Assembly (NCBI RefSeq): GCF_021869535.1
Contig: NW_026262701.1
Location: 22,010,001-22,074,000, forward strand
Direction of reading: 5' to 3'
Length of the DNA stretch: 64,000 nucleotides
Source: Mytilus californianus
Lineage: Eukaryota
A program made the position numbers and the translations under genes. Shown here piece after piece: positions 1 through 64,000 of this stretch. Numbering within the stretch: position 1 is the stretch's first letter; each line of letters starts with the position of its first letter. The notes beneath the pieces were generated by a model. It ran no database searches, was not told the DNA's origin, and saw nothing but the letters and a program-made list of their open reading frames with translations.

Positions 1-428
1 CAATGAATACTAAGTAAGAGTATTGAGATATCATAAGCTTTAGTTGTAGTTACAGTAGAATCAATGAATACTAAGTAAGAGTATTGATATGTCATAAGCT
101 TTAGTTGTAGTTACAGTAGAATCAATGAATACTAAGTAAGAGTATTGACATGTCATATGCTTTTGTTGTAGTTACAGTAGAATCAATGAATACTAAGTAA
201 GAGTATTGACATGTCATAAGCCTTAGTTGTAGTTTCAGTAGAATCAATGAATACTAAGTAAGAGTATTGACATGTCATATGCTTTTGTTGTAGTTGCAGT
301 AGAATCAATGAATACTAAGTAAGAGTATTGACATGTCATAAGCTTTAGTTGTAGTTACAGTAGAATCAATGAATACTAAGTAAGAGTATTTACATGTCAT
401 AAGCTTTAGTTGTAGTTGCAGTAGAATC
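1..428 (-). repeat. 61-bp minisatellite, at least 7 copies (truncated by window edge), built from the TBC1D32 exon 482-394 3' end plus donor
   Basis: caatgaatac recurs at 1, 62, 123, 184, 245, 306, 367. Confidence 0.95.
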
Positions 429-3400
429 AGAACTATCATCAGACAAGGTGGGTGTGTCTGTTCTTTCTGCTTCTGAGTAGGCCTGTAAGTATAAGTCATT
501 GCTTTTAGTTACTGAAATAACTTTATTTAATGAAAGAACCTTTACTAAGAAAGCTCACATACCTCAATCTCTACGCATAATTAATATGGGATATTTTTAC
601 ACCTTCTCAAAATTATCCTCTCTTTTAGATTTTTTTTCTGATTATAGGACTCCTCTGAGGTTGATGAGTTGAAACCTTTATACAAATTTGAAAAGGATCT
701 GATAAAAAAATTCACTATACTGTTGACAAGATCAAAATGGGATATTTTTTAGAGTCCACCTCCAGCAAAAGTGCCCAGCTATTTAATATTTACTGATTAT
801 CAAACTCATCCAAATTTGTAGACCAGCCAACAAAATATGAAAGCCCTATCTTGGCAACACCAATTGATGGAGGATGGACAGACTGATGGATGGGGTCAAA
901 AGCAGGGCTCCAAAACGGTTGTATTTTCCGGACATGTGCGATGAATTATAAATACGACTTGTTGTGCCATACCTGAAACGGACATTTAATGTAGGTTTGC
1001 CATTTTAACATAATTAAAAAAAAAAAAAATTGAAGTTTTTGCGATCTTTTTGATCTGACCTTTTGCCTTAAACAGCCACATTTCTGGTCATAAAAGTGAC
1101 ATGGTGAATAAGTACTATCAAAACAAATCCTACTTTAATACCCTCTCATTACAATCAAGGTTAATTAGTTGTCAGACAGTTGAAATTTACCTGTTCAGGT
1201 AACAGATAAACTAATATGTACCGGACATTGATCGGTCTATTTGAAGTTATTTTTATAACTTTCAGCGGTTTGCATCTAATTAGTTTAATCAAAAAGATTT
1301 AAATTATCAATAATATGTATATAAATATGATTTGATGAAAATTTTAAAAGGTAGTTATAAAAGGTTTTAAGCGAAAAAATTGTCAGGACCACGTTGTTTG
1401 AACAAAGTACAAGTGTGTGGATGTGCGCAGTTGTGAGATTTAATTATGCATCCAAATTCTTCAAAAATACTAAAACTATCATTGATACCTTTATCTAACG
1501 TTCATTTCAAGTATTTTCTTGAGGAAATAATGTTGGAGGGAGCTACTTTAACTCGATTGTGCTTTTTAAACGTACACAGATTTTTCGTATCCATCTCTGG
1601 TCCGTGCTTTACCATTGTAAAGTCAACATCCGGTATTAGAAAATGTACATTCAAAAACAAAAGTAAAGATTTTGACAGGGATGATTTTGACAACGTAATT
1701 TTGCACAAATAAAGATTCTAAGGCTGATATTAGTACGCTAATGTTGCACACTTCGAATGATGCACTGTCAATTTAACAGTTTACATCAGTACAGCGAATT
1801 TGTATCAAAAGTCAAGTTTAATATCGTTTTATGTCAATGATTCATTGTTTATATGATGCCCAGCTGATTAGCATGATTGCCTTTTGTTACGTAGACTTAA
1901 GGGATCAAAATTGGGATAAGACGAAAAATGTCTGGCTGGCACAAATATTTTTTGGAAGCCCTGGTCAAAAGCTTTGTTGCAAGGGGTATATTAATCCTAA
2001 ATATTCTTGTAATATTTGACACTTTGCAATTTAGCAAAATGCAATCAATTAAAAATATTCATATACTATTAGTTGTTTTGATGAAAGATAAATTATATAA
2101 GCATTCATGATTTGTTATGTGATGTGAAACTTTTGTGATAGTATCCATATACTACTTATTCTCCTGAAAATGTATTTCTAAATAATAAAAGACAAACCTC
2201 TCTCCAGGCTTCTGCCACAACTTTATGTAGTTCATACTGATAAAGTACAAGTAATCCTTCACATGTGTTATATAGCTGTCTACAGATATAGAGGAATGCT
2301 CCAATCACAGCCTGGGAGGGCTTTGGTCCAGACTGTTTTGGAAGTTTGTCAAGTAATGCCCTCTTTGTAAACCTTGCTATCACATGGGCAGCAGATGATC
2401 TGTTAAAATACAAATAATTTTAGACAATATAGGCTGATAAAACTAAAAGATGCCTTATCAGAATAGTAAATAAACAGCTGCGCCATGAGGTCATGATAAG
2501 GCCCGTCGTCTTGTGTGTGAATTTTTATGCAATAAGCATAAATAGTTTTTGACATACGGCGTGACATGCGAAAACCCCCTTTTTTTTTTACAAAAAACTC
2601 AATACCTCTAAAATAAAATTTTGAATCAAAACCAAAAAGTATACAGATCTTTAGATTAATATAACTAAGAAGTGTGTAAAATTTTAAGCAATAATCATAA
2701 ATCGTTTTTGAGATAAGGCGTGACATGTGAAAACCCCCCTTTTAAAATAAAAAAATTAGTATCTCAAAAATAAAATTTTGAATCAAAACCAAAAAATATA
2801 CAGATCTTTAGATTAATATAACTTAGAAGTGTGTAAAATTTTAAGCAATAATCATAAATCGTTTTTGAGATACGGCGCGACATGTGAAAAAACCCTCCCC
2901 CTTTTTTTACAAAATACTCAATATTTCTAAAATAAAATTTTGAATCATCACCAAAAAGTATACAGATCTTAAGATTAATATAACTAAGAAGTGTGTAAAG
3001 TTTTAAGCAATAATCATACAACTGTTTTTGAGATACGGCGCGACATGTGAAAAAAAACACACACCTGTTTTAGTTACTAAGTCCCGTAACTCAAAAAGTT
3101 TTAATCTTATTTTCACCAAAAAGTATACAGATCATTTGACCATCATAAGAAACAACTATGTTAAGTTTCATGAAATTTGGATAAGTCATTCTCAAGTTAC
3201 GGTGCGACATGTTTACGCCGGACAGACAGACGGACAGACAATGGACATTTGTATACCATAATACGTCCCGTCAAAAATTGACGGGCGTATAAAAACCATG
3301 CAGTTATATAGAAATGAGATCAAAAGTCTTTCCCCTCATGAATATCTTAATTCACAAGAACAGTAGTGAAACTTGTGGCATCCATATGAAGGGCAATGTC

Positions 3401-6400
3401 ATCTGTTGTTTTGTGTGGTTACAATTTGTTTCAAGATACTGTGGATTCATTTATTTTCGTGGGTACCAATTTTCGTGGATTGAAAAAAACTTGCATTTTC
3501 GTGGATATTTAATTTCGTGGTTTCGGCAAAGTCTGCATATTTCCTTTAGGAAATTTGTAATTCGTTGAACATTTAAATTCGTGGTTCCCCTATACCCACG
3601 AAATCCACGAAAATTGGTATCCAACGAATATTAATGAATCCACAGTAGACAAATTGGAAATGAAAGAAAAATTCTTTTCAAACACAGCATTCCTGGAGTA
3701 GATTTGTTTTTTTGTGGCAAATATTTAAGGTATGGTATCAACTCTTGTTGACATAAAATGAAAATTCTAAAATGTTTACAAGAGGGTATTACTGGTTGAA
3801 GATTAATATTCTTAGAACTGATGTCAATATTTATCTTATGCCATTTTTAACTTTTCATTCTGTTTGTAATAAACTTACACATTTGGTTTAGTAAACATAT
3901 CTTTCCTTTCACCATACATCAAGTGTCGTCTGCCTCTAGTACTTGATGCCACCATGGCAAACAGATCAGCCACATGTAACATTGTGTTCTCACTAGGTGC
4001 ATAGTTATGCTTCTAACAACAAAACAAAGAGAAAGTAGGATGTGATTTCACATATTCTTTATTGAGGTAAAAATAATCTTACTTTCACATGCATATGTTT
4101 AACATACCAAGGGCTATGTATGCCTGTAATATAATCCACTGGATGTCAAGCAAACAAAAATCAATTAATTTTATAGTCATATTGAATACTCTTTGAATTA
4201 TATAAAACAATGTTTTGTTAGCAAATAACATCTATACAATATCTGTATGCAGACTGAGAGCTGGGGGACTAACATCTAGTCAAAAACATTTCAAATCTTT
4301 TTACGATGATAACAAAATAACTCTATATCTATAAAAGATAAGTGAACCTGAAGAATAGCTGAATATAAATAATTCTACTTCCACAAGAAAGCCATTGTGT
4401 TTCAGATAAGGTCTAGAATTCAGCCTGAAAAGTGGACTTTCAGACCCCCACCCCCTGTTAATTGATGCTCAAATCCTACATCATGCAAATACCCTGGAAT
4501 GCTTCCAACACATTCCTTTAATTGTTACATTTCCATTAAGACCAGATACAACTACATATAATTATACATGGATCTTGTTAAACCAAATAGGTGATAATTT
4601 AGCAAAAATAAACATTACTGTAAAAGAACAAATGATATATGTTGGTGAAAGAATATTTCTTGAGACTAATATTTCTTCCTTTCGATATTTATCAAACACA
4701 TCTGCCTTGAAGAACAAATATCTGAATATAGGAGAGCAATTAACATTAATAAGATTTTGTCCACTCATTGATTTGGAACGGAACCATTCAGTTAAATATA
4801 ATGTATGCAATTGTCGTGTTTTTAACAAACCTTTTTTATAGTTTGACAAAAAGGTTTGGTTGGGGAATATAAATAACCTTTTTTAGACATGCAATTTTCC
4901 AAATTTAAAGAATATTGCATTTTTTAATTTTCAAATGATAATGAAATATGATGATACAATATTAGAAGTACCAACCTTTGGTTCTAAGTAATGCGATACA
5001 GGAGCCAGATTTATGATGATACAATATTAGAAATACTAACCTTTGGTTCTAAGTAATGTGATACAGGAGCCAGATATATGATGATACAATATTAGAAATA
5101 CTAACCTTTGGTTCTAAGTAATGTGATACAGGAGCCAGATATATGATGATACAATATTAGAAATACTAACCTTTGGTTCTAAGTAATGTGATACAGAAGC
5201 CAGATATATAATGATACAATATTAGAAGTACCAACCTTTGATGCGATACAGGAGCCAGATATATGATGATACAATATTTGAAGTACCAACCTTTGGTTCT
5301 AAGTAATGCGATACAGGAGCCAGATATATGATGATACAATATTAGAAGTACCAACCTTTGGTTCTAAGTAATGCGATACAGGAGCCAGATATATGATGAT
5401 ACAATATTAGAAGTACCAACCTTTGGTTCTAAGTAATGTGATACAGGAGCCAGATATATGATGATACAATATTAGAAGTACCAACCTAATGTGATACAGG
5501 AGCCAGATATATGATGATACAATATTAGAAGTACCAACCTTTGGTTCTAAGTAATGTGATACAGGAGCCAGATATATGATGATACAATATTAGAAGTACC
5601 AACCTTTGGTTCTAAGTAATGTGATACAGGAGCCAGATATATGATGATACAATATTAGAAGTACCAACCTTTGGTTCTAAGTAATGTGATACAGGAGCCA
5701 GATATATGATGATACAATATTAGAAGTACCAACCTTTGGTTCTAAGTAATGTGATACAGGAGCCAGATATATGATGATACAATATTAGAAGTACCAACCT
5801 AATGTGATACAGGAGCCAGATATATGATGATACAATATTAGAAGTACCAACCTTTGGTTCTAAGTAATGTGATACAGGAGCCAGATATATGATGATACAA
5901 TATTAGAAGTACCAACCTTTGGTTCTAAGTAATGCGATACAGGAGCCAGTAAAGCTGTTATTATCTCATCTTTATACATACATATCTCACACACTTGCTC
6001 TGAATTACATATTCCTTTTACAATCTCTGTCACTAAATTACCTGGCTCATATACAACTAAAAGAATAAAAGAAAGCATATTACACTGTGTATAATGTATG
6101 ATAAGGTTACCTTTTAGCCCTTGCTCTAATAAGGGGTTAAAAATCTATCTCATATCAATATTTATTATTTATGTGAAAGAATTCAAGATTTATTACTTTC
6201 AATTCCTTTTTCTGTAGGTAGATAAGAGATGCGGGAAAATTCCTAAATGAATGTCCATTGTTAATTTGCGCAACCATATATCATAAATATTAGAATCTTA
6301 TAAATCTTTTAACAGTGTTTTAAGCTTTGAAATTACCCTGCCTCTAAATTGCTCATATAACTATAGCAATATAGAGGCAGAGTAGTTAAGTTCTACTAAC

Positions 6401-9400
6401 AAACAGTATAAAGGATAGAGTGTGAACTCATGCGATGTCAAATCACTTTTCAAACATGATATTGTTCAATTTTAAATCAAGCAAACCAGGGGTCAGCATC
6501 ACTGACATTGGCACTTTATACTGGCATACCATTTTATTACTAACAGAATAGCATATGGAATGTCAGGTTCTATCATATATCAAATTCCAAGTGGAAAATA
6601 TCTACCATTTCCTCAACATAACATTCTCGCTGACTAGGAACTATACACAAGCTATTATGATACATCCAGACACATACTATTGTTGGGTGTTATTTTTTAT
6701 TGACAATAGCATATTTTTCATGCAATTGGGATTTATTTATTATTTCAATAAAACATAATTAAGTAGATGAAATATTGCTTGTATTCTGATTTAGCATGAA
6801 TTTGTACCTGATAAATGTTTAGATGGAGATGGATCAACAAGCAGTACAACCATGGATACAAGTAATTTAGTCACTGTTACTGTTTCTGAAATTAAAAATA
6901 GGAAAATTTTAAAAATAAATTTGAATTTAAAACTATACAGTGATGATTTTTAATCCTGTTAATAAGAACCAACTTAAAAACATATGTATTAAGCAAGAAA
7001 AAGTTACAAATTCAAATAGCAAAGAATTTTTCATCTATTAATTTGCAGATTTATTCCTTTTTAAAAGTGTAACCTTTTTTTTTTAAGTTTAATGCAAAGA
7101 AATAACTGTATGGTCAGATCCTACTTTGTTTTTTTCATTATACTGTGGATTCATTAATTTTCGTGGGTACCAATTTTTGTGGATTGAGAAAAACTTGCAT
7201 TTTCGTGGATATTTGATTTCGTGGATTTGCCAAAGTCTGCATACAAACTTATTGAAAATGTGTTATTCGTTATTTAAAATCGTGGTTTACCTGTACCAAC
7301 AAAATCCAGGAAAATTGGTACCAACGAATAATAATGAATCCACAGTAAATTGTATTACATTTAAAAAAAAAATCCCCATACTTTTATGTTATCCACAATT
7401 CTATGCAGAAAAATAACACTCTGAATCATTGTTGCACCGAGTTCTAAAATCACATCAAAATTGAAATCGTAAAATCAGTGTTATTTCTTTTTTATAAACA
7501 GGAAACCATAAAAAATTATATTTTAAAGCACTTCAACAAGGTTTATGTTAATTGACAAGAATCAAACAGTTCATCACAACTCTATTTTACTTATTAGCTA
7601 ACTATTTACTACCAGATAGTTTTTCGTGATGAAATAAACAGAAGAATGGCACTAGAAGAATGGCACTATACACATTTTTATTTACCATCTGCTTCCTTTA
7701 ATTTGATAGGGAAAAACCTCCTTCCATTCACAAAGCACATCATCCTACCAAGCATAAAGGCAGAGTGAACAAAGAAAGCATACTCCAGCTCAGCTTCTGT
7801 GTAATAACTTCTTCTGTTCTCTGGAAATAATTATCACAAATATTGTACAAAAGAAAACATTTTCAGTAAAATACATATGCTTATTCAATAAATAAAGTCA
7901 TATTTAAAATGCAAATACAACTGTGGTAGCTTAAGCTCATATCAATAAATTGCCAAATGACCATTGACAATATGAAAATTGGCCTGTTGACTTATACTAT
8001 GGCTTCAGGTCTGTCTTTAAGTCAGCTAAGCTTGTCAAATCACCATTGACCATATGAACTTTGACCTGTTGACTTACACTAATCTATAGCTCTGGCTTCA
8101 GATCAATCTGATAAATCAGCTACGCTTGTCAAATGACCATTGATCATATGAACTTTGACCTGTTAATTTATACTAACCTATAGCTCTGGCTTCAGATCTG
8201 TCTGTTAGGTCAGCAGAATGTTTTCTGTGTAGGGAAAACTCCAGACAATGTCGTATGGCATTCGTTACCTGAAACATACAATCTCAATGACAATCTGACA
8301 ACATATTTTTATCTTTTGTATTAGATTTTTTTTACTAGAAATTTAAAAAGTATTACCAGAGATCCTTGCAACTCATCAGGATGACTCCTTAACTTATCAA
8401 TTTCATCTGAAACTCATTAAAACATTTTAAATTATGTTCTGAATAATAGGTGATTAACTCAAATTTTGAATTGGCATCTGACTCTAATAAATCCATGTTT
8501 CTTTGTCAAATAGACAAGGGATTATCACATGAAATAAGTAAATTGCATCAAAAAAATGTTCTGTCTCTTGAAAATGATATCTAGGTTTTCTGTTTTATAC
8601 AAGATAAAATATAATATCTTGGTTGAGCGTTTCGTACAAGATAAAGTTTTCTGTTTTATGCAAGATAAAATATGATATCTTTGGATTTCTGTTTTATGCA
8701 AGATAAAATATGATATCTTTGGTTTTCTGTTTTATACAAGATAAAATATATTATTATACTTCATGTCAAAATGCCAGATTTTGATTGGTTAATACAAGGG
8801 AGACAATTTTCTCTATCCCATGGCAAATACTCTATTACCCTTCACGGGGACGCTTGATCAAGTGTGTGCTTTAATAAATATGGATGTTTGTTATGTACAA
8901 GACGTCATAGTTTATTACTTTGAATTTGAAATTTAATAGACAGTAATAACAGAACATTCAGTATAATAAATTAAATAACACATATCTGAGAGGGTGATAG
9001 AGCAGATTGTTACCCCTCGAAAATACATTGTCAACCTTGGCTTCGCCTCAGTTGACAATGTTTTCCCGGGGTAACAATCTGCTCTATCACCCTCTCAGAT
9101 ATGTGCCCAATGAGTTAATGACTCAATAGATATGAGATCATGATAAATACACATTATCCTGCTCAATGAGTTAATGACTCAATAGATATGAGATGTTGAT
9201 AAATACACATTACCCTGCTCAATGAGTTAATGAATGTATCAACTATTAGATAATACTTACTATTGGTCTGTATTTCTCTAACATTCGAAGAAGACATTGT
9301 CTACTGTAGTTTCCATGCTGAAAAATATACAGTCATTACTATGGATACAGCTTGTTTATAAACAAATACATATCAAAAAACCAACAAACTAATAAACAAA

Positions 9401-12400
9401 CATGTACTGAAAAAACAAGTTTGATCCTTTAATATGTTAATATGCCTTAGGAGTAGTTGTCGTTAGTTATATTTTTTACCTATATGTTGTAAAATATTTG
9501 GTTAATAAAGAACTGAATAGTGGTGGTGGCAGATTTTTTTACTTCCTGTCAATTTTTTCGCATCTTGTTTCGACAGCATATTTAGAGCTACATATACAGT
9601 AAAAACACCTGTCCAGAAGACTGTATGATAACTTCTAAATGTCATTTGTAGTTTTATTGTGTTGTTTGGTTGCTGTACCTTTGACATCTACCCCACATCT
9701 GCTTGTATTCACAACATTAAAGTATGTTTTCTTCATATACACTTCAGTTTTAACATGAAAACAATATGTTTGTCATTTCTTTTACTGCAATTATTCACTG
9801 AAGATATATCAGACTTTAGTGAACCCTAAATTCATTGGGAGGTTTTACCAAGCTTCAAAAACAAATGTGACAACAAAATTAAATCGACAGTATAATAATT
9901 AAAGAGCATTTTCTTTTTTCCACTTAAAAAATGAGGGATTTAAAAAAAATCCAATTATTACATACCATCCATTTGATGAACCACTGTGCCTTTGGGTCTA
10001 TTAAGGCTATAAAATGTACTGGTGATAACTGAACTGAAGCTCCACCTTGACTCCCATTCTGATTTATGGCATATAAGGTTAATGTACTCTCAATTATCTC
10101 TTCCAAATATCTGAAAAATAATTATGTCCGTTTATCATCATGGAAATCAAGAATTTAAAATGAAATGGCTAAAAATATTCATATCTGCTACTGATTATTA
10201 CATGTATATAGAAAGAAGTTTATCATATAGCTTTTGACTGTTCTCTGTTTCATATTTTCATTTTCAAATCCATATATTTTTAATAAGGTCACAATTAATA
10301 AATATTACAAAATACAATGATTTTTGTCTTTAATTCTTTAAACATAAAACTAACATGGCCAAACTAATCCTATATATTTATATATGTGTGTACCAAAAGT
10401 GATTTATTCATCACCCTTTTGACTTTGATCAATTAAAACATCACATGTTCATACTTAAAAATCAAATGTCAAATAAGAAAAAACCTTATCTAGACATCAG
10501 CTGTTTTGTTTTGTCATTAGACTGACATGAGATACAGATGTAAAACTCTAAATAAAAAGTTGGCTATTTCCAAATTTTACGATTTCCTTCTTTGTCAATA
10601 ATTGTATGAAAATTATAAATTACTAACCTGTTAGGATATATTATCCACATACTTGATAGGATATTGTATCCACTTACCTGTCAGGATATCTTATCCAATA
10701 ATTTATGGTTTCTTGTTGGAACTCATTCAATAAACGGAACTAAAATATAAATACATTATCTTCTTGCAATGTACTAAAGCATACATCTAAATAAAAAGCT
10801 CTTTCAGATTATCTATATAACATACAGTTCAAAAATAAAATTAAATTAAAGGGATAAGAAATTCTTTTCAAAAATATTTAACAATTAATTTAATGCTTTT
10901 AAGTTATTAAGTTGGCAACCATTGTGTTCCAAAATCAAAATAACTGAAAAGGCTTTCATCTTAAGCAACAGTATCAAAAAGATCATTTTGTCATCTTTCT
11001 TGTATATTTGTATAACTTATGGTTGCTATCAAATTTTTCTTTACTAAAGACATGTCAGGGATGAAATATGAGTAGTCGTTTGTGTAGTCTGGTTTTGGTC
11101 ACCATGATTAGATTATAAGTGACAACATCGACATTATGATAAAGGTCAAGATTATCAATAGTAAGAAAATATCATATCCTGTATAAGTGTTCTTGGCTTA
11201 TTACTGTGGATTCATTGATTTTCGTTAGTACCAATTTTCGTGGATTGAGAAAAAAATGTATTTTCATGGATATTTGATTTTGTGGTTTTGCCAAAGTCTG
11301 CATACAAACTTATAAACTTATAAAACTTATAAAAAATTTGTACTTCGTTGAACATTTAAATTCATGGTGTACCTTTTCCCACAAAATCCATGAAAATTGA
11401 TATCTCATGAATAATAATGTAAAACAGTAATTGAAAGTTGTAATTATATAAACACAATTGGATGCACATTATTCTATTTTGTTTCATTATCCTTTTTATT
11501 TCAGGGTCCATATTTTGATGTTGTTCATTTTTCATCAAGTTTGTTTTATTTCTGATTCTGGCTTCAAAACTATGCCTGTACTGCGTTACTTAGTTGTATA
11601 GAAAGATGTATGACAATTTATACTCAAGACATAAAATTATTTCACAGTTCATACGCAATTAATTTTTGCCTAAAATACTTACAGCTTTCATTAATTTGAC
11701 ATTTTCAGGATTGGTGAAGTCTAATCCACTCTTTATATTTGGTATGGTGTTTCCCTTCTTTGTATTGAACTGGGAAATCAAGTATTCAACTGTCAAAGAA
11801 AAATACAATTGCTATTACATGTGTAGGAAACTTCCAAAAGTTTATTTCATCATACTGTTCCAATGCTGAAATCTTCAAGATAAACAAAATAAAAGGGAAA
11901 TATTTCTAATAATCTTACTTTATATCAGGTTATTTTTTTGCATGGTTTTGTTCACATATTGGGCTCAAAAAGCCAGTTAATCTTTAATTAAGTTCATTAT
12001 TCATATTTCAGAGCTTTGTACAGTGCAGTTAAAAGGGCAGTAAAATATTCATGTAGGGTAAATTTCACAGTAGAATGTGTTCCGCAAAAAATTGGACAAT
12101 AAGAAAAGATATAAAGTATGTTGATGAAAAAGGGAGTTGCAGATCTTTCACTGCTTCAGGGGAGCCAATAGAATTTACATTGATTGTAATTTTTAGTGAG
12201 ATCTTTGAAAATCACAACATTTAAAATACCAATAGGTTTCTGTGAATTTTATTGGGAAAAAAAGTAGTTGAATATTGAGACTTTCAAATTTTCTAAAACT
12301 GACATTTTCTAGCAATTAATTTTAGATTAAAACTCTGATTAAAAATGCATAAAGTCAAATAATGAAATTTAATGACAGCAACACTGTTTCATTTCAAAAA

Positions 12401-15400
12401 CATGATTGAACAAGCTATTGCCCAATAATGATAACTATCTGGTAAAAAACAGGAATGGATGTAAAAACTCATTACACAGTGGAGTATGTTCACATGAAGC
12501 TTGATTACACATTTTTGATTTGTAGTTCCTAAGAAAAATGTGATAAAAACTGTATTACTTCCCCTTAACTTGACTTCATTAAACTATTTATGAATTACTA
12601 ATACCTACCTAATAATGTATAGACTTCTCTTGTCTGTGGTGATGTGTTGGTGAAAGCTCTTGTTATAAATTTGGTACTCAAATGCTGAAATCAAAACAAT
12701 ATATAAGTAACTAACATATTACCAGTAGTTTTACATTGTAGAATTCACTTCTTATCTGTTAAAATATACAATATTCTTTTTTTTTAACCTATGCTGTACT
12801 ATTCAAAAATGAATATGTTTTTAGTAGCAAAATTTCTAATTTCTTCATTTTTTACAGAGAAATCAAGTTTATCCATTGTCTTCATTTTAACAATTTTAAA
12901 AACATCTAAAGCCTAATGTTTTCTAGTGTATTATCTAAATTCCTGAGACAGCAATTTCATGTTGAAATGAACTGCAAACTTAAAAAATAAGACATAAATG
13001 CATAAGCATCATGTATGTCTTTACTGTAAAGAGTAAATAACTCAAATACTCCCAAAAAGTTGTAATTTTTTAAGTTAATATATTTCAGGTAAAGAGATTT
13101 GCAAAATTAATTAAAGGATCTCTTGATCCTTTTTCTTTTTGATTAAAGTGTAAAATATTGTTGTATTTCAGTATAATGCTCATACCATTATTTGTACATT
13201 GGATTCATCCAGAGCGTCTATGAGATGACGTTTCATTGTTGGCCAATGATCACTACTGATAAAGTCTGCTGGTAAGTTCTGATTAAGAGTCTGCAATGCT
13301 TCTACTCGTACCTACAATAAAAGTTTAAGTCAGTTAACATTTACACATCATGCAATCACATATTATGTTTTTTTATACAGAAATCATATGCCAATGATAG
13401 ATTGGAAATCAAAAATCTCAAGACATTATAAGGAAAGGTATTTTCCACAGAATGTAAATACATTGTTTTGTGTGTTGTATTACTACTTACAAAATGTCCT
13501 ACCAAATTTAATTTCCTTTTTTCTTATTCTGCTTTTTCAGCAAATGATAGATAAGGATTTTGATGCTTATCATTTCCTTCATGTATTTGTCAATATTTCA
13601 AAAGTTAATGTCAAAATGGCAACATTATAAATAAAAAATTGGAAACTTATGCATTTTTAGAAATAAGCAAAGCTGCATATTCGTCAATTATATTACACAA
13701 AATCATAAGTGATGTTTTACATAGTATTATTTTCATAAAGAGTCCTAGAATCTTACCACATTATCTCTGTGTCGACTCATCTTCTCTGCAACTTGCTGCA
13801 TTATTTCATGGTTGTTGAAAAACATACCCTAGAAAATATTATAATGTTAATTTATATTATACAAATAAGGTTATTGACACTAAAAGTCAACCATTTAATA
13901 AGGTGATGAGTTTATTCTTAATTATTCTATTGCATCTCCCCCCTTTGCCTTCAATTTAAAATGTTCTGATACATTGTCAAAATTTCAAGTTAGGTAACTT
14001 CCATCTGAGGAGTATTTTAAGATAAGTGTTGTTCTTTACATTGCAATTAATTATCACCTTATATCTGATGTCTTTTTATTTTAAGAAAATGAAAGTAATT
14101 CAGAAAAAAAACATATGTTACCTGACCAAAAGAACTCCCACAAGATTCATCATCTTCATCACTCATGTAAGACCTCCGTATCTGATGATCTGAGGTCTCA
14201 TGATGACTATTACCACCGAACTCAGCATCAAAGTTTCGTATCAATTCATCAACAGCACCTTGAACATTAACTCGTAACTTCTTTGACAAGTCATTATAAC
14301 TGGAAAACAGTTTTATCAGGAGGTTTTATTCAATAGTTATAACATGTTTTTTGTTCAAAATAAATGTTGTTAAATAGATTAGACACAAGCTTTTCCACAT
14401 AAATGTTATAAAATTTAATGATTAAATAAAAAAATTATTCCAACTAAGTCATTTTCAGACAGCTTAATGCAATACCTTTTAATGTTATACCCAGACCCCT
14501 TTTTCCATCTGATCTTGTCACTCTCTCATATGTTATGCCCTTTTTACGGCAAAAAAAATTCAGGCTATTGACTATTGTTTTATTTTTGGTTTTGGCAGTC
14601 AAAATAAAAGGACAACTTTAACTATTTGTATAACTGAATCACTTCACATGACAGCTTTGGTATCAACATATCGTAAATAAACTTCTCATATACTTTAAAA
14701 GAGAGGCAAAAGATGCCAAAGGGACATTCAAACTCATAAGTTGAAAACAAACCGACAATACTGTGGCAAAAAAACAAAAGACAAACAGTACACAAAAACA
14801 ACATAGGTCTAAAGACAGAGCAACATAAACCCCACCAAAAACCAGGGGTTATTTCAGGTGCTCCTTAATTCAGTCAATCACAATCAAGAAGAGAAAGGGA
14901 TTGTGGTTAAGACAATTGGAACTATCTGTCGCCATCAGTGAAACAGATATTCCAAAACGATTAACCAATTCGTGATTTAAGTTATATATACATCTAACAC
15001 AGCTAGAAATATGATATATATCTAATCATAAGAATTGTTCATTTGACAAAACCTTGTCCTTTAATAGATTAGTACCCTTGCCCTTTCCAAATCCCAGCTG
15101 GAACATTATAAAAAAAAATCTGAATTAGAAATAACATCCGCATCATTCAGAATAAATTCTTTTTTAAGGCAATTGTACCCTATGTAATGAGCAGTATTTT
15201 TCATTTTACATGAAAATTTCTATAAGAACTCTTGAACTGAATTTGAAAAAATGATATACCAGGTATGTAGCATTTATCCTTTCAGATATTCAGTTAAAAA
15301 AAAAGTCATTAATCATAAAAATATTGCATATACATAAATATGTATGTAACCAAATATTTTAAATTTCTTTTTTCTTGTCTGCCTATTGAGTTTACTACAT

Positions 15401-18400
15401 GTACATACTGTCTTGAGTGAAGTATCTTATCTGTAATTTTGTTGATGAGTGTCTCTTGTCCATTGGAATCATGTATACTAGATTCAAATCTTTCTATTTC
15501 TTCTTCTGCTAGTGGACCAATAATATCTTCTAGTTTTCTTCTTAACACCTTAACAAATTCATGTCTGTAAAATAAATTTCTTAATTAAAAGCCTATTTTG
15601 AAAATTAGTTTCTTGTCAAAACAAAATAATTGAAATAAAAGTAAGCATTGTAAGTGAAATGTATCAAACGTTAAATATGAACAATAAATTATAAACCAAA
15701 TGTATATGTATATGTATATTCATAATCATTTCACTGTTTCACATATTATAAATATAACTGTTAACACAGAGATATGTCTCACCTTTCTGAATTTTGATAA
15801 TTCAAATGTTGAAATTAAAATAGCAATACTTTAACATGTAAGTTATGCAAATATTCAAAGTCAATGAACCATGACTGAAGGTACATGGCTAAACAATCTC
15901 CATGGAAATGAGATGTGCCAATGCTAATACAACTGCATACCAAATACCATTGACTTATCATAAGTCTTTCCCTTTAAACAGACCTAAACACAAACATTAA
16001 CTTGTAAACTATGTAAAAGTTTCAAAGTCAATGAACCATGATGAGGGGGTGGGGTTATATAATCTCCATGGAAACGAGACTTGCAAATGCCAATAAATTT
16101 GCATACCAAATATCATTGACTTAACATTAGCGGTTCATCTTAAACTGATCTAATCACAGACTAATACATGTAAACTAAGCAAAAGTTTCAAAGTCAATAG
16201 ACCATGACTGAGGGGGCAGGGCCAAATATTCTCCATGGAAATGAGATGTCCTAATGCTTATACAACTGCATACCAATTAACATTGGCCTACCACTAATGG
16301 TTCCCCTTGAACTGAACTAATCACAAACTAATACATTAAAACTAAGCAAAAGTTTCAAAGTCAATAGACCATGACTGAGGGGGCGGAGCCAAATAATCTC
16401 CATCGAAATGAGATATGCCAATGCTTATACAACTGCATACCAAATATTATTGACCTACCACTAGTGGTTCCCCATAAATTGACCTAATCACAAACTAATA
16501 CATGTAAACTAAGCACAAGTTTTAAAGTCAATAGACCATGACTGACGTGGCAGGGCCAAATAATCTCCATGGAAATGAGATGTGCCAATGCTTATACAAC
16601 TGCATACCAAATATCATTGACCTACCACTAGTGGTTCACCATAAACTAGACCTAATCACAAACTAATACATTGTTGACACAGCCACTGACGCAGGAAACA
16701 GCATACATGTACCTATGTCTCGCTATTTGACTCCGTCAACGCAGACAATAAACTGTAATGTTTCTTCAGGAATAATTTAATAACTTAATATAATACACAT
16801 TCATTCACAATGTACAGGTATTTATATGTGTGCCTTTTATGTTAATTTAATTATTCTATAGAAATCACAATGCAAACCTTCTGTATATATTTCATGGTTT
16901 CATTAAAATCAATTGGAAACTCATTTCATTGAGAGCATTAAAAATACAGTTTTTTTTTGAGCTGATAGTACAAAATGATATTACAAAGAAATTATGTGTC
17001 CATATCTTACATAGAATGGCGAACGTAGATACAAGTATCTTGTCTTGGGGAGGGATAAATCCTACTTTGTAAAGAATCACTCTGATTCAAACAAAAAATT
17101 CTCTGAAACTGACATTATCAAGATGCTTGATTTCTTGATTGACAACATATTTGTTATGTTTGGAGGACGTGTTTTTCAACAGACTGTCAGAATTCCAATG
17201 GGAACCAATTGTGCCCCTCTTCTTGCCGACTTGTTTCTTTATTATTTTGAGGTTGACTTCATACAGGAACTTCTTAGGAAGAAAAATAAGAAGTTAGCAA
17301 TATCCTTTAACACTACGTTCCGCTATATAGATGATGTTCTCTCACTAAATACATGTAATACAAAATTTGGTGACTATGTTGAACGAATCTATACCATCAA
17401 ACTAGAGATAAAGGATACTACAGATACAGTTAAGTCTGCCTCATATCTTGACTTACATCTAGAAATTGACAATGAGGGTCGGTTCAAAACAAAACTTTAC
17501 GACAAAAGAGATGATTTCAGCTTCCCAATTGTGAACTTTCCATTTCTATGTAGCAACATTCCAGCATCACCTGCATACGGAGTATATATCTCCCAATTGA
17601 TACGATATTCCTGGGCTTGTGTTTCCTATCATGATTTCCTTGATAGAGGATTGCTGCTCACAAGAAAGCTATTAAACCAAGAGTTCCAAATGGTGAAGTT
17701 GAAATCATCCCTTCGTAAATTTTACGGACGCCATCACAAGTTGGTTGACCGTTATGGAATAACCGTTTCACAGATGATATCAGATATGTTCCTTATGTCG
17801 TAACTACAATACCCTTCCCTTTTCACGAATGTGACTTACCGAATTAGACTATTTACCGGATTTATAATAACATAAGTAACACGACTGGTGCCACATATGG
17901 AGCAGGATTTGCTTACCCTTCCAGAGCACCTGGGATCACCCCAGTTTTTGGTGGGGTTCGTGTTGCTAAGTCTTTAGTTTCTATGTTGTGTCATCTGTAC
18001 TATTATTTGTCTGTTTGTCTTTTTATTTTTGGCGATGGCGTTGTCAGTTTGTTTTCGATCTATGAGTTTGACTGTCCCTCTGGTATCTTTCGTCCCTCTT
18101 TTACATAAATTAGCTGTGTATAAGATAGATAACCAAAGTAAGAAAACTGGGGAAACAGTCAGACTAATCCACCTAACTTTATAAACTTATTTTAGTTAGC
18201 AGATATAAGGATCAGGTACCACAACCCATTTTCTGCATCCATTACTATTTAGACTAAGCTAATGTCAAGAAAATAAGTAACCTTATGATGTCTGACTAGT
18301 TATAGATTCATCAATTTTCTGTTGTGTAACACACTATTCTATTTTTTATTGTTGCAACCTTCTTTTCTTTATGGTCCAAACCCATATAGAGCTACACTAA

Positions 18401-18697
18401 ACTAACGTTATCCTTACCCTAACACTAGCCTAACCCTTGCCATAAACTAATCCGTAACCCTAAAATATATGGACCCTTTATGTAAAAGAGGGTCTAAAAA
18501 TCAATGTTTTAGACGTTATCAAAATTCCCAATAAGTATATCTGACCTATGGAAATGTTCATCATTTTCCTCAAGATGATACAAAGCTTCTTCTGATTGGT
18601 CAACAGTTCCAGCTTCCCTTATCTGAGGTTCAAAACTAATGACCAATTGTCTCAGATTCTGTACCAAATCTTCACCTTCCAAACCTTTCCAAGACAT
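394..18697 (-). CDS. TBC1D32: Broad-minded / TBC1 domain family member 32 (ciliary), 5' part. 17 coding exons, 2000 nt (about 666 aa). The gene continues past the window start.
   Basis: Minus-strand exons with GT-AG and consistent phases: 18697-18546, 15564-15409, 14299-14122, 13828-13757, 13311-13186, 12684-12609, 11789-11683, 10739-10678, 10110-9966, 9317-9261, 8268-8178, 7820-7686, 6885-6808, 6056-5917, 4012-3879, 2399-2198, 482-394. Peptides are colinear with vertebrate TBC1D32 as recalled: [107 protein letters not shown]. Confidence 0.93.
903..1963. mobile_element. Non-autonomous hAT-type DNA transposon in a TBC1D32 intron
   Basis: Imperfect TIRs cagggctccaaaa / ttttggaagccctg; exact 8-bp TSD GTCAAAAG at 895-902 and 1964-1971. 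Confidence 0.85.
2472..3295 (+). mobile_element. HINE/Helentron-associated (pearl/DINE-like) non-autonomous element with about 160-bp internal tandem units
   Basis: 5' ...gcccgtc subterminal motif; internal repeats (gagatacggcgcgacatg near 2550, 2710, 2870, 3030); GACA/GACG microsatellite; 3' hairpin cccgtc-aaaaatt-gacggg followed by cgtataaaaa. Confidence 0.8.
3437..3647. mobile_element. MITE of about 210 bp with TIR tactgtggattcatt / aatgaatccacagta
   Basis: 15-bp TIRs; further copies at 7141-7347 and 11202-11429. Confidence 0.85.
4947..5948 (-). repeat. 65-bp minisatellite, 16 copies (three with 11-12 bp deletions), spanning the 3' end and donor of TBC1D32 exon 6056-5917
   Basis: Period 65 (ctttggttct at 5041 and 5106; attagaagta at 5341 and 5406). 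The unit encodes APVSHYLEPK then gttggt. Confidence 0.95.
7141..7347. mobile_element. MITE, same family as 3437-3647
   Basis: Same TIRs and internal sequence. Confidence 0.85.
7950..8225 (-). repeat. About 93-bp tandem repeat, 3 copies, spanning the donor of TBC1D32 exon 8268-8178
   Basis: ggcttcag at 8001, 8094, 8188. Confidence 0.85.
8584..8750. repeat. Intronic tandem repeat of about 38 bp, about 4 copies
   Basis: ttttctgttttat(a/g)caagataaaata recurs. Confidence 0.75.
8979..9105. mobile_element. 127-bp palindromic fold-back MITE
   Basis: Perfect 38-bp arms (8979-9016 / 9068-9105) plus inner 10-bp arms cattgtcaac / gttgacaatg. Confidence 0.85.
10621..10697 (-). repeat. 25-bp tandem repeat, 3 copies, spanning the donor of TBC1D32 exon 10739-10678
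   Basis: ggatat at 10634, 10659, 10684. Confidence 0.75.
11202..11429. mobile_element. Degenerate MITE, same family as 3437-3647
   Basis: Left TIR tactgtggattcatt; decayed right TIR; shared internal sequence. Confidence 0.75.
14697..14975 (-). mobile_element. 3' end fragment of the Penelope-like element family
   Basis: Reverse complement resembles 17750-18100 (ttttggtggggttc, ccctctggtatcttt). Confidence 0.65.
15762..16752 (+). mobile_element. HINE-like element with about 5 tandem units of about 170 bp
   Basis: caaagtcaat(ga/ag)accatga recurs; tgtctc subterminal motifs at both ends; A-rich end. Confidence 0.7.
17015..18102 (+). mobile_element. 5'-truncated Penelope-like retroelement: RT C-terminal half plus 3' UTR, antisense in TBC1D32 intron 1
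   Basis: Stop-free frame 17015-17803 with IPMGTNCAPLLADLFLY, FRYIDD, SASYLDL, KLYDKRDDF, AYGVYISQLIRY. Confidence 0.88.
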
Positions 18698-19163
18698 AAT
18701 CTAAATAGTGTGTCTACTCTGCAAAAACAAATATATATTTATTGAAATAAAAGTTTCAAATTCATGATGTATAGAGATATTCAAGAATGACTTAAAACTA
18801 TTGTTTTCCATGGTAAAGTTTGTAATATAATAAAGCTAATTTCAAGGATAAGCTTTTCAGTACTACACGGTTTATTTATACCTTGTCTGGATGTGTCCTG
18901 CATTGCCATGATAATTTGATGCTCAAAGAGCCTGTTATTTTCTCTTAATTTCAGATTCAAATTATTTTTCTAATATCCAAATTTACACAAAAACTTCCTT
19001 AATGTACAAAGTGCCCATTGTCTAGTTTAAAATGTATCAACTCCCCCCTCCCTTTTGCCTTTAAAAAAATATCAATTAAGTGTAGTTTTTGGTCTTAAGG
19101 TAGTTAATATAAGAGGTAAAAGGACAGAAAGTCACAAAGTTGGTAGGAGAAAAGTCATAGGAT

Positions 19164-19262
19164 AAAAAGTCACAAATTAGATTTGATAGAACAAAAAGTC
19201 ACAAATTAGATTTGATAGAACAAAAAGTCACAAATTAGATTTGATAGAACAAAAAGTCACAA
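19164..19262. repeat. 29-bp tandem repeat, about 3.4 copies
   Basis: aaaaagtcacaaattagatttgatagaac at 19164, 19193, 19222, partial at 19251. Confidence 0.9.
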
Positions 19263-20202
19263 TTAATAAATTACCAATACCGGTAGTTTGAATGTTTAAT
19301 GAATAATTGGAGAAATAATTATATTTTATAAAATAAATTTAATTTAAGTTAAGGAAATTGCTCATTTGCATTTTCAAATTATCATATGCCTTATCAAATA
19401 TCAATACATAAAATTTATATTTTTGGAATCATGAAGCAAGTCAGTTAAAAAGTTAAAACATTCATTTTCTGAGGAATCAATAAAAAAAAAAACGTTAATC
19501 AGGTATCCAGAAATTTGCCAAACTTTAATTTATCGTCTTTTAACAATTGCAAATCTGTTCACAATCTAAAATAAGTATTGTATCCCAAATGGGTTTATAA
19601 TATATTATATCCCATTTATATGAATTGTCCCCTCTTGATATCGACATGTTTAATAACTAAACATCTTCTCTGAATGTGGTTACAATTTTTTAATATATAT
19701 GTTAGTTACTTTTACTAATTACGGTTTTATGTAATTGTGTGCTAAATATACACAGTGCATTGCTAGATGTTCCCTTAATGTGATGCTCTGGAGTGTGAAA
19801 TAGTGAGCACTATTTTGCTGAGTTGAAAGTTTATTAAACGTTTTTGGCATCAAAACCTTCTGATCCATGATTTGACAATAACATTACATTTTATCGTCAA
19901 TGCAGGTATTTATCTTTAATCACACTAATGGCAAAAACAGAAGCCAAACCAAGCACTTTATATCCTATCACCTGTTGACTGTTCAATAAAACTATAATCA
20001 CTTGTTATTTAGCTTAAGGGACACAATCGTGAGCGTTTGTAGACAAATGTAGTAAAAACGACTTCTGACAATTTTCATTCTTTTAATGTTTGATACACAG
20101 GATTTTTATTTCTTCACAGGAGAGCGGAAGGAGACACTTGAAAACTGGACAGACAGAAGTTTCACATGTATGTTTATTTTACTCAAAACAACATATGATA
20201 GA

Positions 20203-21428
20203 CAGTGTTCCAGCTAGGATTTCAAAAGGGCAGGGTGCCAATCCTGAAAAAGGGCATTTAACGCGTGATATGATAATATGAAAGGGCATGTTTTAATAAA
20301 GATTATAATCAAACATTGTTTGTTCATTGAATCACTGGTTATAAATATACAAGAACAACATCATTAGCCCAGAGAAAAACTATCTTTCTACTTTTTAGGC
20401 TGAAAACTTATCAAGCAGCTTGTGACACAAGTTTTAAATCATTGCTTGGCACAGTTAAGCTTTATATGCAGTATTTTTTGAAAAATGTCCTGCTTCATTC
20501 TGTTTCTATGGTCTGACACACTTTACAAGTTTCACCTGTCTATCTTTTCTGTGCTTAATGGCAATACAGCACAAAACAGCTGTAAATGCACAATGTTAGG
20601 ATATAGTGAACAGTGAAAATTTGGATTGAAAATAAAAAATACAGAAAAAGATGACCAAGGCACCCTACCAACCCTGCTACTAAGACCCTCTTTAACTTTT
20701 CCCATAACTCAAAACACCTAAACATATATAAATTCTAAAGCCAGAAGTATGAAGACATATCTTATAATATCTTAGTAGGTTACTCAATGCTAGGAAAAAA
20801 TAAGATTGAGTTATCTTTCTTTATTTGGGTGTGCTCCTTCTTTGGAGGATAATAAACAGTACGTAGAAGATGTAAATACGATCAACAATATGGCGGCCGA
20901 TTTTGTTATTTTCGTATAAAAAATGAAGGCAGTCAATGAAAAATATGTATTAATTTGCTATTTATTTCACGGAAAACAATAAGAGCAATGTTTTTAAAGA
21001 GTTGATTATAGTTTTCGACTTTCTGTCAATTACGTTTTCTCCATGAAACTACGGTAAACATTGCTAATTGTGCCCAAGTTGTATGAACATTTCTTCAAGT
21101 TCAAAGACAAATGCCGACTGACCGATTCTATTTGAATGAATTAATGTTGATGATCATTAAATGACCCATCCGATAAACGGATTACCTATAACAACAGATT
21201 ATGACACCTGTTGTAACTGTTGATTAGCTTGGGGTCGTAAACAAAGTCATATACTTGTCGCCAGGTAAATTTTTGTAATTGGCTGATCATATCAATACGA
21301 ACAAAATAATATACCAATCGATCTTCAAAAAAGGCAGGGCGCCCTGCAAACTGTAAAAAGGGCACAGGGCGGCACTCAGGGAAAGGGCGGGCGGACCACC
21401 CTGTGAAAACGACCTAGCTGGAACACTG
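20203..21428. mobile_element. Non-autonomous TIR transposon with a 5-bp TSD (hAT5-like), upstream of the TBC1D32 start codon
   Basis: Perfect 16-bp TIR cagtgttccagctagg / cctagctggaacactg; direct repeat ATAGA at 20198-20202 and 21429-21433; subterminal AAAGGGC motifs. Confidence 0.82.
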
Positions 21429-21877
21429 ATAGACTTGAGTAATTTCAATATTCTTTGCTTATTATGTTTGTTTTGGTAAGATATTTTCCAGGCATTTTAA
21501 AAGATATAATTTGTAGACCAAGCGGATAAGGCTTAATAATAATATATCTATAGTGACACTTAATGTGTGTGTGGTCCCGGTTTCGTGAGAGTGAGTGCAA
21601 AGTGGTGGTTCTCCGTAACACACACGGTGGTTCATAACCTGTATATGACACAGCTATTAATAGAGTCATAAAATCAGTCCTGTGGCTGTGCATAACTGCA
21701 TAACACAGCACTGTAGTAAATAAGAGTCATAACCATTTAAACCAGTACATAACACAGCTAGTAATAAAGTAATGTCAAGTTAATCCATCCTTAAAAAATT
21801 ATAATTAGATATATCAAAAAAAATCTGATAAGTGTGAAATTAGCAATTTTAAATTGGAAATAAATATTGTTTACTAT

Positions 21878-21890
21878 TTCCGCCATATTG
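21878..21890 (-). promoter_or_regulatory. YY1-like motif (caATATGGCGGaa), candidate TSS-proximal element for TBC1D32
   Basis: Motif match only, in the gene's orientation about 3.2 kb upstream of the ATG; an acceptor at 18719 implies an upstream non-coding exon. Confidence 0.25.
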
Positions 21891-22617
21891 AAATTGTTCC
21901 CAAACTTGTTTTCGAAGGACAATGCTGATTGGTTTATAGCAAACTTTTGACCAATGAAAATACATTTTATAGAAATTCGGTTGTCAATCAGCATCTGGGG
22001 ATCAAATAGGGGAAATTAGAACGTTATCGTATGATTTCCCCTTTCATACCAAAGTTTTTAAATATAAAGAATAGTTTAATAATATAATATATTACTATGT
22101 AACTTTTTAGTCTGTTATTGTTATTATATATACAATAATTCTTAGCAATTTATTGTTAATGGGTTTGTGCCAGTAAAATATTTGTATTTGTATGATCTTG
22201 TATAATGTATGAATTAAATAAATTTATGTGCGGTATGCGTATGAATTTTCTGATCTATTTTAGTTTCTTGTTTAACAAGAGAATAAACGAGTTATACGAG
22301 GGTATTTAATAGATTGAAAACGGGTTTCAAGTTTATCGAAGGCTGGGCGGTGACCACTCGACTTACAGACAATTTATTAATTTTTTTATATTGTTAAATG
22401 TGTATAAGACATGTGCAGTGAATATGTATTTCTAGTATACTGATTTGTAATGTTTATTTTATAGATTTGATATGATGAAGTGTTTATGCAGAGGCGTTTA
22501 GGACATTATTGTTTTATGAAATGAAAAAAACATTTTTGAAAATTGATTAGATTGTGAATTATGATGCTTAAATAGAAATGGTCACCGTGCCTGTTAGTAT
22601 CAGAAATAGTCTTGTCT

Positions 22618-22619
<2 letters not shown>

Positions 22620-22649
<30 letters not shown>
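22620..22649. repeat. (TA)n microsatellite
   Basis: Direct reading. Confidence 0.95.
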
Positions 22650-22653
<4 letters not shown>

Positions 22654-22938
22654 ATGAGTCAGTTTAGAACAGAAATTAGGGGTAGATTCGTACATGAAAT
22701 TTAGAGCAAGTTAGCACATAAATATGTTATGTTCGTTTGAACATTGTGAACTAAGAACATAACATATATAAATTACAAATAATGAATTGAACATGTTGAA
22801 TGAAAACACGATAGTTAAAAACAATCAAATAGCTGAAAAAAGTATTCGTCATCGTCCAAGATTATGTATAGTATTTTGGTACGATATATAAATAATTTTA
22901 TAATTATATATGTCTCTAGTTTGTTTTTCAGGCCGCGT

Positions 22939-23030
22939 GACCGCTTGTCTCTGAAAAAAAAACCTATATACTTTGATATAACATAATATTAAAGTATGTA
23001 GGTAGTTTCTTTCTTAGACAAGTGCTTGTG
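22939..23030. mobile_element. Small palindromic MITE; related copy at 60051-60150
   Basis: cttgtct...agacaag arms and inner cctatatacttt / aaagtatgtagg. Confidence 0.55.
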
Positions 23031-23840
23031 TAACAGTACCAATATACTATTAAAACCACCAGGAACCGTACATGTACATCAGGTACGTAATTATGTTGCA
23101 GTCCAGATAATCACCGGCAAAGGTTTGCTGAGGATCATCATTTTTTTTTATTTAGATTTTTATAGCGCCATGTTGAGACTGCTATAACACTGCATTATTG
23201 TAGTTGCAGAATCATCATCGCAGTTAGGCACCAAAGCAAAAAAATAAAATAGCCATGATCCAAAACGTTAGTGTAAGTTGGACGATCTAGTACATTTGTC
23301 AATAGTTTTACATCACACAGAACATTTAGAAATTACTCTGTTCAACATTGTTGATTTCAAGTGTCATAGGCTTTATTCAGATTTGCTGGAGGAGGAAGAA
23401 GATATGCCGTATCCAGGGAACGATCATTTTCATCTTGTTTAGGACAAGGTTGTGTTTTTCAGGTCTTACCAAGCCTTTACAATTTTGTGCTAAGATAAAA
23501 CCGCCGTGAATTTCTCGCATTCAAACTTTTTAAAGTAAAAAAATACAACTGATTTTTGGGGTTTTAAAAAAAAATCTATTCTGCTGCTGACACGGAACAT
23601 ATGTTTTTGGCTTCTGACTTCGAATTGCTACGGATATTTGTATGCTTCGGCTTTGATTTAGTAATCCGAGCGAACATTACGAGGTAATTATAAATAGTCT
23701 TCGATTCATTAAACATTCCATTTGTAATAGTCATTGACCATTCGTTGTTTGTGGGCAAGACGAAGTAACATAGTATTTTTCTCCGGACAATAACTATTTG
23801 CAACTTAAATAAAAATAAAATGATTCAATAGCATACATGA

Positions 23841-24125
23841 ACTTATTTGAATAGTGACTCTCAATCTTATTGGAATATTGGCTGTCAAACTTATTTGAGT
23901 ATTGGCTCTAAAACTTATAAGAGTATTGGCTCTCAAACATATTGAAATTGTGGCTCTCAAACTTATTGGAATAGTGGCTCTCAAACTTATTGGAGTATTG
24001 GCTCTAATAAAAATATTGGAATAGTGGCTCTCAAACTTATTGGAGTATTGGCTCTAAAAAATTATTGGAATAGTGGCTCTCAAACTTATTGGAATATTGG
24101 CACTTAAACTTAATGGAATATTGGT
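23841..24125. repeat. 24-bp minisatellite, about 11-12 copies
   Basis: attggaatagtggctctcaaactt unit; tggctctc at 23951 and 23975. Confidence 0.9.
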
Positions 24126-24879
24126 TCGATTTGGTCATATCTAATGAAACAAGAAATCGTATTACCTTTGTTTGAACTGTTCTATCATTTCCATCTTTTT
24201 TTTATTTATTTCACAGGATTACCAGTACTAGATATAGAATATTGAAATGCCTTTTTCATAAAATTTGTTCTTGTGCGTTGTATGAAAAGACTTTTATTGT
24301 CTGATGAACGCAAATACGATCTTGCTGTTTGACATCTACGTTGTTCTTGGATATACCGTACAGATGATCAGGTGTAATACTATTTACATACTTATACATT
24401 AATACTCCTTTATGATATAATATTCTTTTATTCTTTTTTGAAACGTTAACCATCCTAATTGCTGGAATAAAGTTTTTAACGAATTATCATATGCTTTGTT
24501 CAGAATGATCCTGGCTACCCTTTTTGTGTTTTGTGTAAAGAAATTCTGTATTTGAATCTCTTGTTTCTGTCCAAATTGTATAGCAATAGTCAAAGAGAGG
24601 AAATACATATCAATTATGAAATACACATAAACCGTTCTGTTGAATGCTTCATTCGAGTGGGTGAACATATTCTAGTTGGAATTACAATACACATTTTGTT
24701 TGTCTGTTGATTCCAGACAATCGTCTATTACAATGCCAAGTTATTTTTTTTAAATTTTCCAAAATAAATCCACTAACCTTTGAAGTTTCCTATTTGATCC
24801 AACTGAAATAGGTTTGGATTAAAGTAAGAAGTAATGAGGTGTTGTGGCACCCACATACAAAACAGGCTTTTTTATTAGT

Positions 24880-25090
24880 TGTTATTGACTTTGGACTAGC
24901 TTTCAGTAACTCTCATATCTGTACTTTGTGTCTTAAGTGTTTTGTTATTTGATTTTACTTTGTATAGATCTGATGAGTTGAGCCCTTTTCAACTGATCTT
25001 TATAGTTTGTTATTTTGTTGTGCTGTTACACCATTTCCGCGCCTTTTATAGCTTGCTATATGGTATTGGTTTTGCTCATTGTTGAAGGTA
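24880..25090 (-). mobile_element. Fragments of the interspersed repeat family also seen at 52520-53050
   Basis: Reverse-complement similarity (gttacacca, aactgat, tatagc...ggtat...ttttgctcattgttga). Confidence 0.55.
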
Positions 25091-25309
25091 TCATGAACAG
25101 AAGAACAGTAGCGACAGTGTGTAAATAACCGCAATCCCATACTGGAACGTCAATGACGTTCTTTATTGCGCCTTCTTATCTCGTCTAAGATACGTTGGAG
25201 ACATTGCAACAGACTGTCAGATAGACGATGAAAAAACGCTTATCATCACGAAAATTCTCCTCTTTTACCAACCTCTACAAAATCTAATCATGATCATTAT
25301 GAAACTATT

Positions 25310-26474
25310 AGAAATAAATGTGGATAGTGTCCACATGTGGACACAGATGATGCCCCCGCTTGCATATCATATAGATATAAAGGGACATAACTGAAGAACG
25401 ATAAAAGTGTCGCTACCCAAATTTGAACTTGATCTGAGTTTTGTGGTAATAAGCATTGTGTGTAAGTCTCATAACATTTGGTTGAGGCTAACTTAAGTAG
25501 AGAACAGAAACTAAAAATTCAGCAATTTTTCTATTTGTAAACACGTATAACTCTAGAACGGTTGTGTATAAGTTTTATAACATTTGGTTGAGACAAACTA
25601 AAAAATTCAGCAGTTTTTATGTTTATAAAGGGACATAACTCAAGAATGGTAAAAGTGAGGGCACCAAATTTCGTACTTAATCTGTATTATGTAGTAATAA
25701 GCATTGTGTATAAGTTTCATAACATTTGGTCGAGGCAAACTAAAGTTAGAAAACGGAAACAAAAAATTTGTACTTGATCTTAGTTTTGTGGTAATGAATA
25801 TTGTGTATAGGTTTCATAATGTTTGGTTGGGGCAAACTTAAGTTACAGAATGGAAACTAAAAATTTTGCAATCTTTCGATTTATAAAGGGGCATAACTCA
25901 ATAATGGTTAAAGTGACACTACCCAAATTCAACTTGATCTGTGTTTTATCAGTGGAAGTCAAAATTTAACATTGCATTGTATAAAGCATTGATTGTAGTT
26001 GATTCAACTATAATCATGGGCAAAGGAAGATAACTCCAAATTTTAAAAATTACTTGATATTTAGAAGAAAATAAAAATTTTGCAATTTTTACATTTATAA
26101 AGGGGCATAACTCTAGAACGGTTAAAGTGACGCCACCAAAATTCAAACTTGATCTGTGTTTTGTAGTAATAAGCATTGTGTATAAGTTTCATAACATTTG
26201 GTTGAGGCAAACTTATGTTAGAGAACGAAAACGAAAAATTTTGCAATTTTTCCATTTACAAAGGGGCATAACTCTAGAACGGTTAAAGTGACGCCACCAA
26301 AATTCAAACTTGATCTGTGTTTTGTGGTAATAAGCATTGTGTATAAGTTTCATAACATTTGGTTGAGGCAAACTCAAGTTAGAGAACGGAAACCAATTTT
26401 GGGACGTACGGACGTACGTACAGACGGATAAGGGTAAAACTTAATGCCCCACCGCTACGGCGGGGGCATAAAAA
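25310..26474 (+). mobile_element. HINE-like element with about 6 tandem units of about 160 bp
   Basis: Subterminal atgccccc / gggggcat; GACGTACG microsatellite; 3' hairpin ccgc-tacg-gcgg then A-run; repeated aaaggggcataactc units. Confidence 0.8.
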
Positions 26475-27508
26475 TGAAAATTACAACTTACATGTAGAAG
26501 TTTCTATCACCTATTGGTCGATATTGTCTTTTTCGCTCGGAACTTTTATACGTCTGCTCTGTGTTTCCTGCCACAACACGTTGTTGAAATACATTTTTCA
26601 AACCAAGAATAATTACCGTTCATAACGATGTTTCTTCAAGTCCGTGACCATACACAATCGTCTTCTTTATAGTTTTAATTTACCATCAAATCAACGATAC
26701 CGATTTCTTTTCCAAAAATGTAACTAAAGATATTGAGTGAGAATCTTACGATTCGATTCAGGAATGTGTTATGTCGTTTAGTTTAATATTAAACAATGTT
26801 AGCATGTTCATCTGCAAACGGCATCTTGCTGTATTTTTTAATAGATTTACAATATAGAGACATTGTTCATCATCTTAAGCTTTTCCATGGAAAGTCCTCC
26901 ATAGATGTCTTCTAAAAAAAGGTATTGAACAAAAAGTGTGAATTGATATAGTTTGGTGAATATTTTTTAGAAAACAGAGAATCTTATATTTTTGATATTA
27001 TCAGCGCTTTTTGTGGATAAAACCCAGCGAAGACCGTTAGATTGCTTTGATCTTTGATTGGCATTTGTCTCATTGTGCAGTTGGACCACTGGAGAGTAGA
27101 GAACAATAGAAACTCTTGTCATGAATAAATTTATTTTGTTTACCTCTGTAACCATATTGATTAATATTTAGTCTTAATTGTTGAACAAATTTTCTTTGAA
27201 CATATCTGGACTAGCTTCGTAATACAAACAACACAACAAAATATCGTATCAATTAATGCTATCATATTTCAATAGTAGAAGATGACTTTCCTTGCTATAT
27301 AACAACTGGAAAATTGTATTGAGGATAAATTATTGGACCGCATTCCCTTTGATCAATGCCTTGTCAAGAAGCATTAAATATTGGCCTTAATTGGAATGCT
27401 ACTTCTATAGTTTTAATCTAGCTTGCAGTAGATAGTTTGCTGGACATAGACTAAAACAATCACATTTAAAGAAATACATGAACGTGATGTCTTTTTAATT
27501 TTTTCAGA

Positions 27509-27785
27509 ATGTTTGACCTAACGAACATGATGACGACATTGCAGCACTATGCCACAGGATATACAACTGATTGTTTATCAAAGTTACAAGAAGTAGCAGT
27601 TACATCCAAACAAATGATTTCAGATCATACAACTGAATATGTTGACAGTTTCCTGGAGGTTACCATGACACCGAGGGAGTACATTAGATACTACTTTGGG
27701 ATCCTACCAGACACAACAAGCAAAGTATATGAGAATACAAAGGATAAGGCAAAGTGTTACTGGGATTCAGCAATTGACTACAATG
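27509..27785 (+). other. Candidate orphan coding exon (92 codons) between an acceptor and a donor
   Basis: ttttttcag|aATG at 27508; open frame MFDLTNMM...WDSAIDYN; G|gtcagc at 27785; no recognisable homology. Confidence 0.3.
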
Positions 27786-30299
27786 GTCAGCTCATACAGC
27801 AAATTTTTTTTCGAATACAAAAATGTGGTATATGAGACAACTCTCCACCAAATGACGTACAAGATAAATGACTTAATTGTTGCATTTATCTTTTTTATGT
27901 TTAACGTTTTAATACTGATGTCTTTTTTTGCATACTACCTGATTAAGATAGTCATCCCTCAACCATTATGGCCAATTTGATATTCATTTTCACATTTTCA
28001 ACTGTTAAACCAAAGTTTTATTGTTATTATTTTGATTTTATTTATCTAAAGATTGATCGCTTTGAACAGTTTTTGTTTTCTTCTAGTGTTCTTTGACTGA
28101 ATTCATTAATACTTATTCTTTTATAGCTTCTTAACCGTTGTTTGTTCTGTTCTTATTGTTCAGCTTCTTTTTTCTTTTTCTTCACTGCCTTCTGTTTTAT
28201 TACTTTGTTGTACACAGTACCTGGCTGACTTCAGTAAAATACAGTTATTCTGTATATTGCTGCTATTCTTTCTGTTCTTTATGATGCATCAGCTGACAAG
28301 AAACATGAAACAAGGTGTGGTACTATAATAATTATATCTCTTTATCTACTTGCTGCAATATAAAGCACGATTCCAAGTGTCAATTGATGCGGTACTCTTT
28401 TATGCAAAATGTGATCAATTCAATATTATACACCAAGATCTTTCTACAAATCTAGTCATTAATGGCACAAGTTATATGATACAACCCACAGAGATCATAT
28501 ATAAGGCACACTTTATGGAGATTATTACGACAATTTTTATTATGACACCTATTTCACTGTGTACGACATGTGTTTCTGGAAGCATTCGATTAAAACAATC
28601 ATATCCTATAATTATGAAACGTTAGAGACCTTCAAAACCAGAAGGCCTATCACAACAGCCAACAACATCTAAGGTATATTTACGCTTGAATAACTGTTGA
28701 TTTAAGGTGTGTTTTTTTTTATATAAAAACACTCATTAACAATTTTGAAACCATACTAAAATTAAGTATAAGTTCAGCTTATGAGATGACACTTTTTATT
28801 CGTTGCGTGTGAATTTGTGGCCATTTTGCGGATTTGATGAAATGTGAAATATTTTACATCGTGAACCCTCTAGACTTGACAAGTACAATGTATTCCGAAT
28901 AAGATTCTGAATTATAAAACTCGGCAAGTACAGTGTATTCCTAATAATATTCTGAATTATAAAACTTTTGTTTCAGATGTGATCGTTTATCGAAAACTTC
29001 AGTTTTGAGTCATTCCATGTGGCAAAAGGATGCGGTATCAGTTGAAGTTGAAGGTAGGTTTTAATTGTATGCAAGGTATCTATCATTGTATTTATCTCTT
29101 TTGATGATTAAAAAAATGAATCGTAAGAGTGATTTATTATTAATTTCGTCGGTCTTCGGTTTCATCGAACTTATTATCGTTTCTTGTGTGTTGCCATCAT
29201 TATTAAACAAAAAAGAGGTTATTTTGGCTTGTTCATTATTCTTAAGTAGATGATCCTTATTTGTAATTATTTCGACTTGTATACATTTAGAGGAAATCGG
29301 TTTTGCAATCGGTCAAACAGAGTCAAATATTGCCTCTTACCGACATGTTTAATCATAACGAAACCAAATGATATTCAATTGTAAATTACCTTCCACTATA
29401 AAGCATTCCTTTAAAGTTTGGTCTTAACTGGTTGTGCAGTTTCGTAGAAAAGTGACGAAACTGTGATTTTTCCATTATATTAAGTTTCGTGTGAACAAAT
29501 GTGCCGCCTATTTCACCCTTTTAACATTAGATGATTCATGATTCAAAGAAGACAATTTGTAGATGTCATCAAATTCTCATTTTTGTAAAAGTTTTCAAAC
29601 ATTTTCAAATGTATCAAGTTCGTTTTTCATTCGATTGGAACTAAATGACGATCATTTGTATAGGTCCTCACATAAATCTTTCGTGCAAAATTTGCAGTAA
29701 GCTATGTGGTGTAAGAGAAGCAGCATTTAAGATAACTGTTTTGTACAAATCATAAATGCAAGTTTTCTTGAAACCTGTAACTGTATTGAGTGCTAAGCAA
29801 ATAGCACTAAGACAAAAACTAGTCTAGTGCATAGTTTTATGTCTATATTGAAATATATGAAAAAAAGATATAAAGGGTAAAAGTTATTAAGATAACAAAT
29901 GCTACTCTTAAACATTTATATTTTTCTCTTTTATATTTTCTTTGTTTACCTCCATAGTTATGTAAATTAATTTTGATTGCAACAAAATAAATTAAGACCA
30001 CATTATTTATCTTGTGGTCAGAGATTAACAGCTGGACACTTGGTATCAACATATGATTGAAAGATAAGCTCCTTCCATATGCCCTTATATATAAAGTATT
30101 TACCATGTGCTTTTATTTACATAATTTAATTATTACTTTGCCCCTTGTTGTGTCATGATAATGACTCTGGGATAACAAAATGTTCAGATGAATACATACT
30201 TAGAAATAATGTGATAAAAAATAATCCCTAAAAAATCATTATAAGACTACCTTAACAGATGCTCTTCTTATAATCTCACAAAATCCAGAAGGAATTAAT

Positions 30300-30506
30300 T
30301 GAATATCGTATCAACTGGGAGATATATACTCCGTATTCAGGCGCTGCTGGAATGTTGCTACATAGAAATTGAAAGTTCACAATCGGGAAGCTGAAATCAT
30401 CTCTTTTGTCGTAAAGTTTTGTTTTCAACCGACCCTCATTGTCAATTTCTAGATGTAAGTCAAGATATGAGGCAGACTTAACTGTATCTGTTGTATCTTT
30501 TATCTC
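30300..30506 (-). mobile_element. Penelope-like RT fragment
   Basis: EIKDTTDTVKSASYLDLHLEIDNEGRLKTKLYDKRDDF...GVYISQLIRYS, near-identical to the 17 kb copy. Confidence 0.9.
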
Positions 30507-31539
30507 AAAATAGCCTAAACAAATTATCAAATTATTGGGCAACTGATATCTCACAGTTTATATACACAAAAAGGAAAGAACTGACAGCAGAACAGATTAA
30601 TTGTAAGAAAAAAAACCAATACATTTAAAACTGGAAAATGTTGATGATCACTCTTTGTTAGAAAATGTTATAAGATGTAATTGAGTATATTAGACCTGTC
30701 ACAAAAATTAAGAAAGATGCTTTTCTCATTTGAATAATAAAAATCCTATATCTGTGATCTATCAGCTGGTTTACATATATCACAGAATAGAAGTTTTTAT
30801 ATTGACACCTTCAAGACCTAATACAGAACAAAGGAAAGTGCTTAGCCAAAAAAAAATCACATATTAGATAAATTTACATTAATTGCCAAAAACCCTTGTA
30901 AAAATGTACATGTTCTAGGTGTGAGAAAATCATCATGAAACATATAGATAACTCAATAAAAATTCAGAATCCCTAATTACACATTTAGATACAGGCGCAA
31001 GTAATAAGAATGCACCAATGTTTATTAAATCATTTTAAATGAGTAATGGACAATGATGGAGACAAAAATAAATTACCCGATCGAAAGCAACATAATTTAT
31101 TCGTATAAAGTCATATATAAAGATTACACGTAAATAAAAAAATGATCTAAGTCGCAATAATTGTGATTTTAATATTTGAATTAAGAATTAGTAAGCACAA
31201 TCTTTTAACAGAAAAGGGCAACATTATAAGACCCAATGAGATCAGAGACTTTGCAAGTTTGGTAATTTATCACAAGACGAAAAATATTCAATCGATATAT
31301 CTATTTATAGGATAAGAAAACAAAACATAAGGACTTCTTAAAATAGACGAAAAGTAATATCAACAATTTTCCGTTATAGATAATGGATATTTTAAGGTTT
31401 CTCTTTTCGTACAACACACCGAGGGGTGTCAGGATTGTTCAAATGAAAGACAGACCTGTTAATTTTGAAGGACACTTTCCTTTAATCATCTTGCTTTTAT
31501 GAGAATATTAATATGCATTTTAAACTCGCTGCAATTGTT

Positions 31540-31820
31540 TGAACCTGTCCTAAGTCAGGAATCTGATGTTCAGTAGTTGTCGTTTGTTGATGTGGTTCAT
31601 AAGTGTTTATCGTTTCTCGTTTTTTTATATAGATTAGACCGTTGGTTTTCCCGTTTGAATGGTTTTACACTAGTAATTTTGGGACCCTTTATAGCTTGCT
31701 GTTCGGTGTGAGCCAAGGCTCCGTGTTGAAGACCGTACTTTGACCTATATTGTTTTACTTTTATAAATTTTGACTTGTATGGAGAGTTGTCTCATTGGCA
31801 CTCATACCACATCTTCTTAT
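31540..31820 (-). mobile_element. Abundant SINE-like interspersed repeat (gtggtatgagtgccaatgagacaactctcc family)
   Basis: Near-identical to 55412-55621; related pieces at 27822-27870, 43210-43270, 52520-52900. Confidence 0.8.
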
Positions 31821-32445
31821 ATGTATTATCTGACAGTTCACTGCTGTACCCCTATTTTTGACATTTTAACCTATTATGTTTGTTTGTTATGTGTACACAT
31901 TGTTGTCAATATAATGATTTTATACGACTGTCATACAAGTGAGAGGTTTAGCTAGCTATAATAAACCAGGTTGAATCCACCATTTTCTACATGCGGAAAT
32001 GCCGGGATATGTCAGTTGTTTTCCATTCGTTTGATGTGTTTGAGCTTTTTATTTTGCCATTTGAATTTTCCTTAGAGATCGGTATTTTTGATATTTTACT
32101 TCTATAGAATATTTAAACCATATGGATAAATAATTCCCTATGTGTACCTTTGATATATATAAATAGATTCGACCTGCAAAATCAAACGATCGAGTTTAAT
32201 CTGGCACTGGGGATCGGATCTATTTACGTGTTTTGAAGTTAGATTTGTGCACTCCAATAGTAATGTAAGCTTAACCTTTTTACACCCGTGAATTTGATTT
32301 TATCTTTTCAAAAGTTTGTCTTCTGTCGTGTTTGAACACTTGGTCAAATTAAATGCCATCAGCCATTAATATTTTACTATTTGAATTCTAGTTATATTTA
32401 GCATGAAGAATTCCAGTTTTATCCATTTGTCATGTTATATCTGTA

Positions 32446-32446
<1 letters not shown>

Positions 32447-32483
<37 letters not shown>
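32447..32483. repeat. (CT)n(AT)n compound microsatellite
   Basis: Direct reading. Confidence 0.9.
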
Positions 32484-32939
32484 GTTAATGATTCATACAC
32501 ACTCTACTGATATTTTATGGCAGCCTATATACCATTTAAAACATTTGATTTGGTTATAGATTAGTAATTTGATATAACTTTCACTTTCGATACTGTACTT
32601 CAATTTCCTTATATTTTCTTTCCTGTTTTGACTACTTCCCAGAAATTGTTTAAGATTTCACTTCTGGTATACTTGTCACTTGGTTTGTGTCCTCTTAATT
32701 TTGAAGGACACTTTCTTTTAATCATCTTGCTGTTATTAGAATAGTTAGGGTGGTTAAAAATCAGAAATAAATGTGCAAAGATTGCAGACTGATTCGCAGA
32801 AATTATATATAATTTCATTTTTGATATAATTTGTCACTTTTCAATTGTCACTTTGTTTGTTGTCTGGTGTTACCATACGGGTCTGAAAATACTAAAGGCC
32901 CTTTCCTCAGATTTTTAAATTGTATTGAAAATTTAGTGC

Positions 32940-33142
32940 ATAAGTCCACAAAAAGACGTGTCACTCTACTCGGACACATCATTTTGACTTCGAACCGACT
33001 AGTCTTTGCTTTTACTTTTAAATGCCGCGTGCTTATCGGAGAAGCAGCAACTACCAATTTTCAAGGTTTTTTGGGGGGAAGTTGATCTAGCATAACCTCT
33101 CGCATTCGAGGCAGTCATGCTACCATGAAACCACCGGTGGTA
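32940..33142 (-). mobile_element. Degenerate tRNA-derived SINE
   Basis: Minus strand begins with a decayed tRNA-like head (ggtggtttcatggtagcatgactgcctcgaatgcgag), followed by body sequence ttggtagttgctgcttctccg. Confidence 0.55.
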
Positions 33143-33982
33143 CTCAGGAAATTGCATCATAGGTGATACAAGATCTCAATACGTATATATTTACTACTTA
33201 TATTGTTTTAAAATATAGTTCTATGTACAAATCTCCCACTAAAGTTTATGACAAAATAAGAACGGATCCAATTATGACTGTTAATTAGGTAAAATAAATT
33301 AAAATGTTACTGAGAGACATGTAGTAGAAAAAGAATGAACGACAAAATGAGGAAAGCAGGGAATTAGCCTTTTTGAAAGGCAATGCATAACAAATGAAAT
33401 CTTCCAATATAAGTCTTTAAATAATGACGACAAAGTGGGCATAAATTGATAATGGATTTTTGTTTTATCGGCTCTTCAATTTTTCTTTTGAGTTTTGGAT
33501 TTTCAAATATTCAACCCAAAAACTGCCGTGATATGATTACTAGGAAGAACGACTTCAGTGTTCACTGCACAAGTTTTCATGCCGCCTTAACAAACAGGTC
33601 AATCGTTAGAATGTATCAACTTCTAAACTTACAAGTGACATTTTAGTTCTATCCTTGAATCAACTTATCTACTTCGTATGATCCATCCGAGATAATTTAC
33701 GGTTATGTCATATTCTTGGATAGTTACCCGTACAACTGAATATGAATCTGATATCATGACGTATGATGCATGCATAGCAGAAAATGATTATCCTCAGTGA
33801 CTACGCGACTGTTCTCGATTAGTTTGGAGTTCATGCAACTCAGATTATTTTTACACGAATGTTTGTCTATTTTTACTGGGATAAATGTTAATTGAACATC
33901 GGTATACTACCTTTGTTTTAAAATGTTTTTGTATAAAGTTTTATTTTTCAGCGTCTTTAGATTTTCTTGCAAGACAGACAAA

Positions 33983-36900
33983 ATGTCAGATGGAGATACT
34001 GAAACAGACGATAAGTATGACCGGTCGTTTGAAGTCTCCACCTTTGTCAACAAAGACATTTGGGATGATGGGGATAAATATATTGGACACTCGATTGATC
34101 ATAAAGATAAAGAGCTAAATGAGAAAACACAAGATGACAAGTATGAGCCCCCGTATGGAAATGAAACGAAAGACTTCAACGACACGAGCTTTTCGGATGA
34201 AGATATACAAAATGGGTCATCTTCGCTGTCTGATGAAGAATCTTCCGATGAAAATGAAACCCTGAAACCTTTTGAAAATGAGACAGAGGGAACTTCAAAA
34301 GCAAATAACATACAAAGACAACAATTAAATAGAGCACCAAAGGGGGTTAGATGCTACAAAATGAAATATATGAAAGGGAAATCTGATAGAAAATTAGCAA
34401 AACTTGAAGGAAAATATAAATTTCTCCAAAAGGAAGTAGACAGCATTACCAAATTCAAGCTACAAATGATACAATACTATAGAAATCAGCAGCAACAATT
34501 TAAGGGCAATACAGATCTGGACGAAAATTTGAAGAACCATAATCTTTTCCATAAATCCCTCATTAAAAGAAACAGAAATAAAAATGAAGTGGCTGAAGAA
34601 ATGACAATGAAGGGAAGATTTAATGAAGTTACAGAATTAATACTACCAGAGAAGATTCCAATTAAAAGGAGTAAGTTAATGCAATATACCATCAGCGAGA
34701 GCGAATATGGATTTATTCATATACTGCGTGTAAAGAAATATCAAGATATTGAACAGTCCATTATTATGTTTTTCAATATAAAAACATGTCCACAAAATGA
34801 CAGATTCCTTTACTCGGTAGTCAGCAATCACCAACAACATGAACATCTTCCCTACAACCACCAACAGGCAGATTTACACCACACCAGTTGCAATCAGGAA
34901 ATCATTGCCGTTGCTGCTCAAGTTGCGGCTGTTATATCAACTGACCATGCCAGCGTTGATCTCAACCAACTAGTTCGATCTTATTGGTATAGCATCAATG
35001 TGAGTGAACGTACAAGAGATCGAATGATATATGAATCGGTAGTTTTCATAGACAAGCACCAGTCTTACGGTGTTATATTAATATTTCGATTAAGGAAGTA
35101 TTCGTCTGGTAACACCAAATATGACTTGACGTGGAATGTAATCCAAAAAACCCAGAACGCTTTGAGCACGAATTCGGCAAGCTTAAGTCTTTTTGAAGAC
35201 ATCGGAGCTTTAATCAGCACTTGTAGCGGCATTTGGAGGATACGGAACGGTACCTATGCGTTTGTGGAATCGGGTTCTGTTTTGTTTGTTCTTGAAGTTA
35301 TGCCACAACACCTACAGCTTCAAGAACAGACGAAGCAAGCTGATGGTTTGATGTGTCACGTTATCCAAACAACCCTGAACGATTCGAGCACGACTTTAGT
35401 AAGCTCAAGTCTATTTGAAGACATTGGTGTTTTGATCAGCAATTTTAGCGACATTTGGAGGATACGGAACGGTACAAATGCGTTTGTGGAGTCGGGTTCT
35501 GTTTTGTATGTTCTTGAAGTTATGCCACAATACCTACAGTTTCAAGAACCGACGAAGCAAGCTCATGGTTTGACGTGGAACGTAATTCAAACAACCCAGA
35601 ACACTTCTAGCACAAATTCAGTAAGATTGAGTCTTCCTGATGACATCGGAGCTTCGATCAGTACTTGTAGAGGCATTATGAGGAATGCGTCTGTGGAATC
35701 GGGTATTGTTTTGCCTGGTTTTGAAGATATGATACAATACCCACAGCTCCAAGAAACGACGAATCAATATAATGACTCAGCAAACAGTAAATATACAGGA
35801 CAGATTGCTATACAATCAACTTTACAACTTAATGTCTTAAAGTCACACAAAAGAAAAAGGGTAATACACTCAGTTGTCCAATCAGAACAGAATAAAACCA
35901 AGCCAGTACCATTGCAAAACAGCAAAAGAAACAAAGCAAGCAAATTAAAAGCTTCAAGAAAAGCGAGACACAGCCTCGCTTATTGCTTAAGGACTCGAAC
36001 AGCAGAAACGTTTTCATCAATCTCTAATGATAAAACAAACACTTTGAAAACTCTACGATCACAGAGGTACAAAACAAGTAAGAAGCAAAATAGCAGAAGC
36101 CCGAACGTTAAAATGAGAATACCAAGTATAGGTCCATCGAAGACCCAACTAAACTTATCAAGAGCATATCTATTACATATGCAAGAAACTCACTCCAGAA
36201 ATCAAAGAACAGATACGAACAAAACCCGCTGCCATTTTTTGAGAAAAGGGTCACCTTATATGAGTCGAAATAAAGATCAGTCACCAAAGCATCATGAAGA
36301 CGGATATAATAAAGGAAACGTATGCCATGTAAATGGGGGTATACATACCAGTATTAGTAATGAAAACCAAATGTTTGGATATGCAACTGGGAACGTTTAT
36401 CATCAACGCATATGTGAAGAAGATATTTGTCTTTATGAGGATGAAGCTATTGGTCAGACCATACATGATTCAATAAGCGGTAAAGGAATTATTCCAACCG
36501 GAATCGAAGTAAGAACCGAAATTCACATAATTCACAACAGACTTGTGCATGATCAACTCAATCATCTCCGACATCAAATCAACTCAAATAGGATGCATAA
36601 TGTACAGCCGACAATGGAACAAGATAACAGATCAGAAATATGTACAACGTTAACATCATACGACAAAAGTAAGCACTTATTGAGTTTATTTACATGTTAT
36701 GCCTAAAAAAAAACTACCGAAAACAACAAGCATCAATATTTTTACAAGGCTTTAAATTTATTACAGTAAGTTAAATGAATATACAGTATATATATGAAAT
36801 TATACCGATGATTTATTTGATCAGAACAAAACAGAATTGATGCACACATGCTAACGGGTTTCCTTTTAGAAACATTTACCACATGTTCAAGATCCCGAAT

Positions 36901-39900
36901 GATCTTAATTTTAAATGTTAATACAAATTATAAATTATGTTGTCGTGATTGTTAGTGTTTATGTTATCTAAGTTCAAAGCAAAAAAATATGGAATAAGAT
37001 TTTTATAATTCCATTTTAAAACATTATTCTCGTAATTATCAAAACTTTATTTTTCTACTGCACGAATTACATTTCAGATAGAATTCGAAATTGTCGACCA
37101 TTTCAAGCTAATTTCGAGATACCTTTAGCAGGTGGAACCAGTGCACTAATTGTCCTGAAAAATACATGCTGTGTTGATGGATTTCTTCTGATGATTTATG
37201 TTTTATTGGAGGAAAATCTAGCATTAAGAACACAGTTTGAACATTCCGAACATGATTTGCACAAGGTTTGTTGCCTTTATATTTTTAGAAACACATTTTT
37301 TCCTCTTTTTATTCAAGTAATCTAAATTTATAGTAGTTAATTTTTCATGTTCACAAAACCTTAAATAAAAATGAAAAAGATATATTAAAGTAATGATTTA
37401 GCATAAAAAATGTTTTAGATATACCATCAAATATGGAAGGAGTTCAAAGTTGGGAATTTTGGAGATGGCAAGGTTGCGTGGGGTAAATATGGAGGTTACA
37501 TCGCAGATATCGATGCAAATGGTGCGAAAACTGAGAAAATAATAGATATAATTGGAACAGAAAATGAGAGAATATTTTGTGTGCTCGGCAAACATAGATT
37601 TCCTCTTCGTATACATTGCTCACTTGTTAATGGTGATGTTTATTTCACTACGCAACTCTACAACGTTTTACCCGTGTATGAAGTTCCAGGGTGAGTTTAT
37701 AGATTTAATTGACATCTATTGATATGAAAGTAGCATTGTAGACAAGACAGAAAAAACATTTTTTTTTATTAAAGTCTAACCATTTGTTACGGATAAAAAA
37801 AATACAAAAAGCACACACGATACAACAGAGCCACTATATACAGATTTACAACATACACATATATATCAAATATTATGAGTTGAACAAAAAACTGAGAAAT
37901 CATTTATTTCGCTATCGATTATACCTGTGAAAACAGATACAAAATACTTTTACCAAATTGCAGATTTTAACATACCAACAGACGTCTCATTGATACAACT
38001 AGACCAAGACTCAAGCAAGTTATATCTTTGTAAAACTCTATGCTAATAATAGACATTTTCGGAAACTATAGTTCACAATAACTTTTAAGTTGACGATGAT
38101 AATTACAGGTACACTTACCTGTGGGTCATCTCAAAATACACTATGTCATGCTTAACAAGCGAATATAATAAGATAACAGATTTTTATTCCGAATGAAATC
38201 AGCTACTTCTTAGTCGTATTTAATTATAGAATAACTAATTGAAGAATTCAAAAATAGAAAAATATTCAACTAGTGACAAAGCAACTTTACGAATGCGCGT
38301 GTGTTAATTATCATTGTTGTTCTGTCACAAGTTGAATATTTTTCGATATTTGAATTCTTTGATTTCTTATTCTTTTTATTGCATTGAAAACGAATTTTTT
38401 TAATTCGAATTAAAGTAGAAAGTTTAAGGATCAATATCTTTTTCTACGCATTCACAATTTGTTTTGATGTGGCGTCATCAACAACTAATTACAATACATA
38501 TTGTTGTATGACGTAAGAGGAGTGAAATAAGAAGTATTTTCGGGTTTTATTTAACTTGGAAAACCCGGAAATTTATTGCACTATATAAGTCATTATCTGT
38601 TTTAATCGTTTGAATCTGAAGAAAGCTGACTCTCAAGCCTTTAATATTTTAGAAATTTTCTTAGCCATGAATTTCTCATATATCAACAGTTTCCTTTTAC
38701 ATGTAACAAGCTGCATCAATGATATGCTTTTTTGGATCAGTTTTTTTTTGTCGTTTGAGCACTAGGTTCGGGCTGTTGCTCGTCAGATAGATGGTTATTC
38801 GCCTTTTTGTAACAATGCAGGACGTCTTTATTCGTCATATTTTTTTCCATCCACGGATAACAGTTCCAACAAGGGATTTTCTCCCTGAACCATCACTTCA
38901 ACTTTAGATATAGAATTGTAGACGATGCTGTAGCTACTTGTGAGGGGAACGATGTTCTCAAATGTTTTCCCGTCACAGGTACATCAAACAACCGGAGAAA
39001 CAGCCAAAACCTTTTTAGACATATTGAAACAAATTGGAAATGATACGTTCATGCGTATCACTGATAGGCCACACAAACTTATCCTAGAAATAATGTTGTT
39101 CATGCTTTAGTTCAGATCATATCCGTGATTTCATATGATTAACGTAAATTTTTACGTAAGTGGAATGAAATTTATAAGCAAATAACCGTGTTTTTATCAA
39201 CATTTTCATAATCTGGTACAGTGACCATCTCTTAATGAATTAAGAGCACAAGTGAAAAAAACTGCTAATGGCAGTGGATGCTCTTTACTAAAATTCAACG
39301 GAAATTTGCAGGTCACTAGTTTGTCCCAAGAAGCTTTAATTTTCGGGACATTGCAATGCTATGGTCAAGTGGTAGAAATACTGAGCTTGACTCTCTTAAA
39401 AAGATTGTTTATGGTAAAATATGTCCTAATAAATATCCTTTTGTGGCACCCTATAAACAACAACTATTACTGTGAAAACCTGACAATTTAAAGAGAGGTG
39501 TCGACAAATTAATAATTCTATCAAAGAATACAGAGTTACTGCTGAGAAAAAAATTGAAGAGTTATGCTATTTGTATTAGGTATTTTTGTCATATAGCTCT
39601 TCAACTGTTTCGGTACTTATACATCCCTCGGATTTCAAATGTTTGGCTTTGAGCGTTCCAGATGAAGGTAAATCCAGAAACGCGCTTCGGTCGCATAAAA
39701 TTATTAAACGTGTTGTTTTCAATTTTTTATAGAGTTGTGCTTCTTTTGTATGCAGGCGTCGAGACTTGTTTAGTTGATTTCATATGAAATAAATCGTATG
39801 AATGCGGTATTAGCTTTTCAATTCATCAACATTTGTCTACTTTGAGATGGCCCCTATATAATAATCTGTAAATGTCATCATCAATGTAAATATAAAAGTT

Positions 39901-40619
39901 TTAAACAGTTTTCTGAAAAGTCTAATAGACATTACTTAGATTTGTTAAATGAGACGTGAAAGTGAGGTTTCTCAGATGGAAACATTTATGTCGTTGTTTT
40001 TTTTTTTTTATAATTTGTTCGAACGTAGTGTTTTGATATTAGTTTGAATAAAGCTAAACTGTTAAGAAATAGACAATGTTTTGAAAGTAAACATGGGTTA
40101 TGAGACTTTTGGGGTAATCTTTTTATAACTTGAACAGTAACCTTCAATCATATTTTAAAAGTGTAATTTAGTAAAAATCTGATCTCACTACAAAGATTTA
40201 ATTGCAACACTAACAGTCTAGTAACAGTAACACCATTATGTATCAAGTTTGGCAATATTATTTATTTTCTCGATTATGACAAATATCATTGATTCATTAA
40301 ATTCGTAGAAATAATAAAGTAGTTGTATTTTCTATTGATAGAGAGCCTTTATGTGACACCATCAAAAGAGCTATTAACAAGTACCTAAAAAGAGATGATT
40401 TGCCCTGCTACAGTATCCATGGGTAGGTGTAGTTTACATTAAATTGAGCTTAGGGGTTCTGTTTGGATCTTCAAAATACCATTATTCAAATATTGCTACT
40501 CTTGAGGAATTTAATATCGATCACAAAATACATCATTATTTTTTCATATACAGGCAATAAAAATCTGTATAAGCCGGAGATCAGAAATTAAAGTTAATGA
40601 AACACTTTAGATGTAAGCA

Positions 40620-40669
<50 letters not shown>

Positions 40670-43600
40670 AGCTAATGATATTTCATTTTTTTTCATATCG
40701 TTTTTTTTTCATCGTCATGTATTGACATTGAACAGTTCTGTCTTATCTTTCGTGTCTTTATAAGTGCATACCGTACATACCACCCATTGTAATAGATACA
40801 TAATAAATACATAATTGCCTTTCCAAATTTTTAGTTTTGAGTGTTCCTCCTGAAGGTAAATTCAGAAATTAGCATTGAATGAATCAATTCTGTACTTTGC
40901 TATTGATTTTAGTAACATCTTCTGAAAATACCAGGACGAATCAGTGTCCTTGTGTATTTTTTACACGTCAATATAGCATTTGGTGTCTCTTTTTAGAATC
41001 ATCAAAGAAGAATGCAGAGGGAATTCGGTTCAAACATTGGTTGAACCACCACTCATTTTGCCAATTAATCTGTTCTTCTTGAAACATGGTAAAAAGAAAC
41101 ATTCAAGCGCTGAAATTCCTGAAATAGTGGAGTCCAATGAACATAGGTTACTTATCTATAATTCGTATAAAGTAGAAGATTGATGAAACAATTATAATTG
41201 AGTGAATGAACTAAAAAAATCAAAGAATACCGCTCAAACCGGTGCTAGGGGCCGTCTTTAACTTGCAGTGAGGTGAGAGTTGTTTTGCTCTGTGTTGAAA
41301 GCTTCACTGTGACTTTGAGATGAAGAACAGCAATAAAAGTGCTGTTCCTTTGCTTTTTGTGTTTTTCGCTGTGCACATACTGATTTTGTGTCATGGATGT
41401 ATACCCCATATCCTTTCTTTTCCATTAAATAAATAAGAAACTTGGGGGAAAATATTAAGCACATTAGATAATTCAAACGTTAAACAAACTGTCGATGTCA
41501 CAATGCGTATGTTGAGTTTTGAAAATCTTTAAAATTACCTTAAACATGTTGCAAATTTCCCAATGATTCATTTCACTGAAGAGGTCAAAATTAGAAAGTT
41601 GATGAAATCTAGAATTTCGGGAATTTAAATAATTATAATTTAAATTATACATTTCGACAATTTCACATATAAATTAAAATTTTATTCATCGCTTTCGTTT
41701 TCATTTTTATCGAAATTCTACACGTTTTAAATATATATATATCATACCGTTTTCAGTGCCCACGACACGTGTTTCTCGTGTTTCTGAAATTACCTACTAA
41801 TACACCAGGTATACGTGAGCACAATAATTTTAAAAGAAATAAACGTTTCATAGCACGAAATCCTAAAGGGTCTCCGAAACAGAACAAAAAATCTGTTCAG
41901 GTAAGAACTACCTAAGAAAATTTCAACATTAATTTCACAAAATTTATAAACTGAAAATTTAAAAAACGAATGGCCACTGTAGATTAAAATATTTTGTTGT
42001 AGGAAGGGATAAATAATAGTTTGTGAAAAAAAATCCTCTGAAAGTGACACTAAATGTTATCAAGATGCTCTATTGTTTCATGACATTATATTTGTAACGT
42101 TTGGAGGACGTGTTTTTCAACAGAAAATCGGCATTCCTATGAGAACCAACTTTGTTTGTATTGTTGACTTGTTCCTTTATTCATATGAAACATTGTTCCT
42201 TTATTCATATGAAACATAGTTCATATATGAGCTTCTCAGAACGAATAAATAGAAGCTAGCATTATCCTCCAACTCCACGTTCCGCTATATAGATGATATC
42301 ATCTCACTAAATAATGTTGTACGTATCTATCCCATCGAATTTGAAATAATAAAGGATACCACAGGTAAAGTTAGTTCTGCCTCATATCTTGAATTACATC
42401 TAGAATTTGACAATGAGGATCGGTTGAGAACAAAACTTTACGACAAAAGTGATGATTTCAGTCCCTACTATGAACTTTTCATTTCTATGTAGCAACACTC
42501 CAGCAGCGCCTGCATTTTAAGTATATATCGGATGCCGCCATGTGTTGGTTGACTGTTATGGAATATCTGTGTCACATATGGCTGTGGATGTGTTTCAATT
42601 GTCGCTGCTACAATCAAGTCCTCTTTTCCTTGATTGTGACATAATCAATGAATAAGTCTTATCGCCAAATTTTTACACTCCCTTGTTCGCCTCTCAAAGA
42701 TAAAATGTATCATTTAAATCATACCACTATCAAAACATTGGCTAATGGGTGCATCGTAATGTTGGGACTGACAGTCCAACGTCAGCAGTAGTATTAAACG
42801 ACACGTGTTTCTAGTACCACATTTTGATTAGTGCAGCTTTGTTTCATAAAACAGAATGACAAACGCAGATACACATTTATTGTTTGTTTTTTTTTTTGGC
42901 ATCATCTATATAGCAGAAAGTGAAGTTATGGATAACGCTATATTCTTTTTATTCTTCCTAAGAAACTTGTGTATTGAGTCAGCCTCATATGAATAAAGGA
43001 ACATGTCGTCAAGAAGATGAGCACAGTTGGTTTCCATGGGAATGTCGATTGTTTGTTGAAAAACACGTTACAAATATGCTGTCAATCAAGAAATCAAACA
43101 TCGTGATAATGTCGATTTCAAGAAATGTTTTGTATGAATCAAAGTGATTGTTTACAAAGTACGATTTATCCCACGATAAATTAAGATACTTTTGTCTATT
43201 TACTTTTATAAATTGTAACTTGGATGGAGAGTTGTCTCATTGGCACTCATACCACATCTTCCTATATCTATGTTGACCATTTCTTTTTATGAAACAAAGC
43301 TGGTCCAATTCTTTCAATTTATCTTTTAGGTTGGAATTAGGAATACTTGTGTAAAGGATTAGGATATATTTTAATTTGTACCAAGTCAGGAATATGACAG
43401 TTGTTGTCCATGCGTTTGATGTGTTTGTGGTTTTGATTTTGCCATTTGATTAGGGACTTTCCGTTTTGGATTTTCCTCGGAGTTCAGTATTTTTGTGATT
43501 TAACTTTTTAACGGATGACCATGTACATGTTGCACTTATCGTAACTGTAGTTCCACCCTCTTTTCCTTGGTTGTGACATTACCGGATGAACTTATCACCG

Positions 43601-44123
43601 TATTTTACTTGAAATGCGTAACACGACTGTTGTCACTACGGGAGCAGGAACTGATTACCCTTCCAATTGAGTTCATTCCCGGTTTTTGGTGGGGTTCGTG
43701 TTGCTCAATCTTTAGTTTGTTGTATACTGTTTAGTTATAGTTGTTTGTCTTTCCGTCGCTTATTTTTATGTAACCTTTTAAAACATCCTTGGTATTTTCT
43801 CTTTCTTTTCAGGTATTTATATTTCAAGAAATACAAAACATGTTGTAAACTAATTTAGGAAACACAGTTTTTAGTGAAAATTCTAGTATTTGCATTAGCA
43901 GAAAGAATATATTTTTTTTTTCTATTTCCGGTAATTCTTTTTTTTTTATAGGTATGAGCTTTACTTGGTCCGTTTCTTCATGGATGGAATAAATCATTTT
44001 GTTGACAAGATAAAGATTCATGGAACATGGACATTTTATGATGATTGTCGAGAAAAACTGTATCATTTTGATGTGGAACCTGAATCAGTTCAATTGTCCA
44101 GTTGCTATTTTGTAAAAGTATAG
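33983..44123 (+). CDS. Six-exon gene, about 1182 aa: long novel N-terminal region (acidic, coiled/basic, 74-aa repeats, K/R/S-rich) plus a C-terminal C14orf28-like USP-type cysteine protease domain
   Basis: Exons 33983-36668 (acceptor at 33951, donor A|gtaagc), 37078-37265, 37419-37690, 40342-40422, 40997-41146, 43952-44123 (TAG). All phases match (1,0,2,2,2) with no internal stop. Motifs: LKNTCCVDGFLLMIYVLLEEN (Cys box; resembles recalled C14orf28 [21 protein letters not shown]), IIDIIGTENE, CRGNSVQTLVEPPLILPIN, NHFVDKIKIHGTWTFYDD (His box), LSSCYFVKV*. Confidence 0.82.
35126..35770 (+). repeat. Coding tandem repeat: 222 bp (74 aa) x about 2.9 inside the giant exon
   Basis: Units start at 35126, 35348, 35570 (LTWNVIQ / LMCHVIQ / LTWNVIQ); the third unit has an in-frame 5-aa deletion. 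Confidence 0.92.
39560..39730 (+). mobile_element. Retrozyme/PLE pseudo-LTR fragment with a mutated type I hammerhead (39653-39694)
   Basis: gcgttc-CAGATGA-aggtaaatcca-GAAA-cgcgcTTC-ggtcgc. Confidence 0.6.
40622..40667. repeat. (GA)n microsatellite
   Basis: Direct reading. Confidence 0.95.
42030..42535 (+). mobile_element. Degenerate Penelope-like RT fragment with stops and frameshifts
   Basis: tttggaggacgtgtttttcaacag, ttccgctatatagatgat, gcctcatatcttga, aaaactttacgacaaaag shared with the 17 kb copy. Confidence 0.85.
42895..43190 (-). mobile_element. Degenerate Penelope-like RT fragment, inverted relative to 42030-42535
   Basis: Minus strand reads like the YFVK..IIxMFDFLID..IPM.TNCAxLL..FCYIDD region. 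Confidence 0.75.
43535..43790 (+). mobile_element. Penelope-like 3' UTR fragment
   Basis: ggagcagga...ttacccttcc...tttttggtggggttcgtgttgct matches 17900-17970. Confidence 0.7.
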
Positions 44124-44356
44124 GATGGCATATGCATTGTAACTAATTTAAGATGTAGATACCATATAATTGAACTTTGAGATTTTTGAGTTATACAAGC
44201 GTGGTTCTGTTTTTAATGTGTATTACGTTCAAGATTGTTTTCGGAAAATCAGCATGCATTGATAAAATTCATTTTACATCTTACTGATGAAGGAAATCTG
44301 TTATTTGAAATATATATTTATGCTTGTATTTACTTTTTACTTTTATATACATATGT

Positions 44357-45319
44357 TGTGTACAAGTTATCATTTTGTACAAATTATAATTTGTATTTTA
44401 ACTTTGTACAAATTGTTGTTCGTCCAAACATTGCTTGTACAAATTACAATTTGTACAAAATTTGACTAGAATTCACTTATAACTTGTACAAAAATTTATA
44501 ACATTGACTTTGTTATTAAAAAAGTCATTTAGACACACTATAGATTTTCTATTTTAATGACCACACAGTAAACCTTATTTACAAAATACAAAAATAGTTC
44601 TGTACCATTTGTTTGAGCATGCGAGAGAATTATGGGATCGGGAATTACACAACATCTTTTGCTTTTTTACATTTAAACAAGGAATTATTTGAATCTGAAA
44701 TAATTTTGAATTCTGGGAAATTGATAAGAAATGTATTCTGAAAACTAACCCAACTTTAGCGCAGGGTTAAGGTTCAAGTTACTTTCATTGATATTTCAGT
44801 AGGAACTAACTAATCCCATTTATCCATGCATGCATGGCTAACCCTCCTTAATTGGGTTAGTTTTTATCATACATTTTCCAGAATTCAAAATTATTCCTAC
44901 ATCTGTTCTACATCTGTTCTAATGCGGTACCAACAATCCTTGGTGAATACATGATTGTGCTTTCATGTACTATTCTCTGCTAGGTCCAGAATTTCTTGGA
45001 CAAATTTATCCTGCTGATCAACAATGCTGGCCATGTTTACACTATATCACAACTTGTTATAACAAATGACCCCAAAATAATAAACAGTCCAAAAGTGTTC
45101 AAGAAGAGTTGAATGCAAGGCAATTAAAATGTATTACTGTTAAAAATATATTGAAGGCCATCCTTTTTATCATGTTAAATTATCATAAATCCTTTGTCAT
45201 GTTTGTACAAGTTATAAGTGAATTTTAGTCAAATTTTACAAGCATTTTTTGGACAAATCATAAGTTGTACAAAGTTAACATACACATTACAATTTGTACA
45301 AAATGATAACTTGTACACA
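44357..45319. mobile_element. Fold-back element with about 140-bp TTGTACAA-rich inverted arms
   Basis: tgtgtacaagttatcattttgtacaaat... / ...atttgtacaaaatgataacttgtacaca; no exact TSD found. Confidence 0.7.
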
Positions 45320-46039
45320 ATTGTACAAAATTGTATAATTTTTTTTATCTAGACTGCCGTTTGTCCTTTCGTCGTTTCGGGTTTTTTTCCCCTGATTTTG
45401 TCAGTCTTTCTTCCCTTTGGTATCCTCTGCTTCTTTTTTTTATCAAGAACTCATATCGATTTTTATTACTTTTTTTCGCTTAAAATAATTTATACTGAAA
45501 CATGCTCTAAATAATTTTGACATTGAATAGATAATACTATTTATAAGGAACATATTTAATTAAATAGTGCTATGAAAGGTTGTAAAAATGAAATTCGTCT
45601 ATAATTCATTCATGGTTTGGATACATGAGTGCAGTTATGTTTGGAATCTTTCTGCTCAGATAAGGTTATAAAGCCCCTGTGAAAAAATTTTGAACTGGAG
45701 ATAATGAAATAGATACATTAATAATGATTAAGAAGAGAATTTGTACGAAAATTGTGAACCGGACTTAAAACTCTTAAATCCTTATGTTTTGTGAATCTAA
45801 ATATTCGTATGAAACTATTTCAGTTACTTTATGCAGACGATACTGTTATTTTTACACATTCGCAAAAGATTCTTTAAAAAGCATTAAAAGTGTTTTGAAA
45901 TTATTGTAATTTATGAAAACTTAAATGTATCGGAAAACAAAAAAGTGGTGTTCCTAGAAGTAAAAGTGTACTGTAGACTATGATTTAGAAAAGATGTCAA
46001 CAGGATGATTATAGCTATCTACGTACTTTGTTTGACTTA

Positions 46040-47588
46040 TAGTCCGTTTGACTTCTATAAATCTTCAGAAAATAATTCTTAAAAATTCATTTTTACAAAT
46101 AAAATTTTTTTTCTTGATGTATGTTAATGTATAATATATACGAACTCTGACTATGAATATCATAATTTTAGGCCAATAATCAAAAAAGTTACCCATTAGG
46201 TCTCTATGTTACGTCTATTTTTTTCTATATAAAATACTTGATGGAGTAAGTATGAATAGTGTAACAGCCTTCCATTCAAAACAAAAACATTAGACATGTG
46301 TTTTAAACCTGTTTCATTGTACCATGTGACTTAACTCATTTAAATATCAAAGGACATTATAAATGCCATGAAAAATGACCATCATCTAAGTTTTTTTATA
46401 ACTGGTTTTATATGATTTTATAAATGAACTTCCATGTATCTACAAAGATGTTATTTGTGGGAAAAAATATTGTAATCAGATGTTTCATTTTGTTTTTATT
46501 CCTTACCAAATCTTAATTTTTGTTACCTTAATTTGATTATATATTTATATATATCTTATAAAAGAATATAAGCAAGCTTTTCATGCTTAAAGCATGATGA
46601 CAGTATTAACAAAATGGAGAGCCTCTAAAAAGTTTCACCAATAGGTATTTACAGAATACATTTAATATTTACTTTTTTCTTGAAAAAACACAGCTTATGA
46701 CTTTCAAAATATGAAAATAAAATTAGATAAAATATAACCATAAAGACCATTACTGATGAAAAGGGGAACTTTTTAATAAAATTTCTAAACTGAATTTTGC
46801 ATAAAACTACTTTGTAGTTTTTAAAAACGTTATACTAGTAATGTCCAGTGGAAAAGATTACTAAGGTTACTCATAGAAATTGAACAATGAAAAATACAAA
46901 ATAATGTATACAATAAGTTCAGTAATCACATGACATAAAACTTAAATGAAGTCCAAGTTTGTTTGCTGGTCAGCGTTATTTAAATGAGGAAAGTCACATG
47001 GTATAATGAAACAGGTTTAAAGCACATGTCTTATGTTTTTGTTTTGAATGGAAAGCTGTTACACTATTCATGCCTACTCCATCAATAAAATTGAAATTGA
47101 GAATGGAAATGGGAAATGTGTCAAAGAGACAACAACCCGACCATAGAGCAGACAACAACCGAAGGCCACCAATGGGTCTTCAATGCAGCGAGGAACTCCC
47201 GCACCCGGAGGCGTCCTTCAGCTGGCCCCTAAACAAATATGTATACTAGTTCAGTGATAATGGACGTCATACTAAACTCCAAATTATACACAAGAAACTA
47301 AAATTAAAAATGATACAAGACTAACAAAGGCAAGAGGCTCCTGACTTGGGACAGGCGCAAAAATGCGGCGGGGTTAAACATGTTTTTTTTAGATCTCAAC
47401 CCTCCCCCCATACCTCTAGCCAATGTAAGTATTTTATATGAAAAAAAATAGAAGTAACATAGAGACCTAATGGGTTACTTTTTGATTATTGGCCTAAAAT
47501 TATGATATTCATAGTCAGAGTTCGTATATATCATACATTAACATACATCAAGAAAAAAAAATTTTATTTGTAAAAGTCAAACGGACTA
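46040..47588. mobile_element. TA-flanked fold-back transposon with about 270-300 bp TIRs; right arm interrupted by a SINE-like insertion
   Basis: Termini tagtccgtttgac / gtcaaacggacta with TA on both sides; left arm 46040-46347 matches 46976-47085 plus 47429-47588 in reverse complement. Confidence 0.8.
47086..47428 (+). mobile_element. SINE-like repeat (aaattgagaatggaaatggg family) nested in the fold-back arm
   Basis: Same 5' sequence as 62527-62635; the host arm resumes exactly at 47429. Confidence 0.8.
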
Positions 47589-48378
47589 TAACTACAATGG
47601 TAATTATTATAAAGCAAGACTGTCAATGTAAATTTAAATAATGTGAGTTACAATATCATGTAATTGTATACATAAGAGAGTGTTTAATTTCTAAGGGCTT
47701 TACTAAGCAGTTTCTTTTTAGAATGTAGACCGTGTGAAATCATAGTTTGAAAGAAGTCTTCTAACATTAGATTCAACATTCGTATTTGATCTCTATGTTT
47801 TTTAATTTCATTTTTTATTATTTAATGATAATCACCATTGTTTTTATTTAATTTTTCTCAGAAACAAACTTAAAAATTATTAATTTAACTCTTAGTTTTA
47901 AGGAAGAAATGTCACATATCATTCGTTTTTTCATATGTTTTTGGTTTAAAGTAGAAAAAATATGATTATGATAATATTATTCTACTGAAAGAGTGTTAAT
48001 TTGACGTGTTTGTTAAATTTTTGTTTTTAATGATAGTTTAACTCTTATCTGTTAAAGTCATTAAGTCTTGCTTTTTTTCATAGTTAATCAAGTTGGTGTA
48101 TAATATATCAGATTTTTATGGCGTTTATAGACTTATACCATGTGTTAGTTTTAGATTTATGTTCCTTTAAGAGGTTGGTGCATATTTGGTGTCAATTTAT
48201 GTCAAATAAACAAGAAGGGATGTAAGTTACACTCTTGGTGCATAGTTGGTGGCAATGGGTTAATAAGGTCACTTTGTTTTAGTTATGAAAAAAAGACGAG
48301 AAGGGAACGATACGATATGCTACGAACGATACTATGAAATGAAATTTTGAGAGATAGTAATTCAGCTATGTGATGCTG

Positions 48379-49469
48379 TTTTAAGCTCACCGGGCCCACA
48401 GGGCCAAGTGAGGTTTTCTCATCACTTGGCGTCGTCCGTCGTCGTCTGTTAACTTTTACAAAAATCTTCTCTTAAACTACTGGGCCAAATTTTCCCAAAC
48501 TTGGCCACAATCATCACTGGGGTATTTAGTTTAAAAAATTAGTCCGATGAGATGATACCGCTTGCCAACTTAGATGGCCGACATGGCTAAAAATAGAACA
48601 TAGGGGTAAAATGCAAGTTTTGTCTATTATTTTGAAAACCGTTATAAATAAGGAAAATATGACAAACACAGAAATGTTCAAAATGTTGAGCTCTACCAAT
48701 TGTCCATTTACGTCAAAACTGTCAGACGACATCTTATAGGAGTCATTGCCCTTAAATGACAAATTTTACCTTTTCTATTTTATTTTTGCCTTCTTGAAAA
48801 CTATAGTAGACAGACATAAACTTTAAATCGCAAAAATGATCAGCAAGACAAGTTCTACAAATAAATCAGCATGGTCAAAATCTTCAGTCGACTCCTTATT
48901 AGAGTTATTCCCCTTTTGATGACCATTTTTACCATTTTTTTGTGTTTTTGCCTTATATCTTAAAAATTTTAATAGATAGATAGAAACTGAAATAAGCAAA
49001 AATGATCAGCAAGACAAGATCTACAATTAAGAAAAATGGAGGAAATCGTCCGAAGACTCCTTATTGGAGTTATTGCCTTTTAATGACGATTTTTACAAAA
49101 TTTTTTTTGCGTTTTGCCGTATATAATAAAAATTATAATAGATACATAGGCACTTTAAATCACAAAAATTATCAGCAAGGCACGATCTACTAACAAGTCA
49201 GATTTTGCCGATATAGTTAGTAGACTGTCACTCTTTATAGGAGTGATTGCCCTTAAATGAGTATTTTTGTTTACCCTCTTTTGTGTTTTGAGCAAAAACT
49301 GAAGAAGATAGAGAGAAACTATACAGACTAAATGATCAGCAATACAAGATCAACAAAACAGAGATTTTTGTCATGAATTCTATTCTCGTCTACACTGTTG
49401 GAGAGTGTCCTTTGTTGAATATGCACATAGACTAAGGTGAACGACACAGGCTCTTTAGAGCCTCTAGTT
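48379..49469 (-). mobile_element. HINE-like element
   Basis: T-run plus agctcacc with hairpin ggccc-aca-gggcc; (GTC)n microsatellite; far-end ggtgaacga plus hairpin aggctct-tt-agagcct. Confidence 0.75.
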
Positions 49470-51229
49470 GTTGTTTTTTCATGACTTGCGTAACTGGAAG
49501 TGCATGATTGCGAATTACAGAAAGAATGTATGTTTGTTAATATGTCGTAACTGGAGGTTACTGGGAATAATTTTGTGTTCGATTCATAACTGGAAGTCTA
49601 TGTTTCTGGATTATGTTGACGACATGATTAGTGGTAACTGAGAGTTAATGTGAATTATTGGTCTAAGTGCCGTGCTATGAAACTTACATTTGTAACATCT
49701 CAACTTACTGTAAACTTTTGTAGTACATGCTTGTATATTTGCTTGAATATAATACTCATAATAAACATTATTTTAGAAATCTGACTTTTTCATACTTTGC
49801 AAGTAATAAGATATAATAAAAAAGGCATCACTTCGTCCATTGAAATACATAATATGTATTGAATAAATACCGAACTCCTATGTAAATTAAAAAAGGGGGA
49901 GTCCATGAAACCCAAGAAAACCAAACGCTCGGCTATATCAAGCAACGGAACGACTGGAAAATGACCGTCATATTCCTGACTTGATACAGGCATTTTCAGA
50001 CGAAAATTATGGGCTAAACCTGGTTTTAAAGCTAACCTCACACTTGCATGACAGTTGTCTATAGCTCCGTTATAACGCCAAATTGTGGGAACAACCAAAT
50101 CAGACAATAATTGGGATCCTGCAGTCAAAATTGTGTAAAAAACATCATAAATATACAACACAACAGACATAAAAAAAACCGTACGTCAATTAAATATAAT
50201 AAAGACAACAAAAATCCACCCTGGCCAAAAATAATCATGCTCGATCGCCATGGCTCCACTACTCACTCCGATATATTACTGTAATTGATTGATTGTTGTT
50301 TGCTTATCATTCAATATGTTACACATATTTAGGGCGAGAAAAACAAAATTGCAATAAAACCAATATGAAAGTTTTGTAAAGTTGGTCGTGAGGACTTATG
50401 GCTCGTTATTTGGACTGCCACTGAAAAAGGAAGATATGTGTATGTTAAGTAGCGGCATTAATTTTGCCTTGTAACAGAACACTAACAGACACTTCAAAGA
50501 GATTTGTAACGTGTAGAAAGTTATACTCTACCTATAAGAGGCATCAGACTAAAAGTCCAAATCCTGACAGGACTTAGATTCGTATTTATACAACTCGTAC
50601 AACAGAACAAAAATCCCTCTTTAGCAAAGGTTTACTCACTGCAGAACGGGAGAAGTCCGGGTGACCATAATTATTTCAATATCTCAGCCTTCTCTTGGGG
50701 TTCTAATTTTGGAGAATTAGATTGAAGGAAAAAAGAAATATAATAAAACCAATTGCACGTCATTCGATAAAACTTTTCATACAATAAACAAGAAAAATCA
50801 ATTGTTGTAGCCATAAGATATATAATATGCAGAAATAGACTTTGCATAATGTGTGAAAGTCACAACAATTAACTTCGAAAAATTAATAAAAAATGTGCAT
50901 TGCATTAACTTATCTCCTGAATCACCTACGTTTGTTTACATTGTTTCCAATGTGTTATGTAAAATTTAATCCAATAAGCAATTAATTACCCATCCATTGT
51001 TTGCAATAATTTGATAAGTTATTTGGATTCTTTGACAACTAAATGTGAGGTATAAATCATACGTTCGCGAAAAATAAGTTCGGTTTTCTTCAGGATTTAC
51101 AACCGTTGAGTGTGTAATGTATTTTCGAATCGATTGCAAGAAAATGCTCGTTTAACATTAAATTAAAATTTAATAACTCTTTTTGATAACAAGCGATATA
51201 TCCAATTCTCAATTGTTATGAAACCCGGC

Positions 51230-51560
51230 TGTAATTAAAAGTAACGCGTTTTTCTGGAATTAACTTCATCAGTAACCCTCAAATCTAAACATATGAGAGC
51301 CAGAAATGTATAAATACGTAGAAACGTACGGAGCTTTATCATCAAAAGGGGCCTAAAAAGATAGCTAAATTCACCCAAGATCAACTTTGCGCAAGGGAGC
51401 TGAAACCTTGGTTTCTTGACCATTTCTTATTTTATCGGAACTTTCAGAAAAGTAAGTTATAAATCATGTCCGTACCGAAGCACTGACTATTGAGCTGATG
51501 ATACTCTCAGGGACTATTAGTCAAACAGCAGAGGTATCAACCCAGTGCTAGTAAATGAAA
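51230..51560 (-). mobile_element. Degenerate retrozyme/pseudo-LTR repeat
   Basis: Reverse complement of the 55190-55290 type; decayed CTGATGA...GAAA core at about 51250-51285. Confidence 0.55.
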
Positions 51561-52519
51561 GTAACATTTGATAAACTTAATTTACAAAGAATTAAAAAGC
51601 TAGACTTTAAAAAAAATTAAACTATCATGAAAACATGAAACCGAAATTTTACTGTAAAACGTATGACACATACGGTTTCATCATGCATTTATTACTTACC
51701 GAACTTTTCGTCCCTATTTGACAATTTATCTCAAACGTTATAAGTATTATTTCGATGGAGAACGTACAGTTTAGTCACTAACACCTGTAAATGTCGTTCA
51801 ACTGGTCATTGTTTATTATTGATCAAACATTTGTAGTTCCTCTTGTGTTAAAATCTATAAGATTATTTCCCTCAAATTAAAAAAAAAACACATTTTCATT
51901 TCCTGTAAGGTTTTTACTGAACAGGAATTATTTTTATAAGCTTTAGATTTAAACGAATTGCTATAACAGATTTTTGCTCAATAGAATTAAAACTTAAATA
52001 GCTGTTATTGGCGCCATGCTAACCGAAATCGGCGAGTAATATCAAGAACTCCGAATGAGAATCCATTAGCTAGTTCAAATTCGACGGGTCAACGTCGGTT
52101 ATCTGTCAATTTCGAAAATGAACATAAAGCACTAAGGAAAATATGTCTCCGATAATTATGTTTATCGCTCACTTATGGCGGACAGATAACGATCAACTAC
52201 TAATAATTCTTCGGGATACAAAGATACTGCATCGGTCGGTATTTTGTTTATAACATAAACTTAAAGTAAGTGTACTGTACTAGTTTTATAGTTGAATTTT
52301 AATATTTCCGTTTCAAATGACCAATAATAAGTTCTATTTGTCTTGTACTTCTTCCCTGTTCATGACAATATCGAATGTTTTATAATGGGTTCTTATTGCT
52401 CAGTTAAAAGTTTTTTTGTGGAGTTTTTTGTTACAATATTTTGTCTCTCAATGAAGTTTATATTCCATGTTATTATCTTTTCTTTTCTTTAATGACATAT
52501 GATTTTCATTATAAAAATA

Positions 52520-53050
52520 ATGAGATGTGGTATGGGTTCATATGAGACAACTATTCGCCAGAGTTCAAATGAAACTGATGTAAGCAATTATAGGCTACCA
52601 TACGACCGTCAACAATGAGAAAATCCCATACCGTACAATCGGCTATAAAAGGCCCTACATGAAAAATATGAAACAGTTCAATTGAGAAAACTAACGGCCA
52701 AATTTATAACAAAATAATTTACGAAAAACAAATATAACAGACATGAACCAACGAAAACCACTGAACTACAGGCTCCTGACTTGGGACGGGGTTAGACATG
52801 TTTGCTGGCGCCAACCCTCCCCTAACCTTGGACAGTGGTGTAACAGTACAATATAAGAGCAAACAATAAAAATCAGTTGGATTTAAGGGCTTAACTAGTC
52901 AGATCGATACAATACACAAAAATATCTAACAAAAACACAGACCGGACGTGGCAGGGTATTTATACATCCCTCACAACAAAAAATGACACACGATACAGAT
53001 CTGAGAGTAATCGCTGTCAAAGCCAATAACAACTAATAAAAAAATAATGT
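52520..53050 (+). mobile_element. Composite interspersed repeat (gagatgtggtatg...gagacaact family with extended 3' part)
   Basis: Shares blocks with 55412-55621, 47330-47410 and, inverted, 24880-25090. Confidence 0.65.
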
Positions 53051-54727
53051 CTCTAAGACTAAAATTGTCTACTTTTATGTGCCTTCGATGACTTTTTATA
53101 GAGATTCTGATAATTATGAAATAAAAAGACTTCCCAACATAACTTACATTTTCATTTAATATAATGTCGAAATCTATTCAAATTGCAGTAGTTTTAAGCG
53201 AGACATAATCATTTATGATGAGACAAAATATCCTAGGTGGGACATCCCGGATGACAAATTATATGATGTATCTGTTGATTGTCTTTTATTTTTAAAGAAT
53301 TGAACATATGTAAAAGCAAGTTAAAACAACATAAAAATCGTGTTTTGGCGTATTCGATCCAATTTAACGATATTTTAAAAATGCATGTATTCCAAATGAC
53401 TCTGCATGTGGCAAATGTCTGTAAAAAGTAAGGGTGTCGTAAAATATCTTTTCTTTCGATATTATAATGTTAAACCATAACGTTCTGTACTAATGTGTGT
53501 TCATTCACAAATAATATTAATTCAATGAACATCTATTCCTATGTAATTTTTTACAATATTTGATTACTACGTCAAAACTAATTATAAAAGAAATTCAAGT
53601 GTTTACGTATTTCAATTTTGAATCACTGATTGTTTAAGCCAGCACTTTGTCATTGGCTGGTGTGTTATCCTATTTCACACATTTAATCCTCTGTGAAATA
53701 AATTATTATTTGATAAAATTAATTTCCAACTAATAGATTATATCAAAAGCAAAATATATTAATAAATATTTCACAGTTGAAGTCATTATCTTAATAATAA
53801 CTCCATTTACGTTTGATTAAGTTTGTCCAGCATAGCGAAACTATTGACTGAATTTTTGTGTTAAGTTAATTTGCCCGAGTTATTATTTTTTTTAAAGTTT
53901 GTACGAATGGTAATTAACATATTTTTGTTTAGAATGACACTTGTAGTATAGGTAATTGAAAGTATTTGTTCTTTGTGTGTTGATTTTCCTTGGTTACTTT
54001 CTAATCTGCCCAACTAATATTAAGAGTAAGATAAAATCTGAAGAAATAAGTTTCATACCAACTAAAGTACAAGGTAGGCATTTTAAAACTTTTTACTAGA
54101 TGAGAAAAATAAAAGAAATGAAATAATTGATTTTGTAAAAACGAAAATTATTGAAAATAGAAATATGCAAGTTTTTTATTACTAAAATAGTAGGTATTTG
54201 TCGTATGCACCAGCATAATGTTCATTAACAGAGTAAGCAAACTTTTATACAAGTAGTTTATAGCTTCTTCAAATGTATTGTATATCTAATCTTTGGCGAT
54301 TATGCTGTAAAAAAAATATATTTTGTGGTATCGAATGACTGAAAGAAAGAAAAATGCAGACAAAGATGAGAGCTGGGACTATATATTCGTCTTACCTTTA
54401 GAGAAAAAACTTACTCTTCACTACTGCATATGCATACATAATTCTTATTGAATTAACATTAAAAAAAATGCATTTATGATTTGATTAATATGTATTCAAA
54501 TCATCCAGAAACGTGTCACTTTTCGATTGGAATAAAGTAATTTGATAGTGTTTGCACTTTACCATTTTTAATGTCTTCGATTTCTTCTATCCTGTATATG
54601 TCCTGTAAGTCTTTTGTTTTTGGTTGTGGTGGGGGGAGGGGGTAATTATAATTACATCTTGGCTGTATTTTTTTGTATGTGAACCATTCTTATCATAGTT
54701 CCGTTCTACCTTTTTTTAATTTAGAAA

Positions 54728-57700
54728 ATGTCATCTAAAGATCCAGCTATGATTGCTGCAATCGACTTTGGTACTGTGTATTCTGGGTACGCCTTTTCTA
54801 TCATTGATTCTTCCCCAAAAAGGCCATTTACTATTAATGTGAATCAAGCGTGGAATGCTGGAGGACACAACTTGCTTTCCATTAAAACCCCGACGACTCT
54901 TTTACTTGACGCTAGCAAACAGCTTGTGGCTTTTGGGTACCAGGCTGAAAATAGATATACGGAATTAGAAATGGATGGTAAAATTGACGGCTATTATTAC
55001 TTTCATAGATTTAAAATTAAATTGCTTGAAAAAGAGGTAAGTTTCATCTGCTATTCTATTATAATTAAGATTGCACAAAATCCGATTGTTTCATTCGTAA
55101 ATAAGTGAGATACTGTATTTCATTTTTTTTTTGTAAAATTGCAAAAAAAAAAAGACTAAGATAATATGTTTCAGATAAGTTCATTTATCAGACAGTGCTA
55201 TAGTAGCGCTGGGTTGTTTCCACTGCTGGTTGACTGTTAGTCCCCGAGGTTATCATTAGCTCAGTAGTCAATAACTCGGCACTAACATGATTTATTGCAT
55301 ATTATTCTTGAATAAAAGCTCCGTTGATAAATTAAGAAACTACTGAGAAACTATAAAGTTCCAACTCCTTCAGGCAAAGTTGACTTTAGATGTATTTGAC
55401 AATTCTTTTTATATAGATATAAGAAGATGTGGTATGAGTGCCAATGAGACAACTCTCCATCCAAGTCAAAATTTATAAAAGTAAACCAATATAGGTCAAA
55501 GTACGGTCTTCAACACGGAGCCTTGGCTCACACCGAACAGCAAGCTATAAAGAGCCCCAAAATGACTAGTGTAAAACCATTCAAACGGGAAAACCAACGG
55601 TCTATATATAAAAAAACGAGACGTCCCTTTTGTTTATGTAGCTCCTCATGTCATATAGCTCTTCACGTGTTGTTTACATTGTTGTTGGCATTCAAAAGTT
55701 TGTGTTTGAGCGTTCCTGATGTTGGTCAATCCAGAAAAGCTCTTCGGACGCACGAGGGATACAAATACAGAGGACATTGTATACCGAGCTCTTTACAAGT
55801 ACTTATATCAACAATATCATTATTTTTTTTTTGTTGTCAATAAATCTGTTGAACCAAGAGGGAAAAGTTTAAAAAGTTAAACTCGTTTGTATTTTGATAA
55901 TATTTTGAATATCATGTTTGGTGTTTTCCAGAATTTGTCATCTGATACTGAACTAGCAGACATTAAAGGAAAACCAGTTCCAGCAAAAGAAGTATTCGCT
56001 TTATCAATACGATTTTTAAAACAGCATTTGATTAACTCTTTATCGAGACAAGGTGTTGATGTGGCTGACTTCAGAATCCAATGGGTTCTAACCGTGCCCT
56101 CTATTTGGTCAGATGGTGCAAAGCAATTCATGCGGCAATGTGCAGTGAAGGTAAATTAAGTCATCATAGATATTAGGCTTAAAATTGTTGCGCCAGATGC
56201 ACGTTTCGTCTACCAAAGACTCATCTGTGACGCTCGAATCAAAAAAGTTTAAAATGACAAATAATATACGAAGTTGAAGAGCCCATACAGTTGCTCCTTA
56301 TCAATTTTAACTGCTTCTTGTTATCTCTGAATTACATACCAAGTGCAAGACTTTGCAGTATCTAAATACAGTTTTTGCCACCCGTATTCAAATAAAAATG
56401 AATGTTGTATTCTACTAAAACATTTAAAGTAAGCATGAAGATTCAACATGCCAAAAAATGTCCATTTATTATGTAATTTATCTTTAATTCAAAGTGTCTC
56501 AATTTGTAAGAGAAGTAAAGTCGGGTTAGATAACAAAAGCATATCCAACACTATTCTAATGTATTTAGGCAGGTATACCAAATGACAGTCTGGTGATTTC
56601 CCTCGAATCAGAAGCAGCATCAATATTCTGCCATCATATTTCATCAAACCTGTCAGTCGGTGCTAATACAGGTGTTTTGTCATCGAAGAAAGGAATACAA
56701 TATATGGTAGTCGACATGGGAGGTACGATTTGCTATATATATATACAGTAAAAATGTGCACAGGAAATGTCGGGCAAAAGGTGAAAGAAAAAAGTTATTG
56801 ATTGTTTTAAATGTCACAAGAAAATTATCGTAACAGAGAAAAACAATCAATATGTTTTTTTTTTCTATTTTTTCCTTTTGAATGGCTCTTATAATTTAAA
56901 TCTCCAGAGTGATTATTGGCAAAATATAAGAACATCGGTGTGACAAAAAAAAAACAAAAACATAAAAGGGAAAGAGTCAGGTGTTCATTGTCAAAATTTG
57001 TCTTTGTTTGTTACAAGTAAAACAGGCTTACACGTATTTAAAATTTAATTTATTTTTTTGTTGGTAAACATTACTCTATGACATTGCTTGTTTAATCGCA
57101 GGTGGAACCAGTGATATAACAGCTTTAGAAAACATCGGCAAAAACCAATTAAAAGAAATTTGCAGGGCAAGTGGTGCTGATTGTGGCGGTATTGCCGTGG
57201 ACAATGCATTCTATACAATTTTTATGCACATCGTCGGACAAGCTGTTATTGATGATTTGACTAATTCAAGCCCTTCAGCTTACTTGGATTTGTTCAGAGA
57301 ATTCGAATGCGTAAAGCGATCTTTAACTCCCGAACAAACAGGAAAAATTACCATGTCGATTCCTTTTCTCACCTTGACGCAAGTTTGTGAGAAACATCAC
57401 AATAAAGATTTTGTAAGCTTATTAAAAGCGTCTAATTATAACCATCAAATGACGATTGTCAACGACAAATTACGAATTGAAATTGATTTATTAAAACTGT
57501 TGTTCAAACAAACTACAGACAAAATTGTCAATCTGATAAAAGATAACTTGCACCAGGTACAAAATAAACGAGCGGTCAATGTCATTTTAGTTGGAGGGTT
57601 CTCCGAAAGTCTCATTGTGCAACATGCAATAAAGTCTTCTATTCCATCTCATAATATCATAGTTCCAAACGAAGCTACTCTCGCAGTTTTGAAAGGAGCA

Positions 57701-58156
57701 GTCATTTTCGGAACTGATCCAAATGTTATCGTATCTCGTGTTGTACGTTATACATATGGATTTCAAGTTTCCAACGATTTTGATCCGAAATTACACGAAT
57801 TCCTTCGACAAGTTGAAGTTGACGGTTTACAACTTTGCGAGAAAGTATTTGAAAAGTTTATGGTGATCAATTCAACAGTAAGTCTTGGACAGAAAATTAA
57901 GGAAACTTTTACGACCACCAAAAAATTCCAAGAGCTTCACTATCTACCTCTCTTCACTTCAACGAAGAAAGAACCAGGGTATACTGATGACAAAACATGT
58001 AAACATGCTGGGAATGTGGTCGTTAGAATTCCGAACCCAACTGAAAAATATCGTGATATAGATGTCACTATTTGTTTCGGACATACTGAACTTCAAATAG
58101 AGGCTGTTGACGTTGAATCGGGTAATATGTGTCAAACGACGTTTGAATATGTATGA
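54728..58156 (+). CDS. HSPA12: Heat shock 70 kDa protein 12-like (HSPA12A/B family), 578 aa, 4 coding exons
   Basis: Exons 54728-55036, 55932-56150, 56569-56722, 57102-58156, with GT-AG and phases 0,0,1; total 1737 nt. Motifs: AAIDFGTVYSGYAFS, KTPTTLLL, WVLTVPSIWSDGAKQFMRQCA, LESEAAS, YMVVDMGGGTSDIT, GGIAVD, LVGGFSES, FGHTELQIEA. Confidence 0.93.
55190..55800 (+). mobile_element. Retrozyme-type repeat in HSPA12 intron 1 with hammerhead at 55710-55751, interrupted by a SINE-like insert (55412-55621)
   Basis: gcgttc-CTGATGT-tgg tcaat cca-GAAA-agctcTTC-ggacgc; 5' part matches 51460-51550 inverted. Confidence 0.65.
56185..56285 (-). mobile_element. Second-family retrozyme fragment with a mutated hammerhead (56191-56232), HSPA12 intron 2
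   Basis: Minus strand: cgtca-CAGATGA-gtct ttggt agac-GAAA-cgtgcaTC-tggcg. Confidence 0.65.
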
Positions 58157-58264
58157 ATTCAAAGTGCAAAATATTTTACATTGTATCAGGTAACTGACAT
58201 CCTTTTTTAAGATATCATAATGAATATCATGTTTAACTGTGTTTTTCTTATGTCAACTTTATAT

Positions 58265-58660
58265 TCATTATACCTCCGCTCCAAAGGAAGGGATACACTG
58301 TTTTCCGTCCGTGTTACCGTCCGTTCCATCAAGTTTTCGTCGCATTCTTCTGAGAACTACAAATCAGAGTTTCTTCTATTTTTATATCAAGCTCTATGTT
58401 AGCATGTTGTACTGTGTGGTGTATTTTCAGATTCATCGCAAATCAACTTCCTGTTCATCGAATACTTGTGTATTCTTTCACATAATGGACTTGTATGAAA
58501 TTTTCGTCGCCACTACAGATTTAGGCTTTCTGTAATTCGGAACAAGCTTCATGTAAGAGCTATATCATGTGATACATTTTTTCATCCCTAATTACTCATT
58601 AACTTTCTGATTACCGAAAAATTATAGCGGGAGTGAGTACTAGCATTAAACTCACCATAT
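58265..58660 (-). mobile_element. HINE-like element
   Basis: tatacctccgct...gggatacactg terminal hairpin; ccgtccgt microsatellite; far-end agcgggagtgag...ctcac. Confidence 0.6.
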
Positions 58661-58674
58661 CTACCTGGCTTAAA

Positions 58675-58870
58675 ATTGTGTACGCCAGACGCGCGTTTTG
58701 TCTACAAAACTTAAAGACTGATCAGTGACGCTCGAATCAAACAAGTTAAAAAGGCCAAATAAAGTACGAAGTTAAAGAGCACTGATGACCCAAAATTCCA
58801 AAAGGTTTTGCCAAATACAGCTAAGGTAATTCTAATAAAATCCTTAGAATTTCAATTAATTCAAAGTTTT
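58675..58870 (-). mobile_element. Second-family retrozyme fragment with a mutated hammerhead (58683-58730)
   Basis: Minus strand: cgtca-CTGATCA-gtct...agac-AAAA-cgcgcGTC-tggcg; flanks match 56185-56285. Confidence 0.65.
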
Positions 58871-59609
58871 GTAAACAGTTAATTTATGATTCTGACCATG
58901 TCAATAATAATTCATGTCAACATTTTTAAAAATAGTATATGTTTACAGTAGACGATCTGTTTTTCTACCAGCTAAGCAATATCACCGCGCTGAAGTATGT
59001 GGTGTTTCCTATTCTATGAGAACGACCAACCACCGGTTGAATCACGTTCCGTCATCGGTCACGGTCAACAATTAGTTAAACTAGTTTAATACCCTTCATG
59101 TTTGTTATGTTGACTCCTTTATTATTGTGGATAAAACGAATAATTATGAATAAGGGGCTGGGTTCTCATCTTTTATTTGTAGGTAATATATCAAAACCTA
59201 GTAAAGGAACAACAGAAATTAATGTAGAAAGTGAAAATTGGAAAAAGAATATTATCATTATGTATTGTAATACCAAGCCCAAAAGTAAAAACAATCATTC
59301 AAACCAATACATATCGTAATTATGTAAACCTACGATCTTTCTACGAAACAATTTACAATAGTTTTTTACAGTTCAACGATTTTAAAATTTTGACTACTGA
59401 TCGGTATAAACGGTTTAAAAAACAAATCAGCAATTACTGTTTCAATATGAATAGGTAAGGAAGTTTATTATTTTCATACGATTTGCATTTACTTTCAATA
59501 TAACTAAGTCTACTTTGGTATCAACATGATATGTGTGCTTATATCATGAACAGTATTACTTTCGAAATATCATAATTATTAGTTTCAATAACATTTTTTT
59601 CAACTGACA

Positions 59610-59990
59610 TTTTATGAAAAGGAAACTATATCCATCATTTGACGTCCGTCATCGTCTGTAAAAATTTCACATTTTCACCTTCTTCTTGTTGATCAAGAAG
59701 CAAGCATAGCGGCATGCGGAATTATGGTACACAGTTTTCTCATTGTTTACATAGAAATGACATGGAACTACTCGGCTGATGTGAACCAAACTTGGCATGA
59801 ATAATGTATGCAAGGTCGCCTTATACAAGTGATTGGTCAAGGTCAAATGAAACAATATGACCATCCGTTGCAATCTTTGATACTGATAGGCCAATTTTCA
59901 AAAATATGGTCTTGCAACTTCAAGTCCTGCGAACCTTGATGAAACTTGACGATATTTATGATTTGTAAACTCTCTACAATTATCCTCATT
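59610..59990 (-). mobile_element. Degenerate HINE-like fragment
   Basis: gacgtccgtcatcgtctgtaaa..., caaacttggc, gaaacttg blocks as in 48379-49469. Confidence 0.5.
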
Positions 59991-60050
59991 CAAGGTTGTT
60001 CGGGTTGCAAACATGGTTTAGTTTGTGGCACATAATTTCTCATTGAAACC

Positions 60051-60150
60051 CACAGGCACTTGTCTCCGAAAAAAAACACCTATATACTTTAATGTAAGAT
60101 TATAGTAAAGTATAGAGGTAAACAAATTTCAAGACAAATATGCCTGTGTT
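60051..60150. mobile_element. Small palindromic MITE
   Basis: cacaggcacttgtct ... agacaaatatgcctgtg; related to 22939-23030. Confidence 0.55.
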
Positions 60151-60703
60151 GAAACCCTATGGAAAATCACTTTTTTAACTAACCTGCAAATACTAGGCCA
60201 TGAAAAATAAAACCGTGGATGGAATGTTGGTTCATTTAATTATCACCATGAAACAGCTTCCTATTTCAGTTGCATGTGATAATTCATTTTTAAAGTTTTC
60301 TATAGACTTAAAAGTTATGTTTGGTCACGTGTTGTGTTTATTTTCCAACTTTTATTTCTCAAATACAAAACGAACTAGCTATAGTCAAAAGGGAAGTAAC
60401 TTAGTTTTTCCTACCTTGAAAAAAATACTAATTGGTCGGATTCGGTATTATTTGTACAAAGTATCATACATTAATTTTGTTATATATATAATGATATAAA
60501 TTCAATGGTTAATAAAGGTCTAGGCTGTGATAACCAATGTTTGCAAAATACTGTTTTCTTACATACACCTTTTTTAAACTAATAACACGCTACAACTCTT
60601 CTTTTCAGCTATAATAATCTGACTTAATTTTGCAATTTTACTACACTATTATTAATACTAATATATAGTAGAGTGGTCTTAGTAGATCTTAATTGACTAG
60701 GAT

Positions 60704-60838
60704 TGTCAGTTTTCCTACCGAAGGTCGGTGGTTCTTTCCGGGCACTCCGGCTTCCTTCACCATTAACAAAAACTAACCGCCACAAAATAGCCAATAGTGC
60801 TGAAAATGGCGTTAAACATCAATCAATCAATCAATCAA
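60704..60838 (+). mobile_element. SINE 3' part with (AATC)n tail
   Basis: ggtggttctttccgggcactccggcttcc body (Deu-domain-like) ending in tcaatcaatcaatcaa. Confidence 0.6.
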
Positions 60839-61757
60839 GTTATGATTTATTCGAAACACTTAGATTTTTCTATCCTCAGGTCCAAGAATAAACGGCGTTA
60901 GTCAGAGTTTGCACAACTTTTTGTATTTTTTGTATTTCGATGCTCTTTTGCTTCGCTTGTGATTTGGCCTTCGACCTTTTTTAATCGAGTGCCACTGACA
61001 AATAATTTTATGTAGACTAAACGCGAGGTTGGCGTACTAAATAATAAGACTAGTATCTGATGAGCTTTTACATCAATTTTGAAATTGTTTCTTTCTACCT
61101 TTATAATCCAGTGAAAATGATAGATGTTAATGCATATGCAAAACAAAACCAACTTATATTACAAAAATCAAGCAATACTTTATTCTATGTCTAACTACTG
61201 CATAAACGTCAGGTTAACGAAAGTTCAAACATGTATGTGTAGGCTGTAAGTTCCATTAAAAAAGTACTAGTATAACAAAAATACCGAACTTCAAGGTAAA
61301 TTAAAATAAAATCCATAAAAACTGACAAAATCACAAGTTAGACTTTATCAACCATCGGAACGAATCGAAAACAACTGTCGTATTCCTGACTTCCTACGGG
61401 CATTTTGGCAGTTGTTTATAGTTCCGTTATATTGACAAAATTGGATAAGCAATCTTAACAGACAAATTAGGTTAATGTGACAATAATTGATATCCAGCAG
61501 CCAAAACTTAGTAAACATCTAACATCACAGACATACAACACAACTGACTGAAAACTTCAAACAAATATACATACAAATAAACATTAAAAAAAGACGCCAA
61601 CAAAAAAGTGTGTGTGTAGTTGATTGTAAATTTGACAAAAACGCCAAAAAAGGTTTTGTAGTTGATAGTACATACAGTACATAGTATACACTCTCTCGAA
61701 AAGGTACAAATTACTTAAAAATAAAGACTAGGGAAAACAAAATAAAAACAAAACTTT

Positions 61758-62075
61758 GCAAACGAGCTCATACGTGAAACTCTCGCGAATTTCACATGAA
61801 TTTAGATTCACATACGTCTCGCGTGAAATTCATGTGAACTTTTCAAAACAAATTGGCCTTTTCATGATTTCGATTAAATTTTATAATTTAGATAATATTT
61901 GGTAACTTTATTTTTGAAAATTCATGTGAATTTCACGTGATAAATTCATGTGATTTGCACGTGAAATTCACATGAAATTCACATAAAACTATGAAATCAG
62001 TTCATGTGATTTCACGTATAAGCTCGTTTGATGTAACATTCAAGTGAAATCACGTGAAAGAAATTTCCCTGTGTA
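61758..62075. repeat. Array of TTCAC(A/G)TGAA motifs with inverted ends; probably a transposon subterminal region
   Basis: caaacgagctcatacgtgaaa / ttcacgtataagctcgtttg inverted pair; ends in aaatttccctgtg. Confidence 0.6.
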
Positions 62076-62526
62076 GAATCTATAACTCGAGACCATCTTG
62101 TATTATTTGTAAAATAGACACTGAATATTTATCTATACTTGGTATTGGTAGTACTTTCCAATGAACTTTTTGAGAAAAAGGACGAGGCGCTCTATGACAA
62201 AATCCTGGCTCATCAATCTTTCGCTCAGACACCGATGTATATAGAAAAGGGTACAAATGAAATAGATACAAAATAAAGTAAGGATTCTATCAGTGAGGAC
62301 TTCAATGCATAGCTCATTATTTCTACTTTGATTATTAAAACATTATTTTGACTAAATAGCTTTTATGCATGTATTGAAATTGTTTTGGCTTTAAGCAACA
62401 TTTGCCACATGAAAGTACCATAAAATGTTTCAGTGATTTTTTTTTTTATATATATATTCATGCATCGGTCTATACAACTTTTGTTAGTTCAGTGGTGTGT
62501 ATAGTTTTCTAGATGAAAAGAGAATA

Positions 62527-62635
62527 AAATTGAGAATGGAAATGGGGAATGTGTCTAAGAGACAACAACCCGACCAAACAGCAGAAAACAGCCCAAGGCC
62601 ACCAATGGTCTTCAACACAGCGAGAAAATCGTGCA
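62527..62635 (+). mobile_element. SINE-like repeat fragment (aaattgagaatggaaatggg family)
   Basis: Matches 47090-47200. Confidence 0.8.
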
Positions 62636-62874
62636 CCCGTTTACGTATGTTTTAAAGCCACTAAAATGGATGGAACGAGGCGCTGGATATCCACAAACGA
62701 GACAGCAATCAAACTATACAACAACCAAAAGACACCTACAGGTCAATATACAGTCTTAACTATAGACGATAATTATAGATTATCGTTGATCATCTCAACG
62801 AGATTGATTTTCTCGCTTGAGCCGGTACGGCGAAAGTGAGAAAAGCAATTAAGTTGAGATGACCAATGATAATC

Positions 62875-63047
62875 TGTTTATCGCTATTTTACCTATGACG
62901 AAGTTGTCAATGTTATGTCAATTTCATTAGCAACGCCACGTGCCCACTTAGTTTCTAGCGATAATTTTCATATCACTCGACTCCACCGAGAAAGGAAATT
63001 ATCAGTGAGCAAGATCAAAGGAAAATTTCGCAAAATAGCGATAAACA
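62875..63047. mobile_element. MITE with 15-bp TIR
   Basis: tgtttatcgctattt / aaatagcgataaaca. Confidence 0.65.
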
Positions 63048-64000
63048 ATATATCAGGCTCTAAATCACACAGAGTCTAAAATCAACAGATGTCAAATATC
63101 TCTTAAGACATGATCGATATTAGAAAACCTCTTATTAAGGACATGGACATGGACATGAATAAAACTAGTTTTATTTTTTTTTAGATCTCATCCGTCCCCC
63201 TTTTTAAATCTGACACGACTTTGAGCAATGAATAGAACAAACTGAACCTGTGCGAAATTTCAATGAAGAAAATAAATACAACATGTTAGTCTTGCTTCTA
63301 AACTATAAATTAGCGAATTGATGTTCATTTCTATAAATCTATATATAAATAAAAACATAAAAGCTATAGGGAACTTCCAAAAATTGTAAAAATCAATTCT
63401 CAATTTAAACATTTAATTGTCACACTCTATTAAGCCAAAATAAATATCTTTCTTTGTAATTCTTTAATATGGACCCATGTGGTTTGCAGCGGTTTAGTAA
63501 TTATATGATTTTCATATGTAAACTCTATAAAAAAAATATATTATGTTTTGAATAAATTATTTGCACAGTAATTAATTACAAAATGACGTCGGCTTACTCC
63601 GGCAATAACATAAAGAAAACTTCTATTGGGATTTCAATATTTTATTTACAAACTGGAAAATTCATTATTCAACTCTTTAAACTGTTGTGACATGAAATCA
63701 ATAGATATATGGCTTTATTGGATTGTACATATGTTCAACAATTGTTATCTTGATATCAGATCCGAAAACACTCCACCTCTACAATTTTGATAATTCCTCC
63801 ATATTAAAACTAGTATTGTCTTCTGAGTTAAAGTTTTGTATTTTCATAGGATGGTTTTCAATAACTTCCCGACAAAATATTGTCATCATCCGTCAGAATT
63901 GAAAATAATAAAGAAAGGTAGAGGACAACAAAGAGTGATCAAAAACCACAAACCAAAGACCATATAATATCATACCAGTTACTATATTACAAAAAACATT

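What the first reader, a model, noticed from the sequence alone, without database searches (positions are those of the whole stretch)
33983..44123. Hidden six-exon gene: C14orf28-like USP-type protease fused to a 900-aa novel N-terminus
Seen in sequence: the 927-aa ORF has a donor (A|gtaagc) at 36668, and five small downstream exons, mostly absent from the ORF track, splice in frame to a TAG at 44123. They supply KNTCCVD, then NHFV, then WTFYDD. Established: USP catalytic domains use an N-x-C Cys box and an H...W..(F/Y)DD His box; human C14orf28 as recalled is a short stand-alone protein of about 310 aa with [11 protein letters not shown] and HY...W..YDG. Inference: this is a lineage-specific, probably catalytically competent DUB-like protease of about 1182 aa whose N-terminus comes from one 2.7-kb exon. 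I know of no description of such an architecture.
Basis: partly seen in the sequence, partly recalled or inferred. Interest (0 to 1): 0.78.

Follow-up and report, generated by a model that had tools for sequence, protein, structure and literature searches.

The report
Mussel USP-like protease gene, long tail
This is a real, spliced and weakly expressed mussel gene, already listed in RefSeq as an uncharacterized protein, whose last quarter is a ubiquitin-protease-type (USP-fold, C14orf28-like) domain with its catalytic residues intact and whose first 895 residues are a fast-evolving, repeat-bearing stretch with no detectable relatives outside mussel-like genomes; it is correct but fairly ordinary.

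Summary
The six coding exons (33983-36668, 37078-37265, 37419-37690, 40342-40422, 40997-41146, 43952-44123, + strand) all have GT-AG borders. Their phases fit and they end at TAG. The product equals RefSeq [quoted passage not shown], 1182 aa, so the gene is hidden only from a prokaryote-style ORF list.

Transcript-like contigs and one RNA read show junctions 36668>37078, 37690>40342 and 40422>40997. The other two junctions rest on the RefSeq model and on matching GT-AG exons in M. trossulus.

The C-terminal 293 aa fold as a USP domain. All top PDB matches are USPs (Foldseek E about 2e-8; VIA-align Z 11-13). The best ESM Atlas matches, by features and by shape, are clusters named C14orf28. A family profile puts Cys926, His1141 and Asp1156 on the USP46 Cys and His boxes. 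Human C14orf28 was already classed as a papain-like deubiquitinase domain in 2023 (PMC10318531).

The N-terminus has no family, no fold and dN/dS 0.73, against 0.36 for the protease domain. The architecture recurs in other Mytilus and in one unidentified metagenome organism.

Protease activity is untested. Verdict: new member of a known kind, modest interest.

The parts
33983..36668 (+). Coding exon 1: 895 codons plus 1 base. It holds an acidic, Ser-rich start (residues 1-130), a Lys/Arg-rich stretch (131-230), a repeat region (about 384-600), a strongly basic stretch (621-780, net charge +30) and a conserved last segment (about 798-895).
   Evidence: RNA-type coverage and the spliced contig are. 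dN/dS against M. trossulus is 0.73.
35126..35684 (+). In-frame tandem repeat inside exon 1: 222 nt (74 aa), 2.5 copies, 82% alike. It is specific to M. californianus. M. trossulus duplicated a different, neighbouring unit.
   Evidence: (Tandem Repeats Finder) and the alignment of the three Mytilus N-termini.
36669..37077 (+). Intron 1 (409 nt, GT..AG), which joins the giant exon to the protease exons.
   Evidence: joint 36668>37078 in a contig of run X2, with 67 nt on the shorter side.
37078..37265 (+). Coding exon 2 with the Cys box LKNTCCVDGFL. The codon of the candidate nucleophile Cys926 is 37167-37169.
   Evidence: It aligns to the GNTCY box of USP46.
37419..37690 (+). Coding exon 3: helices after the Cys box and the first half of the fingers-like insertion.
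   Evidence: The donor joint 37690>40342 is seen in X9, X1 and X2.
40342..40422 (+). Coding exon 4 (27 codons).
40997..41146 (+). Coding exon 5, with the CRG remnant of the zinc-ribbon-like fingers.
   Evidence: Joint 40422>40997 is in X1 and X2.
43952..44123 (+). Coding exon 6 with the His box NHFV...WTFYDD. The His1141 codon is 43995-43997, the Asp1156 codon is 44040-44042, and the TAG stop is 44121-44123.
   Evidence: It aligns to GHY...W..FDD of USP46.
38086..39876 (.). Two very high-copy repeats inside intron 3 (about 38086-38682 and 39479-39876). They are not part of the gene product.
   Evidence: summed contig depths reach 63,000 and 522,000 in the DNA-type run X7, against about 21 for the flanks.

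Best explanation
Shown:
- This is a single-copy, spliced, weakly transcribed nuclear gene of the mussel Mytilus californianus (RefSeq LOC127701415). It has six coding exons and a 1182-aa product.
- Residues of about 905-1182 form a USP-fold papain-like cysteine-protease domain of the C14orf28 (DRIP1)-like kind.
- Cys926, His1141 and Asp1156 are conserved in all relatives recovered that cover those positions.
- The domain is under purifying selection (dN/dS 0.36).
- The first 895 residues come from one exon. They evolve nearly neutrally (dN/dS 0.73) but stay open. They carry species-specific tandem duplications and have no recognisable family or confident fold.

Inferred:
- The domain cleaves ubiquitin or a ubiquitin-like modifier from substrates, by thiol attack of Cys926 activated by His1141 and Asp1156.
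- The fingers-like insertion holds the modifier.
- The long, mostly disordered N-terminus targets or regulates the enzyme. Its acidic CK2-like start, coiled-coil-like basic stretch and strongly basic, NLS-like region 621-780 would suit this. A nuclear or chromatin location is a guess from composition alone.

The confidence given is for the whole statement. The gene model is about 0.95, the USP fold about 0.9, the C14orf28 kinship about 0.7 and actual protease activity about 0.5.
For: Gene model:
- Hand-checked GT-AG sites and phases.
- Identity with RefSeq protein P0001.
- Spliced contigs and a read at three junctions, with coverage confined to exons.
- Exon structure conserved in M. trossulus.

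Fold:
- AlphaFold2 model with pLDDT 70.8 and pTM 0.74.
- Foldseek: the listed 50 best hits are USP-fold catalytic or pseudo-catalytic (Pan2) domains, 357 hits have E <= 0.001, and the best is 2e-8.
- VIA-align Z 11-13 over 200-250 residues to USPL1, USP18, Pan2, USP35, USP30 and CYLD.

Family:
- The top ESM Atlas cluster by features is 'Chromosome 14 open reading frame 28' (score 0.96, 197 of 256 features shared).
- The same cluster is best by shape (TM 0.65/0.59, 239 residues aligned, rmsd 3.9).

Catalytic residues:
- A profile of 14 relatives hits USP46 (5l8h_A) at E = 0.0017. It aligns NTC with GNTCY and HF...W.FYDD with GHY...W..FDD.
- These residues are kept in every sequence of alignments A1/A2 that covers them.

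Selection and copy number:
- dN/dS is 0.36 for exons 2-6 and 0.73 for exon 1.
- This type is single copy in the genome.

Literature: human C14orf28 was classed as a papain-like deubiquitinase domain with a second fingers-like domain (PMC10318531).
Against: - No enzyme activity is known for any C14orf28-like protein. The vertebrate protein is described only as a predicted dopamine-D1-receptor-interacting protein (abstract of PMC10580352).
- The oxyanion-hole Asn that canonical USPs carry five residues before the nucleophile is a Val here, and that position is not conserved in the family. The role of that Asn is from my own knowledge of USP7 and USP2.
- Part of the Cys set of the fingers' zinc ribbon is lost in the Mytilus genes.
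- The model is of medium confidence. The insertion at model residues 95-160 and 178-200 has pLDDT 39-65, and I could not read coordinates to measure Cys-His-Asp distances.
- Single-sequence HMMER found no chordate C14orf28.
- Expression is low, about 1-2 reads deep in a 6% sample of run X9.
- A dN/dS of 0.36 is only moderate constraint.
Confidence: 0.6

Rival explanations
1. The USP-fold domain is a pseudo-protease or binding module, as in PAN2 or USP39. It would recognise ubiquitin, a ubiquitin-like fold or another partner without cleaving it. The protein would then act as a scaffold through its long N-terminus.
For: - Pan2 pseudo-ubiquitin hydrolases are among the best structural matches (Z 12.0-12.6).
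- The canonical oxyanion Asn is absent.
- Zinc ligands of the fingers are partly lost.
- The only function reported for the vertebrate relative is a protein interaction (abstract).
- Several USP-fold proteins of cluster IV are inactive (PMC10318531).
Against: - Known pseudo-USPs have lost the Cys or the His. Here Cys, His and Asp are kept wherever those positions are covered, both in the distant P0013/P0014 type (27-29% identity) and in the Mytilus orthologues and the M. galloprovincialis paralogue fragment P0007 (His and Asp; its Cys box is not covered).
- PMC10318531 counts C14orf28 among proteins that retain potential catalytic sites.
Confidence: 0.27
2. The model fuses two independent genes. 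In this reading an orphan, intronless, fast-evolving ORF (exon 1) is wrongly joined to a separate short gene of C14orf28 type (exons 2-6).
For: - The two parts evolve at very different rates (44% against 80% identity to M. trossulus; dN/dS 0.73 against 0.36).
- Some database models contain only one part: P0003 has 894 aa of exon 1 read through, and P0005 has 328 aa.
- Chordate C14orf28 is a short stand-alone protein. The Atlas cluster representative has 331 aa.
Against: - A 308-nt contig of a transcript-like run crosses 36668>37078 exactly at GT..AG.
- Exon 1 ends in phase 1, and the frame is completed only by exon 2.
- The donor and the phase are conserved in M. trossulus.
- A 704-aa ORF precedes the protease exons on the same strand in a distant organism, and its ends are colinear with those of Mytilus exon 1.
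- The segment just before the junction (residues 798-891) is the best conserved part of exon 1 in that comparison (E = 7e-6).
Confidence: 0.04
3. The gene is a domesticated descendant of a transposon-borne USP-like protease. On this reading the C14orf28-like domain entered mussel genomes on a DNA transposon. One copy acquired introns and a host N-terminus and now serves a host function. This concerns origin and is compatible with the best explanation for mechanism.
For: - The only other loci with this domain in the same genome, at least 8 of them, are degraded copies of a different type.
- The intact form of that type, P0014, is a 1313-aa intronless ORF lying between perfect 31-nt inverted repeats about 7 kb apart on a metagenome contig.
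- There is a precedent of deubiquitinase domains spread by DNA transposons and then domesticated: the VTD family (PMC9741609).
Against: - No transposase family was detected in P0014 by Pfam or NCBIfam. There is only a weak Atlas lead to ISAzo13 transposases (0.79).
- The target-site duplication is unclear.
- The window domain is only 27-29% identical to that type, and no tree with a root was built.
- The N-termini are unrelated.
Confidence: 0.25

Closest known systems
C14orf28 / DRIP1 (human Q4W4Y0 and its animal homologues)
   Same: - It is the best ESM Atlas match both by language-model features (0.96) and by predicted shape (TM 0.65/0.59 over 239 residues).
- The domain size is the same, about 280-330 aa.
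- It has the same NTC Cys box and H-[FY]...W..YD[DG] His box.
- It was classed as a papain-like deubiquitinase domain of the USP/CYLD cluster with an extra fingers-like insertion (PMC10318531).
   Different: - The chordate protein is stand-alone and short. The mussel protein carries 895 extra N-terminal residues.
- Sequence similarity is too low for single-sequence HMMER at E <= 1e-3 in a library of 1.8 billion proteins.
Canonical USP deubiquitinases (Pfam UCH PF00443, MEROPS C19), for example USP46, USP18, USP7 and USPL1
   Same: - The fold is the same (Foldseek probability 1.00; Z 11-13).
- A profile-to-sequence hit to USP46 aligns the catalytic Cys and His/Asp boxes.
   Different: - There is no hit to PF00443 or any other Pfam model, even at E <= 10.
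- Identity is 10-15%.
- The oxyanion Asn at position -5 is absent.
- The fingers region is divergent, with an incomplete zinc-ligand set.
- TM-scores to solved USPs are only 0.40-0.48.
P0014-type large proteins (1313 aa, metagenome; degraded copies in the mussel genome)
   Same: - The C-terminal domain is of the same family (27-29% identity, E = 5e-5 to 2e-5) with the same Cys, His and Asp.
- It is also a long protein with the protease domain at the extreme C-terminus.
   Different: - The N-terminus is unrelated.
- The gene is intronless and multicopy, most copies carry stops, and it is flanked by 31-nt inverted repeats.
- It is probably mobile, whereas the window gene is single-copy, has five introns and is orthologous across Mytilus.

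Membership tests
USP-fold papain-like cysteine proteases (cluster IV of PMC10318531; MEROPS clan CA, family C19-like) | USP catalytic-core fold: an N-terminal helix bearing the nucleophile, a fingers insertion, and a C-terminal beta-sheet bearing His and Asp. | tested here: met
   AlphaFold2 model with pLDDT 70.8 and pTM 0.74. The listed best Foldseek PDB hits are all USP-fold domains, best E = 2e-8. VIA-align Z is 11-13 over 200-250 residues.
USP-fold papain-like cysteine proteases (cluster IV of PMC10318531; MEROPS clan CA, family C19-like) | Catalytic Cys in an N-x-C box, and His...Asp in an H-[YF]...W..[FY]-D-D box, in that order. | tested here: met
   Cys926, His1141 and Asp1156 are present. 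A profile alignment places them on the USP46 boxes (E = 0.0017). They are kept wherever these positions are covered in A1 and A2.
USP-fold papain-like cysteine proteases (cluster IV of PMC10318531; MEROPS clan CA, family C19-like) | Oxyanion-hole Asn or Gln five to six residues before the nucleophile. | tested here: not met
   Position -5 is Val in the window protein, and Val or Lys in P0013 and P0014. The role of this Asn is from my own knowledge of USP7 and USP2 structures. Its absence lowers confidence in activity, not in the fold.
USP-fold papain-like cysteine proteases (cluster IV of PMC10318531; MEROPS clan CA, family C19-like) | Match to the Pfam UCH (PF00443), UCH_1 or Peptidase_C98 sequence models. 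| tested here: not met
   No such hit at E <= 10 for single exons or for the whole domain.
USP-fold papain-like cysteine proteases (cluster IV of PMC10318531; MEROPS clan CA, family C19-like) | Triad geometry and isopeptidase activity on ubiquitin or a ubiquitin-like modifier. | not testable with these tools
The complex prediction with mussel ubiquitin gave no verdict.
C14orf28 / DRIP1-like family | Closest relatives are C14orf28 proteins rather than canonical USPs. | tested here: met
   The Atlas cluster 'Chromosome 14 open reading frame 28' ranks first by features (0.96, against 0.92 for UCH clusters). It also ranks first by shape (TM 0.65, against 0.59 or less). A cnidarian 'C14orf28 homolog' cluster was hit as well. 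Cluster names are automatic.
C14orf28 / DRIP1-like family | Significant sequence similarity to a bona fide C14orf28 protein. | tested here: inconclusive
   phmmer over 1.84 billion representatives gave no chordate hit at E <= 1e-3. The word-based profile search gave none either. No C14orf28 sequence was available for a profile-profile test.
C14orf28 / DRIP1-like family | Short stand-alone architecture of about 300 aa. | tested here: not met
   The product has 1182 aa with an 895-aa N-terminal extension.

The most novel reading that the evidence does not exclude
C14orf28-like USP-fold proteases are, or once were, cargo of a family of TIR-bounded DNA transposons (the P0014 type). The mussel gene would then be an independent domestication of that cargo, and perhaps vertebrate C14orf28/DRIP1 too. 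That would make C14orf28 a second deubiquitinase-type family spread by transposons, after the VTD family.
Probability: 0.2. Interest if true: 0.6.

Novelty: new member of a known kind. Interest (0 to 1): 0.3.

Why it matters
C14orf28/DRIP1 is one of the last human USP-fold proteins without a known activity. A divergent invertebrate member that keeps Cys, His and Asp under purifying selection adds comparative support that the family is enzymatic. It also offers another protein for probe assays.

The mussel gene is a clear example of a conserved catalytic module attached to a fast-evolving, repeat-expanding, single-exon N-terminus.

Beyond that, it is an annotated and uncharacterized gene, not a new kind of system.

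Tried and rejected
- Pfam on each exon, on the whole C-terminal domain and on the full protein gave nothing above noise. NCBIfam gave nothing.
- A PDB sequence search with the single domain found nothing. With the N-terminus it found only noise.
- Word-based homologue searches with the domain, and with a six-sequence profile, found only Mytilus and metagenome relatives and no C14orf28.
- AlphaFold2 on N-terminal residues 205-625 with three orthologues gave pLDDT 25. This is uninformative, so I did not use it for fold search.
- Complex prediction of residues 900-1182 with the mussel's own ubiquitin (L026:1495-1722) gave a score of 0.00 and no verdict. It is evidence neither way.
- Rfam on 33000-45000 found no RNA family.
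- The idea that the Mytilus N-terminus derives from the P0014-type N-terminus was rejected, because BLASTP shows no similarity.
- The ISAzo13/Zator-like transposase lead for P0014 is only an Atlas feature score of 0.79, and Pfam and NCBIfam do not confirm it.
- Junctions 37265>37419 and 41146>43952 could not be tested with reads. There was one read-laying run of at most 6 kb, and coverage of exon 2 was thin.
The full-length sequence I used is database record P0001, which was returned by a search with exon 1 by reference.
Full report
**What is there**

The window is AT-rich eukaryotic DNA of about 32% G+C. On the + strand, the 927-codon ORF 33923-36706 contains the annotated start at 33983. It also contains a consensus donor, A|gtaagc, after 36668.

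Reading the sequence directly, I found:
- acceptors ending at 37077, 37418, 40341, 40996 and 43951;
- donors starting at 37266, 37691, 40423 and 41147;
- exon lengths of 2686, 188, 272, 81, 150 and 172 nt, giving phases 1, 0, 2, 2, 2;
- an uninterrupted frame of 1182 codons ending in TAG at 44121-44123.

**It is already annotated**

A word search with exon 1 by reference returned P0001, [quoted passage not shown]. It has 1182 aa and is 100% identical. Its C-terminus is exactly my hand translation of exons 2-6.

The gene is therefore hidden only from a prokaryote-style ORF list. RefSeq carries the same six-exon product. The following are related records:
- P0002, from M. trossulus, 1252 aa;
- P0004, from M. 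galloprovincialis, 510 aa, a partial model;
- P0005, from M. edulis, 328 aa, a partial model;
- P0003, an 894-aa read-through ORF of exon 1.

**Transcription and splicing**

One read-laying run on 35300-41250 showed coverage only on exons, plus two intronic high-copy repeats. This was so in a raw RNA-seq run (X9) and in two small transcript-like contig sets (X1, X2). A DNA-type run (X7) covered everything evenly, at a depth of about 21.

Joints at GT..AG were seen for:
- 36668>37078: an X2 contig, with 241 + 67 nt on the two sides;
- 37690>40342: one X9 read, plus contigs of X1 and X2;
- 40422>40997: contigs of X1 and X2.

That test is not met, so the model stands.

X9 reads lie with the first mate on the minus strand. 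For the usual stranded library, that fits an RNA from the + strand. Depth is low, about 1-2 in a 6% sample of the run.

Junction 37265>37419 was not covered, and 41146>43952 was outside the stretch. Both are supported indirectly. The M. trossulus gene (L019) has the same exon lengths (188, 272, 81, 150, 172 nt) with GT-AG borders, and its exon 1 has the same phase-1 donor A|gtaagt.

**The C-terminal domain**

No Pfam, NCBIfam or PDB sequence match exists for the single sequence.

HMMER against 1.84 billion representatives gave only 12 hits:
- Mytilus orthologues;
- exon-sized fragments of 43-57% identity;
- a 276-aa metagenome protein, P0013, at 27% identity;
- the C-terminus of a 1313-aa metagenome protein, P0014, at 29% identity.

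I made an AlphaFold2 model from a 14-row alignment (A2). It has pLDDT 70.8 and pTM 0.74.

- Foldseek against the PDB listed only USP-fold domains among its best 50 matches, including USP18, USP15, USP46, USPL1, USP1, USP7 and Pan2. The best E-value is 2e-8, with probability 1.00 and TM 0.40-0.48.
- VIA-align gave Z 11-13 over 200-250 residues.
- The Atlas shape search ranked the chordate cluster "Chromosome 14 open reading frame 28" first (TM 0.65/0.59, 239 residues, rmsd 3.9). It also hit a cnidarian "C14orf28 homolog" cluster.
- The Atlas feature search ranked the same cluster first (0.96, 197 of 256 features), ahead of the PF00443 clusters at 0.92.
- A profile of A2 hit USP46 (5l8h_A) in the PDB sequences at E = 0.0017. 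It aligned N-T-C on GNTCY and H-F...W-x-F-Y-D-D on G-H-Y...W-x-x-F-D-D.

The candidate triad is Cys926 (37167-37169), His1141 (43995-43997) and Asp1156 (44040-44042). These residues are present in every aligned relative that covers them.

The literature already classes human C14orf28 (Q4W4Y0) as a papain-like deubiquitinase domain of the USP/CYLD cluster. It describes a second fingers-like insertion and retained potential catalytic residues (PMC10318531).

There are cautions:
- The Asn that forms the oxyanion hole five residues before the nucleophile in canonical USPs is Val here. The role of that Asn is my own knowledge of USP7 and USP2.
- Part of the fingers' Cys set is lost in Mytilus.
- The insertion is poorly modelled.
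- I could not read model coordinates.
- No member of this family has a measured activity.

**The N-terminus**

No family, PDB relative or confident fold was found. The AlphaFold2 model of residues 205-625 gave pLDDT 25. By composition:
- residues 1-130 are acidic and Ser-rich;
- residues 131-230 are Lys/Arg-rich;
- residues 621-780 are strongly basic (net +30) with NLS-like runs.

A 222-nt unit is tandemly repeated 2.5 times in frame at 35126-35684. M. trossulus instead duplicated a neighbouring unit.

Against M. trossulus, exon 1 has dN/dS 0.73 (dS 0.38). Exons 2-6 have 0.36 (dS 0.28). Protein identity is 44% for the N-terminus and 80% for the protease domain. The N-terminus is thus coding, because it stays open for about 900 codons in several species, but it is weakly constrained.

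**How widespread it is**

The window type is single-copy in this genome. The fused architecture is not limited to Mytilus.

Metagenome contigs of an unidentified organism (L020-L025; 13 contigs in several samples) carry exon-2-, exon-3- and exon-5-like pieces at 34-49% identity. On L020 these are preceded, on the same strand, by a 704-aa ORF. The two ends of that ORF are colinear with the ends of Mytilus exon 1 (E = 0.002 and 7e-6).

The N-terminal search found only Mytilus proteins. That search scores only the 8000 candidates sharing most words, so absence elsewhere is not proven.

**A second type of the domain**

All other loci of this genome that match the family profile belong to the P0014 type. 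These include C1:9.22 Mb, C24:8.78 Mb, C93, C143, C110, C1:70.65 Mb and C24:10.09 Mb. They are mostly broken by stops.

On its metagenome contig, the intact 1313-aa intronless ORF lies between perfect 31-nt inverted repeats about 7 kb apart. Its N-terminus is unrelated to the mussel gene's. It has no recognised family and only a weak Atlas lead to ISAzo13 transposases.

This looks like a transposon-borne USP-like protease. A precedent for deubiquitinase domains carried by DNA transposons and later domesticated is the VTD family (PMC9741609). Whether the window gene derives from such an element is open.

**Verdict**

It overstates novelty, because the gene is annotated and the USP nature of C14orf28 is published. 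It also overstates catalytic competence, which is untested.

The most likely mechanism is a Cys926/His1141/Asp1156 isopeptidase acting on ubiquitin or a ubiquitin-like modifier. It would be targeted by a disordered, fast-evolving N-terminus. The main rival is a non-catalytic binding module.

The complex prediction with the mussel's ubiquitin gave no verdict and is not used as evidence.

I class this as a new member of a known kind, of modest interest.

Noticed in passing
L006:607-7631 (metagenome contig); G000 loci L007, L011, L012 and L014-L018: A 1313-aa intronless ORF (P0014) ends in the same C14orf28-like USP-fold domain. It lies between perfect 31-nt inverted repeats about 7 kb apart. The mussel genome holds at least 8 mostly degraded copies of this type, so it is possibly a DNA transposon carrying a deubiquitinase-like protease.
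   Followed up: partly
L020:1176-3290 and downstream (also L021-L025): An unidentified organism in several ENA/JGI metagenomes has a homologue of the window gene with the same layout. A giant first coding exon of 704 aa is followed by small protease exons, at 34-49% identity.
   Followed up: partly
window 38086-38682 and 39479-39876: Two very high-copy repeats lie in intron 3. Summed contig depth reaches about 63,000 and 522,000, against 21 for the flanks. They are also abundant in the RNA-type runs. No Rfam family matches them.
   Followed up: no
window 17045-17803 (+): A 252-aa ORF carries reverse-transcriptase motifs (YIDDVL), so it is a retroelement fragment upstream of the gene.
   Followed up: no
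window 54728-58156 (+): ORFs of 126 and 319 aa, the first opening with an AAIDFGTVYSGYAF motif that recalls an HSP70/HSPA12-type ATPase start. By eye, this looks like the neighbouring gene downstream.
   Followed up: no
window 33940-33982: A polypyrimidine tract plus cag acceptor-like site lies about 30 nt before the start ATG. This suggests an upstream non-coding 5' exon. The in-frame ATG at 33923 is probably not used.
   Followed up: no
window 40622-40668: A perfect (GA)23 microsatellite lies in intron 4.
   Followed up: no
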